NCBI GenBank assembly: GCA_963836075.1
Contig: CAWIIB010000009.1
Location: forward strand, 160,001 to 224,000
Direction: 5' to 3'
Source: an uncultured Acidobacteriota bacterium
GTDB taxonomy: Bacteria > Acidobacteriota > JAQAZP01
Length of the DNA stretch: 64,000 nt
Shown piece after piece: positions 1 through 64,000 of this stretch. A program made the translations under genes and the position numbers. Position 1 is the first letter of the stretch. The number at the start of each line of letters is the position of its first letter. The notes beneath the pieces were generated by a model that was not told the origin of the DNA, ran no database searches, and saw only the letters and a list, made by a program, of their open reading frames with translations.

Positions 1-780
1 TGGATCCACCTGGTCACCCCGGTGAGCGCCAGTCTGGCCCGGCCGCTGGCCGACGGGCTGCGCAACCCCCTGCTTTGCCGCGATGACCGGGCCGTGCGGC
101 TGATGCCCCAGCGCCTGCTCTCCGCGCGGGAAGCGATGGAAGCGGCCATCGTCCGGGTCAACAGCCACGAGGTGGAGACCAGCTGGTCCGATGCCGGGGT
201 GATGCCCGGCGACCCGGACTGGGCCGGGGGCACGGTGCTCGAAGACCGGCGGTCGATCGACGTGCCCGCGCCCGCGCAAGCCGTGTTCCGGGAGGTGAGC
301 GGGATCGGCGGGGACCACGGCTACCCCGCGGCCAATTTCCTTTGGCGGCTGCGCGGCATCATGGACCGGCTGGCCGGCGGCCCCGGGTTGCGCCGCGGCC
401 GCCGCCACCCCGACCGCCTGGCCTACGGTGACGCGGTGGATTTCTGGCGGGTCTCGGCCCTCGATCCGGGCCGGCGCCTGGAACTGCGCGCGGAGATGAA
501 GCTGCCCGGCGTGGCGACACTGACCTTCGAGGTAACACCCGGCGCCGCGCAGGGGAGCGAAACGCGACTGGAACAGATCGCCCGGTTCAAACCGAGAGGG
601 CTGGCCGGCATCGTTTACTGGTACGCGGTGCTGCCGTTGCACGGGATCGTCTTCCGCCGAATGATCCGCGGGCTGGCCCGTGCGGCCGAGCGGCGCGCCG
701 CGAGGGAGGCCGCCGACAACGCTGCCGCGGGTACGGAAGATCCGGCCCCTGACCCGTCCAGCGCGGAGGGCGGGCGATGA
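1..780 (+). CDS. SDR/NAD-binding oxidoreductase with C-terminal DUF2867 (YbjT-like), 5' end outside the window
   Basis: Frame open from base 1; GG..GY...LWRLRG.MDRL.GGPGLRRGRR, DFWRV, LRAEMKLPG, F.PRGLAG..YWY motifs typical of DUF2867. Confidence 0.85.
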   Translation, partial: WIHLVTPVSASLARPLADGLRNPLLCRDDRAVRLMPQRLLSAREAMEAAIVRVNSHEVETSWSDAGVMPGDPDWAGGTVLEDRRSIDVPAPAQAVFREVSGIGGDHGYPAANFLWRLRGIMDRLAGGPGLRRGRRHPDRLAYGDAVDFWRVSALDPGRRLELRAEMKLPGVATLTFEVTPGAAQGSETRLEQIARFKPRGLAGIVYWYAVLPLHGIVFRRMIRGLARAAERRAAREAADNAAAGTEDPAPDPSSAEGGR

Positions 781-1844
781 TCCGCGGCGACGTCATCATC
801 GTGGGAGGAGGGATCGCCGGGCTGACCGCTGCCGGTGTCCTGCGACGTGCCGGTCTCCACGCGGTGGTGCTGGACAAGGGACGTGGTCCGGGCGGGCGCC
901 TGGCCACCCTCAGCGTTGATGTGGCCGGCAACGGCTGCGCCGTGTTTGATTACGGCGCCCAGCAGATCAGTGCGCGGGGGCCCGAGTTCCGGCGGCAGAT
1001 GGCGGCGTGGCTGGAGAGCGGCGTGGCCGTGGAATGGTGCCGCGGCCTGCCCGCGCCCGGGGAGCCCGAACCCGATGACCGGACGCCGCGCTACCGCGGC
1101 GCCGCCGGCGTGCGCGGTATCGCCCTCGACCTGGCTGACGGGATCGACCTGCACCTGCGGACCCGGGTGGCCTCCGTGACCGCGGAGATCGGCGGGTGGA
1201 CGGCCGAAACCGAAGACGGACGGCTCTTTCACGGGTCAGCCCTGCTGGTCACCGCCCCGGTGCCCCAGGCGCTCGACCTGCTCGACGCATCGGCCGTACC
1301 CATTCCGGCATCAGACCGGAATATCCTGCGGGGCATCGTCTACGAGCCTTGCATTGCGGTGCTGGCCAGAACCGGTGAACGGGTCAAGATTCCCGAACCG
1401 GGGGCCATCCGCCTGCCCGGGGAGCCGCTGATCTGGGCCGCCGACAACCGGGTCAAGGGAATCTCGCCCGATGCCGGTGCGGTGACCCTGCACGCCGGGC
1501 CCCGGACCAGCAAGCGGCTCTGGACCGACAGCGACCCCGACGTGGCCCGGGTCCTGCTGGCCGAGGCCGAACCCTGGATCGGCGCCGGCCCGGAGCTGGT
1601 CACCGTTCACCGCTGGCGCTACAGCCGGCCGGTCTCCACCCCCGATATCCCCTTTGCCATGCTCGGGACCGAGCCTCCGCTGGCCCTGGCCGGCGACGGC
1701 TTCGGGGGCTCGCGCGTGGAAGGGGCCTGGACCTCCGGCCGCACCGCCGGCGACTGGCTGGGAACGCAGCTGGGCCGGCCGGCCCTGGACCGGTCGAAAA
1801 CCATGCCGCAGGGGGTGACCGCCCCCGGCCCGGAGGAAAAGTGA
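777..1844 (+). CDS. Renalase-like FAD-dependent oxidoreductase
   Basis: GGGIAG FAD motif, DKGRGPGGRLAT, FDYGAQ, HRWRYS, GDGFGG.RVEGA.TSG. Confidence 0.85.
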   Translation: MIRGDVIIVGGGIAGLTAAGVLRRAGLHAVVLDKGRGPGGRLATLSVDVAGNGCAVFDYGAQQISARGPEFRRQMAAWLESGVAVEWCRGLPAPGEPEPDDRTPRYRGAAGVRGIALDLADGIDLHLRTRVASVTAEIGGWTAETEDGRLFHGSALLVTAPVPQALDLLDASAVPIPASDRNILRGIVYEPCIAVLARTGERVKIPEPGAIRLPGEPLIWAADNRVKGISPDAGAVTLHAGPRTSKRLWTDSDPDVARVLLAEAEPWIGAGPELVTVHRWRYSRPVSTPDIPFAMLGTEPPLALAGDGFGGSRVEGAWTSGRTAGDWLGTQLGRPALDRSKTMPQGVTAPGPEEK

Positions 1845-2633
1845 TGACACCCGTGACGCTCGCACTGGCCGGCTGGGCCGTGATGGCCCTGGTGATGCTG
1901 GCGCTCTATCTCGTTTCCCGGCGCACCGCCAACGCCGGCATCGTCGACGCGGGCTGGGCGGCCGGTGTGGGCGCCCTGGCCCTGCTCTACGCCGCTGCTG
2001 GGCAGCGGCGACCCGGCCCGCCGGGCGCTGCTGGCCGTGCTCGCCGGCGGCTGGGGCCTCAGGCTGGCCTGGTATCTGCTGACCGACCGCTTCATCGGCC
2101 GTCCCGAGGACGGGCGCTACACCATGCTGCGCCGCCAGTGGGGCGACAAGGCCGAAAGGAACCTGGCCCTCTTTTTCCAGGTCCAGGCCTTCTGGGCGGT
2201 GCTCTTCTCCGTCCCCTTCCTGCCGGTGGTCTTCTCCGGGGCCGACTTCTCCTGGCTCGATATCGCCGGCGCCGCGGTCTGGGCCGTGGCCGTGGGGGGC
2301 GAGTGGACCGCCGACCGCCAGCTGGCCCGCTTCCGCGAGGATCCCCAAAGTGCCGGCCGCACCTGCCGCGCCGGACTCTGGCGCTACAGCCGTCATCCGA
2401 ACTACTTCTTCGAATGGATTCACTGGTTCGCCTACCCGCTGCTGGCCTTCGGCTCATCCTGGTGGTGGGTCAGCCTGGCCGGGCCGGTGGTGATGCTGGT
2501 CTTCCTGCTGCAGATCACCGGCATCCCCTACACCGAGAAACGGGCGCTGGAGTCCCGCGGCGACGATTACCGCGAGTACCAGCGCACCACCAGTGCATTC
2601 ATCCCCTGGTTCCCCAAGGAGGACAAAGCGTGA
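1844..2633 (+). CDS. DUF1295 (steroid 5-alpha-reductase-like) membrane protein, one frameshift near 1990-2000
   Basis: N-terminus (NAGIVDAGW) is in the frame of the 1841 ORF; the remainder (WGLRL, EDGRY, ADRQL, GLWRYSRHPNYFFE) is in the frame of the 1965 ORF. Confidence 0.8.
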
Positions 2634-3658
2634 GCATCGCCATCGATCTCATGGAGCGGGGCCTGCTGCCCGACAGCCTGGTCCGCTTCGGCATCCGCCG
2701 GCTCTGCCGGCAGCGCCTGCGCGACGAGGACCGGGGTTCGCCCGAAGCCAACACTGCGGCAAAGAAGGCCTTTGTGGAGGCCCTGCGCAGCGAGCCGGTG
2801 GCCGTGCATACCGACGCGGCCAACGAACAGCACTACGAGGTGCCGGCGGAGTTCTTCCGCCTCTCCCTGGGCCCGCGGCTGAAGTACAGCTGCTGCTGGT
2901 GGCCCGAAGGCGTGGACAGTCTGGCCGCGGCCGAGGACGCATCCCTCGAGCAGGTCTGCCGCCGCGCCGAACTGGCCGACGGCATGGAGATCCTCGAACT
3001 GGGCTGCGGCTGGGGGTCGCTCTCGCTCTGGATGGCCGAACGCTACCCCAACAGCCGTATCCTCTCCGTCTCCAACTCCGCCGGCCAGCGGGCGTTCATC
3101 GAGGCCCGCCGCGACGAGCTGGGCCTGGGCAATCTCGAACTGCTCACCGCCGACGCCAACGACCTGCGGCTGGACCGCTCCTTCCACCGTGCGGTATCCA
3201 TCGAGATGTTCGAGCACATGCGCAACTACCGCACCCTGCTGGGACGGGTGGCCGGTTGGCTCAAGCCGGGGGGCAAGCTCTTCGTCCACGTCTTCACCCA
3301 CCGCGAGTTCGCCTATCCCTACGAGACCGAGGGCGAGGACAACTGGATGGGGCGCTATTTCTTCACCGGCGGGCTGATGCCCTCGGACGACCTGCTGCTC
3401 CAGTTCCAGGACCACGTGGCCATCGAGGAGCAGTGGCGGATCGACGGCACTCACTACCAGAGAACCGCCGAAGCCTGGCTGGCGGCCATGGACCGCAACC
3501 GGGCCGCGATCATGCCGGTGTTCGAGGAGACCTACGGGGACGAGGCGGGCCGCTGGTTCCAGCGCTGGCGGGTCTTCTACATGGCCTGCGCCGAGCTGTG
3601 GGGGTTTCGCGGCGGCTCCGAATGGGGCGTGTGCCACTACCGCTTTGTCAAGAGTTGA
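2630..3658 (+). CDS. SAM-dependent methyltransferase, cyclopropane synthase/coclaurine N-methyltransferase-like
   Basis: GTG at 2630 overlaps the upstream stop and follows AGGAGG; ANEQHYEVP, LKYSCC, LELGCGWGS, SIEMFEHMRNY. Confidence 0.9.
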   Translation: MSIAIDLMERGLLPDSLVRFGIRRLCRQRLRDEDRGSPEANTAAKKAFVEALRSEPVAVHTDAANEQHYEVPAEFFRLSLGPRLKYSCCWWPEGVDSLAAAEDASLEQVCRRAELADGMEILELGCGWGSLSLWMAERYPNSRILSVSNSAGQRAFIEARRDELGLGNLELLTADANDLRLDRSFHRAVSIEMFEHMRNYRTLLGRVAGWLKPGGKLFVHVFTHREFAYPYETEGEDNWMGRYFFTGGLMPSDDLLLQFQDHVAIEEQWRIDGTHYQRTAEAWLAAMDRNRAAIMPVFEETYGDEAGRWFQRWRVFYMACAELWGFRGGSEWGVCHYRFVKS

Positions 3659-4184
3659 CCCGTTCCGCTTCCGCCCGCAACCGCGCAGCGATAACCACCG
3701 TTGCCGGCAGGGCGATGGCCCAGGCAAGTCCCACCATGGCCAGCGACAAGTATCCCGGCTCACCCAGGGTCACCGCACCCAGTCCGCCACCTGCGGCATA
3801 GGCCGACGGCCCGCCCACGGCGCCCAGCAGGGCCGCCACCAGCGGCCGGCCCTCCAGCCAGCGCAGCGAGGTGGAGAGGGTGGTGCCGAAGTTGACCCAC
3901 AACGCCACCATCCAGGGCGTGCTCCAGGGGCCGGGATAGAGATCGCCGCGCACCGGGTCGATGGCCCCGGCCAGATCGAGCAGCGTGTCCGCCGCGAACC
4001 CGATCAGCACCATGATGCCGGCGAGGATGAGCTCCGGCCGCCGCTGCTCGGCCAGCACGAGGTGCAGGGCAAAAAAGGCCAGTACCGCCAGTGGGCCAAG
4101 CCAGTAGTACCCGGCGGCGGCGCCCAGCGCGCAGGCGAACCACCCGGCATTCACCGTCACCACGTTGACCAGGGTCTTGATCAC
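3648..4184 (-). CDS. DUF2878 family membrane protein
   Basis: GWFAC, PWMVALW.NF, LGAVGGP.AY.AG motifs; typical cfa-cluster context. Confidence 0.8.
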   Translation of the reverse strand: MIKTLVNVVTVNAGWFACALGAAAGYYWLGPLAVLAFFALHLVLAEQRRPELILAGIMVLIGFAADTLLDLAGAIDPVRGDLYPGPWSTPWMVALWVNFGTTLSTSLRWLEGRPLVAALLGAVGGPSAYAAGGGLGAVTLGEPGYLSLAMVGLAWAIALPATVVIAARLRAEAERVNS

Positions 4185-5488
4185 AGGTCTTCCTCCGCCG
4201 GGCCGTCCGCCGGCAGGGGCGGCGACACGGTCACGGTGCGGTTGAGCGGCCTGGCGAACACCGCCTGGACGTCACCGATGTAGCGCTCGGCAAAGGCGCC
4301 CTGGCAGTAGGCGAGGTAGAACTCCCACATGCGCAGGAACCGCTCGGGGTAACCGAGGGCGGCGACCCTGTCCCGGTTCTCGAGGAAGCGGACCCGCCAG
4401 CGCCGCAGGGTCTCCGCGTAGTGCGGGGTGATGTCCTCCATGTGCACCAGCCCCAGGTCGGTGGTGCGGGTGGCCGAGGCGCACATCACCGTGGGCGAGA
4501 CCAGGCAGGACCCGGGGAAGATGTAGCGCTTGATGAAGTCGACGCTTTTCGTCTGGGCCTGGTGGAAACGGTCGGCGATGGTGATCGCCTGCAGGGCCAG
4601 CAGGCCGTCCGGCTTCAACAGCTCTCCGCAGCGCTGGAAGAAAAGGTCGAGGTGGTCGTGGCCCACAGCCTCGATCATCTCGATGGAGACCAGCCGGTCG
4701 TACTGGCCGCGCAGGTCGCGGTAGTCCTCCATCAACAGCTCCACCTTGTCTTCGAGGCCGGCCGCACGCACCCGCTCCGCGGCCAGCCGGTGCTGTTCGG
4801 CCGAGATGGTGGTGCTGGTGACCCGGCAGCCGTAAGTGCCGGCGGCGTGCAGGGCGAAGCCGCCCCAGCCGGTGCCGATCTCCAGCACGTGGTGCGTGTC
4901 ATCGAGGCCCAGCTTGCGGCAGAGCCGGTCGTACTTGGCCACCGAGGCCTCGGCCAGGGTCATGCCCGGCCGCTCGAACAGTGCCGAAGAATAGGTCATG
5001 GTCTCGTCGAGGAACAGGGCATAGAAATCGTTGCCCAGGTCGTAGTGCTCGGCGATATTGGCCCGGCTGCCCGAGCGGGTGTTGCGACGCCCGCGGTGGT
5101 AGAGCCGGTCCACCAGCCCGGTGAGCCTGAACCAGCCCGTGTCCAACTCCTCCATCAGCTGGAGGTTGCGCACCAGCACCCGCACCACGCCGGGCAGGTC
5201 GTCGGTCTCCCAGTGGCCGTCCATGAACGACTCGGCCGCGCCCAGGGTGCCCCTGAGCAGCAGGGCGGTATAGAGCTCCGGGTCGCTCACCCGGACCGTG
5301 GGATGAGGCTCGCCGGCCCGGCCCGGGGCACCGAGCACCAGCCGTTCTCCATCCTCCTCGATGGTCATCGCGCCCCAGTCGATACCTGCCAGCCGCTGAA
5401 CCAGTTGCCTGCGAGCCCAGTGCTGGAAGCGGGTTCTGTTTCCCGGCCGGACGGCGGGTCCGGCCAGGGAGAGGTCACTGCTGTTCAT
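4181..5488 (-). CDS. cfa: Cyclopropane-fatty-acyl-phospholipid synthase family methyltransferase
   Basis: NIAEHYDLGNDFY.LFLD.TMTYS, LEIGTGWG, SIEMIEAVG, DFIKRYIFPG, RMWEFYLAYC. Confidence 0.9.
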   Translation of the reverse strand: MNSSDLSLAGPAVRPGNRTRFQHWARRQLVQRLAGIDWGAMTIEEDGERLVLGAPGRAGEPHPTVRVSDPELYTALLLRGTLGAAESFMDGHWETDDLPGVVRVLVRNLQLMEELDTGWFRLTGLVDRLYHRGRRNTRSGSRANIAEHYDLGNDFYALFLDETMTYSSALFERPGMTLAEASVAKYDRLCRKLGLDDTHHVLEIGTGWGGFALHAAGTYGCRVTSTTISAEQHRLAAERVRAAGLEDKVELLMEDYRDLRGQYDRLVSIEMIEAVGHDHLDLFFQRCGELLKPDGLLALQAITIADRFHQAQTKSVDFIKRYIFPGSCLVSPTVMCASATRTTDLGLVHMEDITPHYAETLRRWRVRFLENRDRVAALGYPERFLRMWEFYLAYCQGAFAERYIGDVQAVFARPLNRTVTVSPPLPADGPAEEDL

Positions 5489-6264
5489 GATTCCTCCTTT
5501 GCCGCGGCCCGGGGTTTTGCCGGGTGGGGGTAAAAGGGCACACGCCGCAGCCAGAGGCGCAGCGCCTGCCAGTAGATGGCGGCCACCACCTTGACGGTCA
5601 TCAGCGGGTAGCGCACGATCACCCGGCCCATCGACCGCCGGGTGATCTCCCGCCGCTCGAGGCCCAGAGTGACATCGAACATCGCCCGCTCGCCTTCGGT
5701 GGTGTGCATCTGCACCCCCAGCCGCTCGCCGGGGAGCTGGAAGCGCCAGTCGTATTGCTGATCCATGCCCATGAAGGGTGAGACGTGGAAATCCTTGTCG
5801 AAGTTGTGCCGGGTCCAGCCGTCAGCGGCCCGGTTCCCCGGGTGGGCGGTGTCCAGCACGTAGGTGTGCCGCTCACGCCAGGGGGTGTTGTCGATCTCGG
5901 CAGCCACGGCGTCGAGGTTGCCGGTGGTGTCGAAGCAGTAGTAGAAGGTTACCGGGTTGAAACAGATACCGAATGTCCGCGGGTGGGTCAGCATGCGCAC
6001 CGCGCCTTCCGGCCGGCGGCCCAGTCGTGCGGCCACGGTAGCCCGAACCGCCTCGTCCAGCGGCCGGGCCGGGTTGCCGTGGTAGTCGGCACGGCGGAAG
6101 CTGATCACGTTGGCCCGTTCCAGCGACCAGAGCGGGTGGCTGTCGAAGACCGCCTCCAGCTCGGACAGGTCGAAGTAGGCCATGAACAGCGGGTAGCGGA
6201 ACGTGCGCCGCACCGGGTGGTGGCGCTGGTGCTGGACAAAGCCCTGGTAGATGGCGCTTTCCAT
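5485..6264 (-). CDS. DUF1365 family protein
   Basis: H.R..P..R.F.Y, FNPVTFYYC, EIDNTPWRERH.Y, K.FHVSPFM, IYWQALRLW. Confidence 0.9.
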   Translation of the reverse strand: MESAIYQGFVQHQRHHPVRRTFRYPLFMAYFDLSELEAVFDSHPLWSLERANVISFRRADYHGNPARPLDEAVRATVAARLGRRPEGAVRMLTHPRTFGICFNPVTFYYCFDTTGNLDAVAAEIDNTPWRERHTYVLDTAHPGNRAADGWTRHNFDKDFHVSPFMGMDQQYDWRFQLPGERLGVQMHTTEGERAMFDVTLGLERREITRRSMGRVIVRYPLMTVKVVAAIYWQALRLWLRRVPFYPHPAKPRAAAKEES

Positions 6265-6266
6265 TG

Positions 6267-7508
6267 TCAAAGCCTCTCGCCGAACTGGCGGCAGACGTCG
6301 AGGGCGCTGTTCACCCCGTCCTCGTGGAAGCCGAAGCCCCAGTAAGCCCCGCAGTAATGGATGCCGGCGGCGCCGCTGATCTCCCGGTGCCTGCGCTGGG
6401 CCGCCGCGCCGGCGGTGGTGAACACCGGGTGGGCATAGGTTGCCCTGTGCAGCACACTGTCCGGGTCAATCTCGTCGTCGCGGTTGAGGGTGACACAGAA
6501 CTCCACCGGCGCGTCCAGGCTCTGCAGGCGGTTCATCGAGTAGGTCACCGAGGACTGCTGCCCCGGCCCGGCCGGCAGGTGGTAGTTCCAGCTGGCCCGC
6601 ACCTTGTGCAGCTTCGGCAGCATGCGCTGGTCGGTGTGCAGCACCACCGAGTTCTCCTGGTACGGGATGGCGCCCAGCAACCGGCGCTCGGCAGCGGTGG
6701 GCTCCTCGAGCATGGCCAGGGCCTGGTCGCTGTGCACCGCCACCACCGCCTGGTCGAACCGTTCCGGCTCACCACCCCGGGGCACCACCTCCACCCCGCC
6801 AGGCGTGCGCCGTATGGCGCGCACCGGCGTGTTCAGGCGGATGCGGTCCTGCCACCCGGCGGTGAGAGCCTCCAGGTATCGGCTGGAGCCGCCCTTGACC
6901 ACCAGCCACTGGGGCTGTCCGTAGACCCGGAGGAACCCGTGGTTGCCGAGGAAGAGGGCAAAGGTGCGCGCCGGGAAAGACTCGAAGCTCAGCGGGTCGG
7001 CGGACCAGAGGGCCGCATAGAGGGGGACGAGAAACTTCTCCCGGAAGTAGGAGGAATAGCCGTTCTGGTCCAGATATTCCCCCAGGGTCAGGTCGGGGGC
7101 CATGTCGGCGAAATCCCCGGCCGACCGCTGGAGGCGGAAGATGTCGACCAGCATCCGCCAGAAGGGCACGCTCCACAGATTGCGCCGCTGGGCAAAGAGC
7201 GTGCCCGGCGTGGACGGCCGGTATTCCAGGCCACTGGCCGCGCACTGCACGCTGAAGCTCATCTCGCTCTTCTGCCACGCCACTCCGATCTTGCGGAGCA
7301 GTGCCACGAAGTTGGGATAGGTGGTCTCGTTGAACACGATGAAGCCGGTGTCCACGGCCCAGCTAAGGCCGCCGGCCTCCACGTCGACGGTGCTGGTGTG
7401 CCCTCCGAGGCGGCCATCGGCCTCGAAGAGGGTCACCTCGTGGGACCGCTGCAGCAGGTAGGCGGCGGTGAGCCCCGAGATGCCCGATCCGATGACGGCG
7501 ATACGCAT
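6267..7508 (-). CDS. FAD-dependent oxidoreductase (amine oxidase family) of cfa/DUF1365 clusters
   Basis: MRIAVIGSGISGL, VDTGFIVFN..TYPNF, ASWNY, CGAYWGFGFHEDG. Confidence 0.9.
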   Translation of the reverse strand: MRIAVIGSGISGLTAAYLLQRSHEVTLFEADGRLGGHTSTVDVEAGGLSWAVDTGFIVFNETTYPNFVALLRKIGVAWQKSEMSFSVQCAASGLEYRPSTPGTLFAQRRNLWSVPFWRMLVDIFRLQRSAGDFADMAPDLTLGEYLDQNGYSSYFREKFLVPLYAALWSADPLSFESFPARTFALFLGNHGFLRVYGQPQWLVVKGGSSRYLEALTAGWQDRIRLNTPVRAIRRTPGGVEVVPRGGEPERFDQAVVAVHSDQALAMLEEPTAAERRLLGAIPYQENSVVLHTDQRMLPKLHKVRASWNYHLPAGPGQQSSVTYSMNRLQSLDAPVEFCVTLNRDDEIDPDSVLHRATYAHPVFTTAGAAAQRRHREISGAAGIHYCGAYWGFGFHEDGVNSALDVCRQFGERL

Positions 7509-7519
7509 GGCCCTTCCCC

Positions 7520-8512
7520 TCAGCCCCCTGCCCCGCCGGCGGTGTCCCGGATGAGGTTCGACCGCAGCACCCCGGCCGGCACCGGCCGGAGGTCCTGAAC
7601 GATTCCCAGCCGGGCCATCAGCCACAGGCCGTAGTAGGTGAGATCGATCTCCCACCAGAAAAAGCCCTGACGAGCCGCGGCCGCGTAATGGTGGTGGTTG
7701 TTGTGCCATCCCTCGCCAAAGGTGAGCAGCGCCAGCAGCAGGTTGTTGCGGCTGTTGTCCGCGGTGGCGTAACGCCGCCGGCCCACCAGGTGGTCCAGCG
7801 AGTTGATGGTGCTGGTGGCGTGAAAGAGCACCACGGTGGAGATGAAGAAGCCCCAGACCAGCAGCTGCGGACCACTTGTGCCGGCCCCGGGAGCGAACCG
7901 CTGCAGCAGCTCGCCGGCGCCGAACAGCGCCGCGGCCAGCAGCACCGGCACCAGCACGCTGAAGCGGTTGAGGAAGCGCAGCTCGGGGAATGCCGCAAGG
8001 TCCTTTACCAGGGCGTGCCGCGTGCGAAACGCTCCCGGCGTGGTGAGCCAGGTGACGTGGCTCCAGAGGAAACCCTTTTCCAGGGGCGAGTGGACGTCAT
8101 CCTCCTTGTCGGAGTGCTTGTGGTGGTGCCGGTGGTGCCCCGCCCACCAGAGCGGTCCCCGTTGGACCGCCGACGTGCCGAGCGCGGCAAAGAGGAACTG
8201 CCAGAACCGGGAGGTGCGGAACGTGCGGTGGGAGAAGTAGCGGTGGTAGAAGGCGGTGATGGCAAACATGCGCACCGCGTAAAGACCGGCAGCCACGGCC
8301 ACCGCCGTCCAGCTCCAGCCAACCCAGATCACACTGAGGCAGGCCAGGTGCAGTACCACGAATGGCAGAATCCGAAGCCAGTCAGGGCGATCGGCACTTC
8401 CTGCGGCGTAGGAATCGTCCACGGCCTCATCGTCCACCCAGCGGACCAGGGACTTCACCACCCGGCTCTGACCAATCCGTCCCGGCTTCGGTTTTTCAGA
8501 GGTGTCAGCCAT
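7520..8512 (-). CDS. Acyl-CoA/acyl-lipid delta-9-type desaturase
   Basis: His boxes HRYFSH, HRHHH and GEGWHNNHH; WWEIDLTY. Confidence 0.92.
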   Translation of the reverse strand: MADTSEKPKPGRIGQSRVVKSLVRWVDDEAVDDSYAAGSADRPDWLRILPFVVLHLACLSVIWVGWSWTAVAVAAGLYAVRMFAITAFYHRYFSHRTFRTSRFWQFLFAALGTSAVQRGPLWWAGHHRHHHKHSDKEDDVHSPLEKGFLWSHVTWLTTPGAFRTRHALVKDLAAFPELRFLNRFSVLVPVLLAAALFGAGELLQRFAPGAGTSGPQLLVWGFFISTVVLFHATSTINSLDHLVGRRRYATADNSRNNLLLALLTFGEGWHNNHHHYAAAARQGFFWWEIDLTYYGLWLMARLGIVQDLRPVPAGVLRSNLIRDTAGGAGG

Positions 8513-9147
8513 TTTTTCCCGTCTCAGGAAGAAAAACCATCGCGACGTTCTGTTCATGGAGATGTACAGACAAATATTATACTAAAGCCCCCTCCCCCAC
8601 TAACTACACTGCGGGGGGAGGGGGCTCGAGGGACGCCGTTTCCGGCATCCACAGGGGGTGTCTATGAACTATCAGCGCCCGGCGGGAGAACAGCCCGCCG
8701 GACGCTGTTTGAGGAGCGTCCCCGGCGAGAGACCGGGACCGTATCAGCTGCTCCTGTCACTGACTTGACAAAAAGTTCTATTCAGTTTTACCAGTCATCG
8801 TGTGCGATTGGTCGTCCAAAATAATCGTTGGCCTTTTCATCCTCGGGCAACGCTCTGTATCACTTCACTTTGTAAAGATAGCAAAGCAGATTCATGATGT
8901 CAAGCTTTTATTTGATTTATTTTAGATTTAATATAGACAGTCTTGATTTCAAGCCTATGTCCAATCGATTTCTGCTGCCATATGCCGAACCTGGCCTAAA
9001 ATAGTTTCGGCAATATCCTTCCTGGCTCTCGTAAGAGGTACTGCTCAACGTGCAATAATCCTCCGCGGCCCGTCCCGGAACTGTTAATGAATCATGAGGA
9101 GCGGCGTTACAGTGGGTGAGAATAAAAAAAGAGGGAGGGAACAGCGG

Positions 9148-9705
9148 ATGCAGATGCAAGCAGTGAAAGAACCACCCGCCGCCGATCTGCCGCTGGAGCT
9201 CGAAACCGTGTTCAACGAGCACCACCGGCTGGTTTTCCAGGCCGCACACCGGATCACCGGCAATGCCGAGGACGCCGAAGACGTGCTGCAGACCGTCTTC
9301 ACCAGGCTGCTCCGCGGCGGGCCGTGGCCCGGGCTGGCCGAAAACCCCGGCGGGTATCTGCGCCGCTCGGCGGTGAACGCCGCCCTCGACGTGCTCCGCT
9401 CGAGGAAGCGGGCCAGGGTGATCAGCCTGGACAGCGGGAAGGCCGAGCCGCAGGAACAGCGGCCCACCGACCCGCAACGGCAGCTGGAGGGACACGAACT
9501 GCGCCGCCGGCTGCGCCAGGCCGTGGCCGGTCTGAACCAGCGGGCGGCCGAAGTCTTCGCTCTGCGCTTCTTCGAGGGTTACGACAACCGGGAAATCGCT
9601 CGGATGCTCGACACATCCAGCGGCACGGTGGCGGTGACGCTCAACCGGGCCAGGAAACAGTTGATGAGCGAACTGCGTGAATTTGCGGGAGGATATTTCT
9701 CATGA
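9148..9705 (+). CDS. ECF RNA polymerase sigma-70 factor
   Basis: AEDAEDVLQTVF region 2; EGY...EIA.ML....GTV...L.RAR region 4. Confidence 0.92.
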   Translation: MQMQAVKEPPAADLPLELETVFNEHHRLVFQAAHRITGNAEDAEDVLQTVFTRLLRGGPWPGLAENPGGYLRRSAVNAALDVLRSRKRARVISLDSGKAEPQEQRPTDPQRQLEGHELRRRLRQAVAGLNQRAAEVFALRFFEGYDNREIARMLDTSSGTVAVTLNRARKQLMSELREFAGGYFS

Positions 9706-12326
9706 ACAGCAACGATGAACAGAAACTCGATGGCCTGCTCGACCGGGCCGTGGAGCAGATCCGCGCAGACCAGGGCGAGCCGCAAGCGGCTGACCAGGCC
9801 GGAGCACGGGTCTGGAAACGCCTGACCGCCGAAGCCGGCACCCCGATCCGGGCCTGTGCCGACTTCCAGGAACTGATTCCCGACTTTGCCGGCGGCCGCC
9901 TCGACGAGGGGCGTCGCCTGCTGGTGGAAGACCACACCCGCGAGTGCGCCGCCTGCCGCCGCGAGCTGATGGCTCACCGCGCCGGCGCCACCGCTGCCGC
10001 GCCGGAGCAGAAAAAGCGCCGGGCCGGCAGCATGGCCTGGGCCCTGGCCGCGGCCGCCGTGTTTGTCGGCCTGACCATCACCCTGGCCCTCAACTACAGC
10101 CTCTTCCTCCCCGCCACCGGCGGATCGCTCCAGGTGGCCGAGGTTGACGGATCGCTGCTCCGGGTGGCCGGAGAGAGCACCTCCCCGGTGACCGCGGGAA
10201 GCGTGGTGCCGGATGGCGGGACCGTTCGCACCGCCCAGCATTCGGGCGCACTGCTCACCCTGGCCGACGGCTCGCAGGTGGAGATGAACGAGCGCTCCGA
10301 ACTCTACGTCTCCGAACGCGGCTCGGACAGCACGATCCACCTGCGCCGGGGCAGCATCATCGTCCAGGCCAGTGACCAGGGTTCGGGACACCTCTATGTG
10401 GAGACCAACGAGTGCCAGGTGGCGGTCACCGGCACCGTCTTCTCGGTGACCCACGGCGCCCGCGGTTCGCGGGTCTCGGTGATCGAGGGCGAAGTCAACG
10501 TGGACAGCGACTCGGGCAACGAGGTGCTCCACGCCGGCGACCAGCTGACCACCCGGGCCGGCCTGGCCCCGATCCCGGTGGAGGCGGACATCGCCTGGAG
10601 CCGGGACATGGACCAGCACCTGGCCCTGCTCCGCGAGTTCGCCGACCTGCACCGCGAAATGGCCCAGCGCCTGCCGGTGCCCGGGCTGCGCACCGACACC
10701 CGGCTGCTGGACAGCACCCCGGCCGGTTCGGTGATCTACTTCGCCATGCCCAACATCAGCGAGACGATCAGCAGCGCCCACCAGGTGCTGCTGGAGAAAA
10801 TCCAGACCAGCGACGTGCTCAACCAGTGGTGGAGCGAGAACGTCTCCGCCGCCGGGATGGAACCGCACATCGACACCCTGATGGAGAAAGTGCGGTTGAT
10901 GGGCGAGGAACTGGGGCCGGAGATCGCCATCACCGTCCAGCAGGATGGTGACGGTGAGATGGGGAGCCTCGTGCTGCTGGCCACCCTGAACAACCCGGAC
11001 AGCTTCCGCGGAGTGCTGACCCGTGAACTGGAGGAGATCAGCACCAGGACCGAGGCGGAGTGCGGGCTGTCGATCATCGACGACCCCATGTCGCTCAGCC
11101 TCTCCAGTGACGAACCGGACCGGCTGCTCTTCTGGATCACCGGTGACCTGCTGGTGGTCTCGCCCCAGGCCGAAGCGCTGCAGCGGATGGCCGGCGGATT
11201 CCCGGCCGAGGCCGCCTTTGCCGGGTCCTCGTTCCACAACCGCCTGTCCTCGGTCTACGGCCGCGGCACCCAGATCGTCTTTGGCGCGAACGTGGCCAGC
11301 CTCGTCGGCCGGCACCAGGAGATCCACGACAACCAGGCGATGGAAACCCTCGGCCTGGATGATGCCGACTACCTGGTGATCGAGCGGAGGACCATCGGCG
11401 ACACCAACGTGACCAATGCCGAACTGAGCTTCACCCGCCAGCGGCAGGGCGTGGCGTCCTGGCTGGCCGAACCGGCCCCCATGGGCACCCTCGATTTCAT
11501 CTCCCCCGAGGCCACCGGCGTGGCGGCCTTCCTGGTGCGCAACCCGGCGGAACTGCTGGAGGATCTGTTCACCTCGCTGTCCGCAACCAGCGACGGTTTC
11601 CAGGAGTCGCTGGACCGCTTCCAGAACGAGCTCAACCTCAACCTGATCGATGACCTGGCCGCCACGCTGGGCGGCGAGTTCGCCATGGCCCTGGACGGCC
11701 CGGTGCTGCCGGTGCCGGCCTGGAAGGTGGTGGTGGAGGTCTACGATCCCGACGGACTGCAGCGGACCATCGAGAACATGGTGCTGCAGGCGAACAACCT
11801 CGCCCTGGAGCAGGGACACCCCGGCATCACCCTCGACACCGTGAAGAGTTCCGCCGGCCGCACCTGCTACCACGTCAGTTCCGAAAACTTCGACGCGCCG
11901 TTCTACTACACCTTCCACGAGGGCTACCTGGTGGCCGGGTCCCAGACGGCGCTGATCGAACGGGCCATCGACTACCGGGCCTCAGGGATCACCCTCACCC
12001 GCTCCAGCAAATTCGCCAGGCTGCTCCCGCCGGACGGGCGGGTGGACGTCTCGGCCCTGATCTATCAGGACATCGGGTCGCTGCTGGACCCGCTGATGCG
12101 CAACACGCCTTCCGGCATGACGCAAAAGCTCAGCGCCGGCCAGGAAGAAGATGTCCAGCAGCTGCTGGAGAGCGGCACCATCAACCCCAGCCTGACCTGC
12201 ATCTACGGCGAGGACGACCAGATCTCAATGGTCAACGTGGACCAGGGATCGATCCTCGGCGGCCGGCTGGGCGGCCTGCTCTCCCTGCACTCGCTGATGA
12301 ATATGCGTCACAACCTGCTGAATTGA
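9702..12326 (+). CDS. Large anti-sigma-like membrane protein: zinc-finger HxxxCxxC, TM helix, FecR domain, long periplasmic domain
   Basis: C..F...EDHTRECAAC, hydrophobic helix, FecR-like LTLADGSQVEM..V.VTGT.FSV; ATGA overlap with the sigma gene. Confidence 0.8.
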   Translation: MNSNDEQKLDGLLDRAVEQIRADQGEPQAADQAGARVWKRLTAEAGTPIRACADFQELIPDFAGGRLDEGRRLLVEDHTRECAACRRELMAHRAGATAAAPEQKKRRAGSMAWALAAAAVFVGLTITLALNYSLFLPATGGSLQVAEVDGSLLRVAGESTSPVTAGSVVPDGGTVRTAQHSGALLTLADGSQVEMNERSELYVSERGSDSTIHLRRGSIIVQASDQGSGHLYVETNECQVAVTGTVFSVTHGARGSRVSVIEGEVNVDSDSGNEVLHAGDQLTTRAGLAPIPVEADIAWSRDMDQHLALLREFADLHREMAQRLPVPGLRTDTRLLDSTPAGSVIYFAMPNISETISSAHQVLLEKIQTSDVLNQWWSENVSAAGMEPHIDTLMEKVRLMGEELGPEIAITVQQDGDGEMGSLVLLATLNNPDSFRGVLTRELEEISTRTEAECGLSIIDDPMSLSLSSDEPDRLLFWITGDLLVVSPQAEALQRMAGGFPAEAAFAGSSFHNRLSSVYGRGTQIVFGANVASLVGRHQEIHDNQAMETLGLDDADYLVIERRTIGDTNVTNAELSFTRQRQGVASWLAEPAPMGTLDFISPEATGVAAFLVRNPAELLEDLFTSLSATSDGFQESLDRFQNELNLNLIDDLAATLGGEFAMALDGPVLPVPAWKVVVEVYDPDGLQRTIENMVLQANNLALEQGHPGITLDTVKSSAGRTCYHVSSENFDAPFYYTFHEGYLVAGSQTALIERAIDYRASGITLTRSSKFARLLPPDGRVDVSALIYQDIGSLLDPLMRNTPSGMTQKLSAGQEEDVQQLLESGTINPSLTCIYGEDDQISMVNVDQGSILGGRLGGLLSLHSLMNMRHNLLN

Positions 12327-12569
12327 AATTTGAGGCACCTTTTTGGATCCGGATTGCGTAAGATAGAATGACCGGCAACCAATAGCGGCCTCATCGCCCC
12401 CCACGGCGGTGAGGCCGTTTCATGGGAATTGATGTAAAACCTCGGCTGTGGTTCGAGGGCAAGACGCACGCCGCTGAGAAAGCGGAGCTTACTCTTTTGG
12501 TAAGTGAGCATTTTGAAGCGGCGTGCAACGCCGCCATCGGACCTCAGACGAGGTTTTGGGAGATGGCTG

Positions 12570-13488
<919 letters not shown>

Positions 13489-13502
<14 letters not shown>

Positions 13503-14361
13503 GCGATCATTTAAAAGCTACAGCGGCCAGCTGACCCCGGGCTGGCGCCGTTTCCTGGTGCTGCCCTGGTACGCCCTGCCGCAGATCTTCAAATCACGGC
13601 TCTTCCTCTCGCTCTACCTGATCAGCCTGGTGCCCAGCGTGGTCCAGGCCGCACTGATCTACGTGCGCCACAACCTGCGGATCCTCGAGTTCTTCCACAT
13701 GACGCCCGGGGACCTGGGCCCGATCACCGGCGAGTTCTTTCTCCGCTTCATTTCCATCCAGGGCGGGTTCTGCTTTGCCCTGGTGCTGGTGGCCGGGCCG
13801 CCGCTGATCGCCAGCGACCTGGTCAACCGCGGCCTGCCGCTTTACTTCGCCCGGCCGCTGGGCCGGGGCGAGTACGTGCTGGGCAAACTGTCGGTGCTGG
13901 TGATCCTCCTCTCGCCGGTGACCTGGATCCCCCAGCTATTGATCTTCTTCCTCCAGGGCTACCTGGACAGCAACGGCTGGTTCGGCGACAACCTGCGCAT
14001 CGGGGCGGGGATCCTCATCGGCGCCGCGGCCTGGATCCTGACCATCTCCCTGGTGGCCCTGGCCGTCTCGGCCACGGTGAAACGGAAGACCACGGCCCGG
14101 CTGCTCTTCTTCAGCATCTTCTTCATCTTCTCCATCTTCGGCTCGATCATTGCCGAGGGCATGGGCCTGGTCTGGGGACAGACCCTGAACATCATGGGCA
14201 TGGCCTGGCTGGTCAACTCCGGACTGCTGGCCGTGCCGGTGCCGCCCCACGCCCACTTCCCGCCCATCTGGGCCGGCTGGGTCACCCTGATCGTGGTCTG
14301 TACGGTGTCGGTCCGCATGCTGTTCAACAAGGTCAGGGCCTACGAGGTGGTGCGCGGATGA
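13489..14361 (+). CDS. ABC-2 type permease
   Basis: About 6 TM segments; LYFARPL.R.EYVLGKL. Confidence 0.8.
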
Positions 14362-15320
14362 ACGAACAGCGGGACAACACCGGGCGCCTGATCATCCTCG
14401 AGGACATCTCCAAGTTCTACGGCGAGGTGCTGGGGGTGAACCAGGTGAACCTCTGTATCCCGCCGGGGATCACCAGCCTGGTGGGCCCCAACGGCTCGGG
14501 CAAGACCACCCTGATGAACCTGATGACCGGGCTGATCCGGCCCACCCGCGGCTCGGTGAGCTACCCCGGCCAGCGGGATGCCGACCCGGAGACGCTGTTC
14601 CGCCGGGTGGGCTACTGCACCCAGTTCGACAGCTTCCCCCGGGGGATGACCGGCGAACGGTTCCTGCTGGCCTACCTCGGTCTGCACGGTTTCCACAGCG
14701 CCGACGCCCGCCGGCTGGCCGGCCAGGCGCTGGAACGGGTGCGGCTCAGCGACGCCGCCGGAAGAAAGATCGCCGGCTACAGCAAGGGCATGCGCCAGCG
14801 GATCAAACTGGCCCAGTCGATCTGCCACCACCCGGAAGTGATGATCCTCGACGAACCGCTGAACGGCCTCGACCCCATGGTCCGCTCCGAGATCATCGAC
14901 CTCTTCCGCGAGCTGGCCGCCGAGGGCCGGCACCTGATCATCTCCAGCCACATCCTGCACGAGGTGGACCAGATCTCGGACCACGTGGTGATCCTCAACC
15001 AGGGCTACGTGGTGGCCGAGGGTGACATCCGCGGCCTGCGCGACGACATCAAGACCCACCCGATGCAGATCCTGATCCGCTGCGACCGTGCCGCCGAACT
15101 GGCGGCCAGGGTGCTGCAGCAGGACCATGTGGTGGAGATCAAGATGCACGACGACCGGGGCGGCCTGCTGGTGAGCACCCGCGACGCCGCCGGCTTCTAC
15201 CTGGCGCTGAACCGCATCGTGATGGAGGACCAGGTGACCATCCAGACGGTGACCCCGGCCGATGAGGACGTCCACGCGGTCTACCAGTACCTGGTGGGCT
15301 ACGAGGAGGGCGGCTCATGA
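14358..15320 (+). CDS. ABC transporter ATP-binding protein
   Basis: [27 protein letters not shown]. Confidence 0.92.
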
Positions 15321-16183
15321 GCACGAATGGCGGCGATCTCCAGCTGACCCGGCCGCCGGCGCCCCCCGGCTCGCTGGAGCTGCGCATCGACCAGCTGCGG
15401 ACCCTGGTCCCCCTGGAGTTGAAACGGAACTTTCTCCGCTCGCGGGTCTTTGTCCTTTTTCTGCTCTCCGCGCTGCCGGTGGTGCTGATGCTGATCAGGG
15501 CGCTCTTCCCGCACGAGGACATCGCCGCCGACCTGGGCGTGGGCAGCCTGTTCTACGCCGTGGTTTTCCAGACGTTCATCATCCGCTTCGTGGTCTTCTT
15601 CGGCTGCCTGGCCGTCTTCACCGAGCTGTTCCGCAGCGAGGTGGCCGACCAGACCCTGCACTACTACTTCCTCACCCCCATGCGGCGGGAGCTGCTGGTG
15701 CTGGGCAAGTTCATCTCCGGGCTGTTGACCACCATCATCGTTTTCAGCGGCATGGTGCTCCTCTCCTACCTGCTGATGCTGGCGCCCCACGGCCAGCGCG
15801 AGGCCATGGACTTCATGCTCGACGGCCCGGGGATGAACCACCTGATCGGCTACCTCGGAGCCACCTGGCTGGCCTGCGTGGGCTACGGCGCCATCTTCAT
15901 GGCCCTGGCCCTCTTCTTCAAGAACCCGGTGATCCCGGCGGCGCTCTTCTTCGGCTGGGAGTGGATCAACTTCTTCCTCCCCGAGCTGCTGAAGAAGATC
16001 AGCGTGGTCCACTACCTGGAATCGCTGATGCCGATCTCCATCGACAAGGGGCCCTTTGCCCTGATCGTCGACCCGTCCCCCATCTGGGTCGCCATCCCCG
16101 GCCTGCTGGTCCTGGCCGCGGCCTCGCTGGTCTTCTGCGCCCTGGCCATCCGGCGGATGCAAATCAGGTATGAAAGCAGTTGA
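15317..16183 (+). CDS. ABC-2 type permease
   Basis: Multiple TM segments; [18 protein letters not shown]. Confidence 0.8.
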
Positions 16184-16201
16184 TTCCACCCGGAGGAGCC
16201 G

Positions 16202-17707
16202 ATGCCCGCTCATCTCGCTCGCCGACTGATCACAGTCATCGTCGGCATTTTATTTGCGACGCTGCTCGCTCCGTCCTGCCGTTCCACTGATCCGGTACGG
16301 AACCAGGCCCTGATGACGGTGGCCGATCAGCCGGTGTCGATTGCCGTGGCGGAGGCCGCGATCATCGCCGCCATGGAGAAAGCCGACGTGGCCGGCCTCT
16401 CCTGCGCCGTGATCAACGATGCCCGGGTGGTGCACACCGCCCAGTTCGGCGTGCGGGACCGGGAGACCGGGTTGCCGCCGGACAAGGACACGGTGTTCGC
16501 CGCTGCATCGTTCAGCAAGACTGTCTTTGCCTGGCTGTTGCTCCTGCTGTCCGAAGACGGGCTCATCGACCTTGACCGGCCGCTGCACGAGTATCTCGAC
16601 CGGCCATTGCCGGAATTCCCGGCATACGCCGACCTGGCCGGTGACGAGCGGTGGAAGCTGCTCACCGCCCGCACAGTGCTGGGGCACACCACCGGCTTGC
16701 CCAACTGGCGGTTCTTCACCGATGACGGGCGGCTCACCTTCCTCGCCGATCCCGGCGCACGGTTCGGCTACTCGGGAGAGGGCATATCCCTGCTGCAGCT
16801 GGTGGTGGAGGAGATCACCGGCCGCGGCCTGGAGGAATTGGCCCGGGAGCGGATCTTCTCCCCGCTCGGCATGACCCGGACCAGCTACCTCTGGCAGGAG
16901 GCGTGGGAGGAGAACCATGCCCGGCCTCACGACCTCTGGGGCCGCCCGAAAAAACTGAAGCGCCATGAGATGGCTGCTGCGGCCGGGTCGATGTTTACCA
17001 CCGCCGCCGACTACGGCCGGTTTCTTGCAGCCCTGATCGATGAAGATGCACCGCATCGCAGGACGGCACAGATCATGTTCGCCCAGCAGGTGCGGATCCA
17101 CAGCGAGCGGATGTTCGGTCCGCGTACCGAAAGCGAAACGGACGAAAACGATGACATCAACCTCGGGTGGTGTCTCGGCTTCGGCCGCTTCGACACGCCC
17201 TATGGCCGTGCCATTTTCCACACCGGCCACGACACGGGCTGGCAGAACTACACCGTAACCTATCCGGACCGCGGTGTGGGTGTGGTGCTGCTCAGCAATT
17301 CCGACGCCTTTGAAAGTGTGGCCGCAGAAATCGTCCCCGCCCTGATCGGCGACAGCTGGTCGCCCTTCCAATGGCTGGGGTACGAACCTTTCGACCCCGA
17401 GACCCGGCCCGACCCACCGCCCCCCAGGGTTCGGATGGAAGCCGACCCTGCCACATTCGTCCCCTGCCCCGGCGCCTACCGGCTGCCGGACGGCAAGCTG
17501 GTCACGGTGTCGCTCATTGACGGAAGCCTCTGGATCGCCAAACAGGGCGAGGAGCCCGAGGAACTGGTCCCCATGGCCGGCGGGCGCTTCTTCATCGAGG
17601 GCAACGACCCGCTCTTTTCCTTCCCCGTGGACAACAGCGGCGAAGTGAGCACAATGCTGGTCCACATCGAGGGGATGGACCTGCCGCTGCCGAGGGTGGC
17701 GGAATAG
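16202..17707 (+). CDS. Serine hydrolase, beta-lactamase/PBP family, probable lipoprotein
   Basis: SxxK (ASFSK), FGYSGEG, HTG; LLAPSC lipobox-like signal. Confidence 0.85.
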   Translation: MPAHLARRLITVIVGILFATLLAPSCRSTDPVRNQALMTVADQPVSIAVAEAAIIAAMEKADVAGLSCAVINDARVVHTAQFGVRDRETGLPPDKDTVFAAASFSKTVFAWLLLLLSEDGLIDLDRPLHEYLDRPLPEFPAYADLAGDERWKLLTARTVLGHTTGLPNWRFFTDDGRLTFLADPGARFGYSGEGISLLQLVVEEITGRGLEELARERIFSPLGMTRTSYLWQEAWEENHARPHDLWGRPKKLKRHEMAAAAGSMFTTAADYGRFLAALIDEDAPHRRTAQIMFAQQVRIHSERMFGPRTESETDENDDINLGWCLGFGRFDTPYGRAIFHTGHDTGWQNYTVTYPDRGVGVVLLSNSDAFESVAAEIVPALIGDSWSPFQWLGYEPFDPETRPDPPPPRVRMEADPATFVPCPGAYRLPDGKLVTVSLIDGSLWIAKQGEEPEELVPMAGGRFFIEGNDPLFSFPVDNSGEVSTMLVHIEGMDLPLPRVAE

Positions 17708-17772
17708 CCCCACCACTGCAATCCATATTCACCCGTGCCGGTGAAAGAGTGGGACTGCGGCTTCGTCTGCGG

Positions 17773-18243
17773 TCAGGACGTGTCGCCGAGGGCTGGCGGG
17801 GTCACCCCCAGCAGGCGGAGATAGGTCACCAGCTGCCCCCGGTGATGGCATTCATGGGGCATGGTGGTCAGGATCACGTTGCTCAGACTCATCTGGGGCG
17901 AGAAGATCGGATTGGGGCCGATGGGCTCCAGCAGACGCTCCTCGGTCAGATCCTCGATCAGTTTCAGCAGCCGCGTGCGGGTAAAGTCAAGGTAGGCCAG
18001 CGCCTCTTCCACCGTCTTTTCCGGCCGGTCGGTGAACACGTCGACGGCCCAGCTGCCGTCCCTGATCCCCAGGTAGAGGAAGTCATCGAACGCACCGATG
18101 TGCGACAGTTGCCCGGCGATGGTGCGCATATCCTCCTGCGGCCGGAAATCGCCCTGGTCCCTGGGGATCGCAGTAAAGAGATGCGAGCTGAAATACCGTT
18201 CCATGATCAGGGTTCGGGAAAGATCTGTCTGGCCGATCGCCAT
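17773..18243 (-). CDS. DinB/YfiT family metalloprotein
   Basis: DFRP...MRT....HI and HECHHRGQLVTYLRLLG.TPP. Confidence 0.85.
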   Translation of the reverse strand: MAIGQTDLSRTLIMERYFSSHLFTAIPRDQGDFRPQEDMRTIAGQLSHIGAFDDFLYLGIRDGSWAVDVFTDRPEKTVEEALAYLDFTRTRLLKLIEDLTEERLLEPIGPNPIFSPQMSLSNVILTTMPHECHHRGQLVTYLRLLGVTPPALGDTS

Positions 18244-18375
18244 ATTCCGCCTCTTCCGGCAAGTGGTTCAGGAACCTGGTGGATGAGAGTGCGCTGAGGT
18301 CATAAACGAATGGATATGCCCAGAGTCAGCACCGGGAACCGGCAAAGTCTATCCTCAGCAAAAAATGATGTCAAA

Positions 18376-20253
18376 TCAGGGTTCCGGCGGCCCGGGAGGT
18401 GAACCGCTCCGCTGGTCGTATTCAGCAAAACTGTTCAGGGCCGTGGTTTTGAAATAGTCCGCCTCTTCCGGACTGGAGGCCATCCGGTCCAGCTTCCCCA
18501 GCACCTCCTCGGCCTCGCCCCGGCGCCCGAGCCAGGCCAGGGCCACCATCTGGCGCAGCAGCAGGGTCACGGTGTCGCCGGTGCGCCGGGCCTGTTCCCG
18601 GTAGTCGCGCAGTGCCCGCTCCTCGTCTCCCAGACGTGACCAGGCGTTGCCCCGCCGCAGGTAGAGTTCGTTGGCCGAGGACTCCGGGTGCTCGATCAAC
18701 GGGGTGATGAAGGCCGGCACCTCGTCCCAGCGCTGCTGGATCTCCAGGTTGGCCACGTGGGCCAGCAGGTCGCGCTGCAGCTCGGGGAAACTGGCCCGCG
18801 AAAGATTCTCCAGCAGCCACCTGGACTTGGATTCGCACAGCTCGCGGAACGCGCGCATCTCCAGCTCGACGATTTTCTGCTGGTCCAGGTCGTCGGTGCG
18901 CATGGTGCAGACCCGGCCCATGGTCTGGTATTGCTCCTCGTATTCCTCGAAATAGCCCCGCTCCCGGGCCCAGTCCCCCACCCTGGTCCCGGGGTAGGGG
19001 ACCACGATGAAGCCCTTGAAGAAATGGGGGTTGATGCACTTGATGGTGTGCACCGTCCTGAGGAAACCCTGCTCTGTGTCGCCGGGCAGGCCCACCAGGA
19101 AAAAGAGAAAGACGTTGATCTTCAGGTCCCGGCACTGCGCGACGATCTCGGCGATGCGGGCCGGCTCGGTGAACGGCCGTCCGTTCTTCCGGCTCACCTC
19201 CTCCGAAGCGGTCTCCAGGCCGAGGTTGATCTCCATGCAGCCGCTGCGGGCCATCTCCCGGAGCAGCTCCTGGTCCAGGTGGTCCGGCCGTGTTTCGGCG
19301 ATCCAGTTCAGGGGACGGCCGTGCTTTTTCACCAGCTCGCGGATGGCGGCCAGCAGCTCGCGCACCCTCTCCCGGTCGGCGGTGAACAGCGGGTCCCGGA
19401 AGACCACCTGGGACGCCCCGAACCTGGTCATCAGGTTGTCCAGCTCGCCGGCCACGTTCCCCACGCTGCGAAAGCGCAGCTTCTTCCCGTGACCCAGCGG
19501 GTAGGCGCAGTAGTGGCAGCGGTAGTAGCAGCCGCGGCTGGAGAGCACCGAAAAGATCGGCTCCTCCCGGCCGGTGGTGGTCTGCATTGTGTAGCCGTCG
19601 AGATCGATGAGGCTCCAGTCGGGATAGGGGAGCAGGTCGAGATTGCCGAGGAAGAAGGGCACCGCCCCGGTCTCCGGCCCGGTCCGGCCATCGCGAGGAG
19701 CCGGCACCACACCCGGCAGGGTTTCCGGGTCCCGGCCGCAGACCAGGTCGATCAACGGGACCTCGGCTTCCCCCACGATCAGCCCGCAGAGCGGGACGGC
19801 CCGCTCGCGGTCCCGGTCGCTGACGGTGGCCAGGTACGGGCCGAAGAGGTAGACCGTGGCGCGGGGCGCGGCCTGCCGGATCCGTTTCACGAAATCGAGG
19901 TCGTTGAGGAAATTGGGATAGCTGGTGCGGATGGCCACCAGGTCGAACTGCCCGGGGTTCACCTGCTCCAGGTCCACCGGCCGGCCGCAGGAATCGAGCA
20001 CCTCGACCCTGGCCTCCAGCGTCTTGAGGCAGGTGGCGCTGTACAGGAAATCCATCGGCGGGTAGTTCGGCTGCTCCTGCCTGGGAAAGGCCATCCCGTA
20101 ACCGCCGTTGCAGTCCCGGTTGCAGCTGGTCTCGGGGGGGTCGGGCGGGTTGACCAGCAGGATGGAGTGCCGCGGCGAACGGCCCCGGAACAGATCCTCC
20201 GGGAGGGTGTCCGGCCCGCTGTCCTCCGCTGTCCTGCCGTGGTTCCGGTTCAT
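18376..20253 (-). CDS. B12-binding radical SAM protein with C-terminal TPR-like helices
   Basis: ILLVNPP/YPP N-domain, SSRGCYYRCHYC (CxxxCxxC), LGLET, FFLVGLPGDT. Confidence 0.85.
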   Translation of the reverse strand: MNRNHGRTAEDSGPDTLPEDLFRGRSPRHSILLVNPPDPPETSCNRDCNGGYGMAFPRQEQPNYPPMDFLYSATCLKTLEARVEVLDSCGRPVDLEQVNPGQFDLVAIRTSYPNFLNDLDFVKRIRQAAPRATVYLFGPYLATVSDRDRERAVPLCGLIVGEAEVPLIDLVCGRDPETLPGVVPAPRDGRTGPETGAVPFFLGNLDLLPYPDWSLIDLDGYTMQTTTGREEPIFSVLSSRGCYYRCHYCAYPLGHGKKLRFRSVGNVAGELDNLMTRFGASQVVFRDPLFTADRERVRELLAAIRELVKKHGRPLNWIAETRPDHLDQELLREMARSGCMEINLGLETASEEVSRKNGRPFTEPARIAEIVAQCRDLKINVFLFFLVGLPGDTEQGFLRTVHTIKCINPHFFKGFIVVPYPGTRVGDWARERGYFEEYEEQYQTMGRVCTMRTDDLDQQKIVELEMRAFRELCESKSRWLLENLSRASFPELQRDLLAHVANLEIQQRWDEVPAFITPLIEHPESSANELYLRRGNAWSRLGDEERALRDYREQARRTGDTVTLLLRQMVALAWLGRRGEAEEVLGKLDRMASSPEEADYFKTTALNSFAEYDQRSGSPPGPPEP

Positions 20254-20491
20254 CACACATTCCTTTCCCGCTTCTCCGCTGCCTTCACCCGGACATGGCC
20301 CGTCCGGAGCCATAATCTACCATAGAAAATCGTGCACGATACAGGTAACACCACCCTCGCCCACCCGGATGCTCGATTCACCGCAGCGGCCGGATTATAA
20401 TGGCCGGGTGAACCGACGGCCGTGGTACAGCACAACTCCGGGGACCATACCGGTCTCCCGGACTTTCCCAGGCCGATCAGGACCGGGCGCC

Positions 20492-21454
20492 ATGAAAAAC
20501 GAAACAGACGGGACGGATACCGGGATTCAGGCCACCGCCCGGGACCTGCTGGGGGCCGCCAGGTCGGCCCTGGAAAGCGGAGACCAGCACGGGGCCTTCC
20601 AGTTGCTGAATCGGGCCAAGGCCCTCAAGGCACCGCTGGAGGGAGTGGACCAGTTGCGGGGCAGGATCCTCTTCCGGGCCAAACAGCCGCTGGCCGCCCG
20701 GGAGGTTCTCCTGGAGGAGCTCCGCTACTTCCCCGGCAACAGCGAGGCCAAAGCTCTCCTGGCCCGCATCGAGGCCGCCCTGCCGGCCCTTCTCGAGCCC
20801 ACCTTATCCGGCGAGGAGTTCCGTGAGCTGTACCGGGCGATCCGGCCCTACACCATGCTCGGAGAAAAACGGCTCCACAACCTCTACACCATGGCCAGAA
20901 AGATCTGCGAGAGGGACCTCCCGGGCAATTTCGTCGAGTGCGGCGTGGCCGCCGGCGGGGCCTCGGCCCTGCTGGCCGCCGTGATCGCCAGGCACTCCAC
21001 CTCGGAACGACGCCTCTTCGCCTGTGATTCCTTCGAAGGGATGCCGGTTCCTTCGGAGCTGGACAAAAACCGGGGGGTCGATGCCGAGGAGAGCGGCTGG
21101 GGCACCGGGACCTGCGCCGCCCCGGTGGAGAGCCTGCGGGAGATCTGCGCCACCCTGGGTGTGACCCACCTCGTTGAACCGGTTGAAGGATACTTCGAAA
21201 CAACGCTTCCCGCACACGCGGAACGGATCGGCGCCATCGCGCTGCTGCACCTCGACAGTGACTGGTACGAGTCGACCCGGACCGTCCTCGACAGCCTCTA
21301 TGACCGCATCGCCGGCCAGGGGTTCGTCCAGCTGGACGACTACCATTTCTGGGAAGGTGTGGGCCAGGCGTTCCACGAGTTCGAACAGCGGCGGGGCCTG
21401 TCCCACCAGATCAAAGAGATCGACGGCACCGGTGTCTGGTTCGAGAAACCCTGA
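20492..21454 (+). CDS. TylF/MycF-family O-methyltransferase with N-terminal TPR-like region
   Basis: PGNFVECGVAAGG, DSFEGMP, G.FETTLP, LHLDSDWYEST, DDY..W.G. Confidence 0.88.
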   Translation: MKNETDGTDTGIQATARDLLGAARSALESGDQHGAFQLLNRAKALKAPLEGVDQLRGRILFRAKQPLAAREVLLEELRYFPGNSEAKALLARIEAALPALLEPTLSGEEFRELYRAIRPYTMLGEKRLHNLYTMARKICERDLPGNFVECGVAAGGASALLAAVIARHSTSERRLFACDSFEGMPVPSELDKNRGVDAEESGWGTGTCAAPVESLREICATLGVTHLVEPVEGYFETTLPAHAERIGAIALLHLDSDWYESTRTVLDSLYDRIAGQGFVQLDDYHFWEGVGQAFHEFEQRRGLSHQIKEIDGTGVWFEKP

Positions 21455-22274
21455 GCCACGGCACACAACAGCTCGGTACGGTATACAACCAGCCGTCTTC
21501 ACACCCCAACGCCATTCGTAAGTGAAAAACCCGCCCTCCTATCCCCAGGAAAAGACATGCGATACGGTACATAGAGAATAGTTTTCATACTACTGCGAAT
21601 TGATTACATACGGAAACAATGTGCGCTCCCTCAACCGCACATTGTTTTCCATCAAAAGCCTTTATATATCCAAGCTTTACAAGAATAACATTGTGCGATC
21701 CCCACCCGGGCTCCCCAACGACCCATGGAACAGAAATTGCACGGCATTCGGACAGCATTTATTTTGCAGCCAGCAATACTCGAACTTGGTTGCAAATCAG
21801 GACTCTCAATGTTTCAGTCATGAGCAAGGACCACAGGCCCAGGTGGGTGTTGTCCCGTAAGGGTGGTCCTTCTGGTGATATCTGTGTAAATTATTTAATT
21901 ATAACAGCTTAGTTAAGCTCAAGAATGAACCAAACGATTCGGATCCCCTCAAAAATCAATTCTCCCCGGGTGTCGGCAAGAGGAATGTCGATCTTTATCC
22001 AGCTGCGTTCCCGGATGATTCCTGACATTACCCTAAATTACCTTCACTATCGATATAGCCATGATAGGAAAAATCGCTCTGAACAACTGTTTTGCCTGCG
22101 ATTTATTGACATACCTCACCTGCGTTCGTCGCGGGTGCGGGAAAGGAGGTGAGAGACGGACCAACCCAGTAACGAAATTGGCCATGGACGGCCAAGGCGC
22201 TGGTGAACACCGAAAAGCATCAGCATCGTTCGTCCCGCTTTTTTTACACTGATTGATGAAGGGAGATCCGACTC

Positions 22275-25200
22275 ATGAAATCGAGAATCGCATTGTTGCT
22301 CTTCTTGACCGCAACCCTTTGTGCGGGTGCCGCCTGGGCCGATGCACCGGTTGGCGTATCGCCGTATGACGGAGACGATATTACACCTCGGTGAGCGCAA
22401 AAGCTCGGGCCTGGCGGAGCCACACTCGAGCCTCGGTCCCGGCCTGCAGGCAGCCGCCGATTATGTCGTGGCGAGTCAGTGCGCCGTCGGTGGCTGGTGC
22501 TGGCCCAACGGTATGGCCTGTTGTCCCAATCCACCGGTGAACACGGCTCCGCCCATCGCCCTGGGCCTGCTCAATGCGTATGCTCATACCAGCGACCCGG
22601 ACCACCTGGCTGCTGCTGAACTGGCTGCCGACTGGGTCATGGCCTATCAGTACACCAATGGTGAAGCCCGGTTCGGTTCCTTCACGGCCATGCACCTCTA
22701 CAGACTGTCCGGGGTCACCGGTGATTCAACATACAGCGATTGGGCTGCCACCGAGTTTTATGACGAGTTGACCGCTGCCACTTACGGCCCGGACGATCTC
22801 GACACCTACGGCTGGATCGCTGCTGTCCAAGCCTACGTGCCGGGATCTGGATCAACCTGCTCCCCTGGGAATTCATGCACCACCCCTACGTGGCCAGCTT
22901 CATCGGAAACTCCAGCAGCGCTCCGAGCTGATACTGTTTCCCAGCAGGACGCATTCGTCGGTGCCATTCTCGCCGGGCTCAACACTTTGGACAGCACCAC
23001 CAGCACCTACGTGGACTATCTCGGCGTGGCCGGCGGTGTGTACGGTCTGGCACTTAACGGAACCACAACATTCCCGGCGATCGTCTCCCCGAACTCGGCC
23101 CTGGTCAACGGAATCGACAGCCTCTGCGACCTGGCCGACGTTCTGGCCATGCCGAACAAAACGCCAACGGTTCCTGGTACTGGCACTCCAACATTCCCGG
23201 GGCTCGGGGTCCCACCGACGAAGACACCCAGATGACCGCCTATGCTGTGATGGCCCTTGTGGCGGCTGAAAACGCCGGTTGCGGCCCCTACACTGACGAA
23301 GTTCTCAAGGCCCGTGACTGGCTCCGCTCGATGCAGAATGCCGATGGAAGCTTCCAGACATACCCCGGCGGCGGCGCAAACACCGAGGTGGACGGCGAGG
23401 CGGCCGATGCCCTGATCCCCGACCCCCCCTGCACCGACAACAAGCTGATCTTCGAAGTGCCTGCGGATTCCCTTTGCGTCACCCCGGGCGAAAAGGTCAC
23501 CGTGGAGCTCTGGCAGCGCAACCTGACCCAGGCGGTGCAAGGCTTCCAGGCCTGGGCGCAGTTCGACAGCACCCAGATGACCTTTGTCAGCGGCACCTAC
23601 ACCGCCACCCCCTACGGTCTGCCGGTGATCACTCCCATCACCGCAGTGGGTGACGACATCGACATGGCCGCCGGGATCTTTTTTGGCGGCCGGCCACCAC
23701 GGCCGATGCCCTGCTGGTCACCCTGACCTTCACCGCCGGCACGACGGACGGCCCCACGGTGGTCAGCTTCCGTGACCGCCAGCCGCCGAGCCGCTTCACC
23801 GATGAGACCGGTGGCGAGTTGCTCCCCTGTCTCGTCCCCTCGCCCACCATCCAGATGGACGGCACGGCCCGGTGATCGCCTGCCCGGCCGACGTAACCAT
23901 CGAGTGCGATGATTCCACTGACCCGTTGGACACCGGTGGCTACGCCACAGCAACGGACAACAGCGACCGCCCCGGTGATGACCTACGACGACGACACCAC
24001 TGGCCTTTCCGGCTGCAACGGCACCGGCACGCTCACTCCGCACCTGGACCGCCACAGACTGCGCCGGCAATACGGACACCTGTGTCCAGACGATCACCGT
24101 GGAGGACACCACCCCGCCGGTTATCACACCAATGCCTGATATCACCGTTTACGCTGATCCCGGCGGCTGTGACGCAGTGGTCACCTGGGCCGACCCGGTG
24201 GTCACCGACAACTGCGGCGCGATGCCCTCCTCCTTCTTCGACGGGTTTGAAGACAATCCCTACGTGACCGGTGACCCCAACTGGAACGACTACAACAGCA
24301 CCGTGACCCGGGTGACCTCCGGCACCGGCGGAATCACCTCGAAGAGCGGGGCGGCCCACGGCCTGCTCGACTCGACCTGCGCCGCCCACCATACCGGCGC
24401 CTTCACCAGGCTTGGTGGCTACAGCAGTGAATTCGGCGGACGGATACATCGTCTTCGCTGGACGTCTACATCGATCTCAGCGATCCGGCGGTGACCGCCG
24501 ACACCTACGGTTGGGACCTCACCAGCTGCCGCCAGGACCAATCCGGCGCACACCGGCGGGACTTCATCTTCCACACCGCCTCCGACGCCTCGGGGAACAT
24601 CCTCGTCGGCGGAAGCAACAACACCAGCTTCACCCGGCGGAACGATCTCGCCACTATCAACCACCATGTCATCTACCACCAGCGGCTGGTATACCTTCGA
24701 GTGGGACTTCCACGACGAGGGCGACGACACACTGGCAGTGGACCTGAATCTCTACGACGGCACGGGCACCTGGCTCTGGACGGAAACCCGGAACGCTGCG
24801 ACTGACCTCATCTCCACCGTAGTGGGCGGCAACCGCTACATGTGGTTCACCTTCCTCGAAGTGGACACCCTGGCCATCGACAACACCACGATGAACAGAC
24901 CAATGGTGCATTCACCGTCGTACGTCGATCCCGCCAAGCGGCTCGATACCTTCCCCACTGGCACCACCACGGTGACCATCACCGCCACTGACGACTGCGG
25001 CAATGTGGCCGAGAGTTTCTTTGATGTGACGGTCGAGGCTGAAACCGAGATGGTGGTCGACCTGTCCCTCCTCGGCGCGGTCAACGATCCCACCACCCGC
25101 TGCATCACCTTCGAACTGTGGGACTGCGGCGTGGGCGGACCGCCCACCATCGTCGAGGAAGAGATCGACTTCATCACCGCGGCTCGGCCACCGGGGTCAC

Positions 25201-25716
25201 CGTGCTGGTGCCCTGCGGCGACTACACCTGTGTCACCGCCCGGGACAAGCTGCACACCCTGCGCCGGACGCTCGACGGCGTTGACCGTCGTCGGCACGCA
25301 GTACGTGGCCAGCTTCATCAACCCGCTGATCGGCGGCAACCTCAACGACGACGAGTGGATCGACATCCTCGACTTCGGCGTCTTCAACTGGCAGTGGCGG
25401 CGTCGGTGGCGAGGAGACACCAACTGCTTCACCGCCTACCCGCACGCCGACATCGACGGCGACGGGACAGTGGACAGCGATGACTTCACGTTCATCCAGA
25501 TCAACTTCCTCGACACCCACGATCCCAACTGCTGCGGCGCCCCGGCTCCGCTGGGGGCTCCGGACCGGTGCCTCCATCTCGGTCCAGGACCTGATCGCCC
25601 GCGGTATGGGTGAACTGGCCGCCGGCGACCTGAACAACGACGGCTGGCTCGACCAGGCCGATGTCGTCGCCTTCATCAGGGCGCACGGCCGGACCAGATC
25701 GGTGTCGGCGGAGTGA
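22275..25716 (+). CDS. Large secreted multidomain protein (QW-type alpha-barrel, cohesin-like, HYR-like repeats, dockerin-like tail), multiply frameshifted
   Basis: Signal peptide [22 protein letters not shown] at 22275; successive ORF pieces join into QNADGSF repeats, VTVEL..GFQ..FDST..F, TPPVI/ATDNC repeats, and a tail paralogous to that of the 28542 ORF. Confidence 0.65.
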
Positions 25717-25837
25717 AGAAGCCGATCTGATGCAAAACAAGAGATAAGGAGGACCACGGACGGGCGGCCGGCGACATGCCGGCCGCCCGTCATCACTTCG
25801 ACATAAATTCCATCTTCCGTTTGTGAAGGGAAATGAT

Positions 25838-26770
25838 ATGAGAATGAAACGAATATGGAGGACCACTCCGGCCCTTGTGATGGCCGGACTGCTCCTGCTC
25901 GCCTCCACCCCGGCCCAGGCCTTGATCGACCTGGAGTGGCGACCTGCCTGCCAGTCGGTGGAGCCGGGCCAGATGGTGGAGATCGGACTCTACGTGGTCT
26001 CGGATGACGAAACAGACCAGTCGATCTCGGCCATGGACATCATCCTGCTCTGGGATCCCGATGTCATCGAACTGGTGGGGGTGGTGGACAACGGCCCCTA
26101 CGCCTGGCTCTTCTCCGGCTTCACCGATGACTCGGTCTTTGACGGGCTGAACGAAACCTTTCTCGACGGCAACGCCCTGTACACGGCCTGGGCCCAGTTC
26201 GGCGTCCCGGCCTACGCCACGCCCGAGGGGCTGCTGGTCACCACCGTCCAGTTCGTCGGGTCCATGGACCCCGGGTTCTGCTGGATCACCGAGCCGCGCC
26301 AGGCCGGGATGTATAGCGAAACAAGGATCATCGACGGCGAAGTTCCCGCCCTCCACGTGGAAGGGGTTTTGGGAAAGGCCACGGCCGGCGTGGGCGTCTT
26401 CGACCTGATCTACGGCTACATGAACTGTACGCCCGACTCCGGCACCCTGCCCTTTGTCACCAATTTCATGGTGGTCCTCGGGTCGAACTACGAGAACCAG
26501 ACCCGCCGGGTGAGCGGCCGCATCGACGTCACCTTGGCCAGCGGCAATTATTATCGCTCGTGGCGCGCGGGGTACACCAACCTCTCGCCCAAGGAGTGCT
26601 ACGCCGAGACCTGGAACCAGAATTTGCCGGCCCTCGCCACCGTGGTAGGCGACAATTTATTCGTCCTTCACTCCCAGGACGTGACGCCGTGGCCCTACAA
26701 CCAACCGCCCTGGGCACCATCGGGGATGACCGATACCGACACGTGCGTGATCACCGGAGTGGCCCCCTGA
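25838..26770 (+). CDS. Secreted cohesin-like protein with the conserved PYNQPP C-terminal domain
   Basis: Signal peptide ending AQA; VEPGQMVEIGLYV..ISAMDIILLWDPDVIELVG cohesin-like pattern; shared tail. Confidence 0.7.
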   Translation: MRMKRIWRTTPALVMAGLLLLASTPAQALIDLEWRPACQSVEPGQMVEIGLYVVSDDETDQSISAMDIILLWDPDVIELVGVVDNGPYAWLFSGFTDDSVFDGLNETFLDGNALYTAWAQFGVPAYATPEGLLVTTVQFVGSMDPGFCWITEPRQAGMYSETRIIDGEVPALHVEGVLGKATAGVGVFDLIYGYMNCTPDSGTLPFVTNFMVVLGSNYENQTRRVSGRIDVTLASGNYYRSWRAGYTNLSPKECYAETWNQNLPALATVVGDNLFVLHSQDVTPWPYNQPPWAPSGMTDTDTCVITGVAP

Positions 26771-26831
26771 GCGCCGGGCAACAGCCCGGCCGCCCGGAGG
26801 CCCGAATAAGGAGGATCAAGGAGGGAAGGGC

Positions 26832-29800
26832 ATGAAACGATTGATGCTCATCGCCGCCGTGCTCGTGCTGGTTTTGAGCCCGATCGACGCAGCGGCAGAC
26901 TTCACAACCTGTTATCCGTTGGCGGCCAGCTACAACACCGGGTCGACGGATGGAAGCAGTAAAACCCGAACCAGTGAGATCGCCGGCTACGATTCCGAGG
27001 ACGGCTGGGCGATGTTCGACACCTCGGCCATCCCGGACACGGACAGCATCGTGTATGTCGAGTTCCACTTTTACGTCAACAGCACCGACTGGCCCTGGTG
27101 GAGTCGTCACACCGCTGACCAGCGACCCGCTCACCGCCTCGGCCGCGGCGACTCTATGCCGACATCAATGCCGAAGCCCTGTCAGCGGCTACTACCACCG
27201 CCAGGAAGAGGACATTACGTTTACCACCGGGTGGAAGACACTGGTACTGGGCGGCACGGCCAACCGACTGACATGGCCGCAGACCTTGGTGACGACTGGT
27301 TCGCTCTGGGCGTGGCCAGCACGGACGACAACACTACCTTCTACATCATCGTCGACGGCTGGGCCGAAACGAACCCGCCCTACCTGGTGGTGGAGCACAT
27401 AGCCGATTCCTGCAGCAACCACCTGATTGACCTGGGGTCCATGGGCTGCGGCGACGTGCTCTCCCACACCGGTGACACCACCGGAGCCACGAACTTCTGT
27501 GGCCAACCTTCAGGCGACAATTTCCTTGAGTTCGAAGTGCTGGAGGACGGACTCTACACCCTTGACATGTGTTTCTACGAAGGGACGCTCTTCGACACCG
27601 TGCTGTGGCTCTATGACGACGAGTGCTGCGGGAACGTGATCGCGGTCAATGATGATTCCGACTACGGCTGCGGCTTGAAGTCCCGGATCGACATCGTCCT
27701 CTCGCCGGGCACCTACTACGCCCAGGTGGAGGGCTATGATGTCGACGAGGGCCTCTACCGGCTGGACATCACCTGCGACCAGCCGGTGGATCTCGGTCCG
27801 GTGCCCTGCTTCGAGGAGATCGTCTACAACCAGGACACCAGCGGGGCCATCAACTACTGCGGTCATCCATCGGGTGACGCGCACTTCAAGTTCACCGTCG
27901 ATTACACCGCCAACTACACGGTCAGCCTCTGCAATCACCTACACGTCCTACAACTCGTTCCTCCGGCTCTTTGACGATTACAGCTGCGGAAACCAGATCG
28001 CGGCCAACAACGACTACCCCGGCTGCGGCCTCAACCCCTTTATCGACGTGACCCTTGACCCCGGGCGACTACTACGCTCTGGTGGAAGGCTACCAGGATA
28101 GTGAAGGGCCGTTCGAGCTGCACATCAGCTGCAACGAGCCGGACGGCGACACCCAGCTGGAGCTGGTGCCGGACATGGAGTGCTACCAGGAGGACGACAC
28201 GGTCTACCTGGCCATCACCCTCTCCAACGGCAACGCCATGATCGTCGGCGGGCAGTTCTTCCTCGGCTACGACAATACGGCCCTCGACTTTACTGGTGTC
28301 ACCGTGGGCGACGCTCCCTTCACCAACGAGGTCTACAACGTGGTGGACGAGGGGGCCGGGACCATCGACTACGCGGTGGGTGTCCCCGAGGGCACCAGCG
28401 GTACCATCAACGACACGGTGATGGCCTACCTGACCTTCACCGCGCTGCGCGACATCTGCGCCGACGCCCGGCCTGGTCTACTTCCGCACCCACTCACCTC
28501 CCACCCGGCTCAGCGACAACTACGGCAACGCGGAATACACCGTGCTGCTGGACATGGACATCGACGACACCACACCGCCGGTGATCAGCTGCCCGGCGCC
28601 GCTGACCCTGGAGTGCGACCAGCCCACCGATCCCCCGGGCACCGGGATGGCCACCGCCACCGACAACTGCGACCCCGCCCCGGTGGTCTCCTGGAGCGAC
28701 AGTTTCGACCTCAGCGGCTGCGGCGGCACAACCGGCACCATCACCCGCACCTGGCAGGCCATGGACCACTGCGGCAACATCTCCACCTGCGACCAGGTCA
28801 TCACCCTGGTGGACACCACCGCCCCGGTGGTCACCGCCGGCGCCATCGACAGCTGTTACGGCTCGCAGATGGCGGCCGAGTCGGCAGCAGTGGCCGCCAC
28901 CACCGCGGCGGACAACTGCACCCCGTCCGGCAGCCTGCTCTACACGCCGGTCACTGCGGGTGACTGCGCAGCGACGATCACCGTCAGCGTGAGCGACCTG
29001 TGCGGCAACTCCGACTCCGTCACCTACAACACCCGCATCGACGGCCTGGCGCCGCTGGTCACCGTCGGGGGCGATATGGACGTCAACGCCGATGCCGGCA
29101 CTTGCGCTGCCGCGGTCACCTGGGCCGCCGCTTCGGCCACCGACAACTGCGACGGCAATCTCTCCGGCGTGGTCGTCTACCACATCGACCTGGGCAACGA
29201 CGGTTCAGTGGACGATGTCCAGGCCGGCCTCACTTACACCTTCCCGGTGGGCACCCACAAGGTCACCGCCACGGCCACCGACAGCTGCCTCAACACCGGC
29301 CAGGACGACTTCCTGGTCACGGTGAACGGCTACAACTCCATGGTCCTCACCCTCTCCCACGACGGTACTCTGGTCAGTCCGCTGACCCGCTGTATCACCT
29401 TCGAGCTGTGGGACTGTGCCGGACCCACCAGCGTGACCTACAAGACCGAGGTCACCTTTACCGGCGGCATCGCATCCGCCACCATCGACGTGCCCTGCGG
29501 TGACTACAGCTGTATCACCGCCCGGGACGAGCTGCACACCCTGCGGCGGACACTGGACGGGCTCTCCGTGGTGGGCACCGAGTATGTGGCGACATTCACC
29601 CTGCCGCTGCTGGGCGGCAACCTCAATGGAGATACCTATGTCGACATCCTCGATTTCGGTGTCTTCAGCTATCAATTCGGGCCGGGAGGCGGCCCCACCA
29701 CCTGCGCCGACACCGGTCCCCATGCCGACATCACCGGTAACGGGGTCGTCGGTTCCGACGACTTCTCCTTCATCCAGATCAACTTCCTCAAGGGCGACGA

Positions 29801-30020
29801 TGCCGACTGCTGCAGCAGCCCGAGCCCCATGGGCCCGGCCGACCGGCCGGTCCTCTCGATCTCGGTCGAAGAGCTGCGACGGCGCGGTCTGGGACACCTG
29901 GCCATCGGCGACCTCAACGGTGACGCCGTGCTCGACCAGGCGGACATGGCCGCCTTCATGAGCGGGGCCCGCCCCAGCCTGAAGCCACAGACAAAGGAGG
30001 GCGCATCACTGCAGGAATGA
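26832..30020 (+). CDS. Large secreted multidomain protein (PPC-like x2, cohesin-like, HYR-like, dockerin-like tail), frameshifted
   Basis: Signal peptide; FDTVLWLYD..C....IAVNDD..CGL.S PPC-like repeats; GGQFFLGYD cohesin-like domain; DNCD repeats; GNLNGD.YVDILDF and GDLNGDAVLDQADM Ca-loop motifs. Confidence 0.7.
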
Positions 30021-30045
30021 GACCCACCTCCGAATAACTGTATTG

Positions 30046-30083
30046 GCCTCGCCCCGCGTCCTGCGGGGCGGGGCATTTTTTTT
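30046..30083 (+). terminator. Rho-independent terminator
   Basis: GCCTCGCCCCGC-GTCCT-GCGGGGCGGGGC hairpin followed by A and a T8 run. Confidence 0.85.
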
Positions 30084-30122
30084 GGAAAGTGAGCGGCGAT
30101 AGAGGGTTGGCGGAGCAGGCGC

Positions 30123-31274
30123 TCAGGCGTGCCGGCGGCGAAGCTCCGCGGCGGCGGCGGAAATGCTGCGCAGCTTTTCGGTCGCCGTCTCCTCGTCGTT
30201 GACACAGCGGTTGGCAAAGCAGCCGAAGCCGCAGTCGGGATTGAGGAAGATCTGCTGCGGCGTAAAGAAGCGCAGGGCCTGCTCGACCCGGGCCACGATC
30301 TCGTCCACGCTCTCCGGTTCGGCGGTGCGCGGGTTGACCACGCCGAGGCCGATCTCCTTGTGCGAGAGGGCCCGGCCCACCACGCCGATGTCGCCGGCCC
30401 GCGGGGTGGCGTATTCGAGGACAAACTGGTCCACGTTCATCCGCTCGAAAGCGGGGAGCAGCCTGGTGTAGTCGCCGGTGAGCAGCACGTCCTCCCGGCG
30501 GCTCCAGTTGCCGCGGCAGACGTGCAGGCCGGTGCGCAGGCCGTCAACCCCGTCAACGACACGGTTGATCAACTCGGCGGCGTATTCGAGCTCAGCACCC
30601 GCATCACGGCGGGTGGCCAGAGTCGCTCACATGAAGGTGCGGCGTCCGCACTCCTCCGACATGACGATCTCGGTGAGCACCGGTTCGTCGAACTGGACAA
30701 AGGCTGCTCCCTGGTCGCGAAGTTCCAGCAGCTCCTCGCGGAGGATGCGCACCACGTCATCACCCATTTCGGTCTTGCTGGCATACCCCTCGCCGGAGAA
30801 GGCGCCGACCCACATCGAGCGGGTGAGCAGGTACGGACCGGGCAGGGTAACCTTTACCGGAAGATCGGTCAGCCGGCGGACGAACCGCAGCTCATCCACG
30901 GCCAGCGGCTCCCGCCGGGAGAGGCGTCCCACGCAGGTCGGATTGCTGATGGCCGAGGCCGGCACGTCGAGGGTATCCAGGATCTCCTCGAAACCGGACT
31001 TGTCCTCCACCGTGTCCAGCATCTCGGCCAGGGACATCAGCTTTGTCCCGGCGACCTTGTCGGCGATGAAGGAATAGAAGTTGTCCCGCCGGTGCTCTCC
31101 GTCCACCACCAGCTCCACGCCTGCCTCTTCCTGGAGGCGGATGGTGCGGGTGATTTCAGTGTCGGCGATGCGCTCGAACTCGTCGCGCCCGATCCGACCG
31201 TGCCGCCGGTCGCGCAGGGCGCGGAGCAGGGCTTTCGACCGGGGCCAGCTGCCCACCTGGGTTACCGTGAACAT
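30123..31274 (-). CDS. Cobalamin-independent methionine synthase II (MetE C-terminal)-like protein read through an in-frame TGA (candidate selenocysteine)
   Basis: ORFs 30627-31274 and 30123-30572 share a frame (383 aa joined); VGSWPR, DGEHRR, QFDEP, HVCRGN, LEY, NPDCGF. Confidence 0.85.
30596..30629 (-). promoter_or_regulatory. Candidate bacterial SECIS element
   Basis: TGA, 11 nt, then CACCCGC-CGTGAT-GCGGGTG (perfect 7-bp stem, G at loop position 2). Confidence 0.65.
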
Positions 31275-31307
31275 GTTGTTCTTGGTCCATACTGCTTTGT
31301 GTCCTGT

Positions 31308-32064
31308 CTAAACAATCGCCAGTTTCAGCTGCAGCTCCACGCGCTTTCGCCAGGGTGGAAGCCAGCGGCGAACGGGTCACCGTCCGCTCCCAGGCCCGGC
31401 GCACTTCAGCCTCGTCGTCGAGGGTGGAGGCAAAGCACTTCAGCTCGATCGAGCTGAACGACGGGTCGCCATCGTCGAGGCCGAGGTGAGCCAGCACGTT
31501 GTTCAGCTTCCCGCGGACCGAAATCTCCACGTCATCCACGTTCAGTGACTCCCTGGCGCATTCATTGGCAAAACCGGTGCAGAGGTCACCGGCCAGCGCG
31601 CCAAGGAGGTATTCCACTGCCGAGGGATGCTCGTCCCGCTCTTCGAAACTGGCCGGCTGGCCCACTTGATACGAGAAGTTCCGGCAGTAGACCGTGCTCT
31701 TCAGCCGCCCGGTGGCCCGGACCCGGGCCCGCCACTCATACTCCCGGGCGCGGGCCTTGTCCCCGGCCAGGGCCTGCTCCTCCTCCTTCACCTTCTCCGC
31801 CCCGCGGCGGATAAAGAAGCGGTCGCACCCCTCTCCGGCCAGCTGACCCAGGTAGTCGTGGCCCACCATACGGCACCAGGGGGGCAGCTCGTCACGCACC
31901 GTCACTTCGCGGCTGCGCATCTCAAGCACGCCGCCCACCGGCACCTGGAGCATGTTTTCACGGATCAGCAGGATCAGCCCGGAGCCGCAGTCGAGGTCGC
32001 CACCGTCGAAGATGCGGTCCGGCTGCAGGGCAGCAAGATCAAGGGCAGTAGACATCCGGATCAC
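31308..32064 (-). CDS. TusA-like sulfur carrier fused to an OsmC-like domain; 1-nt frameshift near 31342
   Basis: DGGDLDCGSGL...ELPPWCRMVGH; PSAVEYLLGALAGDL; removing one base gives the end AKAVELQLKLAIV-TAG at 31308. Confidence 0.78.
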
Positions 32065-32074
32065 TCCTCCGGGG

Positions 32075-32440
32075 TCAAAATCCTACGCAGGGTGAGCCGT
32101 TGGACAGCCACTCCACCAGGGCCGCGCCGCCGGCCGGCTGAGCGCCGTCCACCAGCTGGTCCTCGGTAATCCCGCGCAACTTCAGGCAGGGCGAACAGAC
32201 CAGGATCCTTCCGCCGGCGGCGACGAACTTCTCCACCAGGTCCTTCAGCGGGGCAAAAGGCTCGCCCACGTTTACCTGCTCCATCTCGCCCTTCACCGCA
32301 GCCCAGACACCGTCGGTGCTGAGGAAGACGATGGTTTCCTTATCGCTGCCCACGGCGGCGTTGGCCACCACGAAACCCACCGTGGCCTTGTCCGGGTCCT
32401 GCTTGCAGTGGGTGATGGATACGCAAAATGTGTTTGACAC
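32075..32440 (-). CDS. DsrE/DsrF-like family protein
   Basis: KATVGFVVANAA, VFLSTDGV, VCSPCLK.RGI, AGGAALVEW. Confidence 0.85.
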   Translation of the reverse strand: MSNTFCVSITHCKQDPDKATVGFVVANAAVGSDKETIVFLSTDGVWAAVKGEMEQVNVGEPFAPLKDLVEKFVAAGGRILVCSPCLKLRGITEDQLVDGAQPAGGAALVEWLSNGSPCVGF

Positions 32441-32456
32441 GAGTGCACCTCCGACA

Positions 32457-32705
32457 TCATTGACGATCGGGCTTTCGCTCGATCAGGTAGTAAGGATGCG
32501 CCGACTCCACCAGGCGGTTGCCGGTGAGACGGCACCAGGCAGGTATTTCGACTTTCGAGCCCACATCGCGGGTGGCCAGCAGGATCTTCGACCCCGAATC
32601 ACATTTGCGGATGAAGAGGTTCAGGTCGAGGAGCAGTTGTCCGCACCCCAGTTCAAGGGCGTCGAACACATCCTCAAAATGCCAGTGGCCAGGAACGGTG
32701 GACAT
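32457..32705 (-). CDS. TusA family sulfurtransferase
   Basis: FDALELGCG.LL, D.GSK.EIPAWCRLTGN.L. Confidence 0.85.
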   Translation of the reverse strand: MSTVPGHWHFEDVFDALELGCGQLLLDLNLFIRKCDSGSKILLATRDVGSKVEIPAWCRLTGNRLVESAHPYYLIERKPDRQ

Positions 32706-32806
32706 CTGTAACCGTATCTATCTCTGTTGTAGGCTATCCGAAGTTTCGGATTATACTGCCATCCGACCCGTACCGCTACGTGCGGGACGGGACTTTTTTC
32801 GATTCC

Positions 32807-32835
32807 TTGACGCCGCCCGGGGCTACGCCTATTCT
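32807..32835 (+). promoter_or_regulatory. Putative sigma70 promoter
   Basis: TTGACG-17 bp-TATTCT upstream of GTG 32879. Confidence 0.45.
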
Positions 32836-32878
32836 GGGATACGGCACGAGCAAACAATTCCGTCCAGGGGGATGGCCG

Positions 32879-34544
32879 GTGAACAGCCCGAAGCAGCACG
32901 GAAACAGCAGAACCGGGACCTGGTATCGAGACCCCGAACGGTTGCTCTTCGTCCTGCTGATCCTGGTCCACCTCTTCCCTCTCTGGTATTTCGACTACTT
33001 CCCCTCCCAGGACGGGCCGGCCCACCTGAACAACGCCAATGTGATCCGGGCCTACAACCTGCCGGAGAGCACCCACTTCCGGCAGTACCTACCAGCTGAG
33101 CAAGCACCCCGAACCGAACTGGTCCGGTCACCTGATCCTCGCCGGCCTGACCTGGGTGGTTTCGCCGCTCACCGCGGAGAAGATCCTGCTCAGCATCTAC
33201 GTCCTGCTCTTTCCCCTGCTGCTGCGCTACGCCCTGGTGCAAATACGGCCCGATGCCGGTTTTCTCGCCATCCTCGTCTTCCCCTTTATCTACGGCTACC
33301 CGCTCCATCTGGGGCTCTACAACTTCTCCCTCGGCCTGGCCCTGCTCTTCCTCCCCCTGGGCTACTATCTCAAGCACGGCGGGCGGTTTACCCTGGGCCG
33401 CACACTGCTGCTGGCCCTGATGCTGATGGTGCTCTACTTCTCGCACTTTATCGCCCTGCTGGCGGCCGGCCTGGCCATCGGCACCATGACCCTGTGGCAA
33501 ATGGCGGCGCAGTGGCTTGACCGGCGGAAGCGGGGTGAGAGCACCGGCCCGGCAGACCTGGCGCGGCTCTTCCGGCAGTACGCCCTGGGCCCGCTGGCCG
33601 CCCTGCTGCCCCCCGCCCTGCTGGCCGCGGCCTTTCTGGAGCGGCAGGGCGCCGGCCACATCACCGGGAACTCGATCCGGGAGCTGGCCCTCGCGGCGGC
33701 GGGCCTGTTCTCGCTGGTCTCCTTCCACCCCCGGGAGCAGTACTGCACCTGGACGCTGGCCGCGATCTTCTTCATCGTCGCCGGCGGGCTCTTCCTGCTG
33801 CGGCTGGTCCGCCGGGAGCTGGGGGTGAAGGAGGGGCTGCTGGTTGTTGCCGCCGCCTTCGGCCTGGTCTACCTGCTGGCTCCGGCAAAGATGTCGGGCG
33901 GCGCGGTGATCAACGAGCGGCTGATGCTGCTGCCCTTCCTGATGCTGGTCCTCTGGTTCGGGACGGCGGCGTGGCGGGGCGCGGCCCGGGCCGGGCTGCA
34001 GGCGGCCGCCGCGCTCATCGCCCTGGCCCTCTTCGGCATGCACGCCCAGGACTATGCCCGGGTCAACGACTACCTCGACGAGTATCTCTCGGCGGCGGAG
34101 CTGATCGAGCCGCAATCGACGCTGCTGGCCCTCTCCTTCTCCCACCAGGGGCACACGCCCCAGGGGCGGGTGCTCACCCGGCGCTTCGGCCCGTTCATCC
34201 ATGCCTCGGGCTACATCGCGGCCCAGCGGAACGTGGTGGACCTGAAGAACTACGAGGCCACCACCGGCCACTTTCCGGTGGTCTACCGCCCCGAACTGGA
34301 CCCCTACACCCACATCGGCGTGAACCACGGCCTGGAACGGCAACCGCCGCTGGTCAACTTCCTCGACTACGCCGAACGGACCGGCGGCAGCGTCGACTAC
34401 GTCCTGCTCTGGGGTATCCGCGACCGCCAGCGCTACCTCGAACCGACCCTGGAGATCTTGTACCAGCTGAACCAGGGCTACGAGCTGATCCACACCTCCC
34501 CGCAGCGCGGATACACGCAGCTGTGGCGCCGCAAGGATTTTTAA
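32879..34544 (+). CDS. Polytopic membrane protein (possible GT-C-type glycosyltransferase), frameshift near 33100
   Basis: PSQDGPAHL.NA, PNW..H, G.YNF.LG, NERL motifs; many TM segments. Confidence 0.6.
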
Positions 34545-34579
34545 GCACCCCACAACCAGACCGGCACCGATGGGTCACA

Positions 34580-34653
34580 GGTTCTCCAACTGTTGCCTCC
34601 GAGCGACGTTGGAGCGCTTCGCGACCGGAGCGAGGGGTAACAGTTGGAGAACC
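34580..34653. repeat. Palindromic intergenic element, copy 1
   Basis: GGTTCTCCAACTGTTGC...GTAACAGTTGGAGAACC stem around the core GAGCGACGTTGGAGC-N5-GCGACCGGAGC. Confidence 0.75.
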
Positions 34654-34669
34654 AGGGCCACCGCACCGG

Positions 34670-35431
34670 TCAGAGCAGCCAGGGGATCAGCGCCTTCCGC
34701 TGCGGAGGGTAGTCGGGGAAGGTCTCACGATACCAGCGGTGGTGGTGCAGCGCCCGCGGCACCAGGTTGGCCGCGGTCCAGACCAGGAAGGCCACGCCGG
34801 GCAGCGACCAGGTGAGCAGGGCCCACCCGGCCCACTCGATGATCTCACCGAAGTAGTTGGGGCAGGAGATCAGTTCATAGAGGCCGCCGCGGGGGATGCC
34901 GTAGCGCCCGCTGCACTGCTGCCGCAGGCGGCGCAGGCGGCCGTCGGCCCAATGGTTGATCACCATGCCGAGGAAGAAGAGCAACAGGCCGGCGATGAAC
35001 CGGGGGTCGCTGCACCAGTGGCGGTACTGGTCGGCGGCGAGGGTGAAGAGCCAGCGGCCGTTGAGGTAACCGTTGACCACGTTGAACAGCATCCCGGAGA
35101 GGACGATGAACAGCGGCATCGACCCGCCGCCGCGCATGCGGAAGGGGAAGACCAGGGCCCGGTAGATGTAGTGGGACTGCCAGATCAGCAGAAAGAGGAG
35201 GGGGACGGTGGAGAAGGGGTCCCGGCCCAGCAGCCAGAAGGCGCCGAAGACCACCACCACCGTGCTCTCCATCATCACCCAGCCGGCCCGGGCGCTGATT
35301 TGCGGGCCCCAGCCCGGCCGCAGATGGCGGCCGTAGGGCGCCGGAATGAACAGCAGGACCAGGAAGGTCACCGCCGAGAGGCCGAACCAGCCGGTGATCA
35401 ACCACTGGAAGAAGCCGTGTTCATCGATCAT
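34670..35431 (-). CDS. 3-oxo-5-alpha-steroid 4-dehydrogenase (steroid 5-alpha-reductase)
   Basis: APYGRH, GW..ME, HY.YR, FN..NGYLNG, AD..LR.LR, Y.IPRGGLYE.ISCPNYFGEIIEW.G, NL.PRAL.HHRWY. Confidence 0.9.
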   Translation of the reverse strand: MIDEHGFFQWLITGWFGLSAVTFLVLLFIPAPYGRHLRPGWGPQISARAGWVMMESTVVVVFGAFWLLGRDPFSTVPLLFLLIWQSHYIYRALVFPFRMRGGGSMPLFIVLSGMLFNVVNGYLNGRWLFTLAADQYRHWCSDPRFIAGLLLFFLGMVINHWADGRLRRLRQQCSGRYGIPRGGLYELISCPNYFGEIIEWAGWALLTWSLPGVAFLVWTAANLVPRALHHHRWYRETFPDYPPQRKALIPWLL

Positions 35432-36408
35432 CGAGCCAGCTTCCCGTGGGATTCGAACCAGTTGTAGACATCTTCCACTGTTTCACGCACCGGCCGGGCC
35501 GTGTGGCCCAGTTCGCCGGCGGCCTTGCCGCACTCCACCCGGCGGTTGCCCCGCAGGGCGCCCAGGGCTTCCGGCGTGAAGAGGGGCCGGGTGCCGGTGA
35601 GCCGGGCCGCCAGCAGGGCCGGTGGTGCGGCCAGGCGGGCCAGCCACATGGGTGAGGTGAAGAGCGGTGCCCGCACCCCGGTCACCTCCGCCGCCAGACG
35701 GGCCAGGCCGCGGATCGACAGCCAGTGGCCGCCCAGAAGATAGGTCTGTCCGGGCCGGCCGGCTTCGGCGGCCCGCATGGCGCTGGAGACCACGTCCCGC
35801 ACATCCACCCAGTTGAATCCGCCGTTGACCAGCCCGGGGAGCCGCCGGTGGTGCAGGTCGAGGAAGACCTGGCCCATGGCCGAGGGCTTGTAGTCTCCGG
35901 GGCCGATGACCCCCGTGGGGTTGACCACCACCACTTCCAGGCCCTGGGTATTCCCGGCCAGCGCTTCCGCCTCGCCCCGGGCCTTGCTCTGGTCGTAGGC
36001 GTACGCCTCCTCGCCCACTGGAGGGCGACTCTCATCGAGCGGCTGGTCCAGCGGGTTCTGGCGCAGGGCGTGGATCGAGCTGAAGTGCACCAGCCGGCGC
36101 ACACCGCACTGCAGACAGGCGGTGACCACGTTCCGTGTGCCATCCACATTGACCTGCTGTACCGCTCCCCCGTCGCCGCCGGCAATGGAGATCCGCGCGG
36201 CCAGGTGGTAGACCAGGCCGGCCCCGCGAAAGGCCCGGACCAGCGAGTCGCGGTCCAGCAGGTCGGCCTCGGCCAGCTCCAGCGGCAGCCCGTCCAGGGC
36301 GCGGGTATCCCGGTGCACCAGGGCCCGGCACGACTGCCCTTTCTCCAGCAGCGCCCGGACCAGGTTGGCGCCGATGTGGCCCGCTGCGCCGGTGACGACA
36401 ATCATCAT
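35428..36408 (-). CDS. Extended SDR (dihydroflavonol reductase/3-beta-HSD/HpnA-like)
   Basis: TGAAGHIG, HLAA, NVDGT.NV, SSIHA, YDQSK, NPTGVIGPGD, VDVRDV. Confidence 0.85.
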   Translation of the reverse strand: MMIVVTGAAGHIGANLVRALLEKGQSCRALVHRDTRALDGLPLELAEADLLDRDSLVRAFRGAGLVYHLAARISIAGGDGGAVQQVNVDGTRNVVTACLQCGVRRLVHFSSIHALRQNPLDQPLDESRPPVGEEAYAYDQSKARGEAEALAGNTQGLEVVVVNPTGVIGPGDYKPSAMGQVFLDLHHRRLPGLVNGGFNWVDVRDVVSSAMRAAEAGRPGQTYLLGGHWLSIRGLARLAAEVTGVRAPLFTSPMWLARLAAPPALLAARLTGTRPLFTPEALGALRGNRRVECGKAAGELGHTARPVRETVEDVYNWFESHGKLAR

Positions 36409-36604
36409 TGCACCACGAAAGGTCGAGAATGTGTAAGTTCAGTCCGCTTGCCGGAACAGTTTCTTAATGGTGACACACCCGGAGCGCATTGACAATTGTC
36501 CCTATTGCCTATCAGAGAACTTGATCAAATGTGGCCCCCCCGGTAGAATGCCGGCAGAGAAGCACTTCAACCTGCACATAAAGAATCGGGAAGGGGACTA
36601 TGCC

Positions 36605-37822
36605 GTGAAACGTATTCTGCTCGTCATTCTGGTGATCTGCGGCCTGGCACTGTCAACCCGGGGGTTCGCCTCCGGCTGGGACAACTCACTGATCGGGGCC
36701 CGGGCCGGCGGCATGAGCTCGGCCTTTGCCGGGCTGGCCGACGATGCCACCGCCATCTTCTACAATCCCGGTGGGTTGGCCTTCACCGGGGACAAGGGCG
36801 AAATCATCCTGGTGGGCAAGCAGTACTGGCCCGAACACAGCTACACCCCGTTCGGCGGCGACGAGGTGGTGACCAAGACCCCCACATTCCTCCCCGAACT
36901 GTTCGCCTACACCCGTCTGGACGAGCACGTCACCATCGGCCTCGGCATCTACAACGCCTATGCCGGCGGCGGCATCGAGTGGCTGGCCGAGGATGTGGGG
37001 ATCGGTGTTGACGGTTCGATCTACGTCACCTCCATCACGCCCACGGTCAGTTTCCGGTTCAACGACTGGCTGGCCCTCGGCCTCAATCTCAACTACTACC
37101 TCGGCAAGAGCGACCAGTCGTACCAGGATCCCAACGCCGGGTACACCGATGTCAGCAGGTTCAGCTCGGACGAGGACGACTACTCCCTGTCCATCTCCAG
37201 CGGCATCTTTTTCAAGCCCAGCGACCGCTGGTCAGCCGGCCTCACCTGGCACGGCCCCAGCGACATGAACCTCACCGGCAAGACCGACCTGGAGACCTTT
37301 GTTTTCGCCGGCACCTTCGACTCCAGCACCCGGTTCAGCCTCCCCTGGTGGACCGCCCTGGGCGGCGCGTTCCACATCTCCGACAAGTGGAAGCTGGTGG
37401 CCGAGTGGGACTACTTCGACTGGTCGTCCATGGACAAGCTGGACAAGACCATCTCCAACACCCCCTTCGGTGATATCACCGAAGAGCAGTTCACCGGGTT
37501 CGACGACGCCAGCTACTTCCAGTTCGGCACCGAGTATGACATCTCGGAGAGCTGGACCATCCGCGGCGGCCTCTCCTACGAGCAGCGGGCGGTGCAGGCG
37601 GAATACCTCTCGCTGACCAACGTGGACGTGAGCAAGCGGCACCTCTTTGCCGGGGCCACTTACAATTACAACAAGTGGCACTTCGACCTCGGCGGGTTCT
37701 ATTCCATGGGGAAGGAACTCTCCACACCGCAGGACGGCGAACCGATGGGGCGGTTCAACCTCCCCGGCACCTACAACATCGATGCCGCCGGACTGCTCTT
37801 CGCGGTGGGCCGGACGTTCTAG
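36605..37822 (+). CDS. fadL: FadL/OmpP1 outer-membrane hydrophobic-compound transporter
   Basis: Signal peptide, ASG....GARA.GM..AF.GLADDATAIFYNPGGL, terminal F. Confidence 0.85.
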   Translation: MKRILLVILVICGLALSTRGFASGWDNSLIGARAGGMSSAFAGLADDATAIFYNPGGLAFTGDKGEIILVGKQYWPEHSYTPFGGDEVVTKTPTFLPELFAYTRLDEHVTIGLGIYNAYAGGGIEWLAEDVGIGVDGSIYVTSITPTVSFRFNDWLALGLNLNYYLGKSDQSYQDPNAGYTDVSRFSSDEDDYSLSISSGIFFKPSDRWSAGLTWHGPSDMNLTGKTDLETFVFAGTFDSSTRFSLPWWTALGGAFHISDKWKLVAEWDYFDWSSMDKLDKTISNTPFGDITEEQFTGFDDASYFQFGTEYDISESWTIRGGLSYEQRAVQAEYLSLTNVDVSKRHLFAGATYNYNKWHFDLGGFYSMGKELSTPQDGEPMGRFNLPGTYNIDAAGLLFAVGRTF

Positions 37823-37999
37823 CCCCCATTTCTCACCGTGCTTCGTCGCGAGGAGACGGAGATGCCCGTGAACACAAGGCTTGCGAGGAAGGCCCGGCGA
37901 AGGCGTATTTTCAATACGTCGAGGTGGGCCGACCGAGCATAACGCAGTGGGCTCCGGCATATCCGGCTCCGCAGCAGATGGACTGTGAGAAATGGGGGC
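37822..37999. mobile_element. MITE-like element with 15-bp terminal inverted repeats
   Basis: GCCCCCATTTCTCAC (37822-37836) and GTGAGAAATGGGGGC (37985-37999); internal CGTATTTTCAATACG hairpin; non-coding. Confidence 0.65.
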
Positions 38000-38008
38000 A
38001 AGGTGGAA

Positions 38009-38797
38009 TCAGCGGAGCAGCTCTTCCGCTCTGACGGCGTATTTCCCGCACAGAGCTTCGCAGGGATATTTCGCGCAGATGTCCAGGACACGCTGGAGGC
38101 TGGTGGCCGCTTCGTATGGCTGGCCATCGGCGAAGAGCGCCTCGCCGAGGAAGTAGTGGTTGGCCGGGTGGCCGGGGTGATCGGCCACTGCCAACTGGAG
38201 CAGTTCGATCCCCTCCTCCACATCACCCGGTCCGGCGGGCCACCCCGGCGCCTTGACCAGCAGGGTGCCCAGGGCCCTGAGTGGCGCCCCATCGTCGTAA
38301 GACGGGTCCAGATCCACCGCCCGCTCGAAGAATTCGTGGACCCGGCCCAGCTTGCCCGGCCCGGGGATGCGGGCCGATTCCAGTTGCAGGCCGAGCAACG
38401 CACCGCATAGAAAAACCGTGTCCACCCGTTCGCCGATGGTGGCGAGAGCGGTTTCGGCATATTCCACCCCCCGGCCGGCCAGTTCTCTCCGCCCAGCGCC
38501 GTCCAGCGATTCGTCGAACTCCAGCAGCCAGGCCGTGGCCCGCGCCGCGTGGAGGTTGGCCATGGGGTGCTCCTGTTGCCGGTCCAGCACGGCCTCGGCC
38601 GCTGTCAGCGAGAGGGCAACCCCTTCGACGGGTCCGCAGGGGTTGAAAGAGGAAACGGCCAGGTGAAGCAGGTCGGGGATCTCATCAGGGAGGACCGGCT
38701 GGTCGGCCTGGGCCGGTTCGGGCGGACGGTGGGGCGCCCCGCAACCGGAGCCCAGCAGCACAAGCAGGATGAGGATGGTGACGGTCCTGGGGATCAT
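38009..38797 (-). CDS. TPR/TatT-like lipoprotein (BstC-like)
   Basis: Lipobox LGSGC; A..LDP.YDDGAPLRALG.L..KAPGWP.GPGD.EEG, HP..P.NH.FLGEAL. Confidence 0.7.
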   Translation of the reverse strand: MIPRTVTILILLVLLGSGCGAPHRPPEPAQADQPVLPDEIPDLLHLAVSSFNPCGPVEGVALSLTAAEAVLDRQQEHPMANLHAARATAWLLEFDESLDGAGRRELAGRGVEYAETALATIGERVDTVFLCGALLGLQLESARIPGPGKLGRVHEFFERAVDLDPSYDDGAPLRALGTLLVKAPGWPAGPGDVEEGIELLQLAVADHPGHPANHYFLGEALFADGQPYEAATSLQRVLDICAKYPCEALCGKYAVRAEELLR

Positions 38798-39645
38798 GGA
38801 ACTGGGTCCACTTTTCCGTATTGACCGATCAACCCGTCGAACACGCCTTCGGGCACCGGCCTGAAGCCCGAGATGCCGTACGTCTCGCATATCGCCGATC
38901 CTTCATCACCGCTGCAGAAATCGGCAGTGGCGGCGAGGAGCGCCTTTGCGTCCTCGTCCGTGGCGGTCCCCTGCACGGCGAAGATGCCGGTGTTGGGCAG
39001 CGGCGGTGAGGACCAGATGGTGGCCAGCTCCCCGGCAAAAGGCAGCGAGGCCAGACCGCCGTTCTCGGTGTCATCGAGGATCACCGCGTCCAGGTCTCCC
39101 CGGCACAGCTTGCGCAGCGACGACAGCGCCCGCCCCTGGGTGGCGGTGAGGTCGGTGCCGAAGCTGAACCGTCCCGCCAGCACCACCCGCTCCACGAAAT
39201 CGGCCTCGGCCAGCGGCGCCCCGGCCAGCGTCTTGCCCTTCAGGCCGTCAAGCGTGGTGGGCCCCCCGTCCTTGCGGGCCACGATGTGGTAGCGGTGGGT
39301 GTCGCTGCCCTCCAGCAGGATCTGGTTCAGCGGCTCCAGGCCCAGGCTCGCCCGCTGGTCGAGGAAGAACCCTGGCGTGGTGAGGATGAACCCCGGCCGG
39401 TGATCGGCGATGTGGGCCAGGGCGTCTTCGGCGCGGTTGAAGTAGCAGGCGCTGACCGACTCCGGCGGCCAGCCGGCCCGCACCGCGATCTCCTTGATCA
39501 GCCGGGTCACCTGCTGGCCCGCCTCCTCCGAGGCGCTGGGCCCGCCGGGCCGCACCACCACCAGGTCGCGAGGACCGGAGTATGCCACGGTGGAGACAAC
39601 AACCGCCAAAAGGAGCATGAACACAAAAATGCGAAATCGGGTCAT
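38794..39645 (-). CDS. PhnD/SsuA/transferrin-fold substrate-binding protein (BstB-like)
   Basis: Signal peptide; Y.IVARK....TL..LKGKTL, G.LDAVILD, IWSSPPLP; ATGA overlap with the lipoprotein gene. Confidence 0.7.
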   Translation of the reverse strand: MTRFRIFVFMLLLAVVVSTVAYSGPRDLVVVRPGGPSASEEAGQQVTRLIKEIAVRAGWPPESVSACYFNRAEDALAHIADHRPGFILTTPGFFLDQRASLGLEPLNQILLEGSDTHRYHIVARKDGGPTTLDGLKGKTLAGAPLAEADFVERVVLAGRFSFGTDLTATQGRALSSLRKLCRGDLDAVILDDTENGGLASLPFAGELATIWSSPPLPNTGIFAVQGTATDEDAKALLAATADFCSGDEGSAICETYGISGFRPVPEGVFDGLIGQYGKVDPVP

Positions 39646-39765
39646 CCGGTCAGTCTCCTCCCTCCGGCAAACAGGCTTCAGCCGGGTATTTACAGCAATT
39701 TCACATTCTGAACGATACCAGATGCCGCCGGAATGGCGCAACGGAACGATCCGGGGCCGGGGGAA

Positions 39766-39853
39766 TCGGGCCAGGTCGTGCACTGTTGCTGCTGAGCGAC
39801 GTTGGAGCCGCAGGCGACCGGAGCCAAGCGTAACAGTGCATGACCTGGCCCGA
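39766..39853. repeat. Palindromic intergenic element, copy 2
   Basis: TCGGGCCAGGTCGTGCACTGTTGC...GTAACAGTGCATGACCTGGCCCGA stem with the same core as copy 1. Confidence 0.75.
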
Positions 39854-39859
39854 AAGTAT

Positions 39860-42569
39860 TCAGCGCTTGCTGGAGCTGAACCGTGAGAGCACCTCGAGCA
39901 CCAGGGGGATGACGTAGAGGGCGGCCAGGGCCGAAATGAGGATGCCGGCGGTGAGCATGGCGCCGAAGCTGACCAGGGCGGTGTGCCGGGCCAGCATCAG
40001 CGAACCGAACCCGGCCATGGTGGTCACCGCGGCCAGGCTGATCGCCTTTCCGGTGGTGCCCACGGCCAGCGGCAGGTCGATGCCGTTGCCCTCTCCGGCC
40101 CGGTGCACCATGTGGACCCCGTAGGCCACGCCGAGGCCGAAGAGGATGGGGAAGGCCACCTGGGTGGCCATGGTCAGCTTCACCCCCAGCAGGGCCATGC
40201 CGCCCAGCAGCAGGGCCGCCATGAAGACCAGCGGAATCAGCGCCGCCAGCACCTGCCGCGGCCGCCGCAGGTCGACAAAGAGCATCAGCACCACCACGAT
40301 ACCGGCAGCCCAGGTGGACTGGGTGAAGCCGCGGCGGATCATCGGCACGGTCACCGCGTAGGTGGCGGCAAACCCGGTGACCCGGTCCGGGCGGTCCTGG
40401 TCACCAAAGACCTCCGCCGCAATCCCGCGGGTATCGGCCATCAGGCGGTTGAGAAAGACCGGGTCCCAGATCGGTTCGCTGGCAAAGGCGAGCACCGCCA
40501 TCCGCCCGCTGGCCCCCAGCAGGCGGTCACGGACACCGGGATCGAGGGTATCCATGGTGATCGGGTCGGCGGCCAGCATCTCGTCCAGCCGGACACGCAA
40601 ACGGTCCCGCTGGTCGAAGAGCTCCTCCTCGAAAGCAGCCTGGCGTGAATCCGCCCCGGGCGCGGCCAGCAGGTCGATGATCTCCATGAACCGATCGCGA
40701 AGATCGCCCACCGCCTCCACCGCTCCCGTCTGGCCGGCGGCAAAGGCGTCCTCCTCCGCTTCGTCCAGGCGTTCGATGATCCGGTCCAGCTGCCCGGCCA
40801 CCGCCCCGGGGCTCTCCAGCACCCGGCCCCCGTCAACCGGGGGCAGGAGCGCGGCGATCCCGGCCAGCAGCGGGCGTTTGGCCTCCGCCTCCTCCGGGAT
40901 GGCCGGGGCCAGCGACTCCACGTGGCTCACCGTCTCCGCCTCCAGCAGCGCCTGGTGCAGCTGCCGCACCTGGTCCATATCGTCGGCCACCACGGCGATG
41001 AACTGGTCGCTGAAGTGTGAACCCTGCTCCATCTTGTGCAGCACTTCCAGCGTCTCGCTGTCCGCGGGGAGCAGGTTGTTCAGGTTGTGGTCGAATCCCA
41101 CCCCCGGTGTTTTCCAGGCCGCCAGGGCCAGCAGCACCAGCAACAGCACCAGCGGCACCGCCGGACGGCCCAGCAGCAGGCGGGCCGACTTTTCCAGCAG
41201 GGGCGAGGCCACCTCCTTTTCCACCCGCTTCATCCCCGGAGGGAACTGGACCAGCAGCGGCGGCAGCAGCAGCACGGTGGCCAGCAGCACCGAAGCCACG
41301 CCGGTGCCGGCGACGATGCCCAGCTCGGAAAAGGCCGGCTGGTCGGTGAAGCCGATGGCCAGGAAGGCCACCACCGCGGTGATCCCACCGGTGATGATCC
41401 CCTGGCCGGCGGTGCGGAAGGTGCGGTGGATCGCCCTGGCCGGCTCGGCGCCCCGGGCGCGCTCCTCGTCGAAGCGGCGGGTGAAATAGATGCCGAAATC
41501 GATGCCCAGGCCGAAGAGGATGCCGACAAAGACCGACGAGAGGTAGTTGAGGTGGCCCACGGTGAACAGGGTCAGCGCCAGGTTCCAGATGATGCCGCAG
41601 ACCAGGGGGACGAAGACGAGGATCGTGCGGTGCAGCGAGCGGAAGGCGATGAGGAAGATGGCCAGGATGAGCACCGAGGCGATGAGCGAGACACGGGGCA
41701 GGTCGGTGACCAGCAGCGTGTAGTCCTCCTCGATGGCCGACGGCCAGCCGGTGAACCCGGCGGTGACCCCGGGAAAGGCCAGCAGCGCCTGCTCCGTCTC
41801 GCTGCGCACGTGGGCCATGAAGGGGACGATGAAGTCCGCCTCATCGGTTTTTTCGGCCTGCTGGATGAAGAGAAAGGCGGCGTGGCGGTCCTCGGAGAGC
41901 ATGTAGCCGTCACGGTCGATCCAGGAATAGGCCCCGCGCATGTCCGCGGCCAGCGCTTCGAGGGAACCGAACAGATCCGGCCCGGGCGGCGGGGCGCCGT
42001 TCTCCAGGAACTCCTGCCAGCGGTCGAGGAGGTCGATGGCCATGGAAAAGGCCGGGTGCTCGATGCTCTCCAGGCCGGTGCCGCCGGTCTCGCGCAGCAG
42101 GAGCTCCAGCAGGCCGGCCAGGTCGCGGTCGGCCAGCAGCAGCGACGTGCGTTCAGGGTCGGCGGCGATGTAAGCGTGTGTCGCCTCCAGCTGCTCGCGG
42201 GTGAGGTAGTAGAGGCCGGCGCGGCGGAACGCGTCGAGATCCACCCGGTAGAAGACGTTGCGCACCCAGCGGGGGTCGACCTGCAGCCGCCCGGCCACCG
42301 CGTCGGCAGCGGCCTTGACCTGCCCCGGATCACCCTCCAGCATGCAGACCAGCTGGGTGGGGGAGCCGAAGTCGTTCATGTAGTCGTTGAACGCCGCCTG
42401 CACCGGCAGGTCGTCACGCACCATTCCCTGTCGGGTGGTCTGGATTTCCAGGCGGGGCAGCAGAATCAGCGACACGGTGGTGAGCAGGATCGCCAGCAGG
42501 TAGACAAGGATGCGGCCCCGGGAGGATGCCAGCCGGGTCAGGGCGTCGAAAGATGTGATCGCGGAGCAT
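39860..42569 (-). CDS. MMPL/RND transporter (HpnN/BstA-like); probable 1-nt frameshift near the start
   Basis: Two-fold TM topology, [11 protein letters not shown] and [20 protein letters not shown]; AGGAGG followed by ATG at 42569. Confidence 0.85.
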
Positions 42570-42669
42570 CTGCGGATGGGCCTCCTTCCAGAGCCACTCC
42601 ATTGTATGTGCCGCCGGGAAAAGTGTAAACCCGGTTGACAGCGGGACCGGCTGGTCCTATACCAGAGGG

Positions 42670-45148
42670 ATGACCGACGACCCCACAGAATCCGTCCCCC
42701 TGGAGTCCCCCACCCTGCTGCAGCGGCTGCGGCGCCTGGTGGGCGGCACCGTGGAATACGACCTGCGACCCTCCGCCGGCCCCTTGGAGGCGGTGAACGC
42801 GCTGGAACCCCGACTCTCCCGGGAAGATGACCGCCGGCTGCAGGAGCGGGCCGCACAGCTCCGCCGGCGAGCCGGCGAGGGCGCCAGCCTGGACGAGCTG
42901 CTGCCGGAAACCTTTGCCCTGGCCCGCGAGGCGTCCCGCAGGCTGCTGGGTCTGCGGCCCTATGACGTACAGATCCTGGCCGGGATCGGCCTGCACCAGG
43001 GCCGGGTGGTGGAGATGCAGACCGGCGAGGGCAAGACCCTGGCCGCGGTGGCCCCGGCGGCGCTGAACGCGCTGGGGGGAAACGGCGTGCACGTGCTGAC
43101 GGTCAACGACTACCTGGCCCGCCGCGACGCCGGCTGGATGGGGCCGGTCTACGAATTTCTCGGCCTCAGCGTGGGGGTGGTGCAGGAGGGCATGAGACCT
43201 CGAGCAGCGGCGCCGGGCCTATGGCTGCGACGTGACCTACCTCACCGCCCGGGAGGCGGGCTTCGACCACCTGCGCGGTTTTCTCGCGCTCGACACCGGA
43301 CGAGCTGGTGCAGCGTCCCTTCCACTACGCCGTGGTGGACGAGGCCGACTCGATCCTCATCGACGAAGCGCGGATCCCGCTGGTCATCGCCGGTGACGCG
43401 GCCGTGGCCCCGGGTGGGCCTGGAGCGCTGGCCCGCATCGCCCGCCGGCTGAAGCTGGATACCGACTTCCAGACCGACGAATACGAGCGCAACATCAGCC
43501 TCAGCGGGGCCGGCGCCCGCCGGGCGGAGGAGATCCTCGGCTGCGGCAACCTCTACGACGAGGAACAGACCGAACTGCTGGCCGGCCTGACCAACGCCCT
43601 GCACGCCGAGCACTTCCTGCGCCGGGACGTGGACTACATCGTCCGGCAGGGCAAGGTGGAACTGGTGGACGAGTTCACCGGCCGGGTGGCCGAACGGCGG
43701 CAGTGGCCCCACGGCCTGCAGGCGGCCATCGAGGCCAAGGAGAAGGTGCGCCTGATGCCCGAGGGCCGGATCCTCGGCTCCATGACCCTGCAGCACTTCA
43801 TCCAGTCCTACCCCCGGCTGAGCGGGATGACGGCCACCGCCCAGACCTCGGCCGACGAGCTGAAACGGGTCTACGGCCTGGAGGTGCTGGTGGTCCCCAC
43901 CCACCGGCCCTGTATCCGCGAGGACCACCCCGACCTGGTCTTCACCCACCGTCGCGGCCAAGGAACAGGCGCTGATCGCGGAGATCGCCGCAGAGCACGG
44001 CACCGGCCGGCCGGTGCTGGTGGGCACGGCCAGCGTGGCCGAGTCGGAACGGCTGGCCGGCAGACTGCTGGAGGAGGGGATCTCCTGCCGGGTGCTCAAC
44101 GCCAAGAACGACGAGCAGGAGGCGGCAGTGGTGGCCGAGGCCGGCGCCCCCGGGGCGGTGACCATCTCCACCAACATGGCCGGCCGGGGCGTGGACATCC
44201 GTCTGGGCGGCAGGGATGAGGCGCACCACGACGAGGTGGCCGCCCTGGGCGGTCTCTATGTCATCGGCACCAACCGCCACGAGAGCCTGCGGGTGGACCG
44301 GCAGCTCCGCGGCCGCGCCGGGCGCCAGGGGGATCCCGGTTCCTCGCGGTTCTTCATCTCCCTCGAGGACGACCTGATCCAGCGCTTCGGGGTCAAGAAC
44401 CTGATCCCCGCGGGCCAGGTCCCCGCAACCGCAGGACGAGCCGCTGGAGAGCCGGGTGATCCGGCGGGAGATCGACCGGGCCCAGCGGATCGTGGAAGGC
44501 CAGAACGTGGATACCCGCAAGACCCTCTGGAAATACGCCCAGGTGATCGAGACACAGCGGCGCTACCTCCAGGACTGGCGCCAGACACTGCTCCACGGCC
44601 GGGAACAGCCGGGGCTGCTGGCCGAACAGTGCCCGGAAAAGTGGAACCGGCTGCTGCCGCTGGTGGGGGGCGACGTGCTGGCCGGGGTGGAGCGGAAGCT
44701 CACCCTGCTGGTCACCGACCGCTGCTGGAGCGGCTACCTGGCCGAGATGACCAGGGTCCGCGACGGGATCCACCTGGCCTCCCTGGGAGCGAAAGATCCC
44801 TACACCGAGTATCACCGCGAGGCCCGGGACGCCTTTCCCCTGCTGCTGGAGCAGGTCGACCGCGAGGTGGTCGAGACCTTCCTGCGGGTGGAGGTGTCCA
44901 GCGATGGTGTGGACTGGGCCGCGGAGGGACTGCTGGGCCCCTCCTCCACCTGGACCTACCTGGTCACCGACCAGCCGTTCAAGACCGGGCTCTTCGGCAG
45001 CCTGGCCGGCCGCCCCTCCGCCGGAATCTATGCCGCGGCCATCTTCGGGCCGCTGCTGGCCGTGGCCATGGTCATCCGGGCCTGGCAGCTGCGCCGGCGC
45101 AACAAGGCCCGGGCCCGGGCGGAGCAAGCCGCCGAAGATGGCGACTGA
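42670..45148 (+). CDS. secA2: Accessory SecA-type translocase ATPase (SecA2), frameshifted into four pieces
   Basis: [66 protein letters not shown]; about 820 aa, no Zn-finger tail. Confidence 0.85.
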
Positions 45149-45253
45149 ATTCACGAAATCCTCACACTGGCCGGCTTTCTCTCCGGGTTATGCTCTGATA
45201 GGGTAAACGGAGTCTGCTATCTGAATCAGAAACCTCTGGGGAGTGATGGACCG

Positions 45254-45697
<444 letters not shown>

Positions 45698-45699
45698 CC

Positions 45700-46892
45700 A
45701 TGGCCACCGAAGCCTGCATCACCAAGACGCCCAAGGGGCTGGGGTTCTTTGAAAAATATCTCACCGTCTGGGTGGTGCTCTGCATCCTGGCCGGTATCCT
45801 TCTCGGCAAGACCGCTCCCGAGGCCGCCGTCTTCCTCGACGGCCTGGCCATCTACGGTCCACGGTGCGCCGGTGGTCTCCATCCCCATCGCCATCTGTCT
45901 CTTCTTCATGATGTACCCGATCATGGTCAAAATCGACTTCACCGAGGTGCTCCGGGCGGGCAGGAACTTCAAACCGGTGAGCCTGACCCTGATCGTCAAC
46001 TGGCTGATCAAACCGTTCACCATGTACGCCATCTCGATCTTCTTCCTCGGCACGCTCTTTCTCGGATTCATCGGCCCCGAAGCCACCGACCTGGTGAAGA
46101 TGCCGCTGGGCCTGGACCTGCCGGTGGGCGAGAGCCACGGTGTGGGCACGGTGGTGATGCAGGACGGGGTGAAGATGCTGGAGGTGCCGCTGTGGCGCAG
46201 CTACCTCGCCGGCTGCATCCTGCTGGGCATCGCCCCCTGCACGGCCATGGTGCTGGTCTGGGGCTTTCTGGCCCGGGGCAACGACGGCCACACCCTGGTG
46301 ATGGTGGCCATCAACTCGCTGGCCATGCTCTTTCTCTTCGGCCCGCTGGGCGGCTTCCTGCTCGGCGTGGGCCGGCTGCCGGTGCCCTGGCAGGCGCTGC
46401 TGCTGTCCATCGGCATCTACGTCGCCCTGCCCCTGGTGGCCGGGTATCTCTCGCGCAAGTGGCTGATCGGCCACAAAGGGCGAGACCTGGTTCAACGAGA
46501 AGTTTCTGCACGTTCTCACCCCGGTGACCATCATCGCCCTGCTGCTGACCCTGGTGCTGCTCTTCTCCTTCAAGGGCGAGGTGATCCTGGCCAACCCGCT
46601 GACCATTCTCTGGATCGCCATCCCGCTCTTCCTCCAGACGGTCTTCATCTTTGGCCTGACCTACCTCGGGGCCAGGCTGATGAAGCTGGAATACGTCGAT
46701 GCCGCCCCGTCGGCGATGATCGGCGCCTCGAACCACTTCGAGGTGGCCATCGCCACATCCACCATGCTTTTCGGCCTCTCCTCGGGAGCGGCCCTGGCCA
46801 CGGTGGTGGGGGTGCTGATCGAGGTGCCGGTGATGCTGATGCTGGTCAGGTTCTGCCTCCGCACCCAGGGCTGGTTCGGCCGCGCCTCTTAG
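45700..46892 (+). CDS. acr3: ACR3 family arsenite efflux transporter, two frameshifts
   Basis: [60 protein letters not shown]. Confidence 0.9.
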
Positions 46893-46905
46893 CCGGTCGC
46901 GGCCA

Positions 46906-46973
46906 GAATCGATCTGTTCAGCGGGACAGAGAGCGGGGATTTCTTGACACCGGGAAAGGAAATAACTATACAT
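46906..46973 (+). repeat. ~70-bp repeat, left copy (inverted partner at 48839-48908)
   Basis: GAATCGATC..CAGC.GG.CAGAGAGCGGGG..TTCT.GACACCGGGAAAGGAAAT..CTATACAT is shared by both copies. Confidence 0.8.
46944..46972 (+). promoter_or_regulatory. Putative sigma70 promoter inside an inverted-repeat copy, probably giving a leaderless S8 mRNA
   Basis: TTGACA-17 bp-TATACA; ATG 7 nt downstream with no SD. Confidence 0.55.
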
Positions 46974-46979
46974 CAACTC

Positions 46980-48818
46980 ATGAGACCATCCGCCCAGTGC
47001 GTGTTGCTCACCTTCGCCCTGTCGCTCTCCTCCGCCGCCGGCGCAGGTTCGCTGCACCCCGGCCTGGAGAACTACCTGTCGGGCCTGCCTGCCCACCGGG
47101 TGGAGATGGTGATCGTGCGCCTCGCCGACCAGGCCGATATCCGTTCGCTCAACAGCCAGTTGAAACAGGAGAAGGCCACGCTGGCCCGACGCCACCGCGA
47201 GGTGGTCGAACACCTGCGAGGGACCGCTGAAGCCACCCAGGGCCGGTTGGTCGCCTACCTCGAGCAGCGATTCCTCGCCGGCGAGGTGCGCGGCTTCCGC
47301 CGCTTCTGGATTGACAACATGGTGGGCGTCGAGGCCACCGTGAGGGAGATCCGAGAGATCGCCCGCCGGCCCGACGTGGAGATGGTCTACATCGACTACA
47401 TCATCGAGCCGATCGAGCCGGAGAAGATCGAAGGGCCTAAGACGCTGGAGGGCCCGGGGCGGCAGGACGGCGACGCCGCGCGGACCGTTGAGCCGGGCAT
47501 CTCCGCGATCAGGGCGCCCGAGGCCTGGGCCCTGGGCTACACAGGCGCCGGCCGGCTGATCGCCAACATGGACACCGGCGTGGACGGCAGCCACGAGGCG
47601 CTGGCCTCCCGCTGGCGCGGGCTCGGCGAGCCGGCTGCGGAGTGCTGGTTCGACCCGGTGACCTCCACCACCTTCCCCTTCGACTCCGGTTCCCACGGTA
47701 CGCACACCATGGGTACCAGCTGCGGCCACACCGCTTCAAACGAGATCGGCGTGGCCCGGGACGCGCAGTGGATCGCCGCCGCTGTGATCAACCGGGTGGA
47801 CATCCCGACGACAATGACCGATGCGGTGGCCGCCTTCCAGTGGTTCGCCGACCCGGACGGCGACCCGGGGTCCATTGACGACGTGCCCGACGCGGTGGGC
47901 AACTCCTGGGGCATCAGCCCGATCTACCACGGGTCGTATATCACCGGTCCCTGTGACGAGACCTTCTGGGCGGTGATGGACAACTGCGAGGCCGCCGGCT
48001 GCGCGGTGATCTTCTCCGCCGGCGGCGGGGGGCCCGGCGCCTCCACGCTCAGCACCCCGGCCGACCGGGCGGACAGCCCGTACAATGCCTTCGCCGTGGG
48101 CGCGGTGGACGCGACCTATTCCGGCTTCCCCTACCCCGTGGCCGGCTTCTCCAGCCGCGGCCCCGGCTGCAACGACCGGATCAAGCCCGAGGTGGTGGCG
48201 CCGGGCGTCGCCGTGCGCAGCTCGGTGCCGGGCAACGGCTACTCCGTGTACAGCGGCACCTCGATGGCCACGCCGCACGTCACCGGCTCCATCGCCGTGC
48301 TGCGCCAGGTCGACCCCAACCTGGACGTGGAAACGATGAAGGAGATCCTGCTCGCCACCGCCGTGGACCTCGGCCCTGCCGGGGAGGACAACGCATACGG
48401 CATGGGGATCATCGACCTCGAAGCGGCGGTGCTTGCCGCCGCCCAGGCCACCGGGACCATTGCGGTGGGCATCAACTGCCTGCCGGACAGCGGCACCCTG
48501 CCCTTCGGCACCCAGATCACCGTCTCCCTGGACAACCTGGTGGGCGACCCGCGCAGGGTTTCGGCCCGGCTGGCGCTGACCCTGGCCGGCGGCGCCCATT
48601 TCGGCAGCTTCCGCTCGGGGTATGCCAACCTTCCACCCCACGGAAACCATACCGCCCAGTGGAACCAGTATCTCCCGGCGATGGGCCCCCTGGCGGGGCC
48701 CAACGTCTTCACCCTCACCGGCCACGACGTGACGCCGGCGCCTTACAACCAGCCGCCCTACGCGCCCTCCGGCGACTGCGACGCCGGCAGCGCCACGGTG
48801 ACCGGCATCGCTCCGTAG
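46980..48818 (+). CDS. Secreted S8 subtilisin-like peptidase with the PYNQPP C-terminal domain
   Basis: Triad motifs [23 protein letters not shown]; I9-like propeptide. Confidence 0.9.
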
Positions 48819-48838
48819 ATACATTCTCGTCCATACCC

Positions 48839-48908
48839 ATGTATAGGCATTTCCTTTCCCGGTGTCGAGAATTCCCCCCGCTCTCTGGCCTGCTGTGCGG
48901 ATCGATTC
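48839..48908 (-). repeat. ~70-bp repeat, right copy; possible IS91/ISCR-like oriIS end
   Basis: Reverse complement of 46906-46973; ends GGAAATGCCTATAC downstream of a transposase remnant. Confidence 0.7.
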
Positions 48909-49025
48909 CCGTTGCTGCTTCTCCGGGCACCCGCCTTTCCGGGTCAATCCACGGTCGCATGAGGTCATTCTGACGATTCACCACCGACGAACCTCTCTTC
49001 GGGACGCACGCCGCCCCCTGCTGTC

Positions 49026-49290
49026 CGCCACCGTCCTCGGGCCTCAGGCCGGCTCCCACTCGTCCCAGCCGGGCGGCACCTGCGAATACTTCTCTTCTTC
49101 CTGGCACGGCGCGGTATGATCATTCCGCTCACACCCCACGGCCCACCCCGGCGGCCCGTGGGCCCGGGGAACGACTTTGCTCACCCCCAGCTACACGAGG
49201 ATACGGCGAATCACCGCGAACTGCGCCGTTGAGATGAACGAGATGACCTTCATCTCGCCCCCGCAGGGCTCGCAGCGCGGGGGTCCACAT
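49026..49290 (-). pseudogene. C-terminal remnant of an IS91/ISCR-like (Y2) transposase
   Basis: P.RCEPCGGEMKVISFI...VIRRILV*LG...PRAHGPP matches the typical CxxCGGxMxIIxFI...IxxIL.HLG...R.PP tail. Confidence 0.6.
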
Positions 49291-49522
49291 CGAACATCAG
49301 GCAGATCAGCTCCGCTCGGCCACCTTACCGCATCTCGGCCCTGAGCCCCGAGAACGCGCGGGTGGGCATCACCGGCCGTACCGAGGAAACGGGCCCCCAG
49401 CCGGATGCGGGGGGCCCGGTCGGATAGAGCGGCCTGGAAACCGGCCGCCCGGAGAGTTTTCGTGTCGATCGCACGGCAGGCGCCCCGGGGCTGAGGGGGT
49501 AGCCCGGCCCCGGGGCCCGGCG

Positions 49523-50710
49523 TCAAGGAGCCATGGCGGTTACCGTGCACGCGTCAGCGGCGGTGTCGCCCGAAGGCGGGTAGGGCGGCTGATTGAACGG
49601 TGACGGGGTGACGTCCTCGGCCATCAGCTCGAACTGGTTGTCCCCGATCACCGAGCCGAGCGCCGGTATGGTAACCGGGAACATGGTGTCGTAGCTGCCG
49701 CCGGCTGCGATGTTGGTGGACCCGGCCCTCCAGTTCAGGAACTGGCTGCCCGCCGCCAGGCTGATGTCGATCCGGGCGGCCACCCGGCGGACCTGCTGGT
49801 CGTACAGGTTGTCCAGCGCCACGGTCATCTGCGTGGTGAACGGGACGGTACCCGTGGCGGGCGAGCAGGAGAGGCTCGCACCGATGAGCGCGGCGGTGCC
49901 GCCGCAGGGCACGTTGCCGAGCCGCCAGAGGACACCACCCGTCCCCGCTACCCAGGCCTCACCGGCGTCGCAGCGGAGCCCGACACCGCTGATGGAGGAC
50001 ACCTCGGTGGGGAGCGCGTGCAGCTGGACGAAGTCGCCCTCCGGCGTGAACTCGCCCATGCCGTCCTCGGAGCTGCTGACGAGGAAAAGGTTGCCCGTCG
50101 CGGTCGACACGTCGATGTCGCCGTAGTACACGCTGAAGGTGGCCGTGGTCTGGAAGGTCGACAGCACGGCGCCCGTGACCGGGTCGATCTCCGCCACCCG
50201 GTTCTCGTCGTCGGTGCCGGGCACGTTGTCCTGGACGAGGAAGAATGTGCCACGGAGGGGGTGGTATGCGCCGCCCACCACGTGGCTGATGCCGAACTCG
50301 GTGACGAGCGTGGCGAGGACGTCGCCGGTGACCGTGTCCAGGGCGTAGATCTCCGCCACGTCCGTCTCGCCGTTGATGAACAGCAGCGATCCGGCGGGGA
50401 CGGCGCTGTCGCCCATGATGAACGCCTCGGGCGCCACATCCAGGTCCACGTCGTTGGCCGACTCTCCCGGGCGGGCGATGGAGGTGAGGTATGTGCCGTC
50501 CGGAGCGTAGCCGTGCACCAGGTCGCCGCCGCAGCCGTACGCCCAGACGGTCTCGGCGGTCTGGCCGGCCGCAACACTGCATAGGCTGCTGACCTCCGCA
50601 GGGTTGAAGCTGTCCAGGACGGTGATTTGCGCTGATGCGGGGATGGTCAAAACGGCGGTTGCGAGAACCAGGCCGAGGGCCAGGGTGAAACGGGCTCGAT
50701 GACGGGTCAT
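49523..50710 (-). CDS. Secreted beta-propeller-like protein with the PYNQPP C-terminal domain
   Basis: Signal peptide ending ASA-Q; repeated EIYALDTVTG/AEIDPVTG motifs; shared tail. Confidence 0.75.
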   Translation of the reverse strand: MTRHRARFTLALGLVLATAVLTIPASAQITVLDSFNPAEVSSLCSVAAGQTAETVWAYGCGGDLVHGYAPDGTYLTSIARPGESANDVDLDVAPEAFIMGDSAVPAGSLLFINGETDVAEIYALDTVTGDVLATLVTEFGISHVVGGAYHPLRGTFFLVQDNVPGTDDENRVAEIDPVTGAVLSTFQTTATFSVYYGDIDVSTATGNLFLVSSSEDGMGEFTPEGDFVQLHALPTEVSSISGVGLRCDAGEAWVAGTGGVLWRLGNVPCGGTAALIGASLSCSPATGTVPFTTQMTVALDNLYDQQVRRVAARIDISLAAGSQFLNWRAGSTNIAAGGSYDTMFPVTIPALGSVIGDNQFELMAEDVTPSPFNQPPYPPSGDTAADACTVTAMAP

Positions 50711-51374
50711 GACGGATCTCCTCGTGAAGCGGCGGGAACGCCCTGCCCCGTTCCACGGAAATGCTAACGGGCCGGCTCCCTCGCAAGAGTGTCGGATTGC
50801 GGCAAAAATATCGTACGAGAAAGAAACAATCGATAAATATTATCGACATTTCGGTCGGCACTTTGCCGCCCTGGTCGAGCGGCGCGGATCGGCGGAACGA
50901 GCCTAATTCACGGCTCTCAAGGATCCCCGGCGCCCGGGACGCGCGCCGGAGCCCGTGGCGGAAAGGCGCCGCGCCGAACGGGAGAACGGTCGGCCCCCCG
51001 ACGCACGGGGGGCGGGTTTCGGCGAAATCGTGACACCGCGCCGGCGATCGTGCCGCCCCGCCCGATTCTTCGTGGACAACCTGCCCATAGCGCGGACCGC
51101 CAGGTGCAGGTCGGTCCGCTCCGGCCGCCGAGGTCGGTAAATGCTCGTTGCGGCCTGGTCCACTTGGGACCAGGAGGAGCAAAATCGGGGCCGGAGGTCA
51201 GCGGATGAGGAAAAAGGGAATTCAGGGATACGGACGGCAAGTGCGGTTGCCGGCAAAGTAACCCGTGAATGTCAGCTTACCTACGAGACACCTATATGAC
51301 TAAGTGCTGCTTCGACAAGGCGCTCCGAACGAGCAGGAAACTGAAGAAGGAAGCGTTGAAAAGAGGACAGGTAG

Positions 51375-53003
51375 CTAATTAAATGAGGCGGTGACCGTGC
51401 AATGAGCCGAATCGGTATCGCCCGACGGCGGGTAGGGAGGCTGGTTGTACGGGCTGGCGGTGACGTCCGCACAGTGCAGGGCGAAGACGGTCTCGCCCAC
51501 CAGCGTTCCCACGGCCGGAAAAACCTGAACCCAGGAGGTTGACCAGGTCTCCTCGGGCTGGAGATTGAGATACCCGGCCCGCCAGTTGCTGAAATGCTGG
51601 CCGCCGGCGAGGAAAAGGTCGATCCGACCGGCCACGGTGCGAATCTGGTCCTTATAGTTGCTGCTGATGGTCACCTCCATCCGGCTGGTGAAGGGCAGGG
51701 TGCCGGACGAGGGTGTGCAGGCCATGTAGGCGCCCACCGATTTCCAGCCTGAGCCTGACAAAGGGTAGTGATAGCCGACATCCGCGACCCAGCGGTCACC
51801 CACCCCATCCGTTCGAGAGGTTCCCTCGATAACTGGGGCCACCGGGTTGCCGGCATCGACACAGGGGCTGTCCGCGGCTTGCCCGGCGGCAATCTGGCTG
51901 AGGTAGTAAGCGCCGGCGGGCCCGGTGACATAGAGCGGATCGGCGGAGAAATTTCCCTGCCCCGGATAACCCGAGCCGCAGCACCAGGTGATGTCGAAAG
52001 TGCCGTGCACGCTCTCCCAGTAGTTGCTGGTGAAGATGGTGTGATGCACCACTCCCGACCCATACACTCCGCCCCCGTTGGAGTCGGCAATGTTCTGGTC
52101 AATGGTGCAAAAGGAGATCACCACCGGGGCGCTGCAGTGGATGGCTCCACCGTCGGTCTGCGCGATGTTGTAGAAGATCAGGTTGTTACAGATCTGGGCG
52201 GCCGGGCCGTCACACCAGATCCCCCCTCCACGGTATGCATGGTTGGCGTACACCTGATTGCCGCTGATCTGCGGAGCCCCCGACCCGGCACAGCCGATGG
52301 CGCCGCCGCTATGCCCGCTGCCGTTGTCGATGAACAGGTTGCCGCTGATGGTGGGAGAGGCGTCAATGGTGTAAAGACCTCCCCCGAACCAGGCCCCGTT
52401 TCGTTCGAACGTATTGCCGAGGACCTCGGGGGAGGAGGCGACGCAGACCACACCCCCGCCGTCACCGGTCTCGAGGCCGTCGGCCACGTTGTCGTGGAAG
52501 GTGTTCGCTTCAATCAGCGGTGCCGCCCCGCCCAGGCAGCAGATCCCGCCGCCGTCCTCCAGGGCGAGGTTATCCTCGATCACGTTCCCGCGGATGGTGG
52601 GGGAAGCGCCGTCACAGAGGATGGCCCCGCCGTTGAGCACGAACCCCCCGGTGATGCCGAAACCTTCCACAACCGCATCGCGACCCTCGCCGCTGAGGAA
52701 CCGGAGCGCGCGGTGGCGGTCGGCGTCGCTGCCCTGGCTGTGAATGATACAGGCGGCAGGCCCGTTCTCGGAGATCAGCGTGATCGCCCTGCCGCCAAAG
52801 TCGAGGTCGCGATTGCCGTCGCCGGTCCAGGTTCCGTCGGCCACCAGCACCGTGTCACCCGGGGCGGCGGCATCGATTCCAGCCTGGATGGTGGGATGCT
52901 CCGCCGGGACCCTGATCACCGCGGCCGGGGAAGGCTGTGCACCGAATCCGAGCGAAAAAAGAATAACCACGGCAAGCGTCAGGGTGATGGCATTCGTTTT
53001 CAT
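51375..53003 (-). CDS. Secreted right-handed beta-helix (GGG/GGA repeat) protein with the PYNQPP C-terminal domain
   Basis: VP...PTIQAGIDAA..GDTVLVADG, repeated N.A..GGGI.C..SP.I..N, SPCVDAG. Confidence 0.85.
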   Translation of the reverse strand: MKTNAITLTLAVVILFSLGFGAQPSPAAVIRVPAEHPTIQAGIDAAAPGDTVLVADGTWTGDGNRDLDFGGRAITLISENGPAACIIHSQGSDADRHRALRFLSGEGRDAVVEGFGITGGFVLNGGAILCDGASPTIRGNVIEDNLALEDGGGICCLGGAAPLIEANTFHDNVADGLETGDGGGVVCVASSPEVLGNTFERNGAWFGGGLYTIDASPTISGNLFIDNGSGHSGGAIGCAGSGAPQISGNQVYANHAYRGGGIWCDGPAAQICNNLIFYNIAQTDGGAIHCSAPVVISFCTIDQNIADSNGGGVYGSGVVHHTIFTSNYWESVHGTFDITWCCGSGYPGQGNFSADPLYVTGPAGAYYLSQIAAGQAADSPCVDAGNPVAPVIEGTSRTDGVGDRWVADVGYHYPLSGSGWKSVGAYMACTPSSGTLPFTSRMEVTISSNYKDQIRTVAGRIDLFLAGGQHFSNWRAGYLNLQPEETWSTSWVQVFPAVGTLVGETVFALHCADVTASPYNQPPYPPSGDTDSAHCTVTASFN

Positions 53004-53142
53004 GTCCGCGCGGCCCTCCCGGGGTTGGCAAGAGAGTATTCATTCATTATATATAGGCCTGTCGAGCGTAACCGACAACCAAAGAATTCGATCCACCGGG
53101 CCGGAACAGGTATCGATCGAGTCAGCAAAGGACGAGGTGGTG

Positions 53143-55281
53143 ATGAAAATCAGACCGACGGCACTGGCGCTGCTGCTCCTGGCCCTGGCCATAACAGGCG
53201 GCTGCCGCCATGGAGATGAGATGACACAGCAAGAGCAGGCCGTGCCGCCGGTGGCCCGGGTGGAACCGCACCAGCTGGAGGCCCACGGTCACCTGCGCAC
53301 CGACGAGTATTACTGGCTCCGCGAGCGCGACGACCCGGCGGTGCTGGCCTACCTGGAAGCCGAGAACAACTACACCGCCGCCATGACCGCCCACACCGCC
53401 CAGCTGCGGGAGCAGATATTCGAGGAGATCAAGGGCCGGATCAAGCAGGCCGACAGCAGTGTGCCCTGGCGCCGGGACGGGTACTATTACTACACCTGCT
53501 ACGAGGAAGACCGGCCGTACCCCATCCACTGCCGGAAAAAAGGCTCCCCCAAGGCTGCGGAGGAGATCTTCCTCGACGTCAACCGTCTGGCCGAAGGACA
53601 CGACTTCTACTCGGTGGGGAGCTGGGATGTGAGCCCGGACGGGAACATCCTGGCCTATGCCGACGACACCGATGGCCGCCGCTTTCACACCATCCGCTTC
53701 ATCGACCTGGTCAGCGGCACGGCGCTGGACGACCGCATCGAACGCGTCACCTCGAACTTCGTCTGGGCCGAGGACAACCGGACCCTGTTCTACATCCGCC
53801 AGGACCCGGTGACCCTCCGCTCGCACCAGGTCCTGCGCCACCGCCTGGGAACCGCTCCGGCCGCAGACCGGCTGGTCTTCGAGGAACAGGACGAGACCTT
53901 CTCCTGCTCCCTGTCCAAAAGCGGGTCACGGGACTACATCATCATCCACTCGGAGCAGACGCTGAGCGGCGAAAGCCTGATCATCGACGCACGAAACCCG
54001 GACCAGGAGCCCACCGTGTTCCTGCCCCGGCGCCGGGGGCACGAGTACGAGATCGACCATGCCGGCGGGTTCTTCTACGTCCAGACCAACCTCGAGGCGA
54101 AGAACTTCCGCCTGATGCGCACCCCGACCGGACAGATTGCGGAGGTCAACTGGGAGGAAGTGGCCCCGCACCGCGAGGATGTCCTGCTGGACGGCTTCGA
54201 ACTGTTCAGCGACTACGTGGTGCTCAACGAACGCCACCGCGGCCTGGCCCGCTTCCAGGTGCTGCCGCTCTCCGGTGCGCCGGCGCACTACGTCGACTTC
54301 GGCGAGCCGGCCTACGAGGCCTCCCCCGAAAACAACCACGAGATCGAGACCCGCAAGCTGCGCTTCCGTTTTTCCTCCATGGCCACGCCGGATACGGTCT
54401 ACGACTACGACATGGAGACGCGGGAGAAGATCCTGCTCAAACAGGACGAGGTCCTCGGCGGATTCGACCCGGCACACTACCGCACCGAACGGCTGTTCGC
54501 CCGGGCGGCTGACGGCCGGGAGGTCCCCATCTCGCTGGTCTACCGCCGGGAGATGAAGAAGGAGGGGGGCAACCCGCTGCTGCTCTACGGCTACGGCAGT
54601 TACGGCTACAGCACCGAGGCCGGATTCAGCGCCGAGCGGGTGAGCCTGCTGGACCGGGGGTTCATCTTTGCCAAGGCCCATGTGCGGGGCGGCGAGGAAC
54701 TGGGCCGGCAGTGGTATGAGGACGGGAAGCTGTTCAACAAGAAGAACACTTACACCGACTTCATCGCCTGTGCCGAATACCTGGCAGCCCAGGGTTACGC
54801 GGGCCCCGGACAGCTCTATGCCCGGGGGGGCAGCGCCGGCGGCCTGCTGATCGGCGCGGTGATCAACATGCGGCCCGACCTGTTCCACGGGGTGATCGCC
54901 GACGTGCCCTTTGTCGACGTGGTGACCACCATGCTCGACGACACGATCCCGCTGACCACCAGCGAGTATGACGAGTGGGGGGATCCCAACCGCAGGGACT
55001 GCTACGACTACATGCTCTCCTACTCGCCCTACGACAACGTGGCGGCCCGGGACTACCCGCACATCCTGGTCACCACCGCGTACCAGGACTCCCAGGTCCA
55101 GTACTGGGAGCCGGCCAAGTGGGTCGCCCGACTGCGGGCGCTGAAGACGGACGACAACACCCTGCTGCTGCTCACCCTTATGGACGCCGGGCACGGCGGC
55201 ACCTCGGGCCGCTTCAAGCGCTACCGGGAGACGGCGTTCGACTACGCCTTCCTCCTCGACCTGGCACAGCCGGCCCCCTGA
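53143..55281 (+). CDS. ptrB: Oligopeptidase B (S9A), with a lipoprotein-type signal
   Basis: D.YYWLR, LYGYGSYG, HVRGG.ELGRQWY, GGSAGG, DSQVQYWEPAKW, GHGG.SGRF; ITGGC lipobox. Confidence 0.93.
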   Translation: MKIRPTALALLLLALAITGGCRHGDEMTQQEQAVPPVARVEPHQLEAHGHLRTDEYYWLRERDDPAVLAYLEAENNYTAAMTAHTAQLREQIFEEIKGRIKQADSSVPWRRDGYYYYTCYEEDRPYPIHCRKKGSPKAAEEIFLDVNRLAEGHDFYSVGSWDVSPDGNILAYADDTDGRRFHTIRFIDLVSGTALDDRIERVTSNFVWAEDNRTLFYIRQDPVTLRSHQVLRHRLGTAPAADRLVFEEQDETFSCSLSKSGSRDYIIIHSEQTLSGESLIIDARNPDQEPTVFLPRRRGHEYEIDHAGGFFYVQTNLEAKNFRLMRTPTGQIAEVNWEEVAPHREDVLLDGFELFSDYVVLNERHRGLARFQVLPLSGAPAHYVDFGEPAYEASPENNHEIETRKLRFRFSSMATPDTVYDYDMETREKILLKQDEVLGGFDPAHYRTERLFARAADGREVPISLVYRREMKKEGGNPLLLYGYGSYGYSTEAGFSAERVSLLDRGFIFAKAHVRGGEELGRQWYEDGKLFNKKNTYTDFIACAEYLAAQGYAGPGQLYARGGSAGGLLIGAVINMRPDLFHGVIADVPFVDVVTTMLDDTIPLTTSEYDEWGDPNRRDCYDYMLSYSPYDNVAARDYPHILVTTAYQDSQVQYWEPAKWVARLRALKTDDNTLLLLTLMDAGHGGTSGRFKRYRETAFDYAFLLDLAQPAP

Positions 55282-55305
55282 GCGCGCCGGCGGCCGGTGC
55301 CGCGG

Positions 55306-56877
55306 TCAATCCGTCCCGTCGTTCTTTTCCGTGATTTCGCCGTCACCGCAGCCGCGGTTGTAGAGCCAGGACAGCTCCCTGAGGTAGCGGGCCGACTGCT
55401 GCTCCAGGCGGTCCAGTTGCCCCCGCCGGCAGCGCCAGGCCCAGTTGCCGGCAACGGTACCGGGGGTGTTGAACCGCGCTTCCGAGCCGAGGGACAGCAG
55501 GTCCTGCAGCGCGATGACGGCCATGTTGCAGGTGGACGCGTATGCGGCGCGCACCAGGTCCCAGGAGACGTCGTCGCCGCTGACCCGCAGGTAGCGGCGC
55601 AGCTGGTCGCGGATCTCCTCCGACCCCAGGCTCTGCCACCAGCCATGGCTGGTGTCGTTGTCGTGGGTGCCGGGATAGACCACACAGTTGCGCCTCAGGT
55701 TGCAAGGCAGGTAGAGGTTGTCCGGCTCACCGGTGAAGGCGAACTGCAGTACCGCCATCCCCGGCAGGCCGGTGGCCCTGGTGAACTCCAGCAGCTCCGG
55801 GGTGATCTCGCCCAGGTCCTCGGCGATGATCTTCGCTTCGGGAAACCGCTCGTTCACCGCCCGGAAGAACGGCAGGCCCGGCCCCGGAACCCACTCACCG
55901 CCCCGCGCATCCTCTGCATCGGCCGGGATGCGCCAGAACGCCTCGAAGCCGCGGAAATGGTCCAGGCGCACCACATCGAACAGGTCGAGGTTCATCCCCA
56001 GGCGCCGCAGCCACCACTCGTATCCCGATGTCTCCAGTTCCTGCCAGTCGTAGATCGGATTGCCCCACAGCTGGCCGGTCTCGGAGAAGTAGTCCGGCGG
56101 CACCCCGGCCACAAAGCGCGGCTGCCCCCGGCGGTCCAGTTCAAAGAGCCAGGGGTTGGCCCAGGTGTCGGCACTGTCCCCCGCCACGTAGATCGGGGCG
56201 TCGCCGATGATACCGACACCCCGCTCCGCGGCATAGCCGCGCAGACGCTTCCACTGGCTGAAAAAGAGATACTGGAAGAACGCGTGCTCGTCGGCCGCAG
56301 CGGCCAGTTCCTTGCGGAAGGGCGTGGAGGCCGCCTTGAGATACGAGGCATACCCGGCCGGCCACTCCTGCCAGGGCGCGCCCTTGAACCAATCCTTCAG
56401 CGCCATGTAGAAGCTGTAAGGAGCGAGCCAGTAGTCGCTTTCCTCCCGCCACTTCCCGAAGGAACCGTATTCACCAGAGAGCACTTCACCCCGCTGGACG
56501 AACCGCTGGTGGGCCAGCCGGAGCAGCGCCGGTTTCAGTTTCACGATGGAACCGTAATCCACCCTGCCGGCGGGGAGGACGCGCAGCGGGTGCAGTTCCG
56601 CATCCTCCAGCAGGCCGAAGGAGACCAGTTCCTCCAGGTCGATCAGCAGCGGGTTCCCGGCAAAGGCCGAGAAACACTGGTACGGGGAATGGCCGAACCC
56701 GGTGGGCCCCAGCGGGCAGATCTGCCAGTACTGCAGTTCCGCCGCAACCAGGAAGTCGATCAGCCGCCGGGCGTCCGCGCCCAGCGTCCCGATGCCCTGG
56801 CCGCCGGGCAGGGCGGTGGGGTGCAGCAGCAGGCCGGCGCTGCGGCGGTCCAGCCAGTTGAAAATCGGAGTGTCCAT
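55306..56877 (-). CDS. malQ: 4-alpha-glucanotransferase (GH77)
   Basis: LLHPTALPG, WQ..PLGPT, GVPPDYFS.TGQLWGNP, RLDHFRGF, IAEDLG, GTHDNDT. Confidence 0.95.
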   Translation of the reverse strand: MDTPIFNWLDRRSAGLLLHPTALPGGQGIGTLGADARRLIDFLVAAELQYWQICPLGPTGFGHSPYQCFSAFAGNPLLIDLEELVSFGLLEDAELHPLRVLPAGRVDYGSIVKLKPALLRLAHQRFVQRGEVLSGEYGSFGKWREESDYWLAPYSFYMALKDWFKGAPWQEWPAGYASYLKAASTPFRKELAAAADEHAFFQYLFFSQWKRLRGYAAERGVGIIGDAPIYVAGDSADTWANPWLFELDRRGQPRFVAGVPPDYFSETGQLWGNPIYDWQELETSGYEWWLRRLGMNLDLFDVVRLDHFRGFEAFWRIPADAEDARGGEWVPGPGLPFFRAVNERFPEAKIIAEDLGEITPELLEFTRATGLPGMAVLQFAFTGEPDNLYLPCNLRRNCVVYPGTHDNDTSHGWWQSLGSEEIRDQLRRYLRVSGDDVSWDLVRAAYASTCNMAVIALQDLLSLGSEARFNTPGTVAGNWAWRCRRGQLDRLEQQSARYLRELSWLYNRGCGDGEITEKNDGTD

Positions 56878-57008
56878 CAGAACCCTGAACGCTCACCGGT
56901 CGCAGGGTCAGCGGCTTCTCCCAGACAATCCTGGAGACGCCCTGCAAAAAACCGGCATGGGAAAGGGATATTGTCGGCGGGCCCCGTTGGGCCCGCCGCT
57001 CTCGGATG

Positions 57009-59405
57009 CTATTGCAGGACGCCCCCGGCCACGTTCCCGCCGTGGGTCACCGAGCTGCCGTACGCGTCGAAATCGATGCCGGTGATCGGGGTGGCCGTGC
57101 CGCCGGTGACGTCGAAGGCCCTGACCTGGGCCCCGACGGACGCGTCCGGCCCGGGCATGGTCAGGATCTCGTCCCTGCCGTCGCCATCCACGTCGCCCGT
57201 ACCAACCTGGACACCATTTTTCGTTCCGTCGTAGGCGAAGAAACTCACCCCGGACAGAGCGGCCAGCGTGGCGCCGTCATAGTTCCAGCCCCGCACGTGG
57301 GCGAAGAAGATCTGGCCCGGACCGGCGCCGGTGATTATCTCGTCGATGCCGTCACCGTCGATGTCGCCGCAGGCCACATTGACCCCGTACTGGAGACTGC
57401 CGTAGGCAAAGTAACTCACCGCCGGTATGGCCGCGGCAGCGCCGCCGTCCACGTTCCAGCCCCGGACGTGGGGGCCGAAGACCGCGCCGGGGCCGGCGCC
57501 GGTGACGATCTCGTCAAACCCGTCGCCGTCGATATCGCCGGCGCTGACGTTGGTCCCGTACTTCAGCGTGCCGTAGGCAAAGTAGCTGACCCCGGAGATG
57601 GGGGACACCGAACTGCCGCCGTCGTGGTTCCAGCCGCGGACGTGGGGGCCGAACACGGCGCCCGGGCCCGGGCCGGTGATGATCTCGTCCTTGCCGTCGT
57701 TGTCGATGTCGCCGCAGGCCACGTTGACGCCATACTTCAACGTGCCATAGGCAAAGAAGCTGATCGAACTCACCGCCGCGCCCTCAGGGGTGAAGGCCCG
57801 CACGTGGGGGCCGTACACCGCGCCCGGTCCCGGGCCGGTGATCACCCAGTCCCGGCCGGTGCCGTTGATGTCGCCACAGGCCACGTTGACCCCGTACTGG
57901 TCCGGGCCGTACACCGTCCACTCGGCCTCCGGGGCGCTGACGCTCTGCAGGTTCCAGACCCGGGCCAGCGCCGGGTTGGAGGCCACCGGGCCGGGCCCGG
58001 TGACCAGGGTGCCCACGCCGCCGGTGCCGCCGATGCCGTTGAGCGTGTTTGCCCCGGTGCCCAGCGGGTCGAGCCAGTCGCTCAGCCGGTCGGCGGCGGT
58101 GGCCCCGTTCCAGGACCAGGAGACCGCGCCATAGATATCGGAGAGGTCGTTGCTGCAGGCCGCCGAGCCGCCGTAGAGCTGGCCGACGAAGTGGTGATTC
58201 TGGTTATACAGCGGGCAACCCGAGGAGCCGCCCTCGGTGGAGCCGGCATCGTAGTCGCTGACCCGGACCATCCGCCCCCCGTCCGCGCTGGTGGTGGGGT
58301 CGTCCTCGAAGGAGATCCGCTTCTCCTGCACGTTGGGGTGGTGGATCGCCACCGCCGAGGTGGCCTGGGTGCCCGAATGGTCCCAGCCGGCCCAGAAAAC
58401 GTTCCACTCGGGATTGGGAGCGTCGTCGAGCTGCACCAGGCAGAAATCCGAAGCCGAGCCGTCGGCCAGTTCGGTGGCTCCGACCTGACTCATGGTCAGG
58501 TCGCCGTCACCGGGCTGGCCGCTCTCCGTGCTCCAGGGCTCACGGCACCAGCTGTTCTCGTAATTCCAGTAGATCCGCATCGTGTGGTCGTTGCCCGCAG
58601 TGACCCCGCAGTGATTGGCGGTGATGAAGTAGGGGGTGAAGTCGTTGGCCGTGTTGTTGATCATCGACCCGGTGCAAATTTTGTAACCCTGGAGTTGGAT
58701 GGCGCCCACCGAGCGGATCTCGTTGCGCCAGGGGTCTCCTTCAGGACAGACCACGTCGATGTTGCACGACTGGGAGCGCTCACCGTCAGCCGGTTCGCTG
58801 AAGAACCCGCGGTAGCCGTGGTTCACCACGCCGAGCAGCACCTCGAGATTTTTCATCTCGTCCACCGGCACCGTGATCTCCACCACCAGTTCATCACCAG
58901 GCAGGACGGGGGACCAGTATTCACCGTGCTCCCGGTTGTCCTTCACGGTGAGCGGACCATACCTCAGCGAGTAGTCGGGAGTGTAGAGGAACATCTCGCC
59001 GCCCTCGGGCATCACCCAACGCCAGAACCCGAGGTTCAGCGAGCTGGCTCCTTCAGAAACCACGTGCAGCCGCCACATCACCCGCTCGCCGGAGAGCGGC
59101 TCCCAGGTGCCCGAGTCGTCGGTGGACCGCAGCACTTCCAGGGGCATGGCAAAGCGCCACGGCTCGTTGAGTTGGTCGGCGATCTCGTCTTCCATGCGGA
59201 CCTGCACCATGTCCAGTTCGGGCATGGTCAGCGTGTCCACACTGCTCAGCGGCTGAACAGCTTCCATCTCCGCGGCCGGGCGGATCTCCGAATTCACCGG
59301 TTCGATCAATGCCATGGCCGGCAGCGCAGTCATGAGACTCAGCAGCATGATGGCAATGCTGCCGCTGATGAGCCGGATCGTTGCACCACAAGCGATTTTC
59401 TTCAT
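57009..59405 (-). CDS. Secreted lysyl-endopeptidase-like S1 protease with a C-terminal FG-GAP-like propeller
   Basis: CNIDVVCPEG, TANHC, SDFCLV, TEGGSSGCPL; five GxNVxxGDIDxDGxDEIITGxGPG repeats. Confidence 0.88.
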   Translation of the reverse strand: MKKIACGATIRLISGSIAIMLLSLMTALPAMALIEPVNSEIRPAAEMEAVQPLSSVDTLTMPELDMVQVRMEDEIADQLNEPWRFAMPLEVLRSTDDSGTWEPLSGERVMWRLHVVSEGASSLNLGFWRWVMPEGGEMFLYTPDYSLRYGPLTVKDNREHGEYWSPVLPGDELVVEITVPVDEMKNLEVLLGVVNHGYRGFFSEPADGERSQSCNIDVVCPEGDPWRNEIRSVGAIQLQGYKICTGSMINNTANDFTPYFITANHCGVTAGNDHTMRIYWNYENSWCREPWSTESGQPGDGDLTMSQVGATELADGSASDFCLVQLDDAPNPEWNVFWAGWDHSGTQATSAVAIHHPNVQEKRISFEDDPTTSADGGRMVRVSDYDAGSTEGGSSGCPLYNQNHHFVGQLYGGSAACSNDLSDIYGAVSWSWNGATAADRLSDWLDPLGTGANTLNGIGGTGGVGTLVTGPGPVASNPALARVWNLQSVSAPEAEWTVYGPDQYGVNVACGDINGTGRDWVITGPGPGAVYGPHVRAFTPEGAAVSSISFFAYGTLKYGVNVACGDIDNDGKDEIITGPGPGAVFGPHVRGWNHDGGSSVSPISGVSYFAYGTLKYGTNVSAGDIDGDGFDEIVTGAGPGAVFGPHVRGWNVDGGAAAAIPAVSYFAYGSLQYGVNVACGDIDGDGIDEIITGAGPGQIFFAHVRGWNYDGATLAALSGVSFFAYDGTKNGVQVGTGDVDGDGRDEILTMPGPDASVGAQVRAFDVTGGTATPITGIDFDAYGSSVTHGGNVAGGVLQ

Positions 59406-59632
59406 CGGATCTACTCCTCCGTCTTCCGTCTTTCTTTATAGTCTTTGTGAACCAGTCACGTATTCTACTTGATCGACACCGGGATACGAAGCCCTGTTAT
59501 CCCGGAATCCCGGACCGGAAAACTCCTGATTGAACCAAACCACTGGAAATGCGTTACTAATGGGGAATCGGACACCGGCTCCACAATAATGGACGCCACA
59601 ATCGGCCGACCCGGCTCTTAGGGACTCCTAAC

Positions 59633-60346
59633 ATGAACTATTTGCTGATTTTACTCGTTCTGGGCACCATCATCCTGATTCACGAGTTCGGCCACCTGCT
59701 TGCGGCCAAGGCCACCGGGATCCCCATCCGCCGCTTTTCGGTCGGTTTCGGCCCCCGTATCTGGGGTTTTCAGCGAGGCGGCACCGAGTACCGGGTCTCG
59801 CTGGTCCCCATCGGGGGATACGTGCTGCCCGAGGGCGAAAGCGAGGAGGAATTCCTGGGTTACCCGGCCTCCCGGCGGATCCTCTTCTCCCTCGGCGGGC
59901 CGCTGGCCAACATGGCCGCCGCCTTTGCCGGCCTGGCCGCGGCCTACGCGGCCAACCTGGGCCCCTCCTTCTCCTCGCTGGTGGTCCAGCCGGCAGCCGA
60001 CCTCTACCGGCTTCTCTCGGAGATCGTGCTCCTGCTGCCGGCCCTGTTCAGTACCCCGGACCAGATGTCCGGCGTGGTGGGCATCGTCTCCTGGGGCGGG
60101 CGCCCGGAGGGGATGACCATCGCCGCGCTGCTCACCTTCTTCGTGCTGCTCAACGTCAACCTGGCCTTCTTCAACATGCTGCCCCTGCCCCCGCTGGACG
60201 GGGGAAAGATCCTCTTCGCCCTGCTGGAGAAGGTCTACCGGCCCCTGCAGCGCCTGCACCTGCCCATGGCTCTCACCGGCTGGCTGCTGATCATCTCGCT
60301 GATGCTCTATGTCACCGTCTTCGACGTGAAACGGCTGCTGGGCTGA
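59633..60346 (+). CDS. Site-2 protease (M50, RseP-like without PDZ)
   Basis: HEFGH, FSVGFGP, GGPLAN, NMLPLPPLDGG. Confidence 0.9.
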   Translation: MNYLLILLVLGTIILIHEFGHLLAAKATGIPIRRFSVGFGPRIWGFQRGGTEYRVSLVPIGGYVLPEGESEEEFLGYPASRRILFSLGGPLANMAAAFAGLAAAYAANLGPSFSSLVVQPAADLYRLLSEIVLLLPALFSTPDQMSGVVGIVSWGGRPEGMTIAALLTFFVLLNVNLAFFNMLPLPPLDGGKILFALLEKVYRPLQRLHLPMALTGWLLIISLMLYVTVFDVKRLLG

Positions 60347-60676
60347 CCAACACGAACCGGTACCCTTCTGTTGCAGCCCTACCCCACTGTGGCAACCCTC
60401 ACATGATCACGACAAACCGGGATTCGTCCTATCGAAATACACCTTGACGGAACAGGTGTGTGAACCTATACATAAGATATATAAAGACTTTCAATGGAGA
60501 TGGCTCGTAAAAACGATGCCTTTCCTGCCACTCTTCACAGTCCAGAATTAAAAAATTCACAAAATGAACAGTATCCTGTTTCTCACTGTTCTCACTATTT
60601 TTTTGAAAATCTCACTCTTGTTCGTTATCTGAGTGCGTACCAGCTTTTCCCCAAGCAGGCGTAAAGGAGATAATCG

Positions 60677-63600
60677 ATGATCACGAAAAGATTCGCATTA
60701 CTTATGATGATTCTCATCCTGGCGCTGGCGCCCACCGTCGCCCCGGCCCAGCAGACCTTCACCGAGGACTTCAGCACCACGACCTACATGGATGCGTTCA
60801 ACACCACCGCCGACTGGAACACCACAGACGGCGAGCTGAAGCTCTTTCCGTTCGTAATCACCCTCGCCGGGTCTTATGACACTGCCGGTGAAGCCTGGGA
60901 CATGGTGCTGTCGGGCAATCACGCTTTTGTGGCCGATTACTCATCCGGTCTTCAGATTGTGGACATCAGCGATCTGGCCAATCCCGTCCTTGCCGGCAAC
61001 TACGACACATCAGGCCAGGTGAGAGGCCTAGCCGTTTCAGGGGACCATGCCTTCCTGGCCGACGGGTCCCCAGGCCTGCTGGTAGTCGACATCAGCGATC
61101 CGACGAATCCCACCCTGGCCGGAAGCTACAACACAGCGGACAACGCCTTTGATGTCGTGGTGTCCGGTGACCACGCCTTCGTGGCTGATCGTCTATCCGG
61201 TCTGCAGATTATCGATATCAGTGATCCAACGACCCCCTCGCTTATTGGCAGCTATGACACATCCGGCTCTGCCTATGGAGTGGCCGTTTCCGGTGACCTC
61301 GCCTTTGTGGCTGACATGTCATCTGGTCTGCAGGTGATCGACGTCAGCGATCCCACCACCCCCGTGCTGGCCGGCAGCTATACCACACCATCGTTGGCCC
61401 GGGATGTGGAGGTCTCCGGAAATTATGCCTACGTTGCCGATGGGGCCTCCGGCCTGCAGGTAGTCGATATCAGCGATCCGGCTAATCCCGTGCTTGCCGG
61501 TAGCGGTGACACGCCAGACAATGCCCAGGATCTGGTGATATCTGGTGATCGCGCATTCGTGGCCGATGGAGATACAGGCCTGCTGATATTCGATATCACC
61601 GATCCCACCAGCCCCTCACTTGCCACTGAATACGACACTTCAGGCAGCGCCTCTGGCGTGGCGGTGGCGGGCAACCATGCCTTTGTGGCGGACGGAAATA
61701 CCGGCCTCCAGGTGATCAGGATCAGCCAACCCACGAGCCCCATGCTCGCCGGCAGCTATGAAACGCCAGACCTTGCCTTAGGCGTGGCGGTATCGGGCGA
61801 TCACGCTTTCGTGGCCGACCAGATCTCCGGCCTGCAGGTAATTGACATCAGCAATCCCACCATCCCCACCATCACCGGCAGCTACGACACTCCAGGCTAT
61901 GCACATAGCGTGGCGGTGTCGGGTGACCACGCCTTCGTGGCGGACAATAATTCCGTGCAGGTGATTGACATCAGTGATCCTACCATCCCCGTGCTCGCCG
62001 GCAGCTACGACACACCGAGCACAGTCCGTGGCGTGGCGGTGGCGGGCGATCACGCCTTTGTGACAAGCTACTATTCCGGCCTGCAGGTGATCGACATCAG
62101 CGACCCGACGAACCCCACGCTGTCCGGCAGCTATGCCACATCAAGCTTTGCACGTAACCTGGCGGTGTCGGGTAATCACGCCTTCGTGGGAGACGCCTAT
62201 TCCGGCCTCCAGGTGATCAACATCAGCGATCCGACAAACCCCACACTGGCCGGCAGCTATGACACACCGAGCGATGCAAGAGGCGTGGCGGTGGCGGGCG
62301 ATTACGCCTTCGTTACTGACATAGACTCCGGCCTGTTGGTGATCGACATCAGCGATCCTACCAACCCCGTGCTGGCCGGCAGCTATGATACACCGGGCTC
62401 CTCAGCATATGGCGTGACGGTATCGGGCGATCACGCGTTTGTGGTGGACTTCATTTCCGGCTTGCAGGTGATCGACATCAGTGATCCCGCGAACCCTACA
62501 CTGGCCGGCACCCTTGACATGTCAGACGGTGCCAGGAGCGTGGCGGTGTCTGGCGACCACGCCTTCGTGGCGGGCTACAATTTCGGCCTTCAGGTGATAC
62601 AGGTAAGGCAAAGCGAGGTCGATCAATCGCAGAACATTGGTCAGTCACTGGCGATGGACGGGACGTCGGACGCCATCATTCGCGCTCGCCTCACCAGCAC
62701 GGAGACCGGCGGGTTGGGCTGGGATCTGAGCGCTGACGCGGGGACAGACTGGACGGCCGTCACCTCAGACGGTTCCTGGACCCGGGTCGCGCCCACCGGG
62801 ACGGATCTCCACTGGCGCTCGACGCACACCTTTGCCGGGCCTGGCATAAACCCCACGGTCTCGGAATTGACTATCGACTGGCTCAATGAGTTCGGGCCAA
62901 TCAATTCGGTCACCGATGTGCCTGACGATCAAGGGGGTTGGGTGCGCATCGACTTCACCCGCTCCGGCTACGACTTCGCCGACGAGGCCAGCCTGCCGGT
63001 GGTCGGCTACAACATCTACCGCCGTGTTGATGGAGCTGCGCTGACAACCCTGATCGGGGATGCCGAGTCTCTTGAAGCGGATACAGGGTCAATGCACACA
63101 GCGGGCAAAAGCCTCCCCTATCCCCTGCCGGGCATGAAGATCACTCGCCTCGGGGACCGGATCTTCGTCAACGCGTCGGGGGCCACAACCGACCGGGCAG
63201 GCACGTTTCCACCCGGCACCTGGGAGATCATGACCTACGTGGCGGCGACCCAGTCGGACACCTACCAGGTGAGCGTACCCACCCTCGCCGGCACTACCAC
63301 CTACCTGGTGACCACCCACACCACCACACCCTCGGAATGGTTCGTCAGCCCCACCGCCAGCGGCGCCTCGGTGGACAACATCGCCCCGGCGGTGCCGATG
63401 AACCTCCTCTTCAGCGGACCTGACGTTTTGAGTTGGGACGAAGCGCCCGAACCGGACTTCGGCTACCACACGGTCTATGGCTCGGAGAACCCGGTCTTTG
63501 ATCCGTCGGCAACCCTGATCGGCTACACCATCGCCCAGACCTATGACGTGTCGGGGTCGGTCGCCAGCTATTACCACCTGACCACCTCGGACCATTCGGA

Positions 63601-64000
63601 CAATGAGAGCGGTGCGGCGAGCATCATCGCCGGTCCGTCTTCGACGGTTGCCACCACACTCTCCTGTCTGCCCTCTTCAGGCACGCTGCCCTTCACCACC
63701 ACGATCTCGGCGGAACTGATCAATCTCTATACCGGCCAGACACGCCGGTTGGCCGCACGGTTTGACGTGACCCTGGCCGGGGGCGGGTTCTTCGGCAACT
63801 GGCGGGCCGGCTACACCAACGTGGCCGCCGGGAGCAGCTACAGCACCTCGTGGAACCAGGCTATCCCGGCGCTGGGCGCACTGGTGGGCAGCAACCTCTT
63901 CACCCTCCGGGCGACGGACGTGACCCCAGCGCCGTACAACCAGCCGCCCTACCCCGCGGCCGGCGACACCGACACGGCACAGTGCACGGTGGTGGGGAAT
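60677..64000 (+). CDS. Secreted LVIVD-repeat protein (14 repeats) ending in the PYNQPP C-terminal domain; runs off the window end
   Basis: AAGGAG followed by ATG at 60677; signal peptide; 1108 codons in one frame; 42-aa A.GVAVSGDHAFVAD..SGLQVIDISDPT.P repeats; absent from the ORF track because no stop is in the window. Confidence 0.9.
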   Translation, partial: MITKRFALLMMILILALAPTVAPAQQTFTEDFSTTTYMDAFNTTADWNTTDGELKLFPFVITLAGSYDTAGEAWDMVLSGNHAFVADYSSGLQIVDISDLANPVLAGNYDTSGQVRGLAVSGDHAFLADGSPGLLVVDISDPTNPTLAGSYNTADNAFDVVVSGDHAFVADRLSGLQIIDISDPTTPSLIGSYDTSGSAYGVAVSGDLAFVADMSSGLQVIDVSDPTTPVLAGSYTTPSLARDVEVSGNYAYVADGASGLQVVDISDPANPVLAGSGDTPDNAQDLVISGDRAFVADGDTGLLIFDITDPTSPSLATEYDTSGSASGVAVAGNHAFVADGNTGLQVIRISQPTSPMLAGSYETPDLALGVAVSGDHAFVADQISGLQVIDISNPTIPTITGSYDTPGYAHSVAVSGDHAFVADNNSVQVIDISDPTIPVLAGSYDTPSTVRGVAVAGDHAFVTSYYSGLQVIDISDPTNPTLSGSYATSSFARNLAVSGNHAFVGDAYSGLQVINISDPTNPTLAGSYDTPSDARGVAVAGDYAFVTDIDSGLLVIDISDPTNPVLAGSYDTPGSSAYGVTVSGDHAFVVDFISGLQVIDISDPANPTLAGTLDMSDGARSVAVSGDHAFVAGYNFGLQVIQVRQSEVDQSQNIGQSLAMDGTSDAIIRARLTSTETGGLGWDLSADAGTDWTAVTSDGSWTRVAPTGTDLHWRSTHTFAGPGINPTVSELTIDWLNEFGPINSVTDVPDDQGGWVRIDFTRSGYDFADEASLPVVGYNIYRRVDGAALTTLIGDAESLEADTGSMHTAGKSLPYPLPGMKITRLGDRIFVNASGATTDRAGTFPPGTWEIMTYVAATQSDTYQVSVPTLAGTTTYLVTTHTTTPSEWFVSPTASGASVDNIAPAVPMNLLFSGPDVLSWDEAPEPDFGYHTVYGSENPVFDPSATLIGYTIAQTYDVSGSVASYYHLTTSDHSDNESGAASIIAGPSSTVATTLSCLPSSGTLPFTTTISAELINLYTGQTRRLAARFDVTLAGGGFFGNWRAGYTNVAAGSSYSTSWNQAIPALGALVGSNLFTLRATDVTPAPYNQPPYPAAGDTDTAQCTVVGN

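What the first reader, a model, noticed from the sequence alone, without database searches (positions are those of the whole stretch)
30123..31274. Candidate new selenoprotein: MetE-like Zn methyltransferase with an in-frame UGA and SECIS hairpin
Seen: two ORFs in the same frame are separated only by TGA at 30627-30629 (…EECGRRTFM-TGA-ATLATRRD…). Read through, they give an intact 383-aa protein with Zn-ligand motifs HVC, E and NPDCG. Eleven nt after the UGA is a perfect 7-bp stem (CACCCGC/GCGGGTG) with loop CGUGAU. Known: the E. coli fdhF SECIS upper hairpin starts 11 nt after UGA, and the bacterial consensus has a G in the first loop positions. The other gene breaks in this window (transposase relic aside) look like indels, not in-frame stops. 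I recall Cys at this position (RTFMC) in homologs but have not verified it. MetE-like proteins are not among the classic selenoprotein families.
Basis: partly seen in the sequence, partly recalled or inferred. Interest (0 to 1): 0.85.

Follow-up and report, generated by a model that had tools for sequence, protein, structure and literature searches.

The report
New MetE-like selenoprotein family
The in-frame UGA in this methionine-synthase-like zinc enzyme gene almost certainly encodes selenocysteine, and the same recoded gene occurs in hundreds of other bacteria, so it marks a widespread selenoprotein family missing from the published lists I checked.

Summary

**Gene and codon.** The gene (31274..30123, minus strand) is a 383-codon single-domain MetE-like protein (Pfam PF01717). 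Codon 216 is TGA.

**Evidence for selenocysteine:**
- 119 of 120 full-length homologs have Cys at that column (invariant RTFMCA).
- The genome carries selA, selB, tRNA-Sec and two selD genes, each with its own in-frame TGA.
Of these, 236 are true homologs spanning the TGA, from at least 15 phyla, including two cultured Desulfobulbales strains.
- 192 of 214 unique TGA-forms carry the same hairpin (ACCCGC / CGKGAY / GCGGGU), starting 11-13 nt after UGA. Stem third-codon positions are frozen in TGA-forms but free in Cys-forms.
- The part after the TGA is under purifying selection.

**Context.** The gene ends a conserved TusA-like / DsrE-like / TusA-OsmC-like operon. The Sec sits in a flexible loop that barrel topology puts on the zinc face.

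**Novelty.** No PF01717 selenoprotein appears in the 2026 inventory of 119 families, and NCBIfam has no model for it.

**Open.** The biochemical role of the Sec is inferred only. Selenium insertion has not been shown experimentally.

The parts
30123..31274 (-). Coding sequence of the MetE-like (PF01717) selenoprotein: 383 codons plus a TGA stop at 30125..30123.
   Evidence: It is colinear without gaps with TGA-form homologs at 75-88% identity.
30627..30629 (-). In-frame UGA, codon 216, read as selenocysteine (motif RTFM-U-ATLATRRD).
   Evidence: Cys stands at this column in 119 of 120 homologs. TGA stands at this column in 236 other loci.
30596..30615 (-). SECIS-like hairpin. The 5' arm CACCCGC is at 30615..30609, the loop CGUGAU at 30608..30603 and the 3' arm GCGGGUG at 30602..30596. 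It starts 11 nt after the UGA.
   Evidence: The same register is found in 192 of 214 unique TGA-forms. 89.5% of cells are paired, against 33-51% for slid controls. Stem third-codon positions are frozen.
30516..30524 (-). Codons H251-V252-C253, the first two zinc ligands of the MetE-type site.
   Evidence: H251 and C253 are invariant in alignment A2. The assignment as zinc ligands follows MetE literature (recalled).
30414..30416 (-). Codon E287, the presumed third zinc ligand.
   Evidence: Invariant in A2. The assignment is by analogy with MetE (recalled).
30231..30233 (-). Codon C348 in NPDCG, the presumed fourth zinc ligand.
   Evidence: N345, P346, D347, C348 and G349 are invariant in A2.
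31156..32064 (-). Upstream operon gene: an N-terminal TusA-like domain (DCGSG, PPWC) fused to an OsmC-like domain. The ORF runs on about 50 aa past where homologs end and overlaps the start of the MetE-like gene.
   Evidence: Pfam OsmC 1.5e-08. A homolog lies beside the gene in 190 of 237 TGA loci and 29 of 33 Cys loci. C26 is kept in 159 of 159 and C64 in 159 of 161.
32075..32440 (-). DsrE-like gene with an invariant CSPC motif.
   Evidence: Pfam DsrE 4.8e-14. Present in 154 of 237 TGA loci and 19 of 33 Cys loci. C82 and C85 are kept in 153 of 153.
32457..32705 (-). Small TusA-like gene (GCGQ, PAWC), the first gene of the conserved four-gene cluster.
   Evidence: Pfam TusA 7.9e-06, 26.1 bits, which is below the gathering score of 28.6. 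Present in 132 of 237 TGA loci and 17 of 33 Cys loci. C21 is kept in 131 of 131 and C58 in 131 of 133.

Best explanation
**What it is.** UGA216 is a selenocysteine codon. The hairpin that starts 11 nt downstream is the bacterial SECIS that lets SelB deliver Sec-tRNA(Sec). The gene therefore makes one 383-residue selenoprotein. This protein belongs to a previously unlisted, widespread Sec-containing clade of single-domain MetE-like, zinc-dependent thiol alkyltransferases.

**Shown here:**
- Sec/Cys alternation at one invariant column.
- A SECIS specific to the TGA-forms.
- Sec machinery in the genome.
- Purifying selection downstream of the UGA.
- A conserved operon.

**Inferred:**
- The enzyme keeps the MetE zinc site (H251, C253, E287, C348).
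- It keeps the residues that bind homocysteine's amino-acid end in MetE (S9, E60, D196). It therefore probably activates an amino-acid thiol such as homocysteine.
- It has no folate-binding N-terminal domain, and the genome has a full MetH. It is therefore probably not the housekeeping methionine synthase.
- Sec216 lies in a 15-residue flexible loop between strand 192-196 (DEP motif) and strand 247-252 (H-x-C). That puts it on the catalytic face of the barrel.

**Most likely role of the Sec (about 35-40% given that it is Sec).** It is the mobile nucleophile that exchanges sulfane sulfur, or forms a selenenylsulfide, with the Cys-bearing TusA-like, DsrE-like and TusA-OsmC-like carriers encoded just upstream. 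It then hands that sulfur or substrate to the zinc site.
For: **Cys/TGA pairing**
- 119 of 120 homologs have Cys at the column.
- 236 of the 237 loci are homologs whose alignment spans residue 216, at 62-88% identity; 180 are near full length.
- A second, more distant clade also has TGA at the column (L297, L299).
- A FastTree of 318 rows needs at least 9 Sec/Cys changes.

**SECIS**
- 192 of 214 unique TGA-forms share the hairpin register, against 1 of 31 Cys-forms.
- 89.5% of cells are paired, against 33-51% for slid controls. The outer pair 15/34 covaries: CG 48, UA 17, GU 6, UG 6, AU 5, GC 1.
- Third-position entropy at stem nucleotides 18, 21 and 30 is 0.21, 0.31 and 0.23 in TGA-forms, against 1.66, 1.55 and 1.64 in Cys-forms.
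- The stem codon at nt 28-30 is GCG or GTG in 204 of 214 TGA-forms, but a Pro codon (CCN) in 30 of 31 Cys-forms.
- Seven Bacteroidota genomes use a different, longer hairpin at the same place.
- The genome's own two selD genes have a hairpin starting 12-14 nt after their UGA, with a GGU loop.

**Sec machinery**
- selA scores 562.8 bits, selB 365.7 bits and tRNA-Sec 74.7 bits. Both selD genes carry 1 TGA.
- selA was found in 10 of 10 other TGA-form genomes tested.

**Translation past the UGA**
- Against L180, dN/dS is 0.079/0.474 after the UGA and 0.082/0.633 before it. The two genes are gapless over 383 codons.

**Fold**
- The AlphaFold2 model has pLDDT 88.8 and pTM 0.91. The blocks covering residues 201-220 drop to 70 and 53.
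- The best Foldseek match is T. maritima MetE, E 6e-22, TM 0.74.

**Operon and genome context**
- Operon conservation.
- MetH is present at 1202.7 bits, and this is the only PF01717 gene in the genome.
Against: - **No experiment.** There is no experimental evidence of selenium insertion or of read-through. The one RNA run laid covers only 30925-31274, not the UGA.
- **Read evidence is indirect.** It is from assembled contigs, not raw reads, and 29 less-supported differences were not listed.
- **RNAalifold default.** With default scoring it did not return the hairpin on the 150-sequence alignment. It does so with RIBOSUM scoring (-19.6), or after removing the 14 rows that lack ACCCGC.
- **Little covariation.** The six inner stem pairs are almost invariant, so classical covariation support is confined mostly to the outer pair. 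That pair is unpaired in 67 of 150 rows.
- **No E. coli-type bulge.** The hairpin has no bulged U. This criterion is recalled from the E. coli fdhF literature, not tested.
- **Loop position uncertain.** The Sec loop is the least confident part of the model, so its nearness to zinc rests on barrel topology, not on coordinates.
- **Weak link to the selenium trait.** selD was found in 40 of 46 Planctomycetota genomes with the family and in 177 of 255 without it. I counted these by hand.
- **Two TGA-form genomes lack a selD hit.** G912 and G969 showed selA but no selD at E <= 1e-40. These may be incomplete assemblies.
- **Neighbours do not separate the forms.** Cys-form genomes have the same neighbour genes, so the operon says nothing specific about Sec.
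Confidence: 0.87

Rival explanations
1. The TGA is a real stop. The locus is a pseudogene or carries a sequencing or assembly error, and the hairpin is coincidental.
For: A single in-frame stop is the commonest sign of a broken gene. The two same-genus genomes lack the gene at E <= 1e-20.
Against: - 236 independent loci carry the same TGA at the same column.
- Contigs from three studies keep it.
- dN/dS after the stop is about 0.17, like the part before it, and there are no indels over 383 codons.
- The hairpin is conserved at synonymous sites only in TGA-forms.
Confidence: 0.02
2. Translation ends at UGA216. The gene is naturally split into a 215-aa N-terminal piece and a separately started C-terminal piece that assemble. 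The conserved hairpin would then serve termination-reinitiation or mRNA stability rather than Sec insertion.
For: No experiment here shows read-through. Gene callers would annotate two ORFs: 215 aa and, from TTG at 30572, 149 aa.
Against: - The next in-frame start lies 18 codons downstream. Using it would drop the invariant A217, L219, R222, D224, E228 and A232.
- Codons 217-234 vary at third positions but not at first and second positions, so they are translated.
- The stop aligns exactly with an invariant Cys. Every TGA-form genome tested has selA.
- Closely related Cys-forms are single polypeptides.
Confidence: 0.05
3. UGA216 is recoded, but Sec216 is not a sulfur-relay residue. Two alternatives:
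- (a) A transient methyl carrier (Se-methyl-Sec) between an unknown methyl donor and zinc-bound homocysteine.
- (b) A redox switch or guard that forms a selenenylsulfide with a zinc-ligand Cys.
For: - MetE-family enzymes catalyse alkyl transfer to zinc-activated thiols (established knowledge).
- There is no folate domain, and no corrinoid-protein gene among the conserved neighbours, so the methyl donor is open.
- Related UroD-superfamily methyltransferases have been linked to methyl-selenium metabolism (passages of PMC10418091).
- The Sec lies on a flexible loop beside the H-x-C strand.
Against: - The only conserved neighbours are Cys-bearing TusA-like, DsrE-like and OsmC-like proteins. These families are annotated as sulfur carriers or thiol peroxidases, which favours sulfur or redox exchange over methyl carriage.
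- Nothing here tests either chemistry.
Confidence: 0.3

Closest known systems
Cobalamin-independent methionine synthase MetE, C-terminal catalytic domain (Pfam PF01717; PDB 1XDJ, 3BQ6, 1T7L)
   Same: - Same fold: Foldseek E 6e-22, TM 0.74.
- Sequence match to the C-terminal halves of MetE, E about 1e-22.
- Invariant H-x-C, E and C zinc motif.
- Invariant GSWPR, DGE and DEP motifs at the places where MetE binds homocysteine (the residue roles are recalled).
   Different: - A single 383-aa domain with no N-terminal folate-binding barrel.
- TIGR01371 scores 91 bits against a cut-off of 930.
- An inserted loop carries RTFM-U/C-A after the DEP strand. HMMER's alignments to MetE chains break off at about residue 205 and resume near 270.
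- It sits in a TusA-like / DsrE-like / OsmC-like operon.
Short 'core' MetE-like proteins (PDB 1YPX Listeria, 3RPD Shewanella; MesA-D of PMC7857596)
   Same: Single-domain MetE-like proteins of 340-375 aa, alignable end to end: 1YPX residues 9-361, E 3.7e-19.
   Different: - Only about 20% identity.
- All NCBIfam equivalog models score far below their cut-offs.
- The paper on the four core families contains none of the words OsmC, DsrE, TusA or selenocysteine (term search only).
Established bacterial selenoprotein genes with a SECIS just after the UGA (fdhF, selD)
   Same: - An in-frame UGA aligned with Cys in homologs.
- A hairpin starting 11-14 nt after the UGA, with G-U early in the loop, as in this genome's own two selD genes.
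- Dependence on the selA, selB, selC and selD set.
   Different: - The family is PF01717, a zinc alkyltransferase TIM barrel rather than a thioredoxin-like or molybdopterin protein.
- The Sec is not in a UxxC or CxxU motif.
- It is not among the 119 families of Table 1 in PMC13188914.
Sec-containing sulfur-trafficking families (DsrE-like UxxC, rhodanese-like, OsmC-like UxxT, YeeE/YedE), as listed in PMC13188914 Table 1
   Same: The neighbours belong to the DsrE and OsmC Pfam families, both of which have known Sec forms. The likely chemistry is the same: chalcogen exchange on a mobile nucleophile.
   Different: Here the neighbours all keep Cys: CSPC in 153 of 153, and no TGA at the conserved Cys columns. 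The Sec is in the enzyme at the end of the operon.

Membership tests
Bacterial selenoprotein gene (Sec-UGA plus SECIS) | The in-frame UGA aligns with Cys in homologs. | tested here: met
   119 of 120 homologs have Cys and 1 has a gap. 31 unique Cys-form DNA segments have TGC or TGT at the column.
Bacterial selenoprotein gene (Sec-UGA plus SECIS) | Independent TGA-containing orthologs exist in other Sec-using organisms. | tested here: met
   236 of 237 pattern hits are homologs spanning the TGA. The 117 species genomes cover at least 15 named phyla. selA is present in 10 of 10 genomes tested.
Bacterial selenoprotein gene (Sec-UGA plus SECIS) | A stem-loop lies immediately downstream of the UGA, with its apical loop about 16-37 nt from the UGA and a G among the first loop bases. 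These bSECISearch criteria are recalled, not taken from a call. | tested here: met
   The loop starts 18 nt after the UGA and reads C-G-U-G-A-U. The register is shared by 192 of 214 TGA-forms. The bSECISearch program itself was not available.
Bacterial selenoprotein gene (Sec-UGA plus SECIS) | The genome encodes selA, selB, selC (tRNA-Sec) and selD. | tested here: met
   All four are above their curated cut-offs.
Bacterial selenoprotein gene (Sec-UGA plus SECIS) | Selenium is incorporated at the UGA (75Se labelling or mass spectrometry). | not testable with these tools
   This needs a bench experiment. The RNA run laid does not cover the UGA.
Pfam PF01717 Meth_synt_2 (MetE catalytic domain) | The profile score is above the gathering threshold. 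| tested here: met
   106.8 bits against a cut-off of 21, covering residues 3-351.
Pfam PF01717 Meth_synt_2 (MetE catalytic domain) | The zinc ligands His-x-Cys, Glu and Cys are present. | tested here: met
   H251, C253, E287 and C348 are invariant in 77 sequences. Zinc binding itself was not tested.
Canonical two-domain MetE (TIGR01371, 5-methyltetrahydropteroyltriglutamate-homocysteine methyltransferase) | A full-length equivalog score, and an N-terminal folate-binding domain. | tested here: not met
   91.4 bits against a cut-off of 929.95. The protein has 383 aa, whereas the TIGR01371 profile has 754 positions. Pfam Meth_synt_1 scores only 16.9 bits, below its cut-off of 27.
Short methionine synthases with NCBIfam equivalog models (PRK04326, PRK00957, PRK06233, PRK09121, PRK01207) | A score above the curated cut-off of any model. 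| tested here: not met
   The best is 179.9 bits against 406, and all ten listed models are below their cut-offs.
Published prokaryotic selenoprotein families (119 in PMC13188914 Table 1) | The family or domain is listed. | tested here: not met
   - I read Table 1 whole, in parts 1 and 2 of section 7.
- The review contains no occurrence of PF01717, 'methionine synthase', MetE or homocysteine.
- NCBIfam release 20 gives no selenoprotein-specific model.

The most novel reading that the evidence does not exclude
Sec216 may be a protein-borne 'supernucleophile' in a new pathway of sulfur or methyl chemistry. Fed by the TusA-like / DsrE-like / OsmC-like carriers, the selenolate on the mobile loop would pick up sulfane sulfur or a methyl group and pass it to the zinc-bound amino-acid thiol. 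That would be a folate- and corrinoid-independent route of methionine, methanethiol or persulfide metabolism, common in sediment bacteria of many phyla. In it, selenium would do the job that cob(I)alamin does in MetH.
Probability: 0.12. Interest if true: 0.85.

Novelty: new member of a known kind. Interest (0 to 1): 0.66.

Why it matters
- **A new kind of selenoenzyme scaffold.** Selenoprotein families are few: 119 in the 2026 inventory, most of them thioredoxin-like redox proteins. A Sec in a zinc-dependent MetE-type TIM-barrel enzyme extends selenium use to a different scaffold.
- **An annotation fix.** The family is common. No full-length TGA-form appeared among the best protein-database hits, which suggests these genes are recorded as truncated or broken. 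Recognising the family would correct that in many sediment and soil lineages.
- **A marker for the functional residue.** The Sec marks the functionally critical residue of an uncharacterised enzyme in a conserved sulfur-carrier operon. That gives a direct handle on what this operon does.
- **Ready for the bench.** The nearly invariant SECIS sequence is an easy search key, and two cultured strains carry the TGA-form.

Tried and rejected
- **Complex prediction.** I stopped that question, so binding between the operon proteins is untested.
- **RNAalifold default** on A1 did not give the hairpin. I traced this to the 14 rows that lack ACCCGC and to the scoring scheme.
- **Rfam.** There was no match in 30100-31300 at E <= 1.
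I replaced it with a tblastn of the ORFs of five reference loci. It found no conserved neighbour beyond the TusA-like, DsrE-like and OsmC-like genes. A further conserved ORF in L095 is another TusA-domain protein.
- **First motif regex** for the Cys column was too strict. I replaced it with tblastn mapping.
- **Link to the selenium trait.** selD is present in 40 of 46 Planctomycetota genomes with the family and 177 of 255 without it (hand count). This is too weak to use, and related genomes are not independent.
- **selA does not separate the forms.** It is present in 5 of 5 Cys-form Planctomycetota genomes.
- **The RNA run X20** covers only the 5' part of the gene, so it says nothing about read-through.
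- **The depth spike** at 30591-30629 (189-208, against roughly 7-50 in the neighbouring bins) reflects many related contigs matching the conserved SECIS. It is not expression.
- **Literature searches that found nothing on this family:**. Term searches with zero hits: PMC12013277, PMC9312934, PMC2398784, PMC1976440, PMC5029168 and PMC7857596.
- **Supplementary tables** of these papers were not seen and could list the family.
- **Residue 216 to zinc distance.** I could not measure it, because model coordinates are not exposed.
Full report

On the minus strand, an ORF from ATG 31274 ends at TGA 30629..30627. It continues in the same frame to a second TGA at 30125..30123. Read through, it gives 383 residues. 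These match Pfam Meth_synt_2 (PF01717) over residues 3-351 at 106.8 bits, against a cut-off of 21.

Eleven nucleotides after the UGA comes a perfect 7-bp stem, CACCCGC/GCGGGUG, with loop CGUGAU. The 45 nt from the UGA fold at -20.4 kcal/mol, z = -2.84; 2 of 200 shuffles fold as well.

**Cys at the column**

A search of 5.8 billion proteins gave 7906 hits, of which the best 120 were listed. They are full-length proteins of 356-414 aa at 58-70% identity. In a MAFFT alignment, 119 of 120 have Cys at the TGA column and one has a gap. The surrounding motif R-T-F-M-C-A is essentially invariant.

**The genome decodes Sec**

The window's assembly (6.23 Mb, 10 contigs, 94.7% complete) holds:
- selA at 562.8 bits;
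- selB at 365.7 bits;
- tRNA-Sec at 74.7 bits;
- two selD genes, each with one in-frame TGA.

Each selD has a hairpin starting 12-14 nt after its UGA, with a GGU loop. That geometry is like the one here.

**The TGA-form is widespread**

I scanned two collections for a degenerate pattern encoding R-T-F-M-TGA-A-x-L-x-x-R-x-D. By my own estimate from its information content, chance would give only a few matches.
- One-genome-per-species collection: 117 loci.
- Metagenome contigs: 120 loci.

Of the 237 loci, 236 are homologs whose BLASTP alignment to the read-through protein spans residue 216, at 62-88% identity. 180 of them are near full length.

The 117 species genomes fall in at least 15 named phyla:

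| Phylum | Genomes |
|---|---|
| Thermodesulfobacteriota | 37 |
| Planctomycetota | 23 |
| Verrucomicrobiota | 7 |
| Pseudomonadota | 7 |
| Bacteroidota | 7 |
| Acidobacteriota | 6 |
| Nine further named phyla | 14 |
| Not placed | 16 |

Two of these records bear DSM strain numbers: Desulfobulbus alkaliphilus DSM 24258 and Desulfopila aestuarii DSM 18488.

The scan retrieves TGA-forms only, so it gives no Sec:Cys ratio. Unbiased samples give this picture:
- **The window's own phylum.** 8 of 401 genomes have a homolog at E <= 1e-60, and only the window's has a TGA. The two same-genus genomes lack the gene.
- **Which phylum that is.** It appears to be Acidobacteriota. A search centred on an Acidobacteriota-titled genome returned the same two Cys loci.
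- **Planctomycetota.** 46 of 301 genomes have a homolog at E <= 1e-80.
  - Of the 30 loci fetched, 5 have TGA at the column: L270, L277 and L278 in the main clade, and L297 and L299 in a second, 51-52%-identical clade with a different downstream sequence. The other 25 have TGC or TGT.
  - Sixteen loci were not fetched. One of them (G980) shows one TGA whose position I did not check.

A FastTree of 318 rows needs at least 9 Sec/Cys changes. The main Sec-rich clade holds several nested Cys groups. The rows were 173 Sec, 143 Cys and 2 with another residue. P0004 and the duplicates L275 and L276 were left out. The Sec column was coded C in all rows.

**The hairpin is a property of the TGA-forms**

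- 192 of 214 unique TGA-form segments have a 5-7 bp stem starting 11-13 nt after the UGA, with a 6-nt loop CGKGAY. Only 1 of 31 unique Cys-form segments has a stem in that register.
- On 150 aligned TGA-forms, 89.5% of cells pair, against 33-51% when the partner is slid by 1-3 columns. None of 500 shuffles reaches the observed values. The outer pair covaries (CG 48, UA 17, GU 6, UG 6, AU 5, GC 1; 67 unpaired), while the inner pairs are nearly invariant.
- Third-codon positions inside the stem (nt 18, 21, 30) have entropy 0.21, 0.31 and 0.23 bits in TGA-forms, against 1.66, 1.55 and 1.64 in Cys-forms. Flanking third positions stay at about 1.5-1.9 in both.
- The stem even dictates an amino acid. 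The codon at nt 28-30 is GCG (186) or GTG (18) in 214 TGA-forms, but a Pro codon in 30 of 31 Cys-forms.
- Bacteroidota use a different, longer hairpin at the same place.

Against this, RNAalifold with default scoring missed the hairpin. With RIBOSUM scoring, or without the 14 rows that lack ACCCGC, it returns it. Rfam has no matching family.

**The gene is alive past the UGA**

Against its closest relative L180 (88% identity, gapless over 383 codons):

| Part of the gene | dN | dS |
|---|---|---|
| Before the UGA | 0.082 | 0.633 |
| After the UGA | 0.079 | 0.474 |

Five further comparisons behave alike.

Contigs from three DNA metagenome runs of three studies bridge the codon, and no difference is listed at 30627-30629. 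These are contigs, not reads, and 29 lesser differences were not shown. All 10 other TGA-form genomes tested have selA.

**What the protein is**

An AlphaFold2 model built on 77 sequences has pLDDT 88.8 and pTM 0.91. Its best structural matches are the catalytic barrels of T. maritima and fungal MetE, at E about 1e-21 and TM 0.74.

Invariant columns include:
- G8-S9-W10, D58-G59-E60 and D196-E197-P198;
- F214-M215-C216-A217;
- H251, C253, E287 and C348.

From recalled MetE literature, the H-x-C, E and C residues bind zinc. The Ser, Glu and Asp positions hold homocysteine.

The protein has no folate-binding N-terminal domain, and every NCBIfam methionine-synthase model scores far below its cut-off. 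The genome has a full MetH (1202.7 bits), and this is its only PF01717 gene. It is therefore probably not the housekeeping methionine synthase. That is an inference.

Residue 216 lies in a 15-residue coil (210-224). The coil sits between two helices that connect the DEP strand to the H-x-C strand, and it is the least confident part of the model (blocks at 70 and 53). By TIM-barrel topology this loop is on the catalytic face.

**Operon**

Upstream on the same strand lie three genes:
- a TusA-like gene (32705..32457);
- a DsrE-like gene (32440..32075);
- a TusA-like::OsmC-like fusion (32064..31156).

Homologs of these genes lie beside the MetE-like gene as follows (many loci are short, so these are lower bounds):

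| Neighbour | TGA loci (of 237) | Cys loci (of 33) |
|---|---|---|
| OsmC-like fusion | 190 | 29 |
| DsrE-like | 154 | 19 |
| TusA-like | 132 | 17 |

Their Cys residues are kept, and no TGA replaces them:
- DsrE-like CSPC: 153 of 153.
- Fusion C26: 159 of 159; C64: 159 of 161.
- TusA-like C21: 131 of 131; C58: 131 of 133.

No other conserved neighbour was found with the ORFs of five reference loci.

This points to a thiol or persulfide relay feeding the enzyme, with Sec/Cys216 as the receiving nucleophile. I hold that reading at roughly 35-40%, with methyl carriage or redox guarding of the zinc site as alternatives.

**Is it known?**

The May 2026 inventory (PMC13188914) calls its Table 1 the most comprehensive list, at 119 families. 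I read the whole table. It has no PF01717, MetE or methionine-synthase entry.

Term searches found nothing in:
- the deep-Sep paper, the 2022 review, the GOS survey, the Olavius survey and the 2016 ISME survey;
- the paper on four core methionine-synthase families.

Five full-text searches found no paper on this family. One of them returned 11 papers holding the terms; none of the six listed concerns such a family. One preprint (PMC10418091, passages read) links other UroD-superfamily methyltransferases to methyl-selenium metabolism, but it does not describe a Sec-containing MetE-like protein.

NCBIfam release 20 has no dedicated model. No full-length TGA-form outranked the 70%-identical Cys-forms in the protein database, which suggests that public records hold these genes truncated.

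**Verdict**

This is a genuine Sec codon with its SECIS (confidence about 0.87). It defines a widespread selenoprotein family that I could not find in print. That makes it a new member of a known kind. The role of the Sec and the reaction of the enzyme remain to be shown.

Noticed in passing
window 31156-31310 (minus strand): The TusA-OsmC-like ORF runs to 302 aa and overlaps the start of the MetE-like gene by 119 nt (31156-31274). Homologs in other loci hit stops at positions matching residues ~252-266 of it. The window's copy may therefore have lost its normal stop or carry a frameshift near its 3' end.
   Followed up: partly
L297 and L299 (Planctomycetota genomes G969 and G790): A second, more distant clade (51-52% identity) also has TGA at the same column (THTFM*GVLAAKASPEGEL). 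Its downstream sequence differs: a GCCC-GGA-GGGC hairpin about 25 nt after the UGA, and a Cys-form relative (L300) has a similar one (GCCC-GAC-GGGC). This looks like an independent Cys-to-Sec switch.
   Followed up: partly
G000:C4:17381-18301 and G000:C9:892330-893256: The genome has two selD genes, both with an in-frame TGA (SGG*AAK) and near-identical SECIS hairpins.
   Followed up: partly
window 30591-30629: In two sediment or salt-marsh metagenome runs, the summed contig depth over the SECIS bin is 189-208, against roughly 7-50 in the neighbouring bins. Many different organisms in those samples appear to carry the same 39-nt stretch.
   Followed up: no
G405:C18:77848-79212 versus G405:C18:84416-85561: In one Bacteroidales genome, selA lies about 5 kb from the TGA-form MetE-like gene on the same contig.
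   Followed up: no
window 34670-37822: Further upstream lie genes that are not conserved beside this family in other loci: a steroid 5-alpha-reductase-like protein, an NAD-dependent epimerase/3-beta-HSD-like protein and a FadL/TodX-type outer-membrane transporter. A 574-aa ORF at 32829-34553 has no Pfam match.
   Followed up: no
window 30046-30074: A 13-bp GC-rich terminator-like hairpin with a T-run on the plus strand sits between the convergent HYR-domain gene (28542-30020) and the end of the MetE-like gene.
   Followed up: no
Cys-form proteins P0009, P0011, P0016, P0025, P0036: Some Cys-forms nested in the Sec-rich clade keep Asp-Ala instead of the usual Asp-Pro after the motif (RRDAG, RQDAG). 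That is the residue the SECIS stem imposes, and it may be a relic of recent Sec-to-Cys conversion.
   Followed up: no
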